Counted from the stretch's first letter, positions 1-49,167 are shown. The stretch is DNA of 49,167 bases from Candidatus Bipolaricaulota bacterium (GCA_030603215.1 JAUVYF010000003.1:1-49167), one strand, 5' to 3'. The notes: generated by a model from the sequence alone, not told the origin. Program-made: numbers and translations.

Positions 1-420
1 GTAGCGTCGCACTTTACCTGCCCCGTGCGATCCTATTTCACTGGGGTGTACAACGTTGCGTCTAACGTCGGGCGCAAGACCCAACGCTACGAATGATCTA
101 CGTATTATGGTCTTGTCTTTCACCCTATTGTTGGTTTTCTCTGCGATCTCTGCGTCCTCTGCGGTAGAATGACTTTGCTTTGGCAGTAAGTAACCTTTGT
201 CTTTAACCCTATGTTTGTCTTCCTCTGCGATCCTGGCGGCTACGCTGGATTCCGGCTTTCGCCGGAATGACGACGCATACATCTTTAACGTCGGACACAG
301 GTTCCGACGTTACAAATGGTCTGAAAACTGATTACTGATAACTTTCTTCTCTTCCTAACAACTGCGTTTCTTTCTAATTGCTGCTTTTCACTACTCAACC
401 ATTCAACTAATCAACTAGAG
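1..420. repeat. Mosaic intergenic repeat region (REP-like palindromes plus short tandem modules)
   Basis: Contains AACGTCGGGCGCAAGACCCAACGCTAC (near-copy at ~6317-6343), CTCTGCG(A/T)C 9-mer runs, a CTGGATTCCGGCTTTCGCCGGAATGAC palindrome, ACTGA heptamers and TCAAC octamers; all recur elsewhere in the window. Confidence 0.8.
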
Positions 421-423
421 AAA

Positions 424-600
424 CTACCCCGCCGCAAGCAGCGGAGTATTTTCAGAAGAGCATTAGTTGCCCATCTTCGTGTAGCTGCTGATATTCTTTG
501 CATTGGCTTCTTACGTAATTCACTAGCTTCTTCCATATTGTGACTTCTATGTACATACTCGCTCACATGAAAATCTTACGCCGCAAGCGGCGGGGAATAT
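424..600 (-). mobile_element. Non-autonomous, internally deleted IS200/IS605-family element
   Basis: Two GC-rich hairpins (CCCCGCCGCAAGCAGCGGAG at ~427-446; CGCCGCAAGCGGCGGGG at ~579-595) bracket out-of-frame minus-strand pieces of a TnpA start (SEYVHRSHN) and end (VNYVRSQCKEYQQLHEDGQLMLF*). Confidence 0.75.
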
Positions 601-737
601 GACCCTCAAGCTATTTAACTGTTTTCTCGAGGCTTTGCTCACATCCGTGTAGAAGGTTACCATGATTACCAGATACACTAAACGAGGCACTGCACAATTA
701 AAGCCCTGCTTCGTTAATGCCAACAGGAGGAAGAAAT

Positions 738-2003
738 ATGAAAGCACAAGATCCAACTCGTCGTGCAATCGTTGGGGCGACGCTAATCGACGGGACGGGG
801 AGTGCCCCCTTTTCAGAGGCCGTCGTCATTGTGAATGGTAACCAAATTGAGACTGTTGGGGCTCGGGGCACCGCTCAGTTGCCACCTGACACGCAGGTCA
901 TCGATGCAATGGGAAAGTACCTGCTTCCTGGCCTGATCGACTCCCACGTCCACGTGAGCGCACCAGACTATACCTCGATAAGGCCCAAGGGCTCGGAGAC
1001 AGCCTATGCAACAGTCATCGCCATCAACAATTTGCGCTCTGCTCTTCAAGCCGGTGTCACAACCGTTCGTGACATCTGTGGAAATCGGATTAACCTCGCG
1101 CTACGGACGGCGGTGCAGCGTCGCATGCTGGTCGCACCGCGACTGTTCACCGCTGGCAAGGGGATCTGCATGACCGGCGGCCATGGCTCGGGTGATCCCG
1201 ATAGCGTGCACGAGGTCGATACACCTGACGAAGTTCGCAAAGCGGTGCGAGAAGAGGCAAAGGCCAAAGTCGATTTCATTAAGCTTCTCTCTTCACATCG
1301 GACGGATTGGCCCGAATTCTCCCAAGCGGAGATCGACGCTGGGGTCGATGAGGCGCACCGATTCGGACTCAACATAGCGATCCACGCCGCCAATTTCGTC
1401 AGTGTAAGGATGGCTGCCATCGCCGGGGTGGATACTCTTGAGCACGGTAGCTTCGTTGATGAACAGGCCGCAGACATCATGGCGGAGAAGGACATCATCA
1501 TCGTTCCCACCCTGTGGGTCAAACACGATCTCGCGCAACGGTTGGAAAACTGGAAGGCCACCCCTGAGAAGTTCACTTGGGGAGACGAAAAGGATCTCCA
1601 CGTAAGCGCCGCGTGGTTCAAGCGCTGTGTAGACCAGCTGCCGAAGACGATCGAATTGGTACACTCGAAGGGGATTCGCATCGCCGCTGGCACGGACTTC
1701 GTCATGACCGATCGCCCCTGGGCATTGTTACCAGAGGAAATGGAATACCTCACCAAGCTAGGGCTGTCCAACATGGAAGCGATCGAGTCGGCAACACGCA
1801 TCGGCGCGGAAGCGTTGGGCAGAGTTGATGAGTTCGGTACAGTGGAGGTGGGCAAGTTGGCCGATCTCATCCTGGTCGATCGCAATCCTCTAGAAGACAT
1901 TACCGCGATGACCGAAGTGTCGTGGGTGATGAAGGAAGGCGCAATAATCCCGCGATCGCCGGAATGGGCACGCTCCCCGATCAAGGATCCGATCTCCCTG
2001 TGA
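738..2003 (+). CDS. Metal-dependent amidohydrolase (prolidase/imidazolonepropionase-like family)
   Basis: PGLIDSHVH metal motif, GVTTVRD, AIHA, EHG, AGTD and GKLADLILVD; AGGAGG SD favours the ATG at 738. Confidence 0.9.
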   Translation: MKAQDPTRRAIVGATLIDGTGSAPFSEAVVIVNGNQIETVGARGTAQLPPDTQVIDAMGKYLLPGLIDSHVHVSAPDYTSIRPKGSETAYATVIAINNLRSALQAGVTTVRDICGNRINLALRTAVQRRMLVAPRLFTAGKGICMTGGHGSGDPDSVHEVDTPDEVRKAVREEAKAKVDFIKLLSSHRTDWPEFSQAEIDAGVDEAHRFGLNIAIHAANFVSVRMAAIAGVDTLEHGSFVDEQAADIMAEKDIIIVPTLWVKHDLAQRLENWKATPEKFTWGDEKDLHVSAAWFKRCVDQLPKTIELVHSKGIRIAAGTDFVMTDRPWALLPEEMEYLTKLGLSNMEAIESATRIGAEALGRVDEFGTVEVGKLADLILVDRNPLEDITAMTEVSWVMKEGAIIPRSPEWARSPIKDPISL

Positions 2004-2450
2004 AGGTCGAAAGACAGTAACCAGTGATGCGTAATGAGTAACTTGTTTGGAGAAGTCAGCAGGAACACATATTCACCGGTCTCAGAGACAAATCTTCATT
2101 CTTGCCATCCATAATGAGGACGAGTTGGTGCGGGTGATGAGACACGAGACTTCACAGCGTTTGTTGGACGAGACTATCTACCATCACTGTCACGGTCAAG
2201 CGCGTTGTCTACGCACTAAGGCCCGTCTTTGCCACTTCGCATGGCGTGTTTATTCGCAAACCCTAGTCCCCTGAACGGGGTCGCGAATCGACCGCACAGG
2301 GGTCGAAAGAGACCCTGCAATCAGCCAGCAGATCGAGGAGCAGGCAACGGCCCAACGGAGCTGGGTGCAGAGAAGCTGGAGTAGTTCGGTTTGGGTTGCC
2401 TCGGCTTAGCCTGTCTGCTACTCTTTTCACAGAGCAAGGAGGTCACAGCA

Positions 2451-2615
2451 ATGACAAGAAGAGCATCGCTTCTCTTGGGGATGATACCTCTTGGGGCGTA
2501 CCTCGCTCGAGTCACCGGCTTCCGATCGCTGCGGCCTATATGCTCGCTTCGGTTCAGCGTGGTTGGCTCGGTGGCTTTCTCCCCACGGCCGACGGGAGAG
2601 AAGTCTTCACCATGA
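2451..2615 (+). CDS. Putative small ORF (54 aa) overlapping the fabF start
   Basis: AAGGAGG SD before the ATG at 2451; its TGA overlaps the fabF ATG (ATGA); no recognisable family. Confidence 0.35.
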   Translation: MTRRASLLLGMIPLGAYLARVTGFRSLRPICSLRFSVVGSVAFSPRPTGEKSSP

Positions 2616-3862
2616 AACAACATCGTGTGGTCGTGAGCGGCATCGGGGCTGTCACCCCGATCGGCATAGGACGGGAGAATTTCTGGGAAGGATTGCTCGC
2701 CGGGCGGAATGGCATCTCCCGCATTACTTTGTTTGACCCGTCGGAATTCCGCTCTCAGATGGCCGGGGAGGTCAAGGGCTTTCACCCCGAGAAATGGATC
2801 GACCGCAAGCTGGCGAGACGGACGGACCGGTTCACCCATTTCGCCCTGGTTGCTGCAGATCTGGCCATGAAGGATGCTGGCCTGGATGTGTTTCATTTCG
2901 ATGGACGCAGGGCGGGCGTCATCATTGGGTCCGGTATCGGGGGAACGCAGACCATCGAAAGCGCACATGCTGAACTCCTGGCGAAAGGTCCAAGATCCGT
3001 GGGGCCGCTCGTCGTGTCCAAAGTTCTCATCAATACAGCCGCCTGCATGGTGTCGATCACTCATGGGCTCAAGGGACCTCTGTCTGCCCCTTCCGTTGCC
3101 TGTTCGACCGGGGCTAATGCCATCGGCGACGCCTATCGCATCCTGGAGAGAGGAGACGCTGACATCATGTTGGCGGGAGGGACCGAGGCCAGTGTGAGCC
3201 CGTTGCCGTTCGCCAGCTTCTGCGCGACACGGTCGATGTCCATCCGTAATGACGATGTAGAAAGAGCCAGCCGTCCTTTTGACAGAAACCGCGACGGTTT
3301 CGTCATGGGCGAGGGGGCCGGTGTCGTTGTGCTCGAAAGGCTGAACCATGCGCTCGAACGGAACGCGCCCGTCTACGCTGAATTGGCCGGATATGCCAAC
3401 ACGGCCGATGCTTTCCATCTCACGGCGCCCGAACCCGAGGGAGACGGAATGGTCCGCGTCATGAGGAAAGCGCTACGCGACGCTGGCGCGGCCGCACCGG
3501 ACATCGGCTATATCAACGCTCACGGAACCTCCACGATCCTCAATGACAAGATCGAAAGCGCGGCCGTGATTAAGGTCTTCGGCGACCACGCCCAGCGGCT
3601 CAAGATAAGTTCCATCAAGTCCATGATCGGCCACCTGCTTGCCGGGGCCGGGGCGGTAGGGTTCGCGGCCACCGTGCTCAGCATCTCGACTGGCCACATT
3701 CCTCCGACCATCAACTATGAGCAGCCCGATCCGGATTGCCCGCTAGATTACGTCACCGGGGGAGCCGAGTCGATTGACCTCGACGCGGCCATGATCCAGT
3801 CCTTCGGCTTCGGAGGCGGGAATGCCTGCCTGGTCGTGAAGCGGTACGAGAAGAGAAGGTAA
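2612..3862 (+). CDS. fabF: Beta-ketoacyl-ACP synthase II
   Basis: RVVVSGIG start, Cys-His-His triad motifs VACSTG / NAHGTST / GHLL, SRPFD..RDGFVMGEG and SFGFGG. Confidence 0.93.
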   Translation: MKQHRVVVSGIGAVTPIGIGRENFWEGLLAGRNGISRITLFDPSEFRSQMAGEVKGFHPEKWIDRKLARRTDRFTHFALVAADLAMKDAGLDVFHFDGRRAGVIIGSGIGGTQTIESAHAELLAKGPRSVGPLVVSKVLINTAACMVSITHGLKGPLSAPSVACSTGANAIGDAYRILERGDADIMLAGGTEASVSPLPFASFCATRSMSIRNDDVERASRPFDRNRDGFVMGEGAGVVVLERLNHALERNAPVYAELAGYANTADAFHLTAPEPEGDGMVRVMRKALRDAGAAAPDIGYINAHGTSTILNDKIESAAVIKVFGDHAQRLKISSIKSMIGHLLAGAGAVGFAATVLSISTGHIPPTINYEQPDPDCPLDYVTGGAESIDLDAAMIQSFGFGGGNACLVVKRYEKRR

Positions 3863-3864
3863 CG

Positions 3865-4947
3865 ATGAACATCCCTAAGCTTCATATCGGACACCTCACC
3901 GCAAATATCCCGATCATCCAGGGAGGGATGGGCGTGAGGGTGTCGCTAGCGTCCCTGGCGGCAGCAGTGGCCGAGGAGGGCGGAATCGGCACCATCTCGA
4001 GCATCGGCCTGGGGGATTTCGAAGCGGCCCGGCATGAGTATGAACGAATCTCTCGCGAAGCCTTACAAGAGGAGATCCGCAAGGCCCGAACCATAACCCA
4101 GGGAATTCTCGCCGTCAATTTCATGGGCGCGCTCAGCAATGTTGAAGACCTGGTCCAGACCGCCGTCCGGGAAGGCATCCAGATGATCGTCTTCGGAGCC
4201 GGGCTGCCGATGAAGCTCCCTAAACTCGTCCAGGATCGATCGGTGAACCTCGTTCCCATCGTCAGCTCGGCCCGGGCTAGCGAACTGATCCTCCGTAGCT
4301 GGGCAAAGCGTTTCCAAAGAACGGCCGGCGCCCTCATCCTCGAAGGCCCCCTCGCAGGGGGACATCTCGGCTTCTCCCTCGAGCAGCTCCGCCATCCGGA
4401 AGACTACTCTCTGGAGACGCTCCTGCCTCAGGTCCTGGAAGCGGTCAAACCGTATGAAGACCGCTTTGGAAGGAAGATCCCAGTCATCGCCGCCGGCGGG
4501 ATTTTCAATGGTGGGGACATCGCCCATATGCTATCCCTGGGCGCGTCCGGAGTCCAGATGGCGACGCGTTTCGTCTGCACCTGGGAGTGCGACGCATCCC
4601 AGGAGTTCAAACAGAGCTACCTGGATGCCAGTGAGGAGGATATTGTCATCATCAAGAGCCCTGTCGGCTTGCCGGGGCGGGCCATCCGGAACAAGTTCCT
4701 CAAGAACTTGGAGAAGGTGGACAAGCTGAAGATCAACTGCCCCTACCATTGTCTGACCGCCTGCAAGGTCGCGGAAGCCAAGTTCTGCATCGCCCAGGCT
4801 CTCTTGAACGCCTATCACGGGGACGTCGACCACGGTCTCATTTTCTGTGGTCAGAACGCCCCCCGAATCGACAAGATCGTCACGGTCAGGGAGCTCATCG
4901 CCGAACTCCTCGGCGAACTCCAGAGTGCCCTTAAAGACGTTCCATGA
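3865..4947 (+). CDS. FMN-dependent nitronate monooxygenase-family protein, FabX/FabK-like
   Basis: PIIQGGMG, EGPLAGGH, IAAGGI, GVQMATRF, C-terminal CPYHCLTAC...FCI cysteine cluster; 2 bp after fabF. Confidence 0.85.
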   Translation: MNIPKLHIGHLTANIPIIQGGMGVRVSLASLAAAVAEEGGIGTISSIGLGDFEAARHEYERISREALQEEIRKARTITQGILAVNFMGALSNVEDLVQTAVREGIQMIVFGAGLPMKLPKLVQDRSVNLVPIVSSARASELILRSWAKRFQRTAGALILEGPLAGGHLGFSLEQLRHPEDYSLETLLPQVLEAVKPYEDRFGRKIPVIAAGGIFNGGDIAHMLSLGASGVQMATRFVCTWECDASQEFKQSYLDASEEDIVIIKSPVGLPGRAIRNKFLKNLEKVDKLKINCPYHCLTACKVAEAKFCIAQALLNAYHGDVDHGLIFCGQNAPRIDKIVTVRELIAELLGELQSALKDVP

Positions 4948-5022
4948 GCGAATCGGGTCATTCCGTTAGTGTGGGCGGAACTCCCGGGACGCATACCCTC
5001 AAATGGTGATGGGTAAGATAGA

Positions 5023-5415
5023 AGCAGTCCAAAGTCCAACGTCCAACGTCCAAGGTTGAAAGACAGTAACCGGTAATGGGTAATGGGTGATATGTGGAAG
5101 GACAGTAATGAGTGACGGGTAATGAGTAACGGGTGAAAAGATAGTCGGGAGTCGAGAGTTTGGAGTCGATAGTCGGGAGTCAGGAGTCGAGAAACAGTGA
5201 AAGGCAGGCCGGAAGACTGTGCATTCCGTCATGCCGGTTAGGTGGAGAGGTGCGAAGTCTAGCATTGTACTTTACAGGTAACGCGCCCCATAGAAGTATA
5301 ACTACAAGACTCACTTCACCCTGTGAAATGTAGAACAGAAGAAGAGTTCACAGGGCAGGCCCTGCTAAATACAAAGCAGAAGAAGATTTCACAGGGCAGG
5401 CCCCATGAAATACAT
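5023..5415 (+). repeat. Tandem heptamer modules followed by 41-bp palindromic units
   Basis: (GTCCAAN)n, (RGTAATG)n and (AGTCGGG)n blocks; CCCTGTGAAAT...TTCACAGGGCAGG-type units at 5319-5359 and 5360-5400, partial third at 5401. Confidence 0.85.
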
Positions 5416-5474
5416 GACACAATGTAACAACGAAACTAGTGCTAATTGTGTCATCGAGGAGGTGTCAGTTCAAA

Positions 5475-5891
5475 GTGGCGGTTTCAAGGATTTCTGTCAA
5501 GCTATCAGCAGACGGCGGTATGAACGATATCACGAGCCAGGTACAGGGACAGCTTGAGAAAACGGGTCTTGCTGAAGGGATAGTGACCGTGTTCATGCCC
5601 GGCTCAACCGGCGCAATCACGACTATTGAGTACGAGCCTGGATTGGTGAACAGTGACCTACCCGAGGCGCTTGCGCGGATAGCCCCGGTCGATATCCCAT
5701 ACGAGCACCACAAGCGGTGGGGTGATGATAACGGTCGGGGCCATGTTAAGGCCTCCATCATGAGCCCAAGCCTGGTCATTCCTTTCACTAAGGGTGAGTT
5801 GATCTTGGGAACCTGGCAACAGATCGTAGCCATCAATTGGGATACCAGGCCGCGAAGAAGAGAGATCGTCATCCAAGTAATGGGGGAATAA
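5475..5891 (+). CDS. yjbQ: YjbQ/UPF0047 family protein (secondary thiamine-phosphate synthase)
   Basis: GSTGAITTIEYEPGL, DNGRGHVKAS, LGTWQQI; GAGGAGG upstream of the GTG at 5475. Confidence 0.88.
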   Translation: MAVSRISVKLSADGGMNDITSQVQGQLEKTGLAEGIVTVFMPGSTGAITTIEYEPGLVNSDLPEALARIAPVDIPYEHHKRWGDDNGRGHVKASIMSPSLVIPFTKGELILGTWQQIVAINWDTRPRRREIVIQVMGE

Positions 5892-5892
5892 T

Positions 5893-6625
5893 CGGTAATG
5901 AGTGATGCGTAATGAGTAACGAGTCCGTTGAGTTTGTTGAGTTCGTTGCCCCATAGAAGTATGACTACTAAAGTCACTTCACCCTGTGAAATACAAACAG
6001 AACAAGATTGCACAGGGCAGGCGAGGTAGGGGTTCGTTGAGTTGAAAACATAGTCGGGAGCCGAGAAAGGCGAGTTGAATGGTTGATTGGTTGAATGGGA
6101 AAAGCGAACTGACTACTGAAAACTGAATCAGAACATAGAACCACTATTACGCTGGATTCCCGCTTCCGCCGGAATGACGACACGTACCGTCATGCCGGAC
6201 TCGATCCGGCATCCAGAGACAGGAAAGAGGGGCAGGTTTTTTTCTCTTGAGCTGGTTAAAGACCAGCTAGGCTCTGTTTTCCAATCAGACAGTCTACGTA
6301 TTCTTGTGTTGCCTTTAACGTCGGGCGCAAGACCCGACGCTACAGACGTCTGAGAACTGAGAACTCTCTTTCCTGGTTTCCTCTGCCATCTCTGCGTCCT
6401 CTGCGGTTAGATGCCTTTTCTTCTAGGATCAATCTTTCCGTTTTCCACTGTGGTCAACTGCTTGTTTGAGCGGCTTTCCATACGTCAATATCTTCAAACC
6501 GCTTAATGGCCATTGTTTTCCCTTTTCTCGTTGGACCTTGGACTTTGCCTGGACTATCGACCTTGGACTTTGGACGTTGGACCATGGTCTTCTCTGCGTC
6601 CTCTGCGGTTAGATGCCTTTGTCCT
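5893..6625. repeat. Mosaic repeat region between convergent genes
   Basis: Same module families as 1-420, 5023-5415 and 42720-43500; purine-rich left part and pyrimidine-rich right part around central palindromes at 6151-6215. Confidence 0.85.
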
Positions 6626-6655
6626 TATTAGAGAAGCAATGGCACAGTCTTCACA

Positions 6656-7921
6656 TCACTTATGCAGATTCCTTGCGGCGATGAACGATAGGCCGCGGTC
6701 GGTCAACGCCTTCGCTGTGCGGTTCACTGCGGCATGCTTGTCCAGGTAGTTGCGCTCTAAGAAGGGCATTAATCCTTTGGCTTCGATCTCCGCTTTGGAT
6801 AGGAAGTACTCGAGGATGTCCGAGGGATGATCCCGGGTCTTGTCAACCTCCGGTCCCGCTCCTTCGTGTTTGGCGGAGATGTTCGCCACGTGATCGGCGA
6901 GTTCAACCAGCTCATCAGTACGATCGTAGGGCTGGATGACGATAGATTTGTAGGTCTCGGTAATGTGGTGTTCAAAACGAATCTTATCCTCAAACCCAAG
7001 CGCTTTACGAAGCTTTGCAGCAGTCTCGAGCGTCCTGTTATTCACAGAGTTCGACCAGTTGAATCCGATAAGAGATGTCGTTCCATCTCCGTGGGAGAAT
7101 AGCTTTGCCCCAATAAGGGTCCACAAAGCCGCGTAGGGATTATCGTTTCCCATGAACACCGAGATCTTGAATTCAATATTCACTCCCAGCTTGTGGAGGA
7201 AGTAGCCCAGAAGGACGGTTCCGGGGTTGATGTTCAGTACCTCCTTGATCCCATAGGTGGTATAGTAGTGGAGGTATTCATCCAGCCACTGCAAAGCGTG
7301 TTCATTCGGTTGACCAATCCCGCCAAAGTAGCCGGTGATTGTGTCGGGCCCACCGAGGTGGATGTTCGATCCATCAGTCCCTTTGGTATCCAGCGTTTCT
7401 ACATAACTCGCCCCGATGATCTGCATCGCTGCAGCCACCGCGAGTGTATCGCCGTTGTCCTCCACTTGCTCCTTCATATTTCGTACGCGGATGAAGCGTG
7501 CGGGCATTATCTCACCGTTCTCAATCGCCTGTCTTGCCTCCGCGATTAACCAGGGGAAGAACTGTAGGGCGCTGATCTCGAGAGTCACAGCGGACTCGTC
7601 TCTAAAGGTCATCGAATCAAGCTTGGAACCAAGGACCTTCCCACGAAAGTCTTTGATGCTGATAAATGCATCCGAATCCCGCTGTCTGGTAAGCCACTCC
7701 AAATCGGACAAATAAGGGGAGTTCTGATCCTTCAATTGTGATAGCAGGTTTTCCAGCTCTCTGGCCTGGGTCGCCTTACGGTTGATCTCCTCGGGCCCGC
7801 CATATCTTTCCACGAGATCGAGCAGTTGGTTGATGAGCTCGTTTTCAGGATCGAGAATAAAATCGTTAATTTCCTTCAATTGTTGTTCACTGATTCTCAG
7901 CCGCTGGCGTAAATCGGTCAC
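6656..7921 (-). CDS. Hypothetical protein (~421 aa) downstream of panB
   Basis: Long soluble-looking ORF; GAGGAGG SD favours the GTG at 7921; no family recognised. Confidence 0.85.
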   Translation of the reverse strand: MTDLRQRLRISEQQLKEINDFILDPENELINQLLDLVERYGGPEEINRKATQARELENLLSQLKDQNSPYLSDLEWLTRQRDSDAFISIKDFRGKVLGSKLDSMTFRDESAVTLEISALQFFPWLIAEARQAIENGEIMPARFIRVRNMKEQVEDNGDTLAVAAAMQIIGASYVETLDTKGTDGSNIHLGGPDTITGYFGGIGQPNEHALQWLDEYLHYYTTYGIKEVLNINPGTVLLGYFLHKLGVNIEFKISVFMGNDNPYAALWTLIGAKLFSHGDGTTSLIGFNWSNSVNNRTLETAAKLRKALGFEDKIRFEHHITETYKSIVIQPYDRTDELVELADHVANISAKHEGAGPEVDKTRDHPSDILEYFLSKAEIEAKGLMPFLERNYLDKHAAVNRTAKALTDRGLSFIAARNLHK

Positions 7922-7972
7922 CGGATCACCCTCCTCTGAAGGTTGATACATAGCTTATTGGCGTGAATAGCA

Positions 7973-8833
7973 CTATTCATACTTCTTGGCTAACTGTTTA
8001 AACTTTTCCTCTTCGCCCTTGAGCATGTGGTAGCAGTGCTCGCTAGCCGGAAAGGTACCCGCTTTAATGTCTTTGATGTATTCGGACATCGCACTGGTAA
8101 TGACCTCAGCAATATTGGCATATTGCCTGACGAATTTTGGAGTAAACGCCTGGAATTGACCGATCAGGTCAGAGACGATCAACAGCTGTCCATCACAATC
8201 CGCACCTGCGCCAATACCGAACACCGGAATGGAAAGCTTGTCGGTAATGAAACCTGCTACCTCTGGCGGGACGGCTTCCAGCAACAGCAGCTGCGCTCCA
8301 GCCTGTTCGATAGCTAAGGCATCCTCGATCAACAGCTTGGCCGACTCCACTGTACGTCCCTGCGCCTTGTGGCCACCGAGTTGGCCGGAGCTTTGTGGGG
8401 TGAGGCCAATGTGTCCGCAGACGACTATCCCCGCATCAAGGATGGCTCTGATACGGCTGACAACCCGCACGCCACCCTCCAGCTTAACTGCATCTACCCC
8501 AGCTTCTTTCAGGAACCGCCCGGCGTTTGCCACGGCGTTTTCATCACTTTTCTGATAACTCATAAATGGCATGTCGCCCATGACGAACGCAGTCGGTGCG
8601 GCGCGGCGTACAGCCTCGCTGTGTACAATACATTGATCCATCGTCACGGGTACAGTGCTTTCGTAGCCGTAGACGCACATCCCCAACGAATCCCCAACCA
8701 GGAGCATATCCACTCGCGCGGCCTCGGCAAACTGAGCGGTCGGGTAATCATAGGAGGTAAGCCATGAGATCTTCTCCCCCCTCTCTTTCATCGCCTGCAG
8801 GGTCAAAATCGTTACTTTGTTGCGTTTCTCCAT
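7973..8833 (-). CDS. panB: 3-methyl-2-oxobutanoate hydroxymethyltransferase
   Basis: TSYD, LLVGDSLGM, DMPFMSY, VKLEGG, GHIGLTPQ, GIGAG..CDGQ. Confidence 0.96.
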   Translation of the reverse strand: MEKRNKVTILTLQAMKERGEKISWLTSYDYPTAQFAEAARVDMLLVGDSLGMCVYGYESTVPVTMDQCIVHSEAVRRAAPTAFVMGDMPFMSYQKSDENAVANAGRFLKEAGVDAVKLEGGVRVVSRIRAILDAGIVVCGHIGLTPQSSGQLGGHKAQGRTVESAKLLIEDALAIEQAGAQLLLLEAVPPEVAGFITDKLSIPVFGIGAGADCDGQLLIVSDLIGQFQAFTPKFVRQYANIAEVITSAMSEYIKDIKAGTFPASEHCYHMLKGEEEKFKQLAKKYE

Positions 8834-9258
8834 AGTTCATCGCTCCTTTTGTTTCATTCGTTCGGACCAATTGTATCATTTGGAAGCGCTGAGCAACAAA
8901 CCGAGCCGATTCTGCCCGCGCTGCTTCTGACTGAAGCATATGCTCTCTGCCCGCAAAGCGCTCACATGGGCCACTTACCTGTCACTTGACAAGATCCCTA
9001 TGACTGAATAACACCACAATCCCGCATAACGCTTAGTGTTATGTTCACGGTCTGCACTTGTTGGCATTCTTATGATCGAAATCAGCATGAATTGATCATA
9101 GTGTTGCATGAGTTCACACAAGCATCAACACAGTTTATTGCCCTTCTAAAGGGCTATTGACTGCGTAGCTCTCCAAGAAAGGAAGTTATCCACCTGACAC
9201 ACTACACAGCAAGACATAGCATAACCACATACTGTGCTGCATATCTATGGAGCAAGCG

Positions 9259-9501
9259 ATGGAACAAGTTGAACCGATCCGTCACTGGTGCAAGGTGCCC
9301 GCGATAAACAAGATAGTAAAAGGCCACGAGCACCCCAGGGACCGCCTTCTGTTCGTTATGGGGATGAATTACACCGACAAGAAATCCGGGTCTACAACTC
9401 TTAGTAGAAACGCACGTAGGAATCCCGATTTGCATGACATAGTTGTAGCTGGTGATAGAAATCATTGTTGTCGGCTTGATTTTACTCACTATGTTGAGTA
9501 A
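9259..9501 (+). pseudogene. N-terminal remnant of a tyrosine recombinase/integrase
   Basis: MEQVEPIR...HPRDRLLFVMGMN resembles the VEPIR...RD.LLF..G.N start of small integrases; similarity stops before the catalytic GLR motif (~9370). Confidence 0.55.
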
Positions 9502-9523
9502 ATTTACTCACTATGTTGAGTAA
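9481..9523. promoter_or_regulatory. Tandem pair of palindromic sites TTACTCA-N6-TGAGTAA
   Basis: Exact 21-bp direct repeat TTTACTCACTATGTTGAGTAA at 9481-9501 and 9503-9523, each copy an inverted repeat; function inferred. Confidence 0.6.
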
Positions 9524-10730
9524 TATTGTACTGCCAACCTTTATGCGTCCAAGAGCCAGGTTTCTCGCACAGCGGCTTACGGAGCCACGTCGTTTCATCC
9601 AAGTCGTGACTGGGCCACGTCAAGTCGGCAAAACGACACTTGTACGGCAAGTGTTGTCCACTTCCAATATGGCTTTCCAGTACGCAAGCGCCGATGAGCC
9701 CACCTTGCGCGGACGACAATGGATCGAGGAGCAATGGGATGTGGCACGTTTAATGCAGCGGCGGGAAGGCATGAAAGGAGTTGTTGTCGCTCTTGACGAG
9801 GTTCAAAAGATCAGCGGCTGGTCGGAGACGGTGAAACGTTTATGGGACGAAGACTCAGCTGCGGGTTGCCAACTCAAAGTAATCCTGCTTGGCTCAGCTC
9901 CGTTACTCATTCAACGAGGTCTGACAGAGAGTCTTGCCGGACGGTTCGAGATCCTCCATCTCCCTCACTGGACCTTCTCAGAGATGCGTTCCTGTTTTGA
10001 CTGGGATCTCGACACGTACCTGTTCCATGGTGGCTACCCCGGCGCCGCTCCGCTGATTGGTGATCCTGAGCGCTGGTCTCGCTACATTCTCGATGCCCTT
10101 ATTGAGACTACGATTGCCCGGGATGTGCTGCTTCTTACACGAGTAGACAAGCCCGCACTGCTCCGAAGGTTATTCGAACTGGCGTGCAGCTACTCCGGAC
10201 AAATACTATCGTACACCAAGATGCTTGGGCAACTACAAGATGCGGGCAACACCACCACGCTTTCTCACTACCTTCAACTCCTTGCTAGCGCGGGAATGGT
10301 CACCGGGCTAGCCAAGTTCTCTGGGAGCATGGTACGCCGACGCGGATCGAGCCCGAAATTACAGGTACTTAACACGGCGCTAATGACGGCCCCATTAGGT
10401 CTCTCAATGAACGAAGCGCTAAATGATGGCGCTTTTTGGGGGCGATTGGTGGAGTCCGCAGTTGGAGCTCATCTAACAAACGCGCAGAGCGCCGGTGTTT
10501 GTAAGGTGTTCTACTGGCGAGAGTGCAACCGAGAGGTTGATTTCGTCGTGCAAGCAGGTCGGTCACTTACTGCAATCGAAGTCAAGAGCGGGCGAGCTAG
10601 GGGAACACCAGCGGGAATGGACGCATTCAGCGCGATGTTCAAACCAACGCGGAAACTCCTTATCGGTAGAAATGGAATATCGATCCACGAGTTCCTTGAG
10701 AAACCTGTAGAACAATGGGTCAAGCCCTAG
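9513..10730 (+). CDS. AAA_14 ATPase with C-terminal DUF4143 / nuclease-like domain
   Basis: Walker A GPRQVGKTT, Walker B LDEVQ, ESLAGR, GGYP and C-terminal EVDFV...IEVK; the start may be the ATG at 9543. Confidence 0.9.
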   Translation: MLSNIVLPTFMRPRARFLAQRLTEPRRFIQVVTGPRQVGKTTLVRQVLSTSNMAFQYASADEPTLRGRQWIEEQWDVARLMQRREGMKGVVVALDEVQKISGWSETVKRLWDEDSAAGCQLKVILLGSAPLLIQRGLTESLAGRFEILHLPHWTFSEMRSCFDWDLDTYLFHGGYPGAAPLIGDPERWSRYILDALIETTIARDVLLLTRVDKPALLRRLFELACSYSGQILSYTKMLGQLQDAGNTTTLSHYLQLLASAGMVTGLAKFSGSMVRRRGSSPKLQVLNTALMTAPLGLSMNEALNDGAFWGRLVESAVGAHLTNAQSAGVCKVFYWRECNREVDFVVQAGRSLTAIEVKSGRARGTPAGMDAFSAMFKPTRKLLIGRNGISIHEFLEKPVEQWVKP

Positions 10731-10802
10731 AAAGCAGGTACTCGCATCACAGAGCCTCTAGAATAACAAATGCTCTAGAATAGCGTATGCTTAAGTTAGC
10801 GC

Positions 10803-12209
10803 TTATGGGTGTTGATCAACAAGTTTTGCCACCTCTGCTTTGAACCGGTTTCCTCGGTCTCTATAATCTCCAAACCCGACAAAGCTCGCCCCCGCAGGAC
10901 TTAGGAGCACAATGTCTCCCCTTTGTGCCGAGTTATACGCTTCCTGTACTGCCTCACTCATATTCATGACGAAAACATGTTTGGGTAGATCGCTTTTCCC
11001 GCTGGCTCCTAACACGATCTCATCCCAAAGCCTTTCACCAGTTGTCGGGAAGAGCACCACTTCTTTAACATCACTCATCAAGATCATTCGTGCAAGCTGG
11101 GTAAAGTCCTGTCCCCTGTCAAAACCGCCAACAAGAAGGATAAGCCTTCTTTTAGGGAAAGCCTTCATAGCAGCAATTGTTGCCTCTGGAATAGTAGCTA
11201 AGCTATCGTTGTAAAAGGAAACCTCATTACAAGTCCTGACAAGTTCGAGGCGGTGTTCAAGGGGCCTGAAGTTCTGGATAGCAGCAGCAATAGTCTCATT
11301 TGGTATCCCAAAGATCTTTCCAATCACGATCGCGGGCATGGCATTTCGCAAATTAAAGGCTCCCTTAAGGGGGACAGCCTCTGCCGAGATTATCTTCTCT
11401 TGGCGTCCGTCCGCACGGAAAACCAGAAAATCATTCTCGAGGAAGCATCCCACATCTCCTATTGGGCCCACACCAAAAGGAATCTTCCTAGCTTTGCTCT
11501 TGTTCACCATCCTTCTAGTGATTGGACATGACGCGTTGAAGATTACATTGTCATTCTCTGTTTGGTACTGAACAATGGTCTGCTTGGCTTCCACATACGC
11601 TTCCAATCCTTGATAGTAGTCAAGATGTTCCCGAAAAACATTTAGAAGTATGGCAATGTGTGGGCTCTCGTGAAGGTCCATCAATTGATGACTAGATAGC
11701 TCGGCAACGAAAACAGTAGTTGAGATCGCACCATCCAGAGAGGAAAGAGGGGGTATCCCGATGTTCCCGGCCAAGCGTGCATCGATTCCCCCTGTCTTGA
11801 GCACTTCATAAATCAAAGAGACTGTTGTGCTTTTCCCTTTTGTTCCTGTCACCCCGACAATAGTTCCTGGACAGCGCTCAAAGAAAAGCGCTGTATTCGA
11901 GCTGATTTTTCCGAGCTCCCTTGCAGCAGAGAGTTCTCGAATGAACGGGGAAATCCCTGGAGATTTGAAGACAATATCATATTGACTAACACTTTTGAGA
12001 TACTCATGACCGAGAAAGAGAGCGACCCTTCCGTCAGATTCAATGACTTGTCTCGTCTGTTCTTCCAGCTGTGCCCAGGAGAGTTTGTCGGCCAACCCCA
12101 CGACTTTGAGGGGGAAGCGCTTCCTCAAGAAGGTAAAGGTGCTCATTCCCTCTCTTCCAAGCCCCAATATGAGGACGCTCCTTTTCTCCAATTCATCTAT
12201 GATTGCCAT
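10803..12209 (-). CDS. murD: UDP-MurNAc-L-Ala:glutamate ligase (MurD, probably MurD2 type)
   Basis: GLGREG, KSPGI, GVTGTKGKSTT, ELSSHQL, HRLE, NDSLAT, LLSPA; overlaps the end of murL. Confidence 0.92.
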   Translation of the reverse strand: MAIIDELEKRSVLILGLGREGMSTFTFLRKRFPLKVVGLADKLSWAQLEEQTRQVIESDGRVALFLGHEYLKSVSQYDIVFKSPGISPFIRELSAARELGKISSNTALFFERCPGTIVGVTGTKGKSTTVSLIYEVLKTGGIDARLAGNIGIPPLSSLDGAISTTVFVAELSSHQLMDLHESPHIAILLNVFREHLDYYQGLEAYVEAKQTIVQYQTENDNVIFNASCPITRRMVNKSKARKIPFGVGPIGDVGCFLENDFLVFRADGRQEKIISAEAVPLKGAFNLRNAMPAIVIGKIFGIPNETIAAAIQNFRPLEHRLELVRTCNEVSFYNDSLATIPEATIAAMKAFPKRRLILLVGGFDRGQDFTQLARMILMSDVKEVVLFPTTGERLWDEIVLGASGKSDLPKHVFVMNMSEAVQEAYNSAQRGDIVLLSPAGASFVGFGDYRDRGNRFKAEVAKLVDQHP

Positions 12210-13594
12210 AGCTCAACTTCCCTTACAAGCAACTCTTCAAGATCTCTTGGTATAGCGTGCTTGGCATCCCAAGACCGTAGGATGGCAAGTGTTCGTTCTT
12301 CCAGGTCGTGCTCTCGAACAAGTATCTTCTCCTGAACAGACCGCAATACAGGTGGAAGCGATTCCCCTATCTGTTCGGCTTTCTTTAAACAGAGATGAAA
12401 AGCAACAGCTGTTTCCTCGATAGTGCCAACACATTCAAACGGTTTAGTTTCTCCCCGCCCCAGTAGCTCATGAGCGGTTTCCATAAATTCTTCCTTTTCG
12501 AATAGATTTTCTGAAAAGATAGTTGTTGTGAGAACCTTATCTTCCACGAACGGATATAGAATTGTGAACACGAATAAGCACTTTTCGCACTTATGACACC
12601 ATGAATTCCTCTTCTGTCCCCTATTACAACTTCGAAAAACAGGGAAGTACTGAGGAAAGCGCGAAAAGCCCCTTGCGATTTGGAGTTCATAAAGTGGTCT
12701 CAAAAGGCTAAAATAATTAATATCCCCTGCAATATACCTCTGTAAGTAATCTCGAAATCCTTTCTCAAACTCAAAGCTCTTCGAATATTGATGATTAATC
12801 TCTCTCTCTTGAAAGGTAACATTGCCTTCGTTGGAGCTCCTTTCATTTGAGACCACAACGTCCTTATGGCCAAAGAGAACTGCGCACGCCGTGCTTGAGA
12901 AAGCCAAATATGCAGAAAAAGGGGTGTGCCCATTAAGGTATCCCTCTTCATTTAGCCTCAAAAGCGTACTATCAATACTACGTGTAACTATGATCGACTG
13001 CTGGCTTTGACTTACTCTGATGATTTCTAGAGATGCACGTGTAGGATTCAAAGACCAGCAGGCTATTTTCTTGTTGGCTCTTTTCAGCAGCTCGCAAGTC
13101 ACTGCCGAGTCCTTTCCGCCACCGATTGGAACTAACACTCTACTGCTATCAAGGTGACCTTCGTACGGTCTCACCTGGGGAAAGATATCTGGGTCAATCT
13201 TGAAAGTCACAAAATCGGGTACCGTAAAATTGATGTCGTTACTATAAAAGAACTCACCTAGCCCCTTAAGTAATAGTTGCTTCCACCATGAGATCTGATA
13301 CTCATCCAGCGATCCGGCTCGTATCACAATCTCTGGTGAACAAGTTGCCTTCCAATAGCTAGGAATCTCCATTAGACCTAGATGAAAGGCTAGATTATTA
13401 AGAACCTCTGGTTGAAGGTGGGAGACCCTCTGCCGATCTATGTTTCTTACTACTACTTCCGGAGAAAACCGGATCTCTGGCTCGATCTCAAAGTCAAAGC
13501 CAAATCTTAGGGCTCCCTCTTCCAGCATAACTGTATATCCATGATAAAAGAACCTTCCATGCTCTTGCCTAAGACGATCAAGTAATTGGGTCAC
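12197..13594 (-). CDS. murL: UDP-MurNAc-L-Ala-L-Glu epimerase (MurL-like)
   Basis: PIGGGKDS PP-loop, NGHTPFS, SNERS, NHQYSKS, SCN, WCxxCxKC, KPFECVG; paired with murD; AAGGAG SD before the GTG at 13594. Confidence 0.82.
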   Translation of the reverse strand: MTQLLDRLRQEHGRFFYHGYTVMLEEGALRFGFDFEIEPEIRFSPEVVVRNIDRQRVSHLQPEVLNNLAFHLGLMEIPSYWKATCSPEIVIRAGSLDEYQISWWKQLLLKGLGEFFYSNDINFTVPDFVTFKIDPDIFPQVRPYEGHLDSSRVLVPIGGGKDSAVTCELLKRANKKIACWSLNPTRASLEIIRVSQSQQSIIVTRSIDSTLLRLNEEGYLNGHTPFSAYLAFSSTACAVLFGHKDVVVSNERSSNEGNVTFQEREINHQYSKSFEFEKGFRDYLQRYIAGDINYFSLLRPLYELQIARGFSRFPQYFPVFRSCNRGQKRNSWCHKCEKCLFVFTILYPFVEDKVLTTTIFSENLFEKEEFMETAHELLGRGETKPFECVGTIEETAVAFHLCLKKAEQIGESLPPVLRSVQEKILVREHDLEERTLAILRSWDAKHAIPRDLEELLVREVELWQS

Positions 13595-14119
13595 GCTCTG
13601 ATCTCCTTGTTTTGTCGGGGTCCATTTGCCGGACTCCACAAGCTAATCACAGAAGTCCTACTGCTGCTGACAGCTTTCATGAGGCGTCATCGTTCACTGT
13701 CAACAAGCCAAGTAATCCCAAGTCTTGAAGCAGCAACCTGATTCAACACATTCCCGAAAGCATAGTAATCTGGATAGGAACCAGAGGCAACCTCCTTTAG
13801 TCGGCCAAGAATTCCGGCCCCGTTTCCATACTGAGTGTCCTAATACTGATTGTATGGATAGCCTAGATTGCCTTTCCACGATCTACACCCCTTGGGACTA
13901 CGGGATCAACTCACTGCAAGATCTAACCGCATTACCCCAAAGGAGTTACCTCCGTCACCGTTCTAGGTCCCCAAATGGACTACCCTCCTTTAGGTGGAGT
14001 CCCGATTCCAACAAGTCCGCCTTGATTCTCCGGATCCACCTGGACTGGGCCGCGCTTATGGAAGGGTGTGGGCATTGTCTCCTGAAAGGAGTACTGCAAT
14101 TGGAGCTAAAAGGATAAGG

Positions 14120-14791
14120 ATGAGATCTTTCCTCATAGTCCTCGTTAGTATACTCGCGACAGCTATAGTTATTGGGATGGCCTCCGCCTTAATTTGGCCG
14201 AGACCAGAAAGCCCCAACGCCGAGAGGGATATTGGGGCACAACCTCAGGACACAATTCTCCGTGAAACTGATTTGAACCATATAGGTCCCCGGATGAACT
14301 TGCCCCAAGATACCCCTTACGCTTATGGTTTTTGGTCTTTTTCCATCTTAGATTCGGGCAATATCAGTCGCTCTGGCCAGCCCAGGCTGGCTGAATTTCA
14401 GTGGCTAAGGGACAAGGGGTGGCGAAGCGTCGTCAATCTGAGAGTGTCCGATGAATATGATGAAATCGGCGATGACGCTGAGATCCCTGGGTTTAACGAA
14501 TTGGGTTTTAACTACCTGCATCTTCCTATCCCTGATGGCGGAGCGCCAAGCCAAGAACAGGCCAAAGCCTTTCTGAAATTCGTCACGGATCCTGATAACC
14601 AGCCAGTTGAAGTCCATTGTCGCGGCGGTTATGGAAGAACTGGGACAATGATCGCCCTTTACCGCTATGAGGTTGAGCGTTGGCCCATGAGAGAAGCAAT
14701 TGCCGAGTCCCGCCTCTACCATGGAGGGATTGCTAGCTCGCAAGAGCGATGGCTTCTCATCTGGGTTGAGGCCGCTACTTCGGAGACGTGA
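14120..14791 (+). CDS. Membrane-anchored Cys-based (dual-specificity/PTP-like) phosphatase
   Basis: N-terminal hydrophobic helix, RSGQP, PIPDG acid loop and VHCRGGYGRTG P-loop. Confidence 0.85.
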   Translation: MRSFLIVLVSILATAIVIGMASALIWPRPESPNAERDIGAQPQDTILRETDLNHIGPRMNLPQDTPYAYGFWSFSILDSGNISRSGQPRLAEFQWLRDKGWRSVVNLRVSDEYDEIGDDAEIPGFNELGFNYLHLPIPDGGAPSQEQAKAFLKFVTDPDNQPVEVHCRGGYGRTGTMIALYRYEVERWPMREAIAESRLYHGGIASSQERWLLIWVEAATSET

Positions 14792-14795
14792 TCAG

Positions 14796-15365
14796 ATGAA
14801 CGAGAGTCAATCAAGCGCTTCGCCAAGTAAGCAAGAAATTGCTGTGGTAGGAGGAGGATGTTTTTGGTGTCTTGAAGCAGCGTTCGCTCAGCTAAAGGGC
14901 ATCGAGAAAGTTGAACCTGGCTTCTCGGGAGGAGCGATTCAAAACCCAACCTATGAGAAAGTTTGCACCGGCACGACAGGCCATGCTGAAACCGTTCAGA
15001 TAACGTACGACCCCACAGTAATCTCCTTCAAGGAACTGCTCGCTGTGTTTTTCGCTATCCACAATCCAACAACGTTGAACCGGCAAGGAACGGACTTGGG
15101 AACACAATACCGCTCGGCGATATTCTATCACACAGCAGAACAGAGAAGGATCGCGGAAGAGAAGATTGGAGAACTGGAGAAGAATGGAACCTGGGATGAT
15201 CCGATCGTAACGGAGATCAAGCCTCTCGAGGGATTCTATCGAGCGGAGAACTATCACCAGCAGTACTACAGGCAGAACAGCGCTAAACCGTATTGCCGGG
15301 TTGTCATTGCGCCCAAACTATTGAAGCTAAGGAAAGAGTTTGAGGCAAAGCTAAAAGAAGCGTAA
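14796..15365 (+). CDS. msrA: Peptide-methionine (S)-S-oxide reductase
   Basis: GGGCFWC, GHAE, QYRSAIF, AENYHQ. Confidence 0.95.
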   Translation: MNESQSSASPSKQEIAVVGGGCFWCLEAAFAQLKGIEKVEPGFSGGAIQNPTYEKVCTGTTGHAETVQITYDPTVISFKELLAVFFAIHNPTTLNRQGTDLGTQYRSAIFYHTAEQRRIAEEKIGELEKNGTWDDPIVTEIKPLEGFYRAENYHQQYYRQNSAKPYCRVVIAPKLLKLRKEFEAKLKEA

Positions 15366-15534
15366 GACACAGAGATGGAAAAACGGTCTGCGCAAAATCA
15401 GAAGAAATCAGAGTATTTCCTGGATCTCGCTGGGCTTTCTCAGGACTTTCATCCCCTGATAACTGGGGACGCGTGTCGTTGCAGCAATCCCGTTTCCATA
15501 GTAGCGTCGAAGATAAATAACAGAAGGGGGTATC

Positions 15535-15903
15535 ATGTTCAATAATCGGATAGTGATAATTCTTGGTGTAGTTGCACTTGTTTTGGGAATTGGCCTATGC
15601 GTGGTTGGACAGGAAGCGGAAGTACTGCGCGAGATGGCAGCAGGTGCGGGCGACTTGGCGCTCACTTACATCGACAGTACGGCAACCTACATCGGACGGG
15701 GGATCGTTTACATTCTCAACCTTATCACTAAGGATAGAGTAGCGCCCGACCTAGAGAAACCAATTGGCTACCTGGGCATTATTACCGGGATCTTGTTGGT
15801 ATTCGCCCTGCTTGACGCCGCGCGAAAGATAATCTGGATTGGGATAATCGTTGGTTGGGTGCTCCTGATTGTCCGCATTGTCCTTGATGCGCTGAAAGTA
15901 TAG
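15535..15903 (+). CDS. Hypothetical membrane protein
   Basis: Several hydrophobic segments; GGGGG SD. Confidence 0.7.
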   Translation: MFNNRIVIILGVVALVLGIGLCVVGQEAEVLREMAAGAGDLALTYIDSTATYIGRGIVYILNLITKDRVAPDLEKPIGYLGIITGILLVFALLDAARKIIWIGIIVGWVLLIVRIVLDALKV

Positions 15904-16091
15904 ATCCAGGCTGGAAAATAGCGGCAAACGAGCCGCCACGCAAAGTACGTGGTGGTTATAGGAGAACTCCTCTCGGATACTCCTGCGTGATAAAAGCCAG
16001 GGCATCATTACCGTGATCTCTGTGCCAACCAGGCAGAAAAACCCTGCAAAAGAAAACGCGAGCGGCCCTCTCTATCTTGTGTCAATGAGGG

Positions 16092-16964
16092 TCAATTAAT
16101 GATGGAGATAAGAAGGACGCCACCGAAGATAAGCCCTACTCCAAGAAAGGCGCGGGGCTTTGGTCGCTCATGAAGGAACAGTATGCTATACAAGAAGGCA
16201 AACAGCATCGTCGCCCCACGTACGGGGGATATTGCGCTGGCAGGGGCAAGTTTTAGCGCGTTGAGCCAGAGAACCCATCCAAGAAATGCTCCAGGCACTG
16301 CGGAGATGAGGACAAAGCGCATCCCATGCCAATCGACCCGACGAGGCACCAGTGGTCGCAGAAAGGGCATCACCAATGCTATCCCAATGACTCCAGTAGA
16401 GGAAAGAATCAATAGCAACATTATCGGCGGCAATCCTGCTGTGAGCGCTAGCTTGGAGGGCACCGTCTCTGCGACACCCCATAGGATCCCTGTGAGGAAG
16501 GCGAAGAAAGGGCCAGCCTGTGCTTTACGTACCGATCCTAATCCCCGGTCGATTAAGAAATAGGCTCCCAAAACAACAAGCGCAGCTGCAACAAAAGCGC
16601 TCCACCGCACTGGCTCAGCCAAGAAAACCACCGAGGCAATTACTCCCCAAAGCGGTGCTGTATTGGCAAGAGCCGTGGTTTGATGAGCTGACGTACGTTG
16701 CATCGCCATGAGATAACACACTCCGCCGCCGGCTGCATCGATCAACCCAACTACAGCGGCCCACGCCACGCCAACCCAGCTCGCCACGAAAAACTGGCGA
16801 GCTACGGCAGCATATATGGCAGCAAGAACAGCTACAATCACCCAGCGGATCAGGATGTAAGAGAGAAAATCCATGTGGCGAACACCGGGCTTGGCAGCGG
16901 TCATCCCAATCGCCCAGCTCGCTGCCGCTGAAACTGCAAGCACTATAGCAAGGTTGCTCATCAT
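16092..16964 (-). CDS. EamA/DMT family transporter
   Basis: About 10 TM helices in two repeats, with FLAE and FLHE repeat-end motifs. Confidence 0.88.
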   Translation of the reverse strand: MMSNLAIVLAVSAAASWAIGMTAAKPGVRHMDFLSYILIRWVIVAVLAAIYAAVARQFFVASWVGVAWAAVVGLIDAAGGGVCYLMAMQRTSAHQTTALANTAPLWGVIASVVFLAEPVRWSAFVAAALVVLGAYFLIDRGLGSVRKAQAGPFFAFLTGILWGVAETVPSKLALTAGLPPIMLLLILSSTGVIGIALVMPFLRPLVPRRVDWHGMRFVLISAVPGAFLGWVLWLNALKLAPASAISPVRGATMLFAFLYSILFLHERPKPRAFLGVGLIFGGVLLISIIN

Positions 16965-17295
16965 ATCCTCTCCCGAAATACATCACAAGAAGTAGGTACC
17001 GATACGCTAAGCGTCAATGCTGTACCAGCACAGCACGCCGCGTTGTAGAAGTGTGAGTATACGATGATCTACTTATCTCCACAATTCCCTGTGGCCGAAG
17101 AGCAACGCAATACATCTTAGGTTCATTCACAGACCTCATGCTCCGCAAGAGAGATAGGAAACAACACATTTTGCAGGCTGCCGAAATCTGAGCCCCGATA
17201 AAACTTGACATGGGGAGAACAAAGTGCTTTACTGACGGAATCCTGAGAACGGCGAGAAAGGAAACCCGTTCTCTTATATTACTAGGAGGTACAGC

Positions 17296-17499
17296 ATGAA
17301 AGGTTACTTTGCAATCCTCGCATCAATTCCCGGTTTCTTCCTGAGCTCGTTCTTTCTCATGCTCTTCTCGAGAGTGATCGCGCCACAGTTCAATCAGGAT
17401 CCGTTAAACTATTACATGGCAATGCTGATCAATATCGCCCTGTGGATTGCAGTTGCGCCGCTTGCTGCGGCGCGGCGCGGGAGGAAAGACAAGGACTAG
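17296..17499 (+). CDS. Small hypothetical membrane protein
   Basis: AGGAGG SD, two hydrophobic helices, basic tail; TTGACA-N17-TTTACT upstream at 17205-17233. Confidence 0.7.
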   Translation: MKGYFAILASIPGFFLSSFFLMLFSRVIAPQFNQDPLNYYMAMLINIALWIAVAPLAAARRGRKDKD

Positions 17500-17601
17500 C
17501 ATACAGGTTGGGCTAACAACACATAGCTATCGCCTAAGTATTCTTCTCCATCTTGTTTGTAAGCCAACTTATGCTCATCTTGCATGGGACAAGTCTTCCC
17601 C

Positions 17602-17630
17602 TTGACAACCTTGTAGGTTCATGTTAATCT
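17602..17630 (+). promoter_or_regulatory. Sigma70-type promoter for the leader and substrate-binding protein unit
   Basis: TTGACA-N17-TAATCT. Confidence 0.55.
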
Positions 17631-17640
17631 CAAGGCTATC

Positions 17641-17724
17641 ATGCTTGAAGCTAAAGGGTACCAAGAGAAGACCAAGAATGTAGTTACCGGTTCCCTTTGG
17701 TTTGCTTATTATATTTGGTTGTAG
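17641..17724 (+). CDS. Putative attenuator leader peptide MLEAKGYQEKTKNVVTGSLWFAYYIWL
   Basis: 27-aa ORF directly after the promoter, with W/F/Y codons clustered before the stop and a terminator downstream. Confidence 0.7.
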   Translation: MLEAKGYQEKTKNVVTGSLWFAYYIWL

Positions 17725-17782
17725 CCGCCTTGTAAGAGCTCACCCAATTAATCACAGGTAAAGCTCAAAACAAGGCGAACAA

Positions 17783-17816
17783 GAGACTACGGGTAATTCC
17801 GTGGTCTTATTTTTTT
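17783..17816 (+). terminator. Leader (attenuator) intrinsic terminator
   Basis: GAGACTACGG/CCGTGGTCTT stem followed by A-T7, upstream of the SBP start. Confidence 0.75.
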
Positions 17817-17905
17817 CAGGGCTTTCCACTAGGTCAAGAAAGGAGGTGAAAACTTTTTGGCGAGCAGGAACTAGAAGAACGATCAACTATCTAAAGGAGT
17901 CTACT

Positions 17906-19120
17906 ATGAAACGAATCTTTATTCTGTTATTAGCGGTTGGGTTGATTGTGACACTGACAGTAAGCGCGACGGGAGCAGAGACGATAAAAATCGGCGCCTT
18001 GATGTCTTTAACTGGAGGACTAGGACCCTACGGCCCGTCAATTCTGGACGGCGCTCAAATGGCTGTTGATATGATCAACGCCGCAGGAGGGGTATTGGGT
18101 AAGCAGTTGGAGCTGGTCGTGCGAGATACGGCGACATCGCCCGATGTTGGTCGTGATGCTGCCAGCAAGCTCGTGGAACTTGATAGGGTACCAGCAATTG
18201 TAGGAGCTCTTTCTAGCGGCGTTACCCTTGCAGCGTCGAGTGTAACCATTCCCGCTGAGGTGGTCCTGATTTCACCCGCCTCGACCGCGCCTTCCATACC
18301 AGCGTTGGATGACGACGACTACGTGTTCAGAACGGTTGTATCGGACGCGGTGCAAGGGGTAGTGCTCGGTCGACTGGCAGTAATCCTCAACTATAAGCGC
18401 GTCTCCGTAACATACGTCAATAACGACTACGGTAAGGGCTTGGCGGAGACTTTCAAGAGTACCTTTGAGAGCCTTGGTGGCCAGGTGCTAACGATGGTCG
18501 CCTATGAGGAAAACAAGCCGTCCTATCGTGGTGAAGTGGATAATCTCCTATCCAAGGATCCCCAGGCGATCGTCATGGTCAGCTATCCGGTGGATGGGAA
18601 CAAGCAGATCGTAGAAGCGGTTGAAGCTGGATACCAGGGCGATTTCTTGATGACAGACGGAATGAAAGGCGAGGGCGTGTCTCCCGGCCCGGCCTGTTTA
18701 TCCGCAGAAGAACCCGGGCCCCTGGAAGGATCATACGGCACGGTGGCATCCGGCGGTTTCAAAGCCGCTCAGTTCGAAGCCGCTTATGACGCAGGAGGGT
18801 ATGGCCCAAGTACGATTCCTTACTACGATAAGGCATACGATGCGGTGACGTTGATCGCGCTCGCTATGGTCAGAGCGGGAGAAGCAACAGGACCAGCGAT
18901 CCGCGACAACCTGCGGGCAGTTGCCGGCCCACCTGGAGAGGTGGTCTTCTTCGACGAATGGGAGAAGGCCGTTGCGCTCTTGCAACAAGGAAAGGAGATC
19001 AACTACGAAGGTGCTGCTGGATCGGTTGATTTTAAGGATACCGGAGATGTAGAAGGGAACATCGAGATCTGGAAGATCGAGGGATGCCAGGTTATCAAAG
19101 TCATGATCGTTCCCGGCTAA
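17906..19120 (+). CDS. Liv-type (HAAT) ABC transporter substrate-binding protein
   Basis: Signal peptide, IKIGALMSLTG, INAAGGVLG, NNDYGKG, YDA; AAGGAG SD before the ATG at 17906. Confidence 0.9.
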   Translation: MKRIFILLLAVGLIVTLTVSATGAETIKIGALMSLTGGLGPYGPSILDGAQMAVDMINAAGGVLGKQLELVVRDTATSPDVGRDAASKLVELDRVPAIVGALSSGVTLAASSVTIPAEVVLISPASTAPSIPALDDDDYVFRTVVSDAVQGVVLGRLAVILNYKRVSVTYVNNDYGKGLAETFKSTFESLGGQVLTMVAYEENKPSYRGEVDNLLSKDPQAIVMVSYPVDGNKQIVEAVEAGYQGDFLMTDGMKGEGVSPGPACLSAEEPGPLEGSYGTVASGGFKAAQFEAAYDAGGYGPSTIPYYDKAYDAVTLIALAMVRAGEATGPAIRDNLRAVAGPPGEVVFFDEWEKAVALLQQGKEINYEGAAGSVDFKDTGDVEGNIEIWKIEGCQVIKVMIVPG

Positions 19121-19163
19121 TGTAAATAACAAGTGCAAGCATCTTTATAACCCTCCTTTTTTT

Positions 19164-19195
19164 GGGGCTGCCTTATCAGGCAGCCCCTTCTTTCT
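19164..19195 (+). terminator. Intrinsic terminator between the convergent transporter units
   Basis: GGGGCTGCCT-TATC-AGGCAGCCCC perfect stem followed by TTCTTTCT. Confidence 0.75.
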
Positions 19196-19305
19196 GGCTC
19201 TTTGTCGTTTCGAGTGGGTAACTGAAGAGAAAGGGTCAAGCGCCAAGACTTTCGCACAGGTACAGGATTCTTTTACCACAAAGGACACAAAGAGCCGATC
19301 CCTTT

Positions 19306-20325
19306 CTATGGCGTTTTTGAAGGTTTGCGTTCGCGTTGCAGCAGCCCCTGTGGTCGCCAGAGGAGGATCACTTCCAACAGTACTCCGATGATGATAATGC
19401 GGAGCGAGGCGGCCTGAGTGGCGGAGAAGGGAAAGTATTCTGTCAGAAAATCGGTCCCTGCCCAGATTCCCCATACGACAAAGCTCCCCAGAATAGCCCC
19501 CCTGTTGTTCCCGCTTCCTCCTAAGATCAACATCACCCATACGAGAAAGGTTCCGTAGAGAGGCTTGAACGAGGCGGGCGAGATGAAGCGAGCATAGTAC
19601 GCATATACGCCGCCACCGATCCCCATGATCATCGCCCCCAGCACGAGCGCCTGTAGCTTAAAGGAGAAGGTGTTCTTGCCGGACATCGCAACGGCATCCT
19701 CATCCTCGCGGATCGCCTTTAACACGCGTCCCCAAGGGGAGTGCACGAGTCGTTCTACAATGAGATAGAGGACAAAAAGAATGGCAAGAACCAAAAAGAG
19801 ATAAAACCAGTTATATGCTTTGGAAAACAGGCCATGTATCCATCCCTGTAAATCAGGGTGATTGCCCAAGAATGCCTTAACTCCTCCGTGGATCGGATCA
19901 TAGAACGGTGAAGGGATTTGCTGAAGCCCCCACACGCCGTTTGTAAGCCAGGACTCGTTCTTTAGCACTAATCTAATCGTCTCCGCGATCCCAATCGTGG
20001 CGATCGCGAGATAATCCGATCTGAGACGCAGAGTGGGAATGCCAATTAGGAAAGCGACAATTCCGCAAACAACGGCTGCAGCCAGCAATCCAGCGAGAAA
20101 AGGCAGCTCAAATCCCCCAAAAATCCGACCGTCCCATGCGCTTGGTGGTGGACCGGAGACCAGGGCTGCGGCATAAGCTCCTAATGCGTAGAAGCCGGCG
20201 ATTCCAATATTGAACAGGCCAGTATACCCCCACTGAATGTTAAGCCCAAGTGCAAGAATTCCATAAGTACCTGCGGTGATGGCAAAGAAGACAACGTAAT
20301 TGATGATTCCAATTAGTGTATCCAT
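19306..20325 (-). CDS. livM: HAAT ABC transporter permease (LivM-like)
   Basis: GLNIQWGYTG, LRLRSDYLAIAT, SPWGRVLKAIREDE, LGGSG. Confidence 0.88.
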   Translation of the reverse strand: MDTLIGIINYVVFFAITAGTYGILALGLNIQWGYTGLFNIGIAGFYALGAYAAALVSGPPPSAWDGRIFGGFELPFLAGLLAAAVVCGIVAFLIGIPTLRLRSDYLAIATIGIAETIRLVLKNESWLTNGVWGLQQIPSPFYDPIHGGVKAFLGNHPDLQGWIHGLFSKAYNWFYLFLVLAILFVLYLIVERLVHSPWGRVLKAIREDEDAVAMSGKNTFSFKLQALVLGAMIMGIGGGVYAYYARFISPASFKPLYGTFLVWVMLILGGSGNNRGAILGSFVVWGIWAGTDFLTEYFPFSATQAASLRIIIIGVLLEVILLWRPQGLLQRERKPSKTP

Positions 20326-21248
20326 TATCGCCTCTTCCCCAGCAATCCGGTTGGCTTCACTATCAGCATGAGAATCATGATGATGAAGGCCACCGCCGGT
20401 TTATAGCCCGTGGGGATGAACGCGGTCGAAACTTCTTCGGTGATCCCTATCACCATCCCTCCGACGATCGCCCCGTACGGGTTGCCGATTCCGCCCAGGA
20501 CTACCGCCGCGAAGATCGATAGGAGCATCTGCCACCCCAATTCCGGAGTGATGAACTTGTTCTCGATCCCCGCCAGAATGCCGGCGGTCGCTGCCAGCGC
20601 TCCCCCAATTACCCAGGTCCACACGATCACCCGGTTGGTATTGATCCCTGTAACGCGGGCAAGCGCGTTGTTATCCGCTGTCGCCCGCATCGCCTTCCCC
20701 ATCTTGGTGTATTTGAGAAATGCATGTACTAACACGACGAGCACGATGGTTACGAGAATGATAAATACCTGATCGGGCTTGATCCTTATTCCCAGCCCTG
20801 GAATTACGCTCGCTATTTGGATCCTTTCTATGTAGTAGTGTGGCTGGGGGCCCCAGAAAAACTGGAGGATGTTCCTCAATGCCAGCGCGACCCCAATCGA
20901 AGACATCATCAGGATGACCGACGAATGGTTACGCAACCGGTTGAAGAGTATGCGGTCGATCAAGACTACCGCCACGGCTGTCAGCCCTATTGCAAAGATA
21001 GCGGCTAGGATGAACCCAAAGCCGAACGAGAGAGGTCCTAAGGGTGTGTTGGGAATACTCCAGGAGACGAATAGGCTGAATAGCCCGAGAGCGATGTAGG
21101 CTCCGAGTGCCATCATGTCTCCGTAGGCAAAGTTGGAGAAGCCAATAATGCTGTAGATGAGAGAGACACCGATCCCTCCCAGGGAAAGGATGCTCCCCGA
21201 GATGACGCCGTATACGAGCAACTGTGGAATTCTTGATAGTATGTCCAT
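20325..21248 (-). CDS. livH: HAAT ABC transporter permease (LivH-like)
   Basis: NFAYG, TKMGKAMRATADN, FAAVVLGGIGN. Confidence 0.88.
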   Translation of the reverse strand: MDILSRIPQLLVYGVISGSILSLGGIGVSLIYSIIGFSNFAYGDMMALGAYIALGLFSLFVSWSIPNTPLGPLSFGFGFILAAIFAIGLTAVAVVLIDRILFNRLRNHSSVILMMSSIGVALALRNILQFFWGPQPHYYIERIQIASVIPGLGIRIKPDQVFIILVTIVLVVLVHAFLKYTKMGKAMRATADNNALARVTGINTNRVIVWTWVIGGALAATAGILAGIENKFITPELGWQMLLSIFAAVVLGGIGNPYGAIVGGMVIGITEEVSTAFIPTGYKPAVAFIIMILMLIVKPTGLLGKRR

Positions 21249-21257
21249 TTATTCTCC

Positions 21258-21962
21258 CTACCCACCGAGGTAGAGCTGTCCCACATCCTGGTTGGCTAAT
21301 AGGTCTTCACCTGTATCTTCGAAGCGGTTTCGACCACTGGCTAAGACGTAGCCGCGGTCGGATACCTTCAAGGACTCCTTGGCGTTCTGCTCCACTATGA
21401 GGATCGCTACACCACTCGCGTTGATGGCGACAATCCGCTCGAAGATCGTCGCTGCCAGATTCGGAGCCAGGGCAGCGGAGGGCTCGTCCAACATCAGTAG
21501 CTTCGGATCGAGCATCAACGCCCGTCCCATCGCCACCATCTGTCGTTCACCTCCGCTCATCTTCCCCACGCGCTGCTTTCGACGGTCGTTTAAAATTGGA
21601 AAGAGCTCATAGATCTCCTCTAGCTGTCCACTGAAGTCATCGGTGAGGATGAACGCCCCCATCTCCAGGTTCTCATTCACGGTGAGCGAGGGGAAGATAT
21701 TCTCCACTTGGGGCACGTATGCCATGCCCCGCCGCACGACCAGGTCAGGGGAAAGCCCTGTAATCTCCTCTTCCGCGAAGATGATCTGTCCCGCGGTCGG
21801 TGTGAGCAGGCCGAAGATCGTCTTCATCAGGGTCGATTTGCCGGCTCCATTAGGGCCGATCACCGTGACAATCTTGGCAGCCCCCACTTCGATGGAGACC
21901 CCATGAAGAATCTCCATGTCTCCATACCCGCTTGTGACCGCGTTAACTGTCAACAGCGACAT
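21258..21962 (-). CDS. livF: HAAT ABC transporter ATPase (LivF-like)
   Basis: GPNGAGKST, MSGGERQM, LDEPS, VEQNA; likely start is the ATG at 21962. Confidence 0.9.
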   Translation of the reverse strand: MSLLTVNAVTSGYGDMEILHGVSIEVGAAKIVTVIGPNGAGKSTLMKTIFGLLTPTAGQIIFAEEEITGLSPDLVVRRGMAYVPQVENIFPSLTVNENLEMGAFILTDDFSGQLEEIYELFPILNDRRKQRVGKMSGGERQMVAMGRALMLDPKLLMLDEPSAALAPNLAATIFERIVAINASGVAILIVEQNAKESLKVSDRGYVLASGRNRFEDTGEDLLANQDVGQLYLGG

Positions 21963-22716
21963 ATTGACCCCCAAGGTAGGCGTCGAGCACCTCTTGTTTC
22001 TTCTGCACCTCCGTTGGTGTCCCCTCAGCAAGTTTCTGCCCTTCGCTCATCACGATCACTGGGTTGCACAGCTTCATCACGAAATCCATGTCGTGTTCGA
22101 TCAACAGGAAGGTCGTGTTCTTCTCCGTGCACAGGCGATAGATCGAATCGGCCAGACGTTTTAGGAGAGTGCGGTTCACTCCGGCACCAGGTTCATCGAG
22201 CAAGACTAGTTTGGGTTTGCCCATCATCGTTTTGGCCAATTCGAGTAGCTTCTTCTGCCCACCGGAGAGCCTTCCCGCGTACTCATCTTTAAGCTCCGTC
22301 AGTTCTAGAAATGCCAGGACCTCGTGTGCTCTCTCCCGGATCGCGTGCTCTTGCTTGCTCACCAGTCGACCGCGTAGGAAGGGATTCCAAATCCGTTCAC
22401 CAAGTTGTTCGGTCGGTACGAGCATCAGGTTCTCTACTACCGTCATCGCTTTCCACTCGCGCGGAATCTGGAAAGTCCTTGCGATCCCCTTTTGGAAGAC
22501 GCGATGTGGGGAGAGGCCGGTGATCTCCTCATCACAGAGGTAGACCGTCCCCTTGTCGGGACTGGAGAACCCAGTGAGAAGATTGAATACCGTCGTCTTT
22601 CCTGCCCCGTTCGGTCCGATCAACCCGGTAATCGTCCCCGGATTAACATTAAACGAACAACAATCCACCGCGCGCAGTCCTCCAAACCATTTTGAAAGAT
22701 TGTCAACCACAAGCAC
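21943..22716 (-). CDS. livG: HAAT ABC transporter ATPase (LivG-like)
   Basis: FGGLRAV, GPNGAGKTT, LDEPGAGVN, IEHDM, AYLG; AAGGAGG SD before the GTG at 22716. Confidence 0.9.
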   Translation of the reverse strand: MLVVDNLSKWFGGLRAVDCCSFNVNPGTITGLIGPNGAGKTTVFNLLTGFSSPDKGTVYLCDEEITGLSPHRVFQKGIARTFQIPREWKAMTVVENLMLVPTEQLGERIWNPFLRGRLVSKQEHAIRERAHEVLAFLELTELKDEYAGRLSGGQKKLLELAKTMMGKPKLVLLDEPGAGVNRTLLKRLADSIYRLCTEKNTTFLLIEHDMDFVMKLCNPVIVMSEGQKLAEGTPTEVQKKQEVLDAYLGGQYVAVDS

Positions 22717-22738
22717 ACTTTCCTCCTTACAGACAAAC

Positions 22739-22768
22739 AAAAAACCGCAAGTCCTTAGACTTCCGGTT
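22739..22768 (-). terminator. Leader (attenuator) intrinsic terminator upstream of livG
   Basis: Minus strand ACCGGAAGTC-TAAG-GACTTGCGGT (one mismatch) running into a T tract. Confidence 0.7.
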
Positions 22769-22808
22769 TCCAGGCCCACTAGCAGTATGCAAGACACTGC
22801 CAGGCGAC

Positions 22809-22889
22809 CTACAACATCCAAATAAAGTAGTAATAAAGGGCGTTCTTAGCTGCTGTCACCTCCAATGTAGTAGCCTGAACTTGTATCAC
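22809..22889 (-). CDS. Putative attenuator leader peptide MIQVQATTLEVTAAKNALYYYFIWML
   Basis: AGGAGG SD 5 nt before GTG; 26 aa with a YYYF-W cluster before the stop; lies between promoter and terminator. Confidence 0.72.
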   Translation of the reverse strand: MIQVQATTLEVTAAKNALYYYFIWML

Positions 22890-22912
22890 ATCTTCCTCCT
22901 GCTGTGACACGA

Positions 22913-22941
22913 ATCCTAACAGGCCGACACAGTCTTGTCAA
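22913..22941 (-). promoter_or_regulatory. Sigma70-type promoter for the leader-livGFHM unit
   Basis: Minus strand TTGACA-N17-TAGGAT. Confidence 0.7.
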
Positions 22942-23263
22942 GCTCTGGATTTGGCAATTAACGAGTGGCGGTTTGCCTGCTTTGATACACTTGCCAGAAA
23001 AGTCGCCCAATTCCAAGGTGAGAGACAGCTCCAATCGCCAACAGAAAAAAGTACGGGTAAGCAAGAATAGCTCCAAGTAAGACCACAAATATCCGCAAGT
23101 CCCGCTTGATCAATCTTGCCTACACACCCTTACTAGGAAACCCTCGCCCGTAGCGAATAGCATACTCCTTGTTGGTGTAGCTGGCCAAGAGAAAGTCAGT
23201 CAAGGCAAGGCGCGCGCATAAGAGTAGACGAAAGACAAAGGCCAACCTCGCAAGATGCGGTGA

Positions 23264-25342
23264 TCAGGGATTTGCGCCGTAGGCCGGAACGTTTTCACCG
23301 CCTTCGGCAAACTGAAGGTTGTGGAGTGTGGCATACAGACAATCTTGGGCAAGCAGCTCGCGATGACTGCCTTGTTCAACAATCCGTCCTTCATGTAAAA
23401 CGACGATTTTGTTCGATTCACGGATGGTAGACAGCCGGTGGGCAACAACGATAGACGTGCGCCCACTCATGATCTTCCCAAGCGACTTCTGGATGAGGCT
23501 CTCGGTGTGCGAATCAATACTCGCCGTCGCCTCATCCAACACCAAAACGCGTGGATTGAACACCACAGCACGGGCAAACGAAAGCAATTGACGTTGCCCA
23601 ATCGACAAGGTAACCCCACGCTCCTTAACCTCGGTGTGGTATTTGTCAGGCAGATTCTCCACAAAGTGCGCGCTGACGAAGCGCGCTGCACTTACCACTT
23701 CTTCTTCCGGGATGTCTGTTCTCAGTCGGATATTGTCCATAATATCCCCCGAGAAAAGGAAAACATCTTGCAATACAACAGCCATTTGAGAGCGGAGAAA
23801 GGATAGCTCAATCTCTTCAATCGGAACACCATCAAGAAGGATCTCCCCTTTTTGGATTGGGTACATACGAAGGAGAATGCGAATGATCGTTGTTTTCCCT
23901 GACCCAGTAAACCCAACAATCGCGACCCGCTCACCTGGAGCTGCGCTAAACGACACTCCCCTTAGAACCCACTCTCCCTCATTGTAGGCAAACCAGACGT
24001 CGCGGAACTCAATCTTACCGCGACAGCGAGCCAAGGTTTTCCCTGTGCCGTGCTTCTCTTCGGGCTCTTCAAGCAGAAGAAAGATCCGCTCAGCAGCAGC
24101 CATCGCTCCCTGAAGAATGTTATACCCTTGGGAGAGTTCAAGAATCGGATTGAAGAGCATCCGCACATACTGGATGAACGCAGTCAATGCGCCTAAGGAA
24201 AGCCCTCCGCCCAGGACATTCCGCCCTCCATACCAGATAACAAGAGCTACGGCAAACGAGCTCAGAAAGCTCATCAATGGGCGGAAAACCGCAAAGATAA
24301 CCATCTGTTTCATGCTTGCAAGATACTTGTCGCGGTTGATCGCTGCGAAACGTTTATTTGCCTTACGTTCTTGCACAAAAACTTGTATGATGCGCATCCC
24401 AGAAATTGACTCTTGGAGATAGGCGTTCAACTTTGCGATCTGCTGGCGAACCTCGCGATAGGCACTGCGTACACGGTTTCGAAACCGGAATGCGGCAAAC
24501 ACGATAATTGGAAAGAGGGCAAGGATAACAAATGCAAGCCGCCATTCGAGACCAAACATAATCGACAGAACACCAATAACCAAAAAGACATCGCGGAACA
24601 GGTTGACAAGCATTGACGTAAACATCTCGTTAATCGCCGCGACATCGTTTGTTACACGCGTAACAAGCCTTCCCACCGGCGTGCGATCGAAGTACGACAC
24701 CGGCAAGCGAAGGACATGGGCAAAAATCTGCTGGCGCATGTCGTACATCACCTTCTGTCCAACAAGTTGGAGAAGATACACCTGAAAAGCGCCAAATAGG
24801 AATCGGGCCAGAAGCGCGAAGGCAAAAAGGCTAGCAATCCGTACCACACCAGCAATTGCTGAGTCTCGAAGCACAATCAGGTCACGAGAAGGAACCTTGC
24901 GCAGCGATTCCTGATCAGCAAGATACCCCCCACCTACCTGAGTAAACGCCTGTTGGTTGCGTATCGCTATCGAAGCATGCGAACTATCCTCAGCAACAAA
25001 CAGATAGCGCTCGCGAGAGAGCACGCCCATGGCTTCCCAAGCTTCTCGTGCCTCTCTATCGATCAGACGAAGATCAATCAGGTAGCGCTTATCTCCAAGC
25101 GAGATGAAATCGGCAGACGACGGAGGCTCTGAAAGGGAAACGATCCCAAGCGGAGGGATCATGTAATTGTCGATGGCCAGCTTGGAAAGGTATGGAATTC
25201 CGATCTGTATTCCCGTCAGAACAAGAATCAGAACAACACACACCAGCAGCAAACCCTTGTACGGAACAAGAAACCGCAGGAGCTGTCGCATCAAACGAAG
25301 GTCAAACGCTTTTCCTAAGATCTCGTCACTATCGTGAGTCAG
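23264..25342 (-). CDS. ABC exporter subunit (TMD+NBD) of a heterodimeric pair
   Basis: GFTGSGKTT, LSIGQRQ, VLDEATASID, AHRLST; start uncertain (CTG 25342 by SD spacing, or ATG 25378). Confidence 0.88.
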   Translation of the reverse strand: MTHDSDEILGKAFDLRLMRQLLRFLVPYKGLLLVCVVLILVLTGIQIGIPYLSKLAIDNYMIPPLGIVSLSEPPSSADFISLGDKRYLIDLRLIDREAREAWEAMGVLSRERYLFVAEDSSHASIAIRNQQAFTQVGGGYLADQESLRKVPSRDLIVLRDSAIAGVVRIASLFAFALLARFLFGAFQVYLLQLVGQKVMYDMRQQIFAHVLRLPVSYFDRTPVGRLVTRVTNDVAAINEMFTSMLVNLFRDVFLVIGVLSIMFGLEWRLAFVILALFPIIVFAAFRFRNRVRSAYREVRQQIAKLNAYLQESISGMRIIQVFVQERKANKRFAAINRDKYLASMKQMVIFAVFRPLMSFLSSFAVALVIWYGGRNVLGGGLSLGALTAFIQYVRMLFNPILELSQGYNILQGAMAAAERIFLLLEEPEEKHGTGKTLARCRGKIEFRDVWFAYNEGEWVLRGVSFSAAPGERVAIVGFTGSGKTTIIRILLRMYPIQKGEILLDGVPIEEIELSFLRSQMAVVLQDVFLFSGDIMDNIRLRTDIPEEEVVSAARFVSAHFVENLPDKYHTEVKERGVTLSIGQRQLLSFARAVVFNPRVLVLDEATASIDSHTESLIQKSLGKIMSGRTSIVVAHRLSTIRESNKIVVLHEGRIVEQGSHRELLAQDCLYATLHNLQFAEGGENVPAYGANP

Positions 25343-27069
25343 GAAGACACCTCCTTTTCTGCCTGCTGCAAACGCCAAATATGGTGATAAGTCCCGCGTA
25401 GCCCAATCAACTCATCATGCGCGCCCGATTCTATGATCCTCCCGTGATCAAGAACGATGATCCGATCCGCGCGCATCACGGCAGAGATGCGATGCGCGAT
25501 TAAAAGGACTGTTCTTTGGCTGAAGAACTTACGCAGATTCGCAAGGACAAGTTCTTCCTTCTCTGCGTCAACTGCGGAGAGAGGGTCATCAAGAATGAGG
25601 ATCTTTGGGTCAAGGAGAAGGGCACGGGCAATTGCCACACGCTGTTGCTGCCCTCCAGAGAGAGAGATGCCGCGCTCCCCAACAATCGTCTGATACTTCT
25701 TGGGAAACTCACAGATCTCATCGTGTACTCCAGCAAGCCGAGCCACTCGCTCAACTTCACTCACAGATGCCTCTGGATTCCCAAAGGCAATGTTCTCATG
25801 AATTGTATAGGAAAAGAGAAAAGGGTCTTGTGGGACAAATCCAATCGCCCGCCGCAGTCCACTAAGTGAGAGTTCATGTACATCGGTCCCCCCAATTCGT
25901 ATGCTTCCCGTTGGCGGGTCAAACACGCGCAGCATCAAATGAGCAAGGGTGCTTTTCCCAGCTCCGGTCAGTCCAACAACCCCAAGGGTTGTCCCCGATT
26001 CAATTGTTAGATCGATGTTTCTAAGGCTAGGCTCGACCCTGTTGTGGTTTTGTCCGGGATAGGTGAAGGTAAGATTATGGATTTCGATCCGCGTATCACT
26101 GAGTTGTTGCGGCGCCTGGGGCTCAGTAATTGCTGGAGGCACAGCAAGGAGACGATTGATTCGCCGCAGCGAGGCGCGCCCCCGCTGTACGACATTTACC
26201 GCTATCCCCAGCGAGATCATCGGCCAGACGAGCATGACAACGTACTGGGTTAATGCAACGAAATCTCCAAGGGAGATCGTTCCCATAATGACGCTGCGCC
26301 CTCCAAGCCAGAGAACAATTCCTAAAGAGGCCCCGCCCAAAAGCTCAATTAGTGGATGGAAGATTCCCCACACACGGACGAGGGACATGTTCTTGTCGAC
26401 CAGCAACTGACTCGTCTGGTTGAACCCCAAATTTGTTCCTTTCTCCTGAACAAAAGATTTCAACACACGAATACCCGCAACATCCTCCCGCACCTTTTCC
26501 ATCACCTTAGAGAAGGCTACCTGTACTGCTTCGAATCGTCGGTGGATTAGCTTCCCAAATCCAAGCATGAACAAAGTCAGAATCGGTAACGGGATCAGTA
26601 CATACAGGGTAAGGCGCGGTTCAATCGAGAGCATAATCCCAACTGAGACTGGGATCATAAGGAGAGGATCCGCGATTGTAAGCACTCCAAACCCGCACGC
26701 TCGGCTGACTGCGTCAATATCATTAGTGGCATGGGCCATCAGCTCGCCAGTCTTATGCTCATTGTAGAATGAGGGAGAAAGGATCAGAAGGTGTTCGTAG
26801 AGGCGCTCTCGCAAGTCTCGTTCAATCCTTCGCGCAGTCCCAATAAGAAAGTAACGCCACAGAAAGCGAAAGCTCATTGCTACAATTGCGATCAAAACAA
26901 TGTAAATACCGCCGCGAAGGAATCCCGTCTCTCCGCGAGAGAGTCGATCGATCACGTCTCGGATCACCAAAGGAATCAGAAGTCCGGCTCCATCTACCAC
27001 CAATAGCGCAATGAATCCGGCAAACACTCTCCCTCGATATCGCCATAACCACTTCGTTAACTGATCCAT
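25339..27069 (-). CDS. ABC exporter subunit (TMD+NBD) with degenerate Walker B
   Basis: GLTGAGKST, LSGGQQQR, ILDDPLSAVD (Asp in place of the catalytic Glu), typical of heterodimeric exporters. Confidence 0.9.
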   Translation of the reverse strand: MDQLTKWLWRYRGRVFAGFIALLVVDGAGLLIPLVIRDVIDRLSRGETGFLRGGIYIVLIAIVAMSFRFLWRYFLIGTARRIERDLRERLYEHLLILSPSFYNEHKTGELMAHATNDIDAVSRACGFGVLTIADPLLMIPVSVGIMLSIEPRLTLYVLIPLPILTLFMLGFGKLIHRRFEAVQVAFSKVMEKVREDVAGIRVLKSFVQEKGTNLGFNQTSQLLVDKNMSLVRVWGIFHPLIELLGGASLGIVLWLGGRSVIMGTISLGDFVALTQYVVMLVWPMISLGIAVNVVQRGRASLRRINRLLAVPPAITEPQAPQQLSDTRIEIHNLTFTYPGQNHNRVEPSLRNIDLTIESGTTLGVVGLTGAGKSTLAHLMLRVFDPPTGSIRIGGTDVHELSLSGLRRAIGFVPQDPFLFSYTIHENIAFGNPEASVSEVERVARLAGVHDEICEFPKKYQTIVGERGISLSGGQQQRVAIARALLLDPKILILDDPLSAVDAEKEELVLANLRKFFSQRTVLLIAHRISAVMRADRIIVLDHGRIIESGAHDELIGLRGTYHHIWRLQQAEKEVSS

Positions 27070-27116
27070 ATAGAATAGATCCTACTCGAAATGGTCAGTG
27101 CTGCAAGCTAATAAGC

Positions 27117-29354
27117 TCAGTTGTCGCTGTCCTGCTGGCGAATCACAAGTGCATCGGCCATCGCTGCAGCATCGATGCTAACATGGTCCCCCGCACTAAT
27201 CTCACCAGAGATAACCTTCGCTGCAAGTGGATTCTCCACCAGGCGTTTCAGTGCTCGCTCCAGCGGCCGCGCGCCATAATGGGGATTGTATCCCTCTTTG
27301 ACAAGGACTTTTCTCGCTTCATCAGTAAGAATAAGTGTAATCTGTTGCTCAAGAAGACGTTCACTTAATTTGGCAATTTTGAGATCAACGATCTTCAAAA
27401 TGTTCTCTTCCGAAAGCGAGTGGAAAATAACAATTTCATCAATTCGGTTTAGAAACTCTGGGCGGAACGTACGTTTCAGGTCCTCCTGAATCCGTTCGTG
27501 GATCACCTCTTCTGCCTCGTCAGTAGCAAAGTGCTCACTCCCTAGATTGGAAGTCATGATGATGATCGTGTGCCGGAAATCGACGGTATGACCATGTCCA
27601 TCAGTCAGCCTCCCTTCATCAAGAAGCTGCAGCAGAATATTGATTACTTGCGGATGTGCCTTTTCCACCTCATCAAACAGAACTACCTGATAAGGGCGCC
27701 GTCTGACTGCCTCCGTAAGCTGACCACCCTCTTCGTATCCCACATAGCCAGGGGGAGAACCAATCAAACGCGCAACAGCGTGGCGCTCCATGTACTCGGA
27801 CATGTCAATCCTAAGAAGTGCACTTTCGCTGTCAAACAGGAAAGCGGCAAGTGCCTTAGCAAGCTCCGTTTTTCCCACTCCCGTTGGCCCAAGAAAGAAG
27901 AATGTGCCAATCGGCCGATGAGGATCTGCAAACCCGGCACGTGAGTGCCTCACCGCTTCCGCAATGACACGCACACCCTCTTGTTGATCAATGACACGCT
28001 CATGAAGAAGCTCCTCCATCTTGATAAGCCGCGTTCTTTCTTGCGCCAGCATTCGGCTAACGGGGATACCAGTCCACTGAGAAACTACCGCTGCAATCTG
28101 TTCTTCAGTTACATCATCTTTACTTCCTTCCACTCGTATCCGGCTGGCAGCCTCATCAACAAGATCGATCGCCTTGTCTGGGAGAAAGCGTTCGGCAATG
28201 TAGCGCTCGGAGAGTTTTGCCGCCGCGTGAAGCGCATCATCCTTGATTCTCACATGGTGATGCTCTTCCAGCTTCCCTCGTAACCCTTTTAAGATCTCTA
28301 CAGTCTCTTCCGGAGTAGACTCGCGCACAAACACCTTTTGAACGCGTCGCTCAAGGGCAGAATCCCGCTCAATGTGCTCACGATATTCATCAAGGGTAGT
28401 TGCTCCAATCAGTTGAAACTTCCCACGTGATAGCGGCTCTTTCAGCATGTTGGAAGCATCGATTGCTCCTTCAGCCGCTCCAGCTCCGACTATGGTGTGC
28501 AGCTCATCTATGAAGACTATTGTTTTTCCCGCAGAAGCCTCAATGTCCTTGATCACTGCTTTTAACCGATCTTCGAACTCGCCACGGAACTTGGATCCCG
28601 CAACCATCGCAGCAATGTCTAAGCTGACTATCTCCTTTCCATGCAAGGTGTCAGGAACCTCTTCCGCGACGATTTGCTGAGCCAATCCCTCAACAATTGC
28701 TGTCTTGCCAACGCCTGGCTCGCCAATGAGAACAGGGTTGTTCTTGCGGCGGCGAGAGAGAATCTGTTCCATACGATGAACCTCCTCCTCGCGTCCAATC
28801 ACCGGGTCCAGCTCGCCGCGGCTGGCCATTTCTGTGAGGTTCGTGGAGTACTTCTTTAGGATCTGATAGCGTTCCTCCGATGATTGATCTGTTATCCGTT
28901 GTTCTCCCCGCACGCCGCGCAGCGCGGAGTAAACTGACTCTACGCTAATCTGATGCCGGTCTAATACGCGCCTTAGATCTCGATTGGTTGTTCGACTAAT
29001 CGACAGGAGAAGGTGATCTACTCCAGTGTATTCATCATGTAAGCGCTCGGCCTCCATCTGCGCCCCCGCGACAACCGCATCCAAACGAGGTGTGATATAT
29101 ATCTGCGCGCCAACAGGACCAGAAATAGACGGCTTACCTTTTAACAGAAGATCAAGGTCCTTTGCTAATCCAACCAGATTAACCCCCATCTCCTGCAAGA
29201 TATCTCGCCCAACCCCCTCTTTGCTAACTAGCACGTCGAAGATGTGTTCTACATCAAGTTGATTATGTTTGTAGCGGGTTAGCAGATCTTGTGCATCGTG
29301 AAACAGTTCCTGTGCTCCTTGTGTTAGCTTATCAAACCTAATCATCGCGCTCAC
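27117..29354 (-). CDS. Class I Clp/Hsp100 ATPase (ClpB/ClpC-like, no middle domain)
   Basis: Clp N domain; NBD1 [23 protein letters not shown]; NBD2 [32 protein letters not shown]. Confidence 0.92.
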
Positions 29355-29361
29355 CCCCCAA

Positions 29362-29388
29362 TTAGCAGTCTCATGCCTTAACTGCTAA
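29362..29388. promoter_or_regulatory. CIRCE-like element (HrcA operator)
   Basis: TTAGCAGTC-N9-AACTGCTAA versus the consensus TTAGCACTC-N9-GAGTGCTAA, between the promoter and the clp start. Confidence 0.82.
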
Positions 29389-29416
29389 TTATAGATTAAG
29401 AGAATGACTAAGTCAA
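29388..29416 (-). promoter_or_regulatory. Sigma70 promoter of the clp gene
   Basis: Minus strand TTGACT-N17-TATAAT. Confidence 0.82.
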
Positions 29417-29574
29417 GGGAAACCTCTATAGATAGTCTCTTAGAAGAACGGGGTATTGGGAGTAGCCCTTCTGGCTAGCAGATATCAGCGCCTCAAGCCA
29501 GTTCTGCAAAGACACGAGGGAACAGGCATAGGCTTCGCTATATTCACACCATGAGCCCTGAGTCTACAATCTGC

Positions 29575-30312
29575 TTATAATTCCTTATAGATTATTACGA
29601 AGGCAAGGACCATAACCAGTATTGCGAGCCCCCCTTCTAGCCATGTAGACTTAGTCTTCAGTGATGCCTTGCTGCCAATTCTTGCGCCAATTACCGACCC
29701 TATGAGCACAAATATTGCTGGCAGCCAAACTATATCGCCGCGATGCCAGTAGATAGCTGCGGCAGCGATAGCTGTAAAGATGGTTACGAATAGCGACGTG
29801 GCAATTGCGTTATGAATGCTGAGTTTCATGACTCTTAAGAAAGGCGGGAATAGAGTGCCGCCGCTTCCACCACGCATGCCAGCTACCAGGCTTAACAACA
29901 AGGAACCGGCGATGATGTTCCATGAGCCTGGTTCTATCTTGCGCGCAAGCGCCGGAGCAATTCTATCAAGATAGATTCCAAGTACAGTCATGACAGAAAC
30001 GACGACGAAGATAACTACTAGGGCCAGCACTGAAATCAGTCCGGCAAAAAGAGCGCCCATTACTGAACCTAAGGTTCCACCAATTATCATGTACGCGGCA
30101 ACTTTCTTGTTTATATTTCTTCTTTGACTTATCGCCCCTATCGATGACGATAAGGGTATAACCAGCAGGTTAATCGCGAAGGCATTCAACAAAGGTAGCC
30201 CAGCCAGATTAAGCAAGGGTATCCTGACCGGACCTCCGCCAATCCCAAACATACCGCTCATGAAACCTGAGAAAAGCCCAATAAACAGATAGATTATGCT
30301 TTCCACTGTCAA
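29575..30312 (-). CDS. TauE/SafE (TSUP) family membrane transporter
   Basis: G..SGMFGIGGG and G..GGSGG repeats, AIATSL, multiple TM helices. Confidence 0.85.
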   Translation of the reverse strand: MTVESIIYLFIGLFSGFMSGMFGIGGGPVRIPLLNLAGLPLLNAFAINLLVIPLSSSIGAISQRRNINKKVAAYMIIGGTLGSVMGALFAGLISVLALVVIFVVVSVMTVLGIYLDRIAPALARKIEPGSWNIIAGSLLLSLVAGMRGGSGGTLFPPFLRVMKLSIHNAIATSLFVTIFTAIAAAAIYWHRGDIVWLPAIFVLIGSVIGARIGSKASLKTKSTWLEGGLAILVMVLAFVIIYKEL

Positions 30313-30476
30313 CTATCTTCTCTCAAGAATAATCCTATCGGGCCCAGACTGATTTCTTGTTTGCTCCGCATCTTCTCTTCTTGTCTCCAGATGTTGTATT
30401 CCAGCCAGGCGCTGTCTACTCCCTAGGATAGCTCTCTGACCTCTCTCTCTTAAGCCTTTGCGTTGGTTAAGAAAAG

Positions 30477-30827
30477 CTAGCCTTTTCCATCGGTCGGGGA
30501 ACTCTGGAGGATGTCATCAATCTTTGCCTGGATGGTATGCTCGGTGGCGGCCCCAAGGATTTCGTCAACCTTCTGTCCATCAACAAAGAACATCTGCATC
30601 GGTATGCTCATAATCTTGTATTTCATCGCCATTTGCTGGTTTTCATCCACATTGATCTTGCAGAACTTGAACCTGCCTTCATATTCCTCCGAAAACTTGT
30701 CATATATGGGTAGGACCATCTTGCACGGACCACACCAGGGCGCCCAAAAATCAACCTCTGCGGGAAGGTCTGCCCCAAGAACTTCCTCTTCAAAATTCTG
30801 ATCGGTAACGTCTATTACCTTGCTCAT
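30477..30827 (-). CDS. trxA: Thioredoxin
   Basis: DFWAPWCGPC; AAGGAGG SD. Confidence 0.93.
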   Translation of the reverse strand: MSKVIDVTDQNFEEEVLGADLPAEVDFWAPWCGPCKMVLPIYDKFSEEYEGRFKFCKINVDENQQMAMKYKIMSIPMQMFFVDGQKVDEILGAATEHTIQAKIDDILQSSPTDGKG

Positions 30828-30943
30828 CTTACCTCCTTAGCATTTGTTCTTAGTCAGTCAACCTTTCCCGAGATCTAAGATCTTACGATTCTTCTTAGTC
30901 TTTCCTAATCCTTATCCTCTCCAGTACCTTGAAGGTCTGCGAT

Positions 30944-31870
30944 TCAAGCTCCATTTCTTGTCTGTTGAAGGTATTTGAAGACAGAGATGGCAGCAGTAAC
31001 ACCATCGCCAACCGCGGTACCGATCTGGCGCAGTGAGTTCTGCCGGATATCACCGGCAGCGAAAACGCCAGGGGCCGAGGTAGCCCGCCGTTCATCAGTA
31101 ATGATGTAGCCACTATTCCCGAGCTCCAAGATGTTGGAAAAGCTCCGGCTATTAGGCGTGAACCCTATGGCAATAAAGACTCCACCCACTTTCAGAATAG
31201 ATTCCTGGCCTGTTTTCACGTCACGTAGTTTAAGGCCATCTACCGTTCTCTCTCCCAAGACCTCCTCTACCACCATGCTCCAGATGAACTCCAGCTTTGA
31301 ATGGGCAAAGGCTCGCTGTTGAAGAACCTGTCCTGCCCGTAGCTGGTCCCGCCGATGTATTACGTAAACCTTCTTAGCATATTGGGCCAGCTCCAGAGCA
31401 TCGGTAATAGCGGTATCGCCTCCTCCTACCACTGCTATCTCTTTGTTGCGAAAAAAGAAACCATCACAGGTAGCACAATAGGAAACACCTCTACCTGAAA
31501 GCCTTTTCTCGCCAGCGACTCCCAGCTTGCGATATTCTGAACCAGCAGCGATGACTATCGCTGTAGCCTCAAGGTTGCCCTCGGTTGTAGAGACACGATA
31601 GGGTTGTCCTTGAGTAAGGTCTGTAGCCTCAACAGTCACAACCTCTAGCCCGTATCTGGTAGCCTGTCGATGCATGAGCAAACACAGCTCGGGGCCGGAG
31701 ACACCCTCAGGAAAACCAGGATAATTTTCTACTAGAGTGGTATTCATCATCTGACCCCCTAGTGCTCCGCGCTCCACCAGTAGGCTTCTAAGCCCTGCCC
31801 GTGAGGTATAGAGTCCAGCGGTAAGCCCAGCTGGACCACCTCCAATGATGATTACTTCATGTGTGGCCAA
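30944..31870 (-). CDS. trxB: Thioredoxin-disulfide reductase
   Basis: IIGGGPAG, GVSYCATCDG, GGGDTA, HRRD, FAAGD. Confidence 0.94.
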   Translation of the reverse strand: MATHEVIIIGGGPAGLTAGLYTSRAGLRSLLVERGALGGQMMNTTLVENYPGFPEGVSGPELCLLMHRQATRYGLEVVTVEATDLTQGQPYRVSTTEGNLEATAIVIAAGSEYRKLGVAGEKRLSGRGVSYCATCDGFFFRNKEIAVVGGGDTAITDALELAQYAKKVYVIHRRDQLRAGQVLQQRAFAHSKLEFIWSMVVEEVLGERTVDGLKLRDVKTGQESILKVGGVFIAIGFTPNSRSFSNILELGNSGYIITDERRATSAPGVFAAGDIRQNSLRQIGTAVGDGVTAAISVFKYLQQTRNGA

Positions 31871-32227
31871 TTCCCCACCCCTTTTTCGCTCCTCGCAGCC
31901 TTACCGGCCTTCTATACCATCGGTCATCATCCCTATCTCTTATCGCTTAGCGATCTCCACAAAACACCCACTTCTCCTTTTGGCTGTGAGGATTACCTTG
32001 TCTTCTTGTCACGAATGGTTCCTCCTAGCAACTCAGTGAATCCCTTCTCCTCCACCGCTTACGGATAAAGTATTACTAGGATATCAATGTATTGGCAAGG
32101 TGACAATAGGCCTTTCATCTGTGTGAGCGTACCAGTATTATCCTCTTGAGAATAGAGGAATTGACGATCAGACTACAAATGAGTACAGTAACAACATCCT
32201 GAATATCGGTTTTGATAGGGGAGGAAC

Positions 32228-32806
32228 ATGTCAGTCAACGCGCCAACTCGAGACGAAGCACTTACTTTATTGAAGGAGTTTAATCACACCAGCAGCCTAG
32301 TTAAACACGCTCTGGCAGTAGAGGGTGTTATGCGCTACATGGCAAGAAAACACGGCGAAGACGAGGAAAAATGGGGGATTATTGGCCTTGTACATGACCT
32401 CGATTATGAGCGCTACCCGGAACAACACTGCAAGAAAACAAAGGAGATTCTGACCGAGCGCGGCTGGCCTGAGGACTATATCCATGCCATCATGTCCCAC
32501 GGCTGGGGGTTAGTAACCGATATCAAACCAGAAGACGAAATGGAGAAAGTGCTTTACGCCATAGATGAACTCACCGGCCTGATAGTGGCAACGGCTCTCG
32601 TGCGCCCATCTAAGAGCGTGTTAGACATGAAGGTCAAATCACTCAAGAAGAAGTGGAAGGACAAGAGCTTTGCGGCTGGAGTCAACCGAGAAGTGATCCA
32701 AAACGGAGCACAAATGCTCGGGGTGGAACTTGACGACCTCTTTTCCGACACAATTATGGCAATGCGCGAGGTTGCGGAGGCAATTGATCTAAAGGGAGCC
32801 GCCTAG
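32228..32806 (+). CDS. HD (HDIG-like) domain hydrolase
   Basis: KHALAVE, VHDLDYE, SHG, DELTGL; GGAGG SD; TTGACG-N17-TACAGT at 32161-32189. Confidence 0.87.
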   Translation: MSVNAPTRDEALTLLKEFNHTSSLVKHALAVEGVMRYMARKHGEDEEKWGIIGLVHDLDYERYPEQHCKKTKEILTERGWPEDYIHAIMSHGWGLVTDIKPEDEMEKVLYAIDELTGLIVATALVRPSKSVLDMKVKSLKKKWKDKSFAAGVNREVIQNGAQMLGVELDDLFSDTIMAMREVAEAIDLKGAA

Positions 32807-34437
32807 TACCCTATTGCGCAGCCATCTTTGCGAGGTTCACTCCCACCGTAGAGCATGTTTGTAACGGGATCCATCCAAATTCCTTGGTAGCCGCCATAGC
32901 CATCTTGTCGATACTCCACACAATGCCCTTTCTCTCTTAATCCTGTGGCAACTGCTGCGGGAATCCCTGGCTCCAGGTAGACAATTCCTCCGTCGTGCAT
33001 TGCATGCCCTATCGGACTACAGGAGCCAGCATGGCGAAAACGCAGTGCATCGCCTGCCCGCTGCGCATCCATGTGAAAATCGATGATATTGAGGAGAATC
33101 TGTACTTGTCCCTGCGGTTGCTGGTCGCCTCCCATCACCCCAAACGAGAAAACAGGCTTTCCCTTCTGTGTAACAAAACCTGGAATAATCGTGTGAAACG
33201 GGCGCTTATGTGCCTCTAGCCGATTTGGATGATCTCGGTCAAGACTAAACAAAGTTCCTCTATTCTGTAACACAAAGCCTAGGTGACCAGGAACAATTCC
33301 AGAGCCAAAACCACGATACACACTTTGAATAAGCGACACGGCATTTCGATCTCCATCAACCACAGTGAGGTAAACCGTGTCCCCATTGTTCAGGCACGGA
33401 TCGCCTGGGGGAACTTCTGCTGCTGCTTTTTCAAGATTGATCCGTGTCCGTTGCCCACGGGCGTAACCTTCTTCAATTAGCCCCTCTACCGGCACATCAG
33501 AATAGTCGGGATCAGCATAGAATCGTGCTCGGTCGGCATAGGCAAGCTTTTTTGCCTCGATGAGAAGATGCAGATAGTCCGTGCTATTACGCCCCAACCT
33601 TTCGGGATCGAACCCGACGATAATCTGCAACATCTCAAGAACGGCTAACCCCTGCGTATTAGGAGGGAGCTCCCACACCTCGTAGCCATGGTAAGAAACA
33701 GAGAGTGGCTTAACCCAACTAGAAAAATGATCACTAAAATCAGCCGCACTAAGATAGCCGCCAACCTTATTGGAGAAAGAGACGATCTCTCTGGCGATTC
33801 TGCCACGATAGAAAGCATTTTTTCCGTTCTTGGCAATCAAAGAAAGGGTATCTGCTAAATCAGGGTTACGGAACACCGCTCCACAGGTGGGCGCTTTGCC
33901 ATGATGAAGAAAAGTCTCAGCCGCACACGGGTCTTCGCTCAACAGCTTGGTCGCTTCTTGCCATGCCCTGGCAATTACCGGCGTCACCGGAAAGCCAGTC
34001 TTGGCATAGTGAATCGCGGGAGCAAGGATGTCAGTTATCGGAAGCCTGCCAAACCGCTCATGCAGAGCAAACCAGCCATCGACACAGCCGGGAATAGTCC
34101 AAGACAACGGCCCGCGCAGGGGAATCTGTCTAAGCCCCTTGTTTGTAAGCGTCTCACGGCTAAAAGAATGTGGCGAGCGCCCACTTCCATTAAGGCCAAT
34201 GAGGCTTTTTGACCTGTCTTCCCACACGATGGCAAACAGATCCCCACCGACACCACAACTCATTGGCTCCACTAAACCAAGCATCGCGTTCACCGCGATC
34301 GCCGCATCAACTGCGGTTCCACCTGCTCTCAGGATGGCTATCCCTACCTGGACGGCAAGTGGTTGGCTTGTAGCCACCATACCTGTTGGTGTAATTACCA
34401 CCGATCGTCGAGCTGCATCGGTGCCACGTTCATCCAC
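32803..34437 (-). CDS. ggt: Gamma-glutamyltransferase (no signal peptide)
   Basis: GG.AVDAAIA, CGVGGD, PPNTQG, GDTVY nucleophile Thr, KRPFHTIIP, GVMGG. Confidence 0.92.
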   Translation of the reverse strand: MDERGTDAARRSVVITPTGMVATSQPLAVQVGIAILRAGGTAVDAAIAVNAMLGLVEPMSCGVGGDLFAIVWEDRSKSLIGLNGSGRSPHSFSRETLTNKGLRQIPLRGPLSWTIPGCVDGWFALHERFGRLPITDILAPAIHYAKTGFPVTPVIARAWQEATKLLSEDPCAAETFLHHGKAPTCGAVFRNPDLADTLSLIAKNGKNAFYRGRIAREIVSFSNKVGGYLSAADFSDHFSSWVKPLSVSYHGYEVWELPPNTQGLAVLEMLQIIVGFDPERLGRNSTDYLHLLIEAKKLAYADRARFYADPDYSDVPVEGLIEEGYARGQRTRINLEKAAAEVPPGDPCLNNGDTVYLTVVDGDRNAVSLIQSVYRGFGSGIVPGHLGFVLQNRGTLFSLDRDHPNRLEAHKRPFHTIIPGFVTQKGKPVFSFGVMGGDQQPQGQVQILLNIIDFHMDAQRAGDALRFRHAGSCSPIGHAMHDGGIVYLEPGIPAAVATGLREKGHCVEYRQDGYGGYQGIWMDPVTNMLYGGSEPRKDGCAIGY

Positions 34438-34534
34438 TTCTATCCCGCCCTTCTCTTTGTTCGCGTGCCAAGAGAATAACGGGCCCTCTTATGAAAAGTA
34501 GCCCGCGTCTTTTTCGTCTTTGGGGATCCAGATT

Positions 34535-34610
34535 TGGTGGGTGGTACAGGACTTGAACCTGTGGCCTCATGCACGTCAAGCATGCGCTCTCCCAACTGAG
34601 CTAACCACCC
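34535..34610 (-). tRNA. tRNA-Val(GAC)
   Basis: 76-nt cloverleaf GGGTGGTTAGCTCAG...CATGC-TTGACGT-GCATG...GGTTCAAGTCC...ACCA with encoded CCA. Confidence 0.95.
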
Positions 34611-34622
34611 CTACGCCCGAAA

Positions 34623-34694
34623 AGGCGGCGAGCGGATTCGAACCGCTGAGTCGGGGATTTGCAGTCCCATGCCTTTCCACTTGGCTACGCCGCC
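34623..34694 (-). tRNA. tRNA-Cys(GCA)
   Basis: GGCGGCGTAGCCAAGTGG...GGGA-CTGCAAA-TCCC...GGTTCGAATCC; U discriminator; CCA not encoded. Confidence 0.93.
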
Positions 34695-34704
34695 AAACAG
34701 GACA

Positions 34705-34733
34705 AGTATAGGATCTTTCTAATCTCGCGTCAA
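34705..34733 (-). promoter_or_regulatory. Sigma70 promoter of the tRNA pair
   Basis: Minus strand TTGACG-N17-TATACT. Confidence 0.8.
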
Positions 34734-34822
34734 CAAATTATCTTCCCAATAACTGCCAAAAGAGAACCCACTCGATAGTTGAGGCAGCTAGAGAATGATT
34801 AGACATTCACCGCTTGAGTTTC

Positions 34823-37145
<2,323 letters not shown>

Positions 37146-38657
37146 CTAACCTCCGAAGCGCTCCTTGAATTCAACCACCGCTTTCTCCAACAACCGCCTA
37201 ATCTCATCAGTAATTTCGCACTTCTTGGCTAAGGCCTTCATGATCTGTTCATGCTCGGAATGGAGGAAACGGAGCCATTCCTCAAGGAAAGGGCGCACCT
37301 TGGGCAACGCTAGATCAGCCAAATGGTTCTCCACTGCTACATACAAAGAGACAATCTGTTTCTCAACCGCCATCGGCTTATACTGTTCTTGCTTTAACAC
37401 CTCCATCAATCGGTCTCCACGAGCAAGTTGCGCTTTTGATTCCTCATCAAGATCAGCGGAAAACTCGGCAAATGCCTCCAGTTCTCGGTACTGGGAAAGC
37501 TCTAACCGAAGGTGGCCGGCAATCTGTTTCATTGCCTTGGTTTGTGCCGCTCCGCCCACACGAGAAACTGACTTGCCCACATTGATTGCTGGGCGAAATC
37601 CCTGATTGAATAGGTCGGTTTCCAGATAAATTTGACCATCTGTAATAGAGATAACATTCGTTGGAATATAGCCAGTAATATCGCCAGCCTTTGTTTCGAT
37701 AATAGGGAAAGCAGTAAGAGACCCGCCTCCGTGCTCATCAGACAGGCGCACCGCTCGTTCCAACAGCCGAGAGTGAGTATAGAAAATGTCTCCGGGGTAT
37801 GCCTCTCTTCCTGGCGGCCGCCGAAGGAGCAATGACATTTCGCGGTACGCAACCGCATGTTTAGACAGGTCATCATAGATAACAAATGCATCCTTGCCGC
37901 TGTAGGTAAAGTACTCAGCCATGGCACAACCAGCGTAGGGAGCAAGATACTGCATTGGTGTAGGTTCGTCTGCCTCTGCGGCAACAACAATCGTATAGCC
38001 CATTGCGCCATGGCGCTCTAGCGCCTCTACTACTCGAGCAATAGTTGAAGTCTTCTGTCCAATAGCAACATAAACACAAGCCACATCGGCGTCTTTCTGG
38101 TTGATAATCGCATCGACCGCAATTGCTGTCTTGCCCGTACGGCGGTCGCCAATTATCAGCTCTCGCTGCCCGCGGCCAATCGGAGTAAGAGCATCGATTG
38201 ACTTGAGACCCGTCTGAAGCGGTGTATCGACCGGTTGGCGCTGTATTACTCCCGGTGCTTTAAGCTCTGCTTTACGTCTCTCGGAAAAAGAAATCGGCCC
38301 TTTTCCATCTTTAGGGCGGCCAAGCGCATCAACAACTCGCCCAAGAAGACCTTCGCCAACCACTGCCTCCAATACACGGCCCGTGCGTCGTACCTCGTCT
38401 CCTTCCTGTACGCACTCACTTTCTCCGAACAGAGCTACGCCAACGCTTTCTTCCTCTAGATTGAGGATTAGTCCATAGATATCGTTTGGAAACTCCACGA
38501 TTTCTGCGGACATCGCCCTCTGTAATCCAAATACACGAGCGATCCCGTCTCCTACCTCAACAACTACTCCAACCTCGTTCATTTCCAGGTCGTAGTCAAA
38601 TCCCCTTATCTGTTCCTTAAGTATGGCGCTAATCTCATCCTTACGCATTACTGGCAC
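37146..38657 (-). CDS. atpA: F1 ATP synthase alpha subunit
   Basis: [41 protein letters not shown]. Confidence 0.97.
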
Positions 38658-38668
38658 TCTTTTCCCCC

Positions 38669-39202
38669 TTATCCTTCGAGCAGGTTTTTCAACCCCCCAA
38701 GTTTGGCCCGTAATGTTCCATCAATTACTTTGCCGTTTATCTCTATTCTAACTCCGCTAAGAAGACTCGGGTCAACTTTCTCTTCCAGTTCTATTTGGCA
38801 CCCCATAGCTCTCCCAAGACAGGATACCAGTCGGGTATGATCCGTTGTGGATAACTTTCGGGCTACTGTTGCCTCTGCCTGCATTACGCCTTCTGCTTCA
38901 GCGCATAGTGTGATAAATTCCTTGTATATCAAACCGAGATAATTCTCTCGTCTGTTACGAACAAGCAAAAAAAACAGATTGAAAAGGTATGGAGAAAGCT
39001 CTGGGAAAGCGGTTTTCAATAACTTCATCTTTGCCTCACGAGGAACAAGCAAGTGCGTGAAAAAGCCATCAAATTCCGGAACCTCCGCAACAGCTGAAAG
39101 AACTTCCCGATATCCCTTCTCTACCTCCTCTATCCTGTCTTCTTCACAAGCAAGAGAGTGAAGTGCCTCGGCATAACGGCAGGCAATTTCCCGTGACTTC
39201 AC
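38669..39202 (-). CDS. atpH: F1 ATP synthase delta subunit
   Basis: RYAEAL start, VDPSLLSG...VIDGTL end, operon position. Confidence 0.9.
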
Positions 39203-39723
39203 AATTTCATCCTCAATGTGTCTTCCTCAAGCTCGGAAAGAAGATCATCGAGTAATCGGCGGTGATCGTCCAGATTTACCTCGCGGCCTAACACACGAGA
39301 AGCTCCCAACACAGCAATCTCGGCATAGGAACGCCGCAATTCATGTTTTGCCTCAGCCTGTTCTTGATCGATTTGCGCTCGGGCATTTTCCAGGATGTGC
39401 TCTACTTCTTTCTTTGCGCCATCCTTCCCTTGCCCAATAATTTCCTCTGCCTGTGCCCGGGCGGCCTCCACAATATGACGACTCTGTTTGTAAGCCGTCT
39501 GCAGGGCCCCTGTCCGCTCGGCAACCAGCTTTTTCGCCTGTTCCTCGTTTTTCCGCGCTGTTTCCATCTGCGTCGCCACCTGTTCACGCCGGCGATCCAA
39601 GTACTCTATTGCAGGCTTAAACAACAGTCGCTTCAATACGTACAGGAGGATGGCAAAATTAACGAGGTTGAATACGAAGGTCCAGTTTAGGGATGTAACA
39701 ACCTTTCCCCATTCTAAATGCAC
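39199..39723 (-). CDS. atpF: Fo subunit b
   Basis: N-terminal TM (NFAIL...FKP) followed by a charged coiled coil. Confidence 0.9.
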   Translation of the reverse strand: MHLEWGKVVTSLNWTFVFNLVNFAILLYVLKRLLFKPAIEYLDRRREQVATQMETARKNEEQAKKLVAERTGALQTAYKQSRHIVEAARAQAEEIIGQGKDGAKKEVEHILENARAQIDQEQAEAKHELRRSYAEIAVLGASRVLGREVNLDDHRRLLDDLLSELEEDTLRMKL

Positions 39724-39731
39724 GCTTACTC

Positions 39732-40004
39732 CTATACTACAAACAGAAGAACAATAGCCACTACCAAGGAATAAATCCCTGTCGACTCGGTGATTGCCTG
39801 GCCAAGGACCATCGTCCGCAGCAGCGCTCCTTCCATCTCCGGCTGTCGTGCCATCCCATCCAAGGCATGAGCCGCCACTATCCCCTCTCCAATTGCTGAT
39901 CCAATCGACCCTATTGCCATTACAAAACCAGCAGCAAGGTACTTCGCTGCTGTTGCAATATCTGCTCCGGAAATCTGCCCAACGATATTCTGTGCTTCTT
40001 CCAT
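39732..40004 (-). CDS. atpE: Fo subunit c (Na+-binding signature)
   Basis: Two TM helices, ARQPE loop, GEG in helix 1 and QAITESTGIY in helix 2. Confidence 0.95.
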   Translation of the reverse strand: MEEAQNIVGQISGADIATAAKYLAAGFVMAIGSIGSAIGEGIVAAHALDGMARQPEMEGALLRTMVLGQAITESTGIYSLVVAIVLLFVV

Positions 40005-40018
40005 CGTTTTCCTCCTGT

Positions 40019-40714
40019 TTAGCTTTCTACCGCTACATTGATATAAGCAACGGTAAGTATGGCAAAAACAAACGCCTGAATCGCTCCTACAAACAGCCCA
40101 TAAAAAGCATTTAGCGCAGCAGGCACAAGTACCGGAGCAAACTTGGCTGAGACAACCGTGACTAGAATTGCTCCTCCAAACGTGTTGCCAAATAGACGAA
40201 ATGAGTGTGAAATCGGTTTGGCTATTTCGCTCACGATATTCAGCGGAAGCATAAAGGGGTAGGGCTCAAGAAATCCCTTCAAATACCTTATTCCACCTCT
40301 CATGCGTACTGCAAGCAACTGAGACATAACAAAAACGAGCAAAGCTAAGCTAAGCGTCACGTTCAGATCTTTGGTTGGAGACTCACAATAGGGAATCACT
40401 GAAAGCCAGTTAGAGACAAGAACAAACATGAAGACCGTCGACACAAAAGGAAATAACTCCCTGGCTAGTTTATCTGAAGAAAAGCTAGACATCAACTGCC
40501 CTTTCAGCAGATCAATCAAGGATTCGAGAATTGCTTGTGTTCGACTTGGCTTCTCCTCGATATCTTGTCCAAGTCCACGTCGCAGGATCAAGGCAACAAC
40601 AACAAGTACAGCAATAACTACCCAGCTCATGATAACTGTAAGAATGTCAAAGCTAAACGAGAAATTGCCAAGAGTAACATGCAAGATGAGCTTCTCACCC
40701 AGATGCTCAAGCAT
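40019..40714 (-). CDS. atpB: Fo subunit a
   Basis: PTKDLN, SHSFRLFGN, IQAFVFAILT; ATG 40714 after GGAGG. Confidence 0.93.
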   Translation of the reverse strand: MLEHLGEKLILHVTLGNFSFSFDILTVIMSWVVIAVLVVVALILRRGLGQDIEEKPSRTQAILESLIDLLKGQLMSSFSSDKLARELFPFVSTVFMFVLVSNWLSVIPYCESPTKDLNVTLSLALLVFVMSQLLAVRMRGGIRYLKGFLEPYPFMLPLNIVSEIAKPISHSFRLFGNTFGGAILVTVVSAKFAPVLVPAALNAFYGLFVGAIQAFVFAILTVAYINVAVES

Positions 40715-41093
40715 CTGCTCGCCTCCCCTGACGGATGTAGACAAGGCGCAACCCTGTCTGCGAAAAGATAAGCCCTCCACAGGCAGCACAAAAGGCCGGA
40801 ACGCTTACTTGCGCCAATAATGCCAGGGCGACTCCAAGAAACAAGATTCTTCCAAGGCTGGAACAACCCGCCATAACGCCAGCTCGCTCTCTGCCCCCTA
40901 ATCTAATCAATGCGCGTCCCGATTCATAGAGAAATAACAGATTAAGGACAAATAAGAGGCAGCCAACAAGAAAACCAACGGCAAGCACCCACAGACCAAA
41001 TACACTAAGGATTGACGAGACTATCACAGAAAACAACAGACCACCACAAATATGAAAAACACGGTTGAACTCTGTGAAGGATAGATTGCTCAT
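40707..41093 (-). CDS. atpI: ATP synthase subunit I-like membrane protein
   Basis: Four hydrophobic helices immediately before and overlapping atpB. Confidence 0.7.
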   Translation of the reverse strand: MSNLSFTEFNRVFHICGGLLFSVIVSSILSVFGLWVLAVGFLVGCLLFVLNLLFLYESGRALIRLGGRERAGVMAGCSSLGRILFLGVALALLAQVSVPAFCAACGGLIFSQTGLRLVYIRQGRRADA

Positions 41094-41124
41094 CGTAAGG
41101 ACCTACTATGAAGACGTTTGCTAA

Positions 41125-41682
41125 CTAGATGGTTCGAAGCTGCTTATTCCTCTCCTTGACCAACTTATCAATTTCCTCGGAACGCTCACGAATAGCCTTA
41201 TCATTCTTCTCGTGATAACGATGGTAATCATCTTCTGAAATGCTTCCCTGGTTCTTCATTTGCTCCAATTTCCCATTTGCATCCCGGCGGATATTGCGTA
41301 GGGCAACCTTTGCTTCCTCGCCCCTATCCTTGATGATATGTGTGAGCTGCTCGCGCCGTTCCTCTGAAAGCTTCGGAATCTTAATACGAACGACTTTCCC
41401 TTCATGCGTCGGGTTAAGGCCTAGACCAGCAGACAGAATGGCCTTCTCTATACTGGCAATCTGTGTCCTGTCGTAGGGTTGAATAACCAGCAAATTCTGA
41501 TCAGGGGCAACGATCGTCGCCAGCCGCTTGAGCGGGGTAGAGGTCCCATAATAATCCACAATTGTATCCTCTATCATCTTAGGATTTGCCCGACCGGTCT
41601 GAACCTTGCCTAGGTTAGTCTTTAGCACTTCGATACTCTTGTCCATGTGCCGCAACATATCTCGCTCTATTTCCTCTGGCAT
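41125..41682 (-). CDS. frr: Ribosome recycling factor
   Basis: TGRANP, IQPYD, LGLNP, P.LSEERR, RNIRRDA; GAGG SD before the ATG at 41682. Confidence 0.95.
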   Translation of the reverse strand: MPEEIERDMLRHMDKSIEVLKTNLGKVQTGRANPKMIEDTIVDYYGTSTPLKRLATIVAPDQNLLVIQPYDRTQIASIEKAILSAGLGLNPTHEGKVVRIKIPKLSEERREQLTHIIKDRGEEAKVALRNIRRDANGKLEQMKNQGSISEDDYHRYHEKNDKAIRERSEEIDKLVKERNKQLRTI

Positions 41683-41700
41683 CGAAAACACCTCGCAAAA

Positions 41701-41771
41701 ATTGTAGTTCCAAGATAGATGGAAGTCAACGCTATCTAGCCCTTGACGTTGTGTGCAGGATATCGTAAACT
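41701..41771. promoter_or_regulatory. Back-to-back sigma70 promoters (frr-atp leftward, rdh-like rightward)
   Basis: Minus strand TTGACT-N17-TACAAT (41701-41729); plus strand TTGACG-N17-TAAACT (41743-41771). Confidence 0.7.
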
Positions 41772-41776
41772 AAAAG

Positions 41777-42664
41777 GTGTCAGTGCGAAATGCACTGATT
41801 TTTTGTTTGTGCAATCATAGGAAAGAAGACACACGGAGCTTTCTTGTGTTAGACGCGCAGATTGCACTAGTGAAAGATCCATCGTGGGCCGTTCATGAGC
41901 AGTGCAGCGAGGCATTCTCTTGGAAAAGAGTATTCCAAGCTGTTCCGAACCTGCTTAAGGTCGGAAAACATACGGTAAAGAGTCCCACCCTTATGAGCAA
42001 ACAGATCAAAGAAACTGCGCGTACATATGGTGCGGATCTTGTTGGCATATGCCAGGTTGATCACAGGTGGATCTACTCTCATGACAGAAGCGGAGACCCG
42101 ATCGAAATTCCTGTGGAATACAAATATGCGATCGTGATCGGAATCGCCATGGACAAGGAAGCGATCAGTGCCTCGCCGGCCTTTAGATCGGCTACCGCCA
42201 GTGGGGTTGGCTATTCACGGATGGCGTTTACAGCTGCTTGCCTGGCTGAATTCATCCGAAACCTACGTTACAAAGCAATATCCATGGGAAATGATACTGC
42301 CCTTAGCATTCCGCTCGCCATCGATGCTGGTCTTGGCCAACTGGGGCGAAATGGCTTGCTGGTCACACCACAATATGGTCCATGCGTACGGCTATGCAAG
42401 ATCTTTACCGATCTTCCGCTTGAGCCGGATAAACCAATTGACTTTGGGCTAACCAAGTTTTGTAAAGAATGTTATAAGTGCGCGGAGGTATGCAAAGCAC
42501 AGGCAATCAGCTCTGACGTTGAACCATCTTTCAAGCTCGCTTGTCCATCCAACAATACCGGAATCCTACGCTGGGCAGTGAATGCTGATAAGTGTTATGA
42601 GTTCTGGGTGGAAAATGGGGCCGCTTGTTCAAGTTGCGTTGCCGTATGCCCATTTACTCAATAA
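41777..42664 (+). CDS. Reductive dehalogenase-like corrinoid / 2x[4Fe-4S] protein (short, start uncertain)
   Basis: YGADLVGI, RWIYSH, ALSIPLAIDAGLGQLGRNGLL, FTDLPL, CxxCxxCxxxC and C-x8-CxxCxxxCP. Confidence 0.78.
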   Translation: MSVRNALIFCLCNHRKEDTRSFLVLDAQIALVKDPSWAVHEQCSEAFSWKRVFQAVPNLLKVGKHTVKSPTLMSKQIKETARTYGADLVGICQVDHRWIYSHDRSGDPIEIPVEYKYAIVIGIAMDKEAISASPAFRSATASGVGYSRMAFTAACLAEFIRNLRYKAISMGNDTALSIPLAIDAGLGQLGRNGLLVTPQYGPCVRLCKIFTDLPLEPDKPIDFGLTKFCKECYKCAEVCKAQAISSDVEPSFKLACPSNNTGILRWAVNADKCYEFWVENGAACSSCVAVCPFTQ

Positions 42665-42719
42665 AACGGCTCCTTGCACTCAAGGTAATATAACCCGAAG
42701 AAAGAGTCACCAGCCTGGC

Positions 42720-43500
42720 CTCTCGCAAAGACGCAAAGATCGCAGGAAAAGACAGTCGTCGGTCGGCAGTCAACAGTCGGGAGTCAAGAGTCAAAAACAG
42801 TAACAAGTAATGGGTGATGAGTAACGGGTGAAATAGAACCAGTCGGGAGTCAGGAGTCGGGAGTCGAAAAACGGTGAAAGGCAAAGAAATGGTGAACCAG
42901 TTAAATAGGGAAATAGTTGATTGGTTAAATGGGAAAAGACCGAGACCAAAACACGAGGAACAACCACAAAACCAACGTAACCCACGAGAACAACGTTGTA
43001 TTCGTGTAGGGGTATGCCTATGTAGCGTCGTAGCTTGCCTGCGACATTATCTTTGACGTCGGGGATAAATCCCAACGCTACGAACGGTTTGAAAGCTGAT
43101 CGCTCTTTCCTGGCGGCTGACCGCTGACAGCTGAAAGCTTCCTTTCCTGAAATCTTGTGTAGCGTCGTAGCTTGCCTGCGACGTTGTCTTTCATGACGAA
43201 TGATCTACACACCGCTGTTCTTCTTTGTTTGTCCATCGGTCTTCCAATCCGCAATTCACAATTCGCATTCCGCAATTGTCTTTGCTCCTCTGCGTTCTCT
43301 GCGTCCTCTGCGGTTAAATGTATTCACATACTGTCATGCCGGACTTGATCCGGCATCCAGAGGACTAGCAGGATTTGTATACAACCATTACCTGACTGGA
43401 TTCCCGGGCCCTGCCCCGAACCCGATCCGGGGTTCACCGGAATGGTGGGCACAGGCTCCAACGCTACGAACTTCCCATTCCACATTCCGCAATTGTCTTT
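42720..43500. repeat. Mosaic repeat region between convergent genes
   Basis: AGTCGGG and RGTAATG heptamers, GGTTAAAT octamers, duplicated TGTAGCGTCGTAGCTTGCCTGCGAC (43021, 43158), GTCATGCCGGACTTGATCCGGCATCCAG and CTCTGCGT runs. Confidence 0.85.
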
Positions 43501-43545
43501 GCACCTTCGCTCCCCTGCTCCTCCGCTTTCTTTCTCCGCGGCCAC

Positions 43546-44376
43546 TCAAAATCCGTACTCGGCGGGATTAAATAGCGCAAGATTCTCTAAACTGAAAAAA
43601 TCATCTGGAAATTCATCTTCGGGTTGCCTTCGTTCAAGGAAAGTGATTGTTGTAGAGCTTCCGTTCACGCAATCACTGTTGATCAGCTGATCGACTGTGA
43701 CCGCTCCTTCAAACTCTCCTAGGGCAAGGACCTCCACTGTCTGCCCCACCTCACCGGCAGAGTTGATATTCCGCATTCGAAGCACGAAGAAAGTTTCCTT
43801 GTCTACCCACATGTTTGCGGTGGGAAAATCCAATTCCTCCTGTGGCCTGGCAGCAAGAGAAAGGACATAGGCCATCCGCTCTGTTTCACCCACAATCAGC
43901 CGCTCATTGCCAGTCACTTTCGCCGTGTAGTGACCTACTAAGTCATAACCACCCAAGTTCTGAAAGGACAGCGTGCTTCCCGCGAAACTCTTGCTCTGTG
44001 TCTCAACATCAAGCTCCCTGAGTAGATCCCACTCTGGGGAGTAGTACCACTGTCGAGTAGTCCCCTGTTCCGGCGTTTCCATGAGTAGGATCGAGCCGCT
44101 GTTGTACCCCACGTCAAGGAAATATAGGAGAAGAAACTCTGTTCCTTCCTTCGTGCGCTTGGAAAATCCCACGAAGCTATCTGCGGTAGTTATCCCATCG
44201 GTTGTGCTACTCTCAAGGCGAAAGGTTGTGATCAAGCTCCCTTTGCTTCTGAGCTCCCCTCCAAACTTCGCGCGCGCGAGGATCTCCTCACCCGTTAACT
44301 CTTCAGCGAAGGCCGCACTCCCAACAAGAAGCACACACAGCAGCAGCGTAGTGATTAATAATTCTACTCGTTTCAT
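43546..44376 (-). CDS. LolA-like outer-membrane lipoprotein-sorting protein
   Basis: Signal peptide, QWYYSP, SFAGSTLSF, MWVDKE, C-terminal PDDFFS; downstream of MMPL. Confidence 0.75.
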   Translation of the reverse strand: MKRVELLITTLLLCVLLVGSAAFAEELTGEEILARAKFGGELRSKGSLITTFRLESSTTDGITTADSFVGFSKRTKEGTEFLLLYFLDVGYNSGSILLMETPEQGTTRQWYYSPEWDLLRELDVETQSKSFAGSTLSFQNLGGYDLVGHYTAKVTGNERLIVGETERMAYVLSLAARPQEELDFPTANMWVDKETFFVLRMRNINSAGEVGQTVEVLALGEFEGAVTVDQLINSDCVNGSSTTITFLERRQPEDEFPDDFFSLENLALFNPAEYGF

Positions 44377-44394
44377 TGCAGTCCCCTTTTCTTG

Positions 44395-46707
44395 CTATTC
44401 TCGGCTATCATTCCCTCTCATTTTCCACGGTGATCTAAATAGAAATGCAGGCCGCCAGGTAATAAGGATCGCTGGGATCACGGTAAACGCGGAGAGGGCG
44501 CTGATCACCATGGTCATTGCAATGAGCAATCCAAAGCTGTTTGTTCCCTTGAACGAGGAGGCAAGAAGTATGATGAATCCAAGGGCAAGGGCGACCGCAT
44601 TGTAGGCAATACCTCGCCCAGTCATTTGAATGGTTGACTGGAGAGCATTATCCATAGACTTGCCCGCGAGCACCTCCCGGCGGAACCGGGAGATCAAGTG
44701 AATGGCGTAGTCGATTCCAATCCCGATGGCAATGGATGAGACCATCAGGGTTGCCATGTTCAGCGGAGTTCCTGAATAGGCCATCACACCAAAGTTGATG
44801 ACCACGGTGAGAAGAAGAGGGATAAGGCTAATGAGGCCAGCGATGAGCGAGCCCATTAAGATGGAAACAATAAGCCCTGCAGCAATAATCGACGTTACTA
44901 AGCTCGTTATCTGGCTCTTCGCAATCTGAGAGTACAGACTTGATTGGACCAGTGTAGGCCCCACCATCTGCGCTTTCGCCGAGCCGGCAAAATGACTATC
45001 CAGATATGTCTGAACCTCATGGACAAGGTCCATCCGCTGGGCACTCCCCCCCATCGAGTAAAGCCCCATCACCTCTCCGGCGGAGAAGTCACTGAGCGCC
45101 ATATTACCAAGACTCCCGCCCTGCAGGCTGAAGAAAAACAAGAGCTGTGAGACTAATCTCGGTGTGTCGGGGATAGCATAGTAGGCAGCGTCATCGGCAT
45201 GGAATTTCTGGTTCATCTCCTTTACCAGATCGGCGATCGAGACCGTCTTATTCACTCCCTTCTCCTGCAAGAAACCTTGGAGAGCAACGATCTCGTTCAA
45301 CACGTCCGGATTCAACAGACCGTCAGTAGTGCCAGTATCGATCTCGATCATTAGCTGCTCGCTGCCGGAGAAGTGGCGCTTCATCAATTCCATTCCCTCT
45401 ACTACAGGGTTACTATCTCCGAGAAACTCCCGTTCGGAGGTCTCTATCTGAAGGAGTGGCAACCCAGCAAGGAAAGCGACAAAGAGGATCGCCGAGAGCA
45501 CAAGAACGGAACGCCGGCGCCGGATAACCAGCTGCTCGATGGCAGAGAGTACCCGGGTAATGGGCCCTCGATCACCTTTTTTGATCTTCCTCTCAGGGAC
45601 CTTGAGTAAGGACAGGAGAGCCGGTATGAGGACAAGCGAGAGGACCATCGCCACGCATACCCCAATCGCAGTGACTACCCCGAACTGCCGTTGTGGGATG
45701 AGAAAGGAGTTAAGAAGGGAGAGAAAGCCAGCAACGGTGGTGAATCCGGTCATCGATACCGGAGCCGTCATGTGCAGCCCTGTCTCAATGACTGCGGTGC
45801 GGCGATCGCTTCCGGTCTTGACCACCTCGTAATAATAGTTCAACACATGGATGCAGTAGGCAATTCCGATCGCCATCAAGATTACCGGCAGGATAAAGGA
45901 GATAATCGTTACGGGAACATCAAAGATAGCCATTAACCCCAATGTCCACAAAGTAGACAGCACAACAACAAGTAGCGGCAATAGCACCCCGCGCACGCTC
46001 CAGAAGCTAAAGTAAAGCACGAGAACTATTACCAGAATAACAAGTGGGAGAAGAATGAGCAGATCCTTTCCCATCAACTCAGAGAGGACAACATTCATGT
46101 AAGACATCCCGGTGATATAGATCCTCTCCGGCGGGGAATCGTAGTTCTTGACGATTGCTATGATCTCTTTCGCCACCGCGACCTGGTCGGCATCTATCTT
46201 TAGCTTGATCAGTACCGTTGCTGCTTGACTGTCAGTGGCAACAAGGTAATCGCGCACTGTGTTACTTGCCATCGCCCGTTCCCGATAGACAGCAATCTCT
46301 TCCGGAGTCTCTGGAACAGCGCCCCCCGGAGAGGCTGGCCCAATCTTGATGGCCTTCTCTGTTCCGGTGATCACCTGCGCGTTAAGTGGGCTCGTCACCT
46401 CATCCACGCCAGCGATCTGTTCAAAAGACTCCGCCATTCGCCCAATTTTGGTTAGGGTGGCAAGGTTGAAAATTCCAGCCTCGTTCTCAACGGCTACCAT
46501 CAACAAGGATTGAGCTCCGTAGCGGGCTTCCGCTCTTTCCATTGCCATTACTGTAGGATCTGTCTTATCGATGTAGTTAGAAAAATCTGTGTCTGTACGA
46601 AGACGTGGGATGAACGCAAGGAACGTCAAAGTAATCAACAGCACAATACCAATTACTATGTACGGGTGCGCGGCAATCCAAGAAAAGAATTTCCTCATGT
46701 AAGCCAC
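44395..46707 (-). CDS. MMPL/RND family transporter
   Basis: Two repeats of TM1, extracytoplasmic domain and 5 TMs; GIGIDYAIH motif. Confidence 0.9.
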   Translation of the reverse strand: MAYMRKFFSWIAAHPYIVIGIVLLITLTFLAFIPRLRTDTDFSNYIDKTDPTVMAMERAEARYGAQSLLMVAVENEAGIFNLATLTKIGRMAESFEQIAGVDEVTSPLNAQVITGTEKAIKIGPASPGGAVPETPEEIAVYRERAMASNTVRDYLVATDSQAATVLIKLKIDADQVAVAKEIIAIVKNYDSPPERIYITGMSYMNVVLSELMGKDLLILLPLVILVIVLVLYFSFWSVRGVLLPLLVVVLSTLWTLGLMAIFDVPVTIISFILPVILMAIGIAYCIHVLNYYYEVVKTGSDRRTAVIETGLHMTAPVSMTGFTTVAGFLSLLNSFLIPQRQFGVVTAIGVCVAMVLSLVLIPALLSLLKVPERKIKKGDRGPITRVLSAIEQLVIRRRRSVLVLSAILFVAFLAGLPLLQIETSEREFLGDSNPVVEGMELMKRHFSGSEQLMIEIDTGTTDGLLNPDVLNEIVALQGFLQEKGVNKTVSIADLVKEMNQKFHADDAAYYAIPDTPRLVSQLLFFFSLQGGSLGNMALSDFSAGEVMGLYSMGGSAQRMDLVHEVQTYLDSHFAGSAKAQMVGPTLVQSSLYSQIAKSQITSLVTSIIAAGLIVSILMGSLIAGLISLIPLLLTVVINFGVMAYSGTPLNMATLMVSSIAIGIGIDYAIHLISRFRREVLAGKSMDNALQSTIQMTGRGIAYNAVALALGFIILLASSFKGTNSFGLLIAMTMVISALSAFTVIPAILITWRPAFLFRSPWKMRGNDSRE

Positions 46708-46717
46708 CGCTTGCTGT

Positions 46718-47314
46718 TCATCTGCCTCCTTCTTTCTTTAGCCCACTCCACATGAAATCCGCTAGTTCGCTTGGGGCATCTTCAATGAGCCGGTCTGCTT
46801 TTTCAGGTGGGTAGCTCATTTCACAGACACTGATCGACTGCACAACAGCAAACAGCGCCGAGGCAATGACGGAAGGATTACAGCGCCTAACCCAACCTTG
46901 GTCAATTCCTTTTTGAATCAACTCCTCGATTCTCTTCACTGCCTGTCGATGAAGCCCGATCAGCTTATCGGTAAATTCGGTTCCCGGATTGAATCGCTCC
47001 TGCAATAATACGCGAGCAAGCCTCTTCTTTTTCCTCAGCAAACAAAAGTGCTCGTCGAGAATTTGCTTGATCTGGTCACGAATAGGCAGGCTACTTGCCT
47101 GAAGCTCATCGAATAATGGCATTTGTTCATCAAATTCAGCCTGGAAAATAGAGAGAAGGATCTCCTCCTTGCTCTTGAAGTAGTTGTAAATCGTTCCTAC
47201 TGCTACCCCCGCCTCATGAGCAACCGCTTCCATCCGCGCTCGGTAAAATCCTTGGCTAGCAAACACCCGCACCGCCGCTTCTTTGATCATTTCTGCTTTA
47301 CTGCGCTGCATCAT
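46718..47314 (-). CDS. TetR/AcrR family regulator
   Basis: AGVAVGTIYNYFKSKEEI helix-turn-helix. Confidence 0.93.
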   Translation of the reverse strand: MMQRSKAEMIKEAAVRVFASQGFYRARMEAVAHEAGVAVGTIYNYFKSKEEILLSIFQAEFDEQMPLFDELQASSLPIRDQIKQILDEHFCLLRKKKRLARVLLQERFNPGTEFTDKLIGLHRQAVKRIEELIQKGIDQGWVRRCNPSVIASALFAVVQSISVCEMSYPPEKADRLIEDAPSELADFMWSGLKKEGGR

Positions 47315-47328
47315 ATCTCCTCAAATAC

Positions 47329-47346
47329 TGAATGAACGTTCATTCA
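47329..47346. promoter_or_regulatory. TetR operator (perfect 18-bp palindrome)
   Basis: TGAATGAACGTTCATTCA just downstream of a minus-strand TTGACT-N16-TATAAT promoter (47348-47375). Confidence 0.8.
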
Positions 47347-47601
47347 TATTATACGGCCAACAATGCTATAGTCAAGGAAATAAACAATTAGTGGCTTTCT
47401 AGCGCTGTTTGTAAAACCAGCTATACCTTAGGTTGGGTTGCTACATGAGTTTAAGATCCGAGAAACCCTGCGATTAGATCGTGGTTGTTCATTTTCTACG
47501 AATAACCACACTGTAGAAGAATAAATGGAGCTTTATCGCTATTATAGTTATACAAGTAGTTATGCAAACAGGAAAGCCTGAGAAGTCAGAAAGGGGAAGA
47601 A

Positions 47602-49167
47602 AATGAGTTTGAAGATAGGAAAACGTATAGGCCGATCGGCTTGGCTAGTGAGATTGGTGGGTCTGTTTGCATTAATACTGGCTGCATCGCTGCTGTTCCA
47701 GGTGTTCTACGTTATTCCATACATCCGCAACGAGGCGGTTAAAGCGACCAAGACTCACCAGGAGGAAATTGCCCGCAGCATTGTCCGGGAGCTGGACCAT
47801 GATCTGGAGAGTTCCAAGACTCGTCTGACGATGATAGCCAAGCAGCCTGAGCTTCGCACTATGGACATCGCCAACCAACACGATTACTTGGTCAAGAACG
47901 TGGAGACATCAACACTTGGCGCCTCCCTTTTCGTGATGGACGCCGAAGGTTGGTTTGTTTCTAGCAGTGTGAGTAAGGATAACTTCTCCGCCTACACTAC
48001 CAAGAGCTACGCTGATAGGCCGTATTTCACCGTTCCTTTTGAGCAAGGCCAGACCTATTTTGGGGGCTCTTTGTTCTACCCTCAACTGGGACTCGTAGGC
48101 AGTTCTGTGAGTGTACCCATCGAGCTGGAAACGGGAGAGAAAGTGGGTGTGCTGTTAAGTGGAATGAGGCTGAGCAACCTGATGAAACGTGTAGCAGACT
48201 ATCCTCTTGGGGAGGGGCAGGTTGCCTACATAGTAGACAAGGAAGGTACGGTTATTGCTCATTCCGCGATAGACTTATTTGCTCTAGAAGAGGGTCCGCT
48301 GTCGCTTGACTACAGCGACCATCCATTGGTACGGTCCACCATGGATGAGGGGATAGGCAAGTCTCAAGAGCATGAACACGAGGGCGTGTCTTACTTTTGC
48401 ACCTCCGCTATCGTGAACGCCAATGACTGGGGGATACTGGTTAGAACCCCGATGCACATAATTCTAGCCGAGAGCAACGCGCTAGGCAGATGGTTGTTGT
48501 GGGCCAACTTCGTACTCTTTGTCATCGCTCTTGCCGTCACGGTGATCTTCACACGGCAGATAACGGCTGAGCGTGAGAAAGCAATGGAAAAAGTAAGCGA
48601 TAGCCAACAACACTTGCAGTTGGCTTTAGATGGTGGTAATTTGGGCACATGGGATTGGGATATCTACACAGATAGGGTTGTTTTCAACGAGCGCTGGGCG
48701 AAGATGAAAGGGTACAAGCCCGAGGAAATTGAACCTTGCCTGGGTTCCTGGGAGAACCTTGTACACCCCGATGACCTACCAAGAGTCAACGATATTCTAA
48801 AGGCCTATCTTGAGGGAAAAACAGACTTTTACGAAGCCGAATTTCGTATGCAACAGAAATCTGGTAAGTGGTTGTGGATTCTAGATCGTGGCAAGATCAT
48901 CGAGTGGGATACAGATGGCAACCCCGTTCGAGCCTGTGGGACCCATTTGGACATCACCGAGCGCAAGCAGGCGGAGGAGGCGCTGAGGGAAAGTGAAAAG
49001 AAATATCGTCTGCTGGCTGAAAATGTGACTGACGTTATATTCGTGCAGGATATGAATTTCAATATGACCTATGTAAGTCCTTCTGTTACGCCTTTGTCTG
49101 GTTATAGCGTGGAGGAAGCATTAAACCACAAAATGAAAGATTTCTTCACGCCAGATTCCTATGCAAA
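47602..49167 (+). CDS. Cache + PAS domain sensor protein (partial, runs off the window end)
   Basis: Frame from ATG 47602: TM, Cache-like YADRPYF / YIVDKEG.VIAH, second TM, PAS GTWDWD...VHPDD...DITERK and a second PAS; output domain not visible. Confidence 0.85.

Follow-up and report, generated by a model that had tools for sequence, protein, structure and literature searches.

Two ribosome-mediated transcription attenuators probably control the two halves of a single ABC importer of the HAAT family, one lying before the binding-protein gene and the other before livGFHM. Both would respond to scarcity of aromatic amino acids, and we put the probability of this reading at about 75%. The attenuators were found in a contig of Candidatus Bipolaricaulota bacterium; the whole 49,167-nucleotide stretch analysed is referred to below as the window. 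Each leader transcript would encode a short peptide with Phe, Tyr and Trp codons just upstream of a hairpin, P2. With charged aromatic tRNAs plentiful, the ribosome would enter P2, melt it and release, and transcription would then stop at an intrinsic terminator. With these tRNAs scarce, the ribosome would wait at the codon cluster, its leading edge reaching the base of a P2 that is still folded; read-through would follow and both halves of the importer would be made together. That an intact P2 is the read-through state, whether or not a ribosome is parked there, we infer from geometry and physiology. Leader-peptide attenuation had been proposed in an earlier note on this DNA, and is supported by the conservation of the ORFs, hairpins and terminators, by the reuse of one scaffold with codons matched to the downstream gene, and by the dependence of livGFHM on read-through.

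Importer locus and leader architecture

The genes of the importer, identified by profile matches, and a hairpin from the terminator scan are as follows.

17906..19120, plus strand: substrate-binding protein gene, Peripla_BP_6, 404 amino acids
19164..19187, between the convergent units: GC-rich hairpin, likely a two-way terminator
19306..22716, minus strand: livGFHM unit, convergent to the binding-protein gene
22716..21943, minus strand: livG, LivG-like
21962..21258, minus strand: livF, LivF-like
21248..20325, minus strand: livH, LivH-like
20325..19306, minus strand: livM, LivM-like

A Peripla_BP_6 protein, two BPD_transp_2 permeases and two ATPases, one of them with a BCA_ABC_TP_C tail, place the importer in the HAAT (LIV-type) family. 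The four liv genes are named from profile scores below the equivalog cut-offs; as all NCBIfam scores of the importer fall below these cut-offs, family membership does not fix the substrate. By sequence, the closest solved relatives of the binding protein are LivJ-type amino-acid binders. The description of the binding-protein gene and livGFHM as convergent units, each with its own promoter, was confirmed by the profiles and by promoter reading, and the gene order and convergent layout were kept in all eight relatives fetched for this comparison.

Leader 1 precedes the binding-protein gene. Its features were read from the sequence, from the ORF translation (ORF and cluster), from minimum-energy folds (P1 and P2) and from the terminator scan together with the fold (terminator).

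17602..17630, plus strand: candidate promoter, TTGACA at 17602-17607, 17-nt spacer with TG, weak −10 hexamer at 17625-17630
17641..17724, plus strand: leader ORF 1, 27 codons, no Shine-Dalgarno sequence
17648..17703, plus strand: hairpin P1 within the 5′ portion of leader ORF 1, one arm rich in purines and the other in pyrimidines
17698..17718, plus strand: aromatic control-codon cluster, Trp, Phe, Tyr, Tyr and Trp within seven codons
17726..17777, plus strand: hairpin P2, directly 3′ of the stop codon at 17722-17724
17783..17816, plus strand: intrinsic terminator, stem at 17783-17808 and then a U-run
17840..17849, plus strand: Shine-Dalgarno-like element AAGGAGGTGA, located 3′ of the terminator and ahead of the binding-protein start, pairing in part with an upstream CCTTTC

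The promoter was not listed by the consensus scan because its −10 hexamer matches at only three of six positions. Conservation in relatives is the basis for this putative promoter and for the putative terminator of leader 2; TTGAC lies 38–40 nt upstream of the start codon in 22 of 24 binding-protein leaders, three of these being duplicates from the same genomes. Leader ORF 1 begins about 10 nt past the −10 hexamer and is therefore near-leaderless. Hairpins like P1 occur at the equivalent place in relatives with different sequences, and the AAGGAGGTGA element also recurs in relatives. A match to the covariance model R1, described below, extends over 17704-17816 and takes in the terminator, and the position of the cluster relative to P2 agrees with the geometry of the R1 scaffold family. 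Folding of the entire leader gives −58.2 kcal/mol (z −3.31), and none of 200 shuffles was as stable. A metatranscriptome contig from a related strain starts at 17638, which for leader ORF 1 is a weak hint only.

Leader 2 precedes livGFHM. The promoter was found by consensus scan, the cluster by ORF translation, and P2 and the terminator by folding; the remaining features were read from the sequence.

22941..22913, minus strand: promoter, TTGACA, 17 nt and TAGGAT with an upstream TG, 10 of 12 matches
22900-22895, minus strand: AGGAGG upstream of the GTG of leader ORF 2
22889..22809, minus strand: leader ORF 2, 26 codons from GTG at 22889, ending at 22809
22865-22856, minus strand: Shine-Dalgarno-like TTGGAGGTGA inside leader ORF 2
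22835-22818, minus strand: aromatic cluster
about 22810-22772, minus strand: hairpin P2, stop codon at its 5′ base, no linker to the terminator
about 22771-22740, minus strand: putative intrinsic terminator with one internal mismatch, U-run to about 22734

In the ORF listing the frame of leader ORF 2 also opens at an upstream GTG, giving 33 amino acids. The mismatched terminator was absent from the consensus terminator scan. Model R2 matches 22734-22834, and of the 24 genomes that it matches, 23 have one match each and one has two. The energy of the leader 2 fold is not exceptional (z −1.26; 16 of 200 shuffles as stable). The ribosome-binding site of livG lies no more than 10–20 nt past the terminator, and in the window no more than about 12 nt past the U-run; this leaves no room for a separate promoter, and livGFHM can therefore be expressed only by read-through.

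Conservation and reuse of the leader scaffold

Scans and folds bore out the common design that the earlier note had described, in which a promoter is followed by an ORF of 26-27 codons, a hairpin, an intrinsic terminator and the structural gene. The two ORFs do end in near-identical codons (ATT TGG TTG TAG and ATT TGG ATG TTG TAG) and in aromatic clusters, as had been claimed; Phe, Tyr and Trp account for five of the last eight sense codons in both. A scan of the entire assembly (1.74 Mb) gave 126 terminators with a small ORF just upstream, and among these the two leader ORFs are the two richest in aromatic codons.

Relatives within Candidatus Bipolaricaulota have conserved the ORF, hairpin and terminator of each leader. 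P2 and the terminator of leader 1 were 95.2% paired across 13 relatives, compared with 32–48% in slid controls, and eight pairs had changed on both sides. In the leader 1 terminator 11 pairs are conserved among 21 leaders, four of them with compensatory change. The aromatic content of the two leaders of a genome is correlated (Spearman 0.87, n = 13 genomes; 0.78, n = 11, when the window's genus is left out), the genomes being related, so that these counts and the shuffles given below overstate independence. Comparison of the upstream regions, a check that had been suggested for the window, showed that leader ORFs are kept and that the P2 and terminator stems covary; heavy use of aromatic codons is peculiar to the window's genus.

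R1, the covariance model built from the binding-protein leader, had matches in 50 of the 151 genomes searched for the class and in 35 of the 43 from the taxonomic family, with up to six copies per genome. At 71 of the 92 matches a near-leaderless ORF starts 36–42 nt past TTGAC. At least seven named gene classes, assigned by Pfam and blastp clusters, are preceded by the scaffold, and the codon cluster fits each class. Codons were counted in a purely positional manner, taking those that start 27 to 4 nt before the base of P2, which was possible for 86 of the 92 leaders. At least two Thr codons were present in all 12 homoserine dehydrogenase leaders and in none of 54 leaders of five other named classes. 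Three Trp codons in a row occurred in 4/4 DAHP synthase leaders, versus 0/82 elsewhere. Leaders of Cys/Met PLP enzymes had at least two Met codons in 4/4 cases (three Met codons), chorismate mutase leaders had at least four Phe/Tyr codons in 11/12, and leaders of PF04392 binding proteins had at least one Trp and at least four aromatic codons (Trp, Tyr or Phe) in 14/14. The observed chi-square was matched by none of 5000 label shuffles. Beyond the cluster, the peptide sequence is not conserved across gene classes.

These leaders combine a cluster of control codons that fits the regulated pathway or substrate, a short ORF, predicted to be translatable, between promoter and terminator, and an intrinsic terminator upstream of the structural gene, with conservation in both models, R1 and R2. 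Since the cluster codons fit the downstream gene, the leaders appear to be genuine ribosome-mediated attenuators. The solved PF04392 structures listed in Table 1 of PMC10443332 bind L-Trp, L-Tyr and L-Phe, so the codon cluster also predicts the substrate of a transporter. The window leaders are part of a wider family of switches in an uncultured bacterial phylum, a family apparently undescribed so far; literature searches found no published description of these attenuators or of their paired arrangement, which the earlier note had likewise not known to be described.

Aromatic sensing and the imported substrate

The idea of a mixed Tyr/Phe/Trp sensor gained support from this calibration, as similar clusters precede the chorismate mutase genes and those of PF04392 binding proteins. 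Sensing of aromatic amino acids by both leaders is therefore supported, and we infer that the importer takes up aromatic amino acids. Of all HAAT loci, those in the window's genus have the leaders richest in aromatic codons, and only there does the binding-protein leader reach four aromatic codons in eight. The positional count gave four in eight in one of 20 rows, a genus mate, the window's own leader having been read separately from its ORF.

The same two leaders in other genera have mixed Leu, Ile, Val, Met and His codons with zero to three aromatics. This would be expected if the leaders were generic sensors of hydrophobic amino acids serving a broad Leu/Ile/Val/Met/Phe importer, the aromatic enrichment being drift and silent on aromatic import. 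Peripla_BP_6 structures, as covered in PMC10443332, bind mainly Leu, Val and Ile, which also suits such an importer. Against drift, cluster identity is tightly bound to downstream function elsewhere on the scaffold, and both leaders have shifted together in the window's genus. A paralogous HAAT binding protein has leaders with three Met codons, so HAAT leaders differ by paralogue. No chorismate synthase, TrpA or PF04392 was found in the four genomes of the genus (87–93% complete), which again speaks for aromatic import; KARI was likewise found in none of them, which favours the broad importer. A genus without KARI must import branched-chain amino acids too, and the window leaders contain only two Leu/Ile/Val codons. 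Taken together, we regard the generic hydrophobic sensor as unlikely.

The window's own genome yielded no prephenate dehydratase, and PF04392 is present in 11 of 24 members of the taxonomic family. Leader composition does not follow which biosynthetic markers a genome keeps, and two genomes with strongly aromatic leaders have both chorismate synthase and TrpA.

Geometry of the switch and related systems

In the R1 leaders the linker between P2 and the terminator is 0 nt in 38 of 72 cases and at most 3 nt in 65 of 72. Upstream of the base of P2, the first control codon begins at a distance of about 16–20 nt and the last at about 7 nt (n = 72). The livG-type leaders are alike in design, with a linker of 0 nt in 10/19 and of at most 3 nt in 17/19. 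The stop codon is in the 5′ half of P2 in 64 of the 72 R1 leaders; in both window leaders it is at the 5′ base of P2, and in most relatives it is inside the 5′ arm.

A stop codon at or inside P2 would also suit arrest peptides of the TnaC or SpeFL type, which sense a free amino acid in the ribosome and block Rho loading; the operons would then be induced by abundance rather than by starvation. Between close relatives the peptides retain their C-terminal parts, with differences mainly at third codon positions, which also favours this reading. Across gene classes, however, only the cluster is common to the peptides, and the terminators are intrinsic rather than Rho sites. Some targets of the scaffold are moreover biosynthetic (homoserine dehydrogenase, chorismate mutase, DAHP synthase and an enzyme of the Met pathway); before these the cluster repeats codons for the end product of the pathway itself, and induction by abundance would there be senseless. 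Arrest peptides are thus a very improbable explanation.

An antiterminator pairing that competes with the terminator, mutually exclusive with it and selected by ribosome position, was sought in the leader folds and not found. Folding with the ribosome masked, another check suggested earlier, went against the expectation, as the terminator was not displaced in any state. In 17 leaders the minimum-energy fold retained it wherever the simulated ribosome was placed, and in 77 leaders its mean pairing probability was 0.97 in all four ribosome states while that of P2 dropped from 0.95 to 0.55 to 0; nearest-neighbour folding of this kind is blind to steric or kinetic effects. Extending P2 onto the 5′ arm of the terminator gained nothing over shuffled flanks (mean z +0.82, n = 20 leaders; +0.39, n = 11), and the consensus dot plot contained only weak, G-U-rich alternative helices, none of them conserved. 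As no alternative pairing of P2 and terminator was detected, the switch mechanism is either not the textbook one or not yet found.

Terminators predicted in all states at equilibrium are what would be expected of constitutively leaky terminators that set an expression level or release a small leader RNA with no amino-acid sensing, and metatranscriptome contigs do span the leader 1 terminator into the binding-protein gene. We give this explanation little credence, because it leaves the match of codons to pathway, the strict geometry of cluster and P2 and the co-variation of the two leaders unexplained. A riboswitch or protein-dependent attenuator, in which a ligand or protein binds the hairpin and terminator and the ORFs are untranslated by-products of U-rich RNA, would accommodate the unusually conserved terminator sequence beside a variable P2, as well as the failure of the foldings to show an RNA-only switch, but it can be all but dismissed, since in-frame runs of ACN, AUG or UGG fit the downstream pathway, the start codon is at a fixed distance from the promoter, no Rfam family was matched at threshold and no regulator gene lies nearby.

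Within the preferred reading, ribosome-mediated attenuation, it is possible, if rather doubtful, that no antiterminator pairing is involved and that P2 acts as a spacer-free bridge through which the ribosome or a rigid P2 blocks the terminator. The front edge of the stalled ribosome would then sit at the base of P2, whose 3′ strand runs through the 0–3 nt linker into the 5′ arm of the terminator. The parked ribosome or the rigid P2 would keep the terminator stem open inside the RNA polymerase exit channel. On reaching the stop codon instead, the ribosome would melt P2, leaving its 3′ arm as a long single-stranded tether, and the terminator would close. Such a bridge, if true, would explain why P2 can have any sequence and the terminator a fixed one, why the cluster is invariably placed 20 to 5 nt ahead of P2, and why two unrelated scaffolds have a common geometry.

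Leader 1 scored 22 bits against the Rfam Phe_leader model (RF01859), for which the threshold is 55 (E 0.25); Rfam searches gave no match for leader 2 and none for seven related loci. The enterobacterial attenuators (trpL, pheL, hisL, thrL, ilvL and leuL) consist of an ORF with control codons and an intrinsic terminator that is read through on ribosome stalling, and some, such as ilv, have multivalent clusters. The leaders described here resemble the trpL type in having a short ORF with control codons upstream of an intrinsic terminator. They differ in that their targets include importers, the leader 1 type is near-leaderless, the control codons are 5′ of the ribosome-sensitive hairpin rather than inside it, and this hairpin adjoins the terminator with no nucleotides in common.

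Mycobacterial polycysteine elements reportedly act on translation, whereas an intrinsic terminator with a U-run is present in every case here. Both have leaderless short ORFs with amino-acid-sensing codon content, which in the mycobacterial elements, as described in bioRxiv 10.1101/834739, senses one amino acid and controls the genes of the operon. In the "three-hairpin" attenuator of Corynebacterium glutamicum ilvBNC, translation of the leader peptide is described as starting one nucleotide from the transcript start, and antiterminator and terminator hairpins as competing for a common GCC trinucleotide (PMC11857589). The near-leaderless peptide and three successive hairpins, the last two side by side, are shared with the present leaders; unlike ilvBNC as described there, these have no common or competing nucleotides that we could find, their terminator sequence is conserved and the leader scaffold serves many operons.

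T-boxes, too, control amino-acid transporters, as with Streptococcus suis TrpX, and aromatic uptake genes, including one for a TrpX-type binding protein, are similarly switched on through a terminator when the cognate tRNA is uncharged (PMC9382623). T-boxes, however, read uncharged tRNA directly, and neither the two leaders nor the seven related loci gave a T-box match at any threshold used.

The five-component HAAT architecture is that of E. coli LivJ/LivK-LivHMGF (LIV-I/LS). The E. coli liv genes are under a protein regulator and not leader peptides; in the window, by contrast, the binding-protein gene and livGFHM run towards each other, each unit behind a predicted attenuator of its own.

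The importer genes and their two leaders

Domain assignment identified a gene for a 404-residue Peripla_BP_6 binding protein and homologues of livG, livF, livH and livM, which together make up a five-component ABC importer of the HAAT (Liv) type. The genes and the elements of the two leaders are arranged as follows.

17602-17607, plus strand: TTGACA of the leader 1 promoter, followed by a weak -10 hexamer
17641..17724, plus strand: leader 1 ORF, 27 codons, with a hairpin (P1) inside it
about 17726-17777, plus strand: second hairpin (P2) of leader 1, directly 3′ of the stop codon
17783..17808, plus strand: terminator stem of leader 1, with a U-run after it
17906..19120, plus strand: binding-protein gene
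19164..19187: GC-rich hairpin at the convergence point of the binding-protein and livGFHM units
22716..19306, minus strand: livG, livF, livH and livM homologues
about 22771-22740, minus strand: terminator of leader 2 with U-run; the livG ribosome-binding site lies about 12 nt past it
about 22810-22772, minus strand: P2 of leader 2
22889..22809, minus strand: leader 2 ORF, preceded by AGGAGG, with a GTG start and 26 codons
22941..22913, minus strand: strong promoter of leader 2

The layout described in the earlier note, two convergent units each with promoter, small ORF, hairpin, terminator and gene, was confirmed at both leaders, and for both ORFs the final codons agree with those given there; the endpoints then given, 17602 and 22941, are exactly the two -35 hexamers. 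Phe, Tyr and Trp codons make up five of the last eight sense codons in either ORF. The whole 1.74 Mb assembly was scanned for small ORFs ending shortly 5′ of a terminator-like hairpin, which gave 126 such terminators; the two leaders have the highest and second-highest aromatic content over their final 12 residues. The fold energy of leader 1 was better than that of all 200 shuffles (z -3.31), and that of leader 2 was unexceptional (z -1.26). The contigs of the four RNA runs all derive from related strains and are uninformative on starts, ends, strand and level. They are a weak hint at most: contigs map to the binding-protein gene and to portions of livM, livH, livF and livG; one begins at 17638 and another spans 17779-17966, and none covers 22652-23000.

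The convergent layout was kept in all eight relatives fetched for this purpose and in most of another set of related loci. The start codon lies 38-40 nt 3′ of TTGAC in 22 of 24 binding-protein leaders, about 10 nt past the -10 hexamer, and these ORFs are therefore near-leaderless. Across 13 binding-protein leaders, P2 and terminator were 95.2% paired, compared with 32-48% when the partner was slid; both sides had changed at eight pairs, and the covariation score was matched by none of 500 shuffles. For the terminator alone, compensatory change was seen in 4 of 11 pairs among 21 leaders. The livG leaders form a second, Shine-Dalgarno-led scaffold with its own, also conserved, terminator, unrelated to R1, the covariance model derived from the binding-protein leader. 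R2, the model for livG-type leaders, matched 24 of the 151 class genomes, once in 23 of them and twice in the remaining one (G154). A LivG-length ORF follows 21 of the 25 matches; the other four are weaker and have none. Alignment in relatives, proposed earlier as a check, thus found both leaders conserved and the P2 and terminator stems of the binding-protein leader covarying.

Several features of the leaders were noted in passing. The sequence of the R1 terminator (17783-17816 in the window, and three further alignments) is almost invariant across operons and genera, an uncommon trait among intrinsic terminators, while the neighbouring P2 varies freely; its fourth stem pair is a conserved U-G wobble, and its U-run is in two parts. 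A spacer of 60-100 nt separates the leader 1 terminator from the binding-protein start (17817-17905 in the window; also in L004, L011, L016, L034 and other R1 loci), compared with 0-52 nt before biosynthetic genes on the R1 scaffold. Within it, AAGGAGGTGA is a nearly perfect Shine-Dalgarno-like element that pairs in part with a CCTTTC-type stretch 5′ of it, a pairing that covaries across genomes; non-conserved mini-ORFs lie 3′ of AAGGAGGTGA. The spacer may add a further level of control or offer the highly expressed binding-protein mRNA a standby site. In most livG-type leader ORFs an in-frame TTGGAGGTGA, encoding Leu-Glu-Val, stands about 10 codons 5′ of the control cluster (22865-22856, minus strand, in the window), in many cases within a small hairpin's loop; it could serve ribosome pausing or synchrony with polymerase.

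Control codons and the genes downstream of the R1 scaffold

R1 spans the codon cluster, P2 and terminator. It matched 50 of the 151 class genomes and 35 of the 43 family genomes, and a single genome may have as many as six copies. Ninety loci were fetched and re-searched; 13 weak or antisense matches from this search were set aside, and 92 matches were analysed. Downstream ORFs were clustered by blastp and named by Pfam on representatives only. Control codons were counted among those starting 27 to 4 nt 5′ of the P2 base (the positional window) in 86 of the 92 leaders; the six excluded were L170, whose upstream flank is truncated at the contig start and yielded no ORF, and five without a parsable P2 and terminator fold.

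Table. Genes downstream of R1 leaders: class; number of leaders; members tested by Pfam, the rest of the class being assigned by blastp cluster; codons in the positional window.
HAAT binding proteins; 20; 3/20; heterogeneous (see text)
PF04392 binding proteins; 17; 3/17; at least one Trp and at least four aromatics in 14/14
Chorismate mutase type I; 13; 4/13 (CM_1); at least four Phe/Tyr in 11/12
Homoserine dehydrogenase; 12; 4/12; at least two Thr in 12/12 (0/54 in five other named classes)
Cys/Met-metabolism PLP enzyme; 5; 2/5; at least two Met in 4/4, every one with three consecutive
DAHP synthase; 3, plus 1 by synteny only (downstream ORF cut at the locus end); 2/3; three consecutive Trp in 4/4 (0/82 elsewhere)
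Aspartate kinase; 2; 1/2
Threonyl-tRNA-synthetase-like N-terminus; 1
Singleton ORFs; several

The codon cluster matched the class of the downstream gene, and the observed chi-square was reached in none of 5000 label shuffles, a comparison in which kinship of the genomes inflates independence. Mainly because this match is specific to codon frame as well as gene class, we accept that the leader ORFs are in all likelihood translated and sensed. The match on the R1 scaffold also supports the proposal that these are ribosome-mediated attenuators with control codons. Solved structures of PF04392 proteins have L-Trp, L-Tyr or L-Phe as ligands (PMC10443332, Table 1), and aromatic clusters precede the PF04392 genes; the cluster therefore predicts the substrate of a transporter as well as the pathway of an enzyme.

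The R1 scaffold serves as a general platform for attenuation. This single modular design appears to govern an entire amino-acid regulon, comprising Thr, Met, Phe/Tyr and Trp synthesis and two kinds of importer. The leaders in the window belong to a wider family of attenuators that has apparently not been described before and in which hairpin and terminator are unusually arranged. These results extend leader-peptide attenuation to Bipolaricaulota, a candidate phylum for which almost all knowledge comes from metagenomes. Rfam gave no leader match at gathering thresholds in the window or related loci, and only a sub-threshold Phe_leader match for the two leaders at E values up to 10. The literature searched yielded no account of a HAAT importer controlled by leader peptides, of attenuators in Bipolaricaulota or Acetothermia, or of attenuators on both halves of an importer, the paired arrangement that the earlier note did not know to have been described. 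As of 2010, leader peptides were known from Proteobacteria, Actinobacteria and the Firmicutes cases of the paper concerned, which counted very few ABC transporters as attenuated (PMC2965389, in the part available). Leaderless sensing ORFs are reported from mycobacteria (bioRxiv 10.1101/834739), and T-box control of aromatic-amino-acid uptake genes from streptococci (PMC9382623).

Other loci on the R1 scaffold showed further combinations. Thr and Met codons occur together in some homoserine-dehydrogenase leaders (L132, G024:C303; L130, G108:C52), one having three Thr codons and three Met codons further 5′; this fits an enzyme common to both pathways. Three genomes have a pair of R1 attenuators arranged back to back (L129, L131 and L137; G022:C34, G138:C2 and G015:C14), a Phe/Tyr-codon leader facing chorismate mutase and a three-Trp leader facing DAHP synthase. 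Two of these three loci (G015:C14 and G022:C34) share their contig with a TrpA gene, the G015 copy on the DAHP-synthase strand. A few Thr codons precede the threonyl-tRNA-synthetase-like N-terminal ORF (L163, G138:C13) and aspartate kinase with ACT domains (L150 and L153, G152).

Geometry of the leaders and the switching step

Of 72 R1 leaders, 38 have no gap between P2 and terminator, and 65 in all have a gap of no more than 3 nt. In 64 of them the stop codon falls within the 5′ half of P2, and in six it lies shortly ahead of P2; the first control codon started about 16-20 nt, and the last about 7 nt, 5′ of the P2 base. The 19 livG-type leaders share this design, 10 having no linker and 17 a linker of 3 nt or less, with a stop codon from 5 nt before P2 to 14 nt inside it. 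The front edge of a ribosome stalled on the cluster would thus fall anywhere from some 7 nt before the P2 base to 6 nt into the hairpin, and a ribosome at the stop codon would cover the 5′ arm of P2. Pairing probabilities were computed by partition function for 77 leaders in four ribosome states.

Table. Pairing probability of P2 and of the terminator by ribosome position.
No ribosome; P2 0.95; terminator 0.97
Ribosome on first control codon; P2 0.95; terminator 0.97
Ribosome on last control codon; P2 0.55; terminator 0.97
Ribosome on stop codon; P2 0; terminator 0.97

Folding with the ribosome footprint masked, suggested earlier as a check, therefore bore out a dependence of P2 pairing on ribosome position, but the terminator stayed constant at 0.97. 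No competitor of the terminator was found in masked minimum-energy folds of 17 leaders, either at full length or truncated before the terminator 3′ arm, or by P2-extension energy against shuffled flanks, an analysis in which the window's binding-protein leader is among those without a domain assignment; nor did a consensus dot plot of 21 leaders contain a conserved alternative helix with the terminator. Pairings of the P2 loop or arms with the terminator arms, picked by eye, were single-genome matches not kept in close relatives.

In function they belong with the leader-peptide attenuators of the trp/phe/thr/ilv kind. Among architectures already described, the nearest is the ilvBNC attenuator of C. 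glutamicum, with a near-leaderless leader peptide, three hairpins and an antiterminator adjoining the terminator; there, according to the part of the source available, two hairpins compete for a common trinucleotide (PMC11857589), whereas no such competition was found in R1 leaders. Because biosynthetic genes must switch on under starvation, intact P2 should correspond to read-through and melted P2 to termination. Our preferred speculation is steric: the P2 helix, or a ribosome parked at its base, would impede the neighbouring terminator stem as it closes within the polymerase. Alternatively, P2 may act kinetically, through a factor requiring a single-stranded P2 3′ arm, or through an undetected tertiary contact. 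If the ribosome-sensitive hairpin and the terminator truly do not overlap, ribosome control of termination would here take a different physical route.

Aromatic weighting and the substrate of the importer

The HAAT leaders are heterogeneous, mostly with Leu, Ile, Val, Met or His codons and 0-3 aromatics; those of a HAAT binding-protein paralogue have three Met codons. The binding-protein leader of the window's genus has four aromatics among the eight codons of the positional window, identical in all four genus members and unmatched by any other HAAT leader. In the livG leaders the aromatic counts, out of eight, were 5, 5 and 4 in the three genus members parsed, compared with 0-4 in 16 other genomes. 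Counts in the two leaders correlate across 13 genomes (Spearman 0.87; 0.78 without the window's genus), and the rank correlation is the same whether 4 or 5 aromatics are entered for the binding-protein leaders of G000 and G001. The mixed Tyr/Phe/Trp sensor proposed earlier is accordingly favoured by the codon calibration and by the joint variation of both leaders, but among HAAT leaders heavy aromatic content is confined to this genus. Unrelated leaders on the two importer halves offer a model for co-regulating stoichiometric partners outside one operon.

Chorismate synthase, TrpA, KARI and PF04392 proteins were not found in the four genus genomes (G000-G003; 1.1-1.7 Mb, 87-93% complete), nor was prephenate dehydratase in the host assembly (G000), the one searched for it. 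The absence of these markers suggests broad amino-acid auxotrophy. Of 24 family members, 11 have a PF04392 protein. Read most simply, the genus is a small-genome lineage that depends on import, with a single HAAT system set to respond to a shortage of aromatic amino acids. The expectation that leader composition follows missing pathways gave no clean fit to biosynthetic gene content in other genera.

From the codon calibration we infer that the importer probably carries aromatic amino acids. Against a simple aromatic account stand the poor fit of leader composition to gene content in other genera and the need of this genus to obtain branched-chain amino acids as well. The solved relatives of the binding protein found by sequence search are LivJ-type binders, in a listing that carries no ligands. 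Overall, the observation in the earlier note was confirmed and its interpretation supported. The codon cluster provides a predictor of transporter substrate from sequence alone, validated on PF04392 binding proteins and applicable to uncharacterised HAAT paralogues; it would predict aromatic amino acids for the window's genus and Met for the three-Met paralogue.

Elsewhere in the window, two adjoining genes for fused ABC exporter proteins (ABC_membrane and ABC_tran; 23264-27069, minus strand) lie directly upstream of the leader 2 promoter, and two adjoining tRNA genes (34538-34694, minus strand) are the window's only Rfam matches at gathering thresholds. An ORF at 13994-14791 (plus strand), adjoining a methionine sulfoxide reductase gene, has a dual-specificity or tyrosine phosphatase domain of a type known from polymorphic toxin systems and from fusions with NAD kinases.
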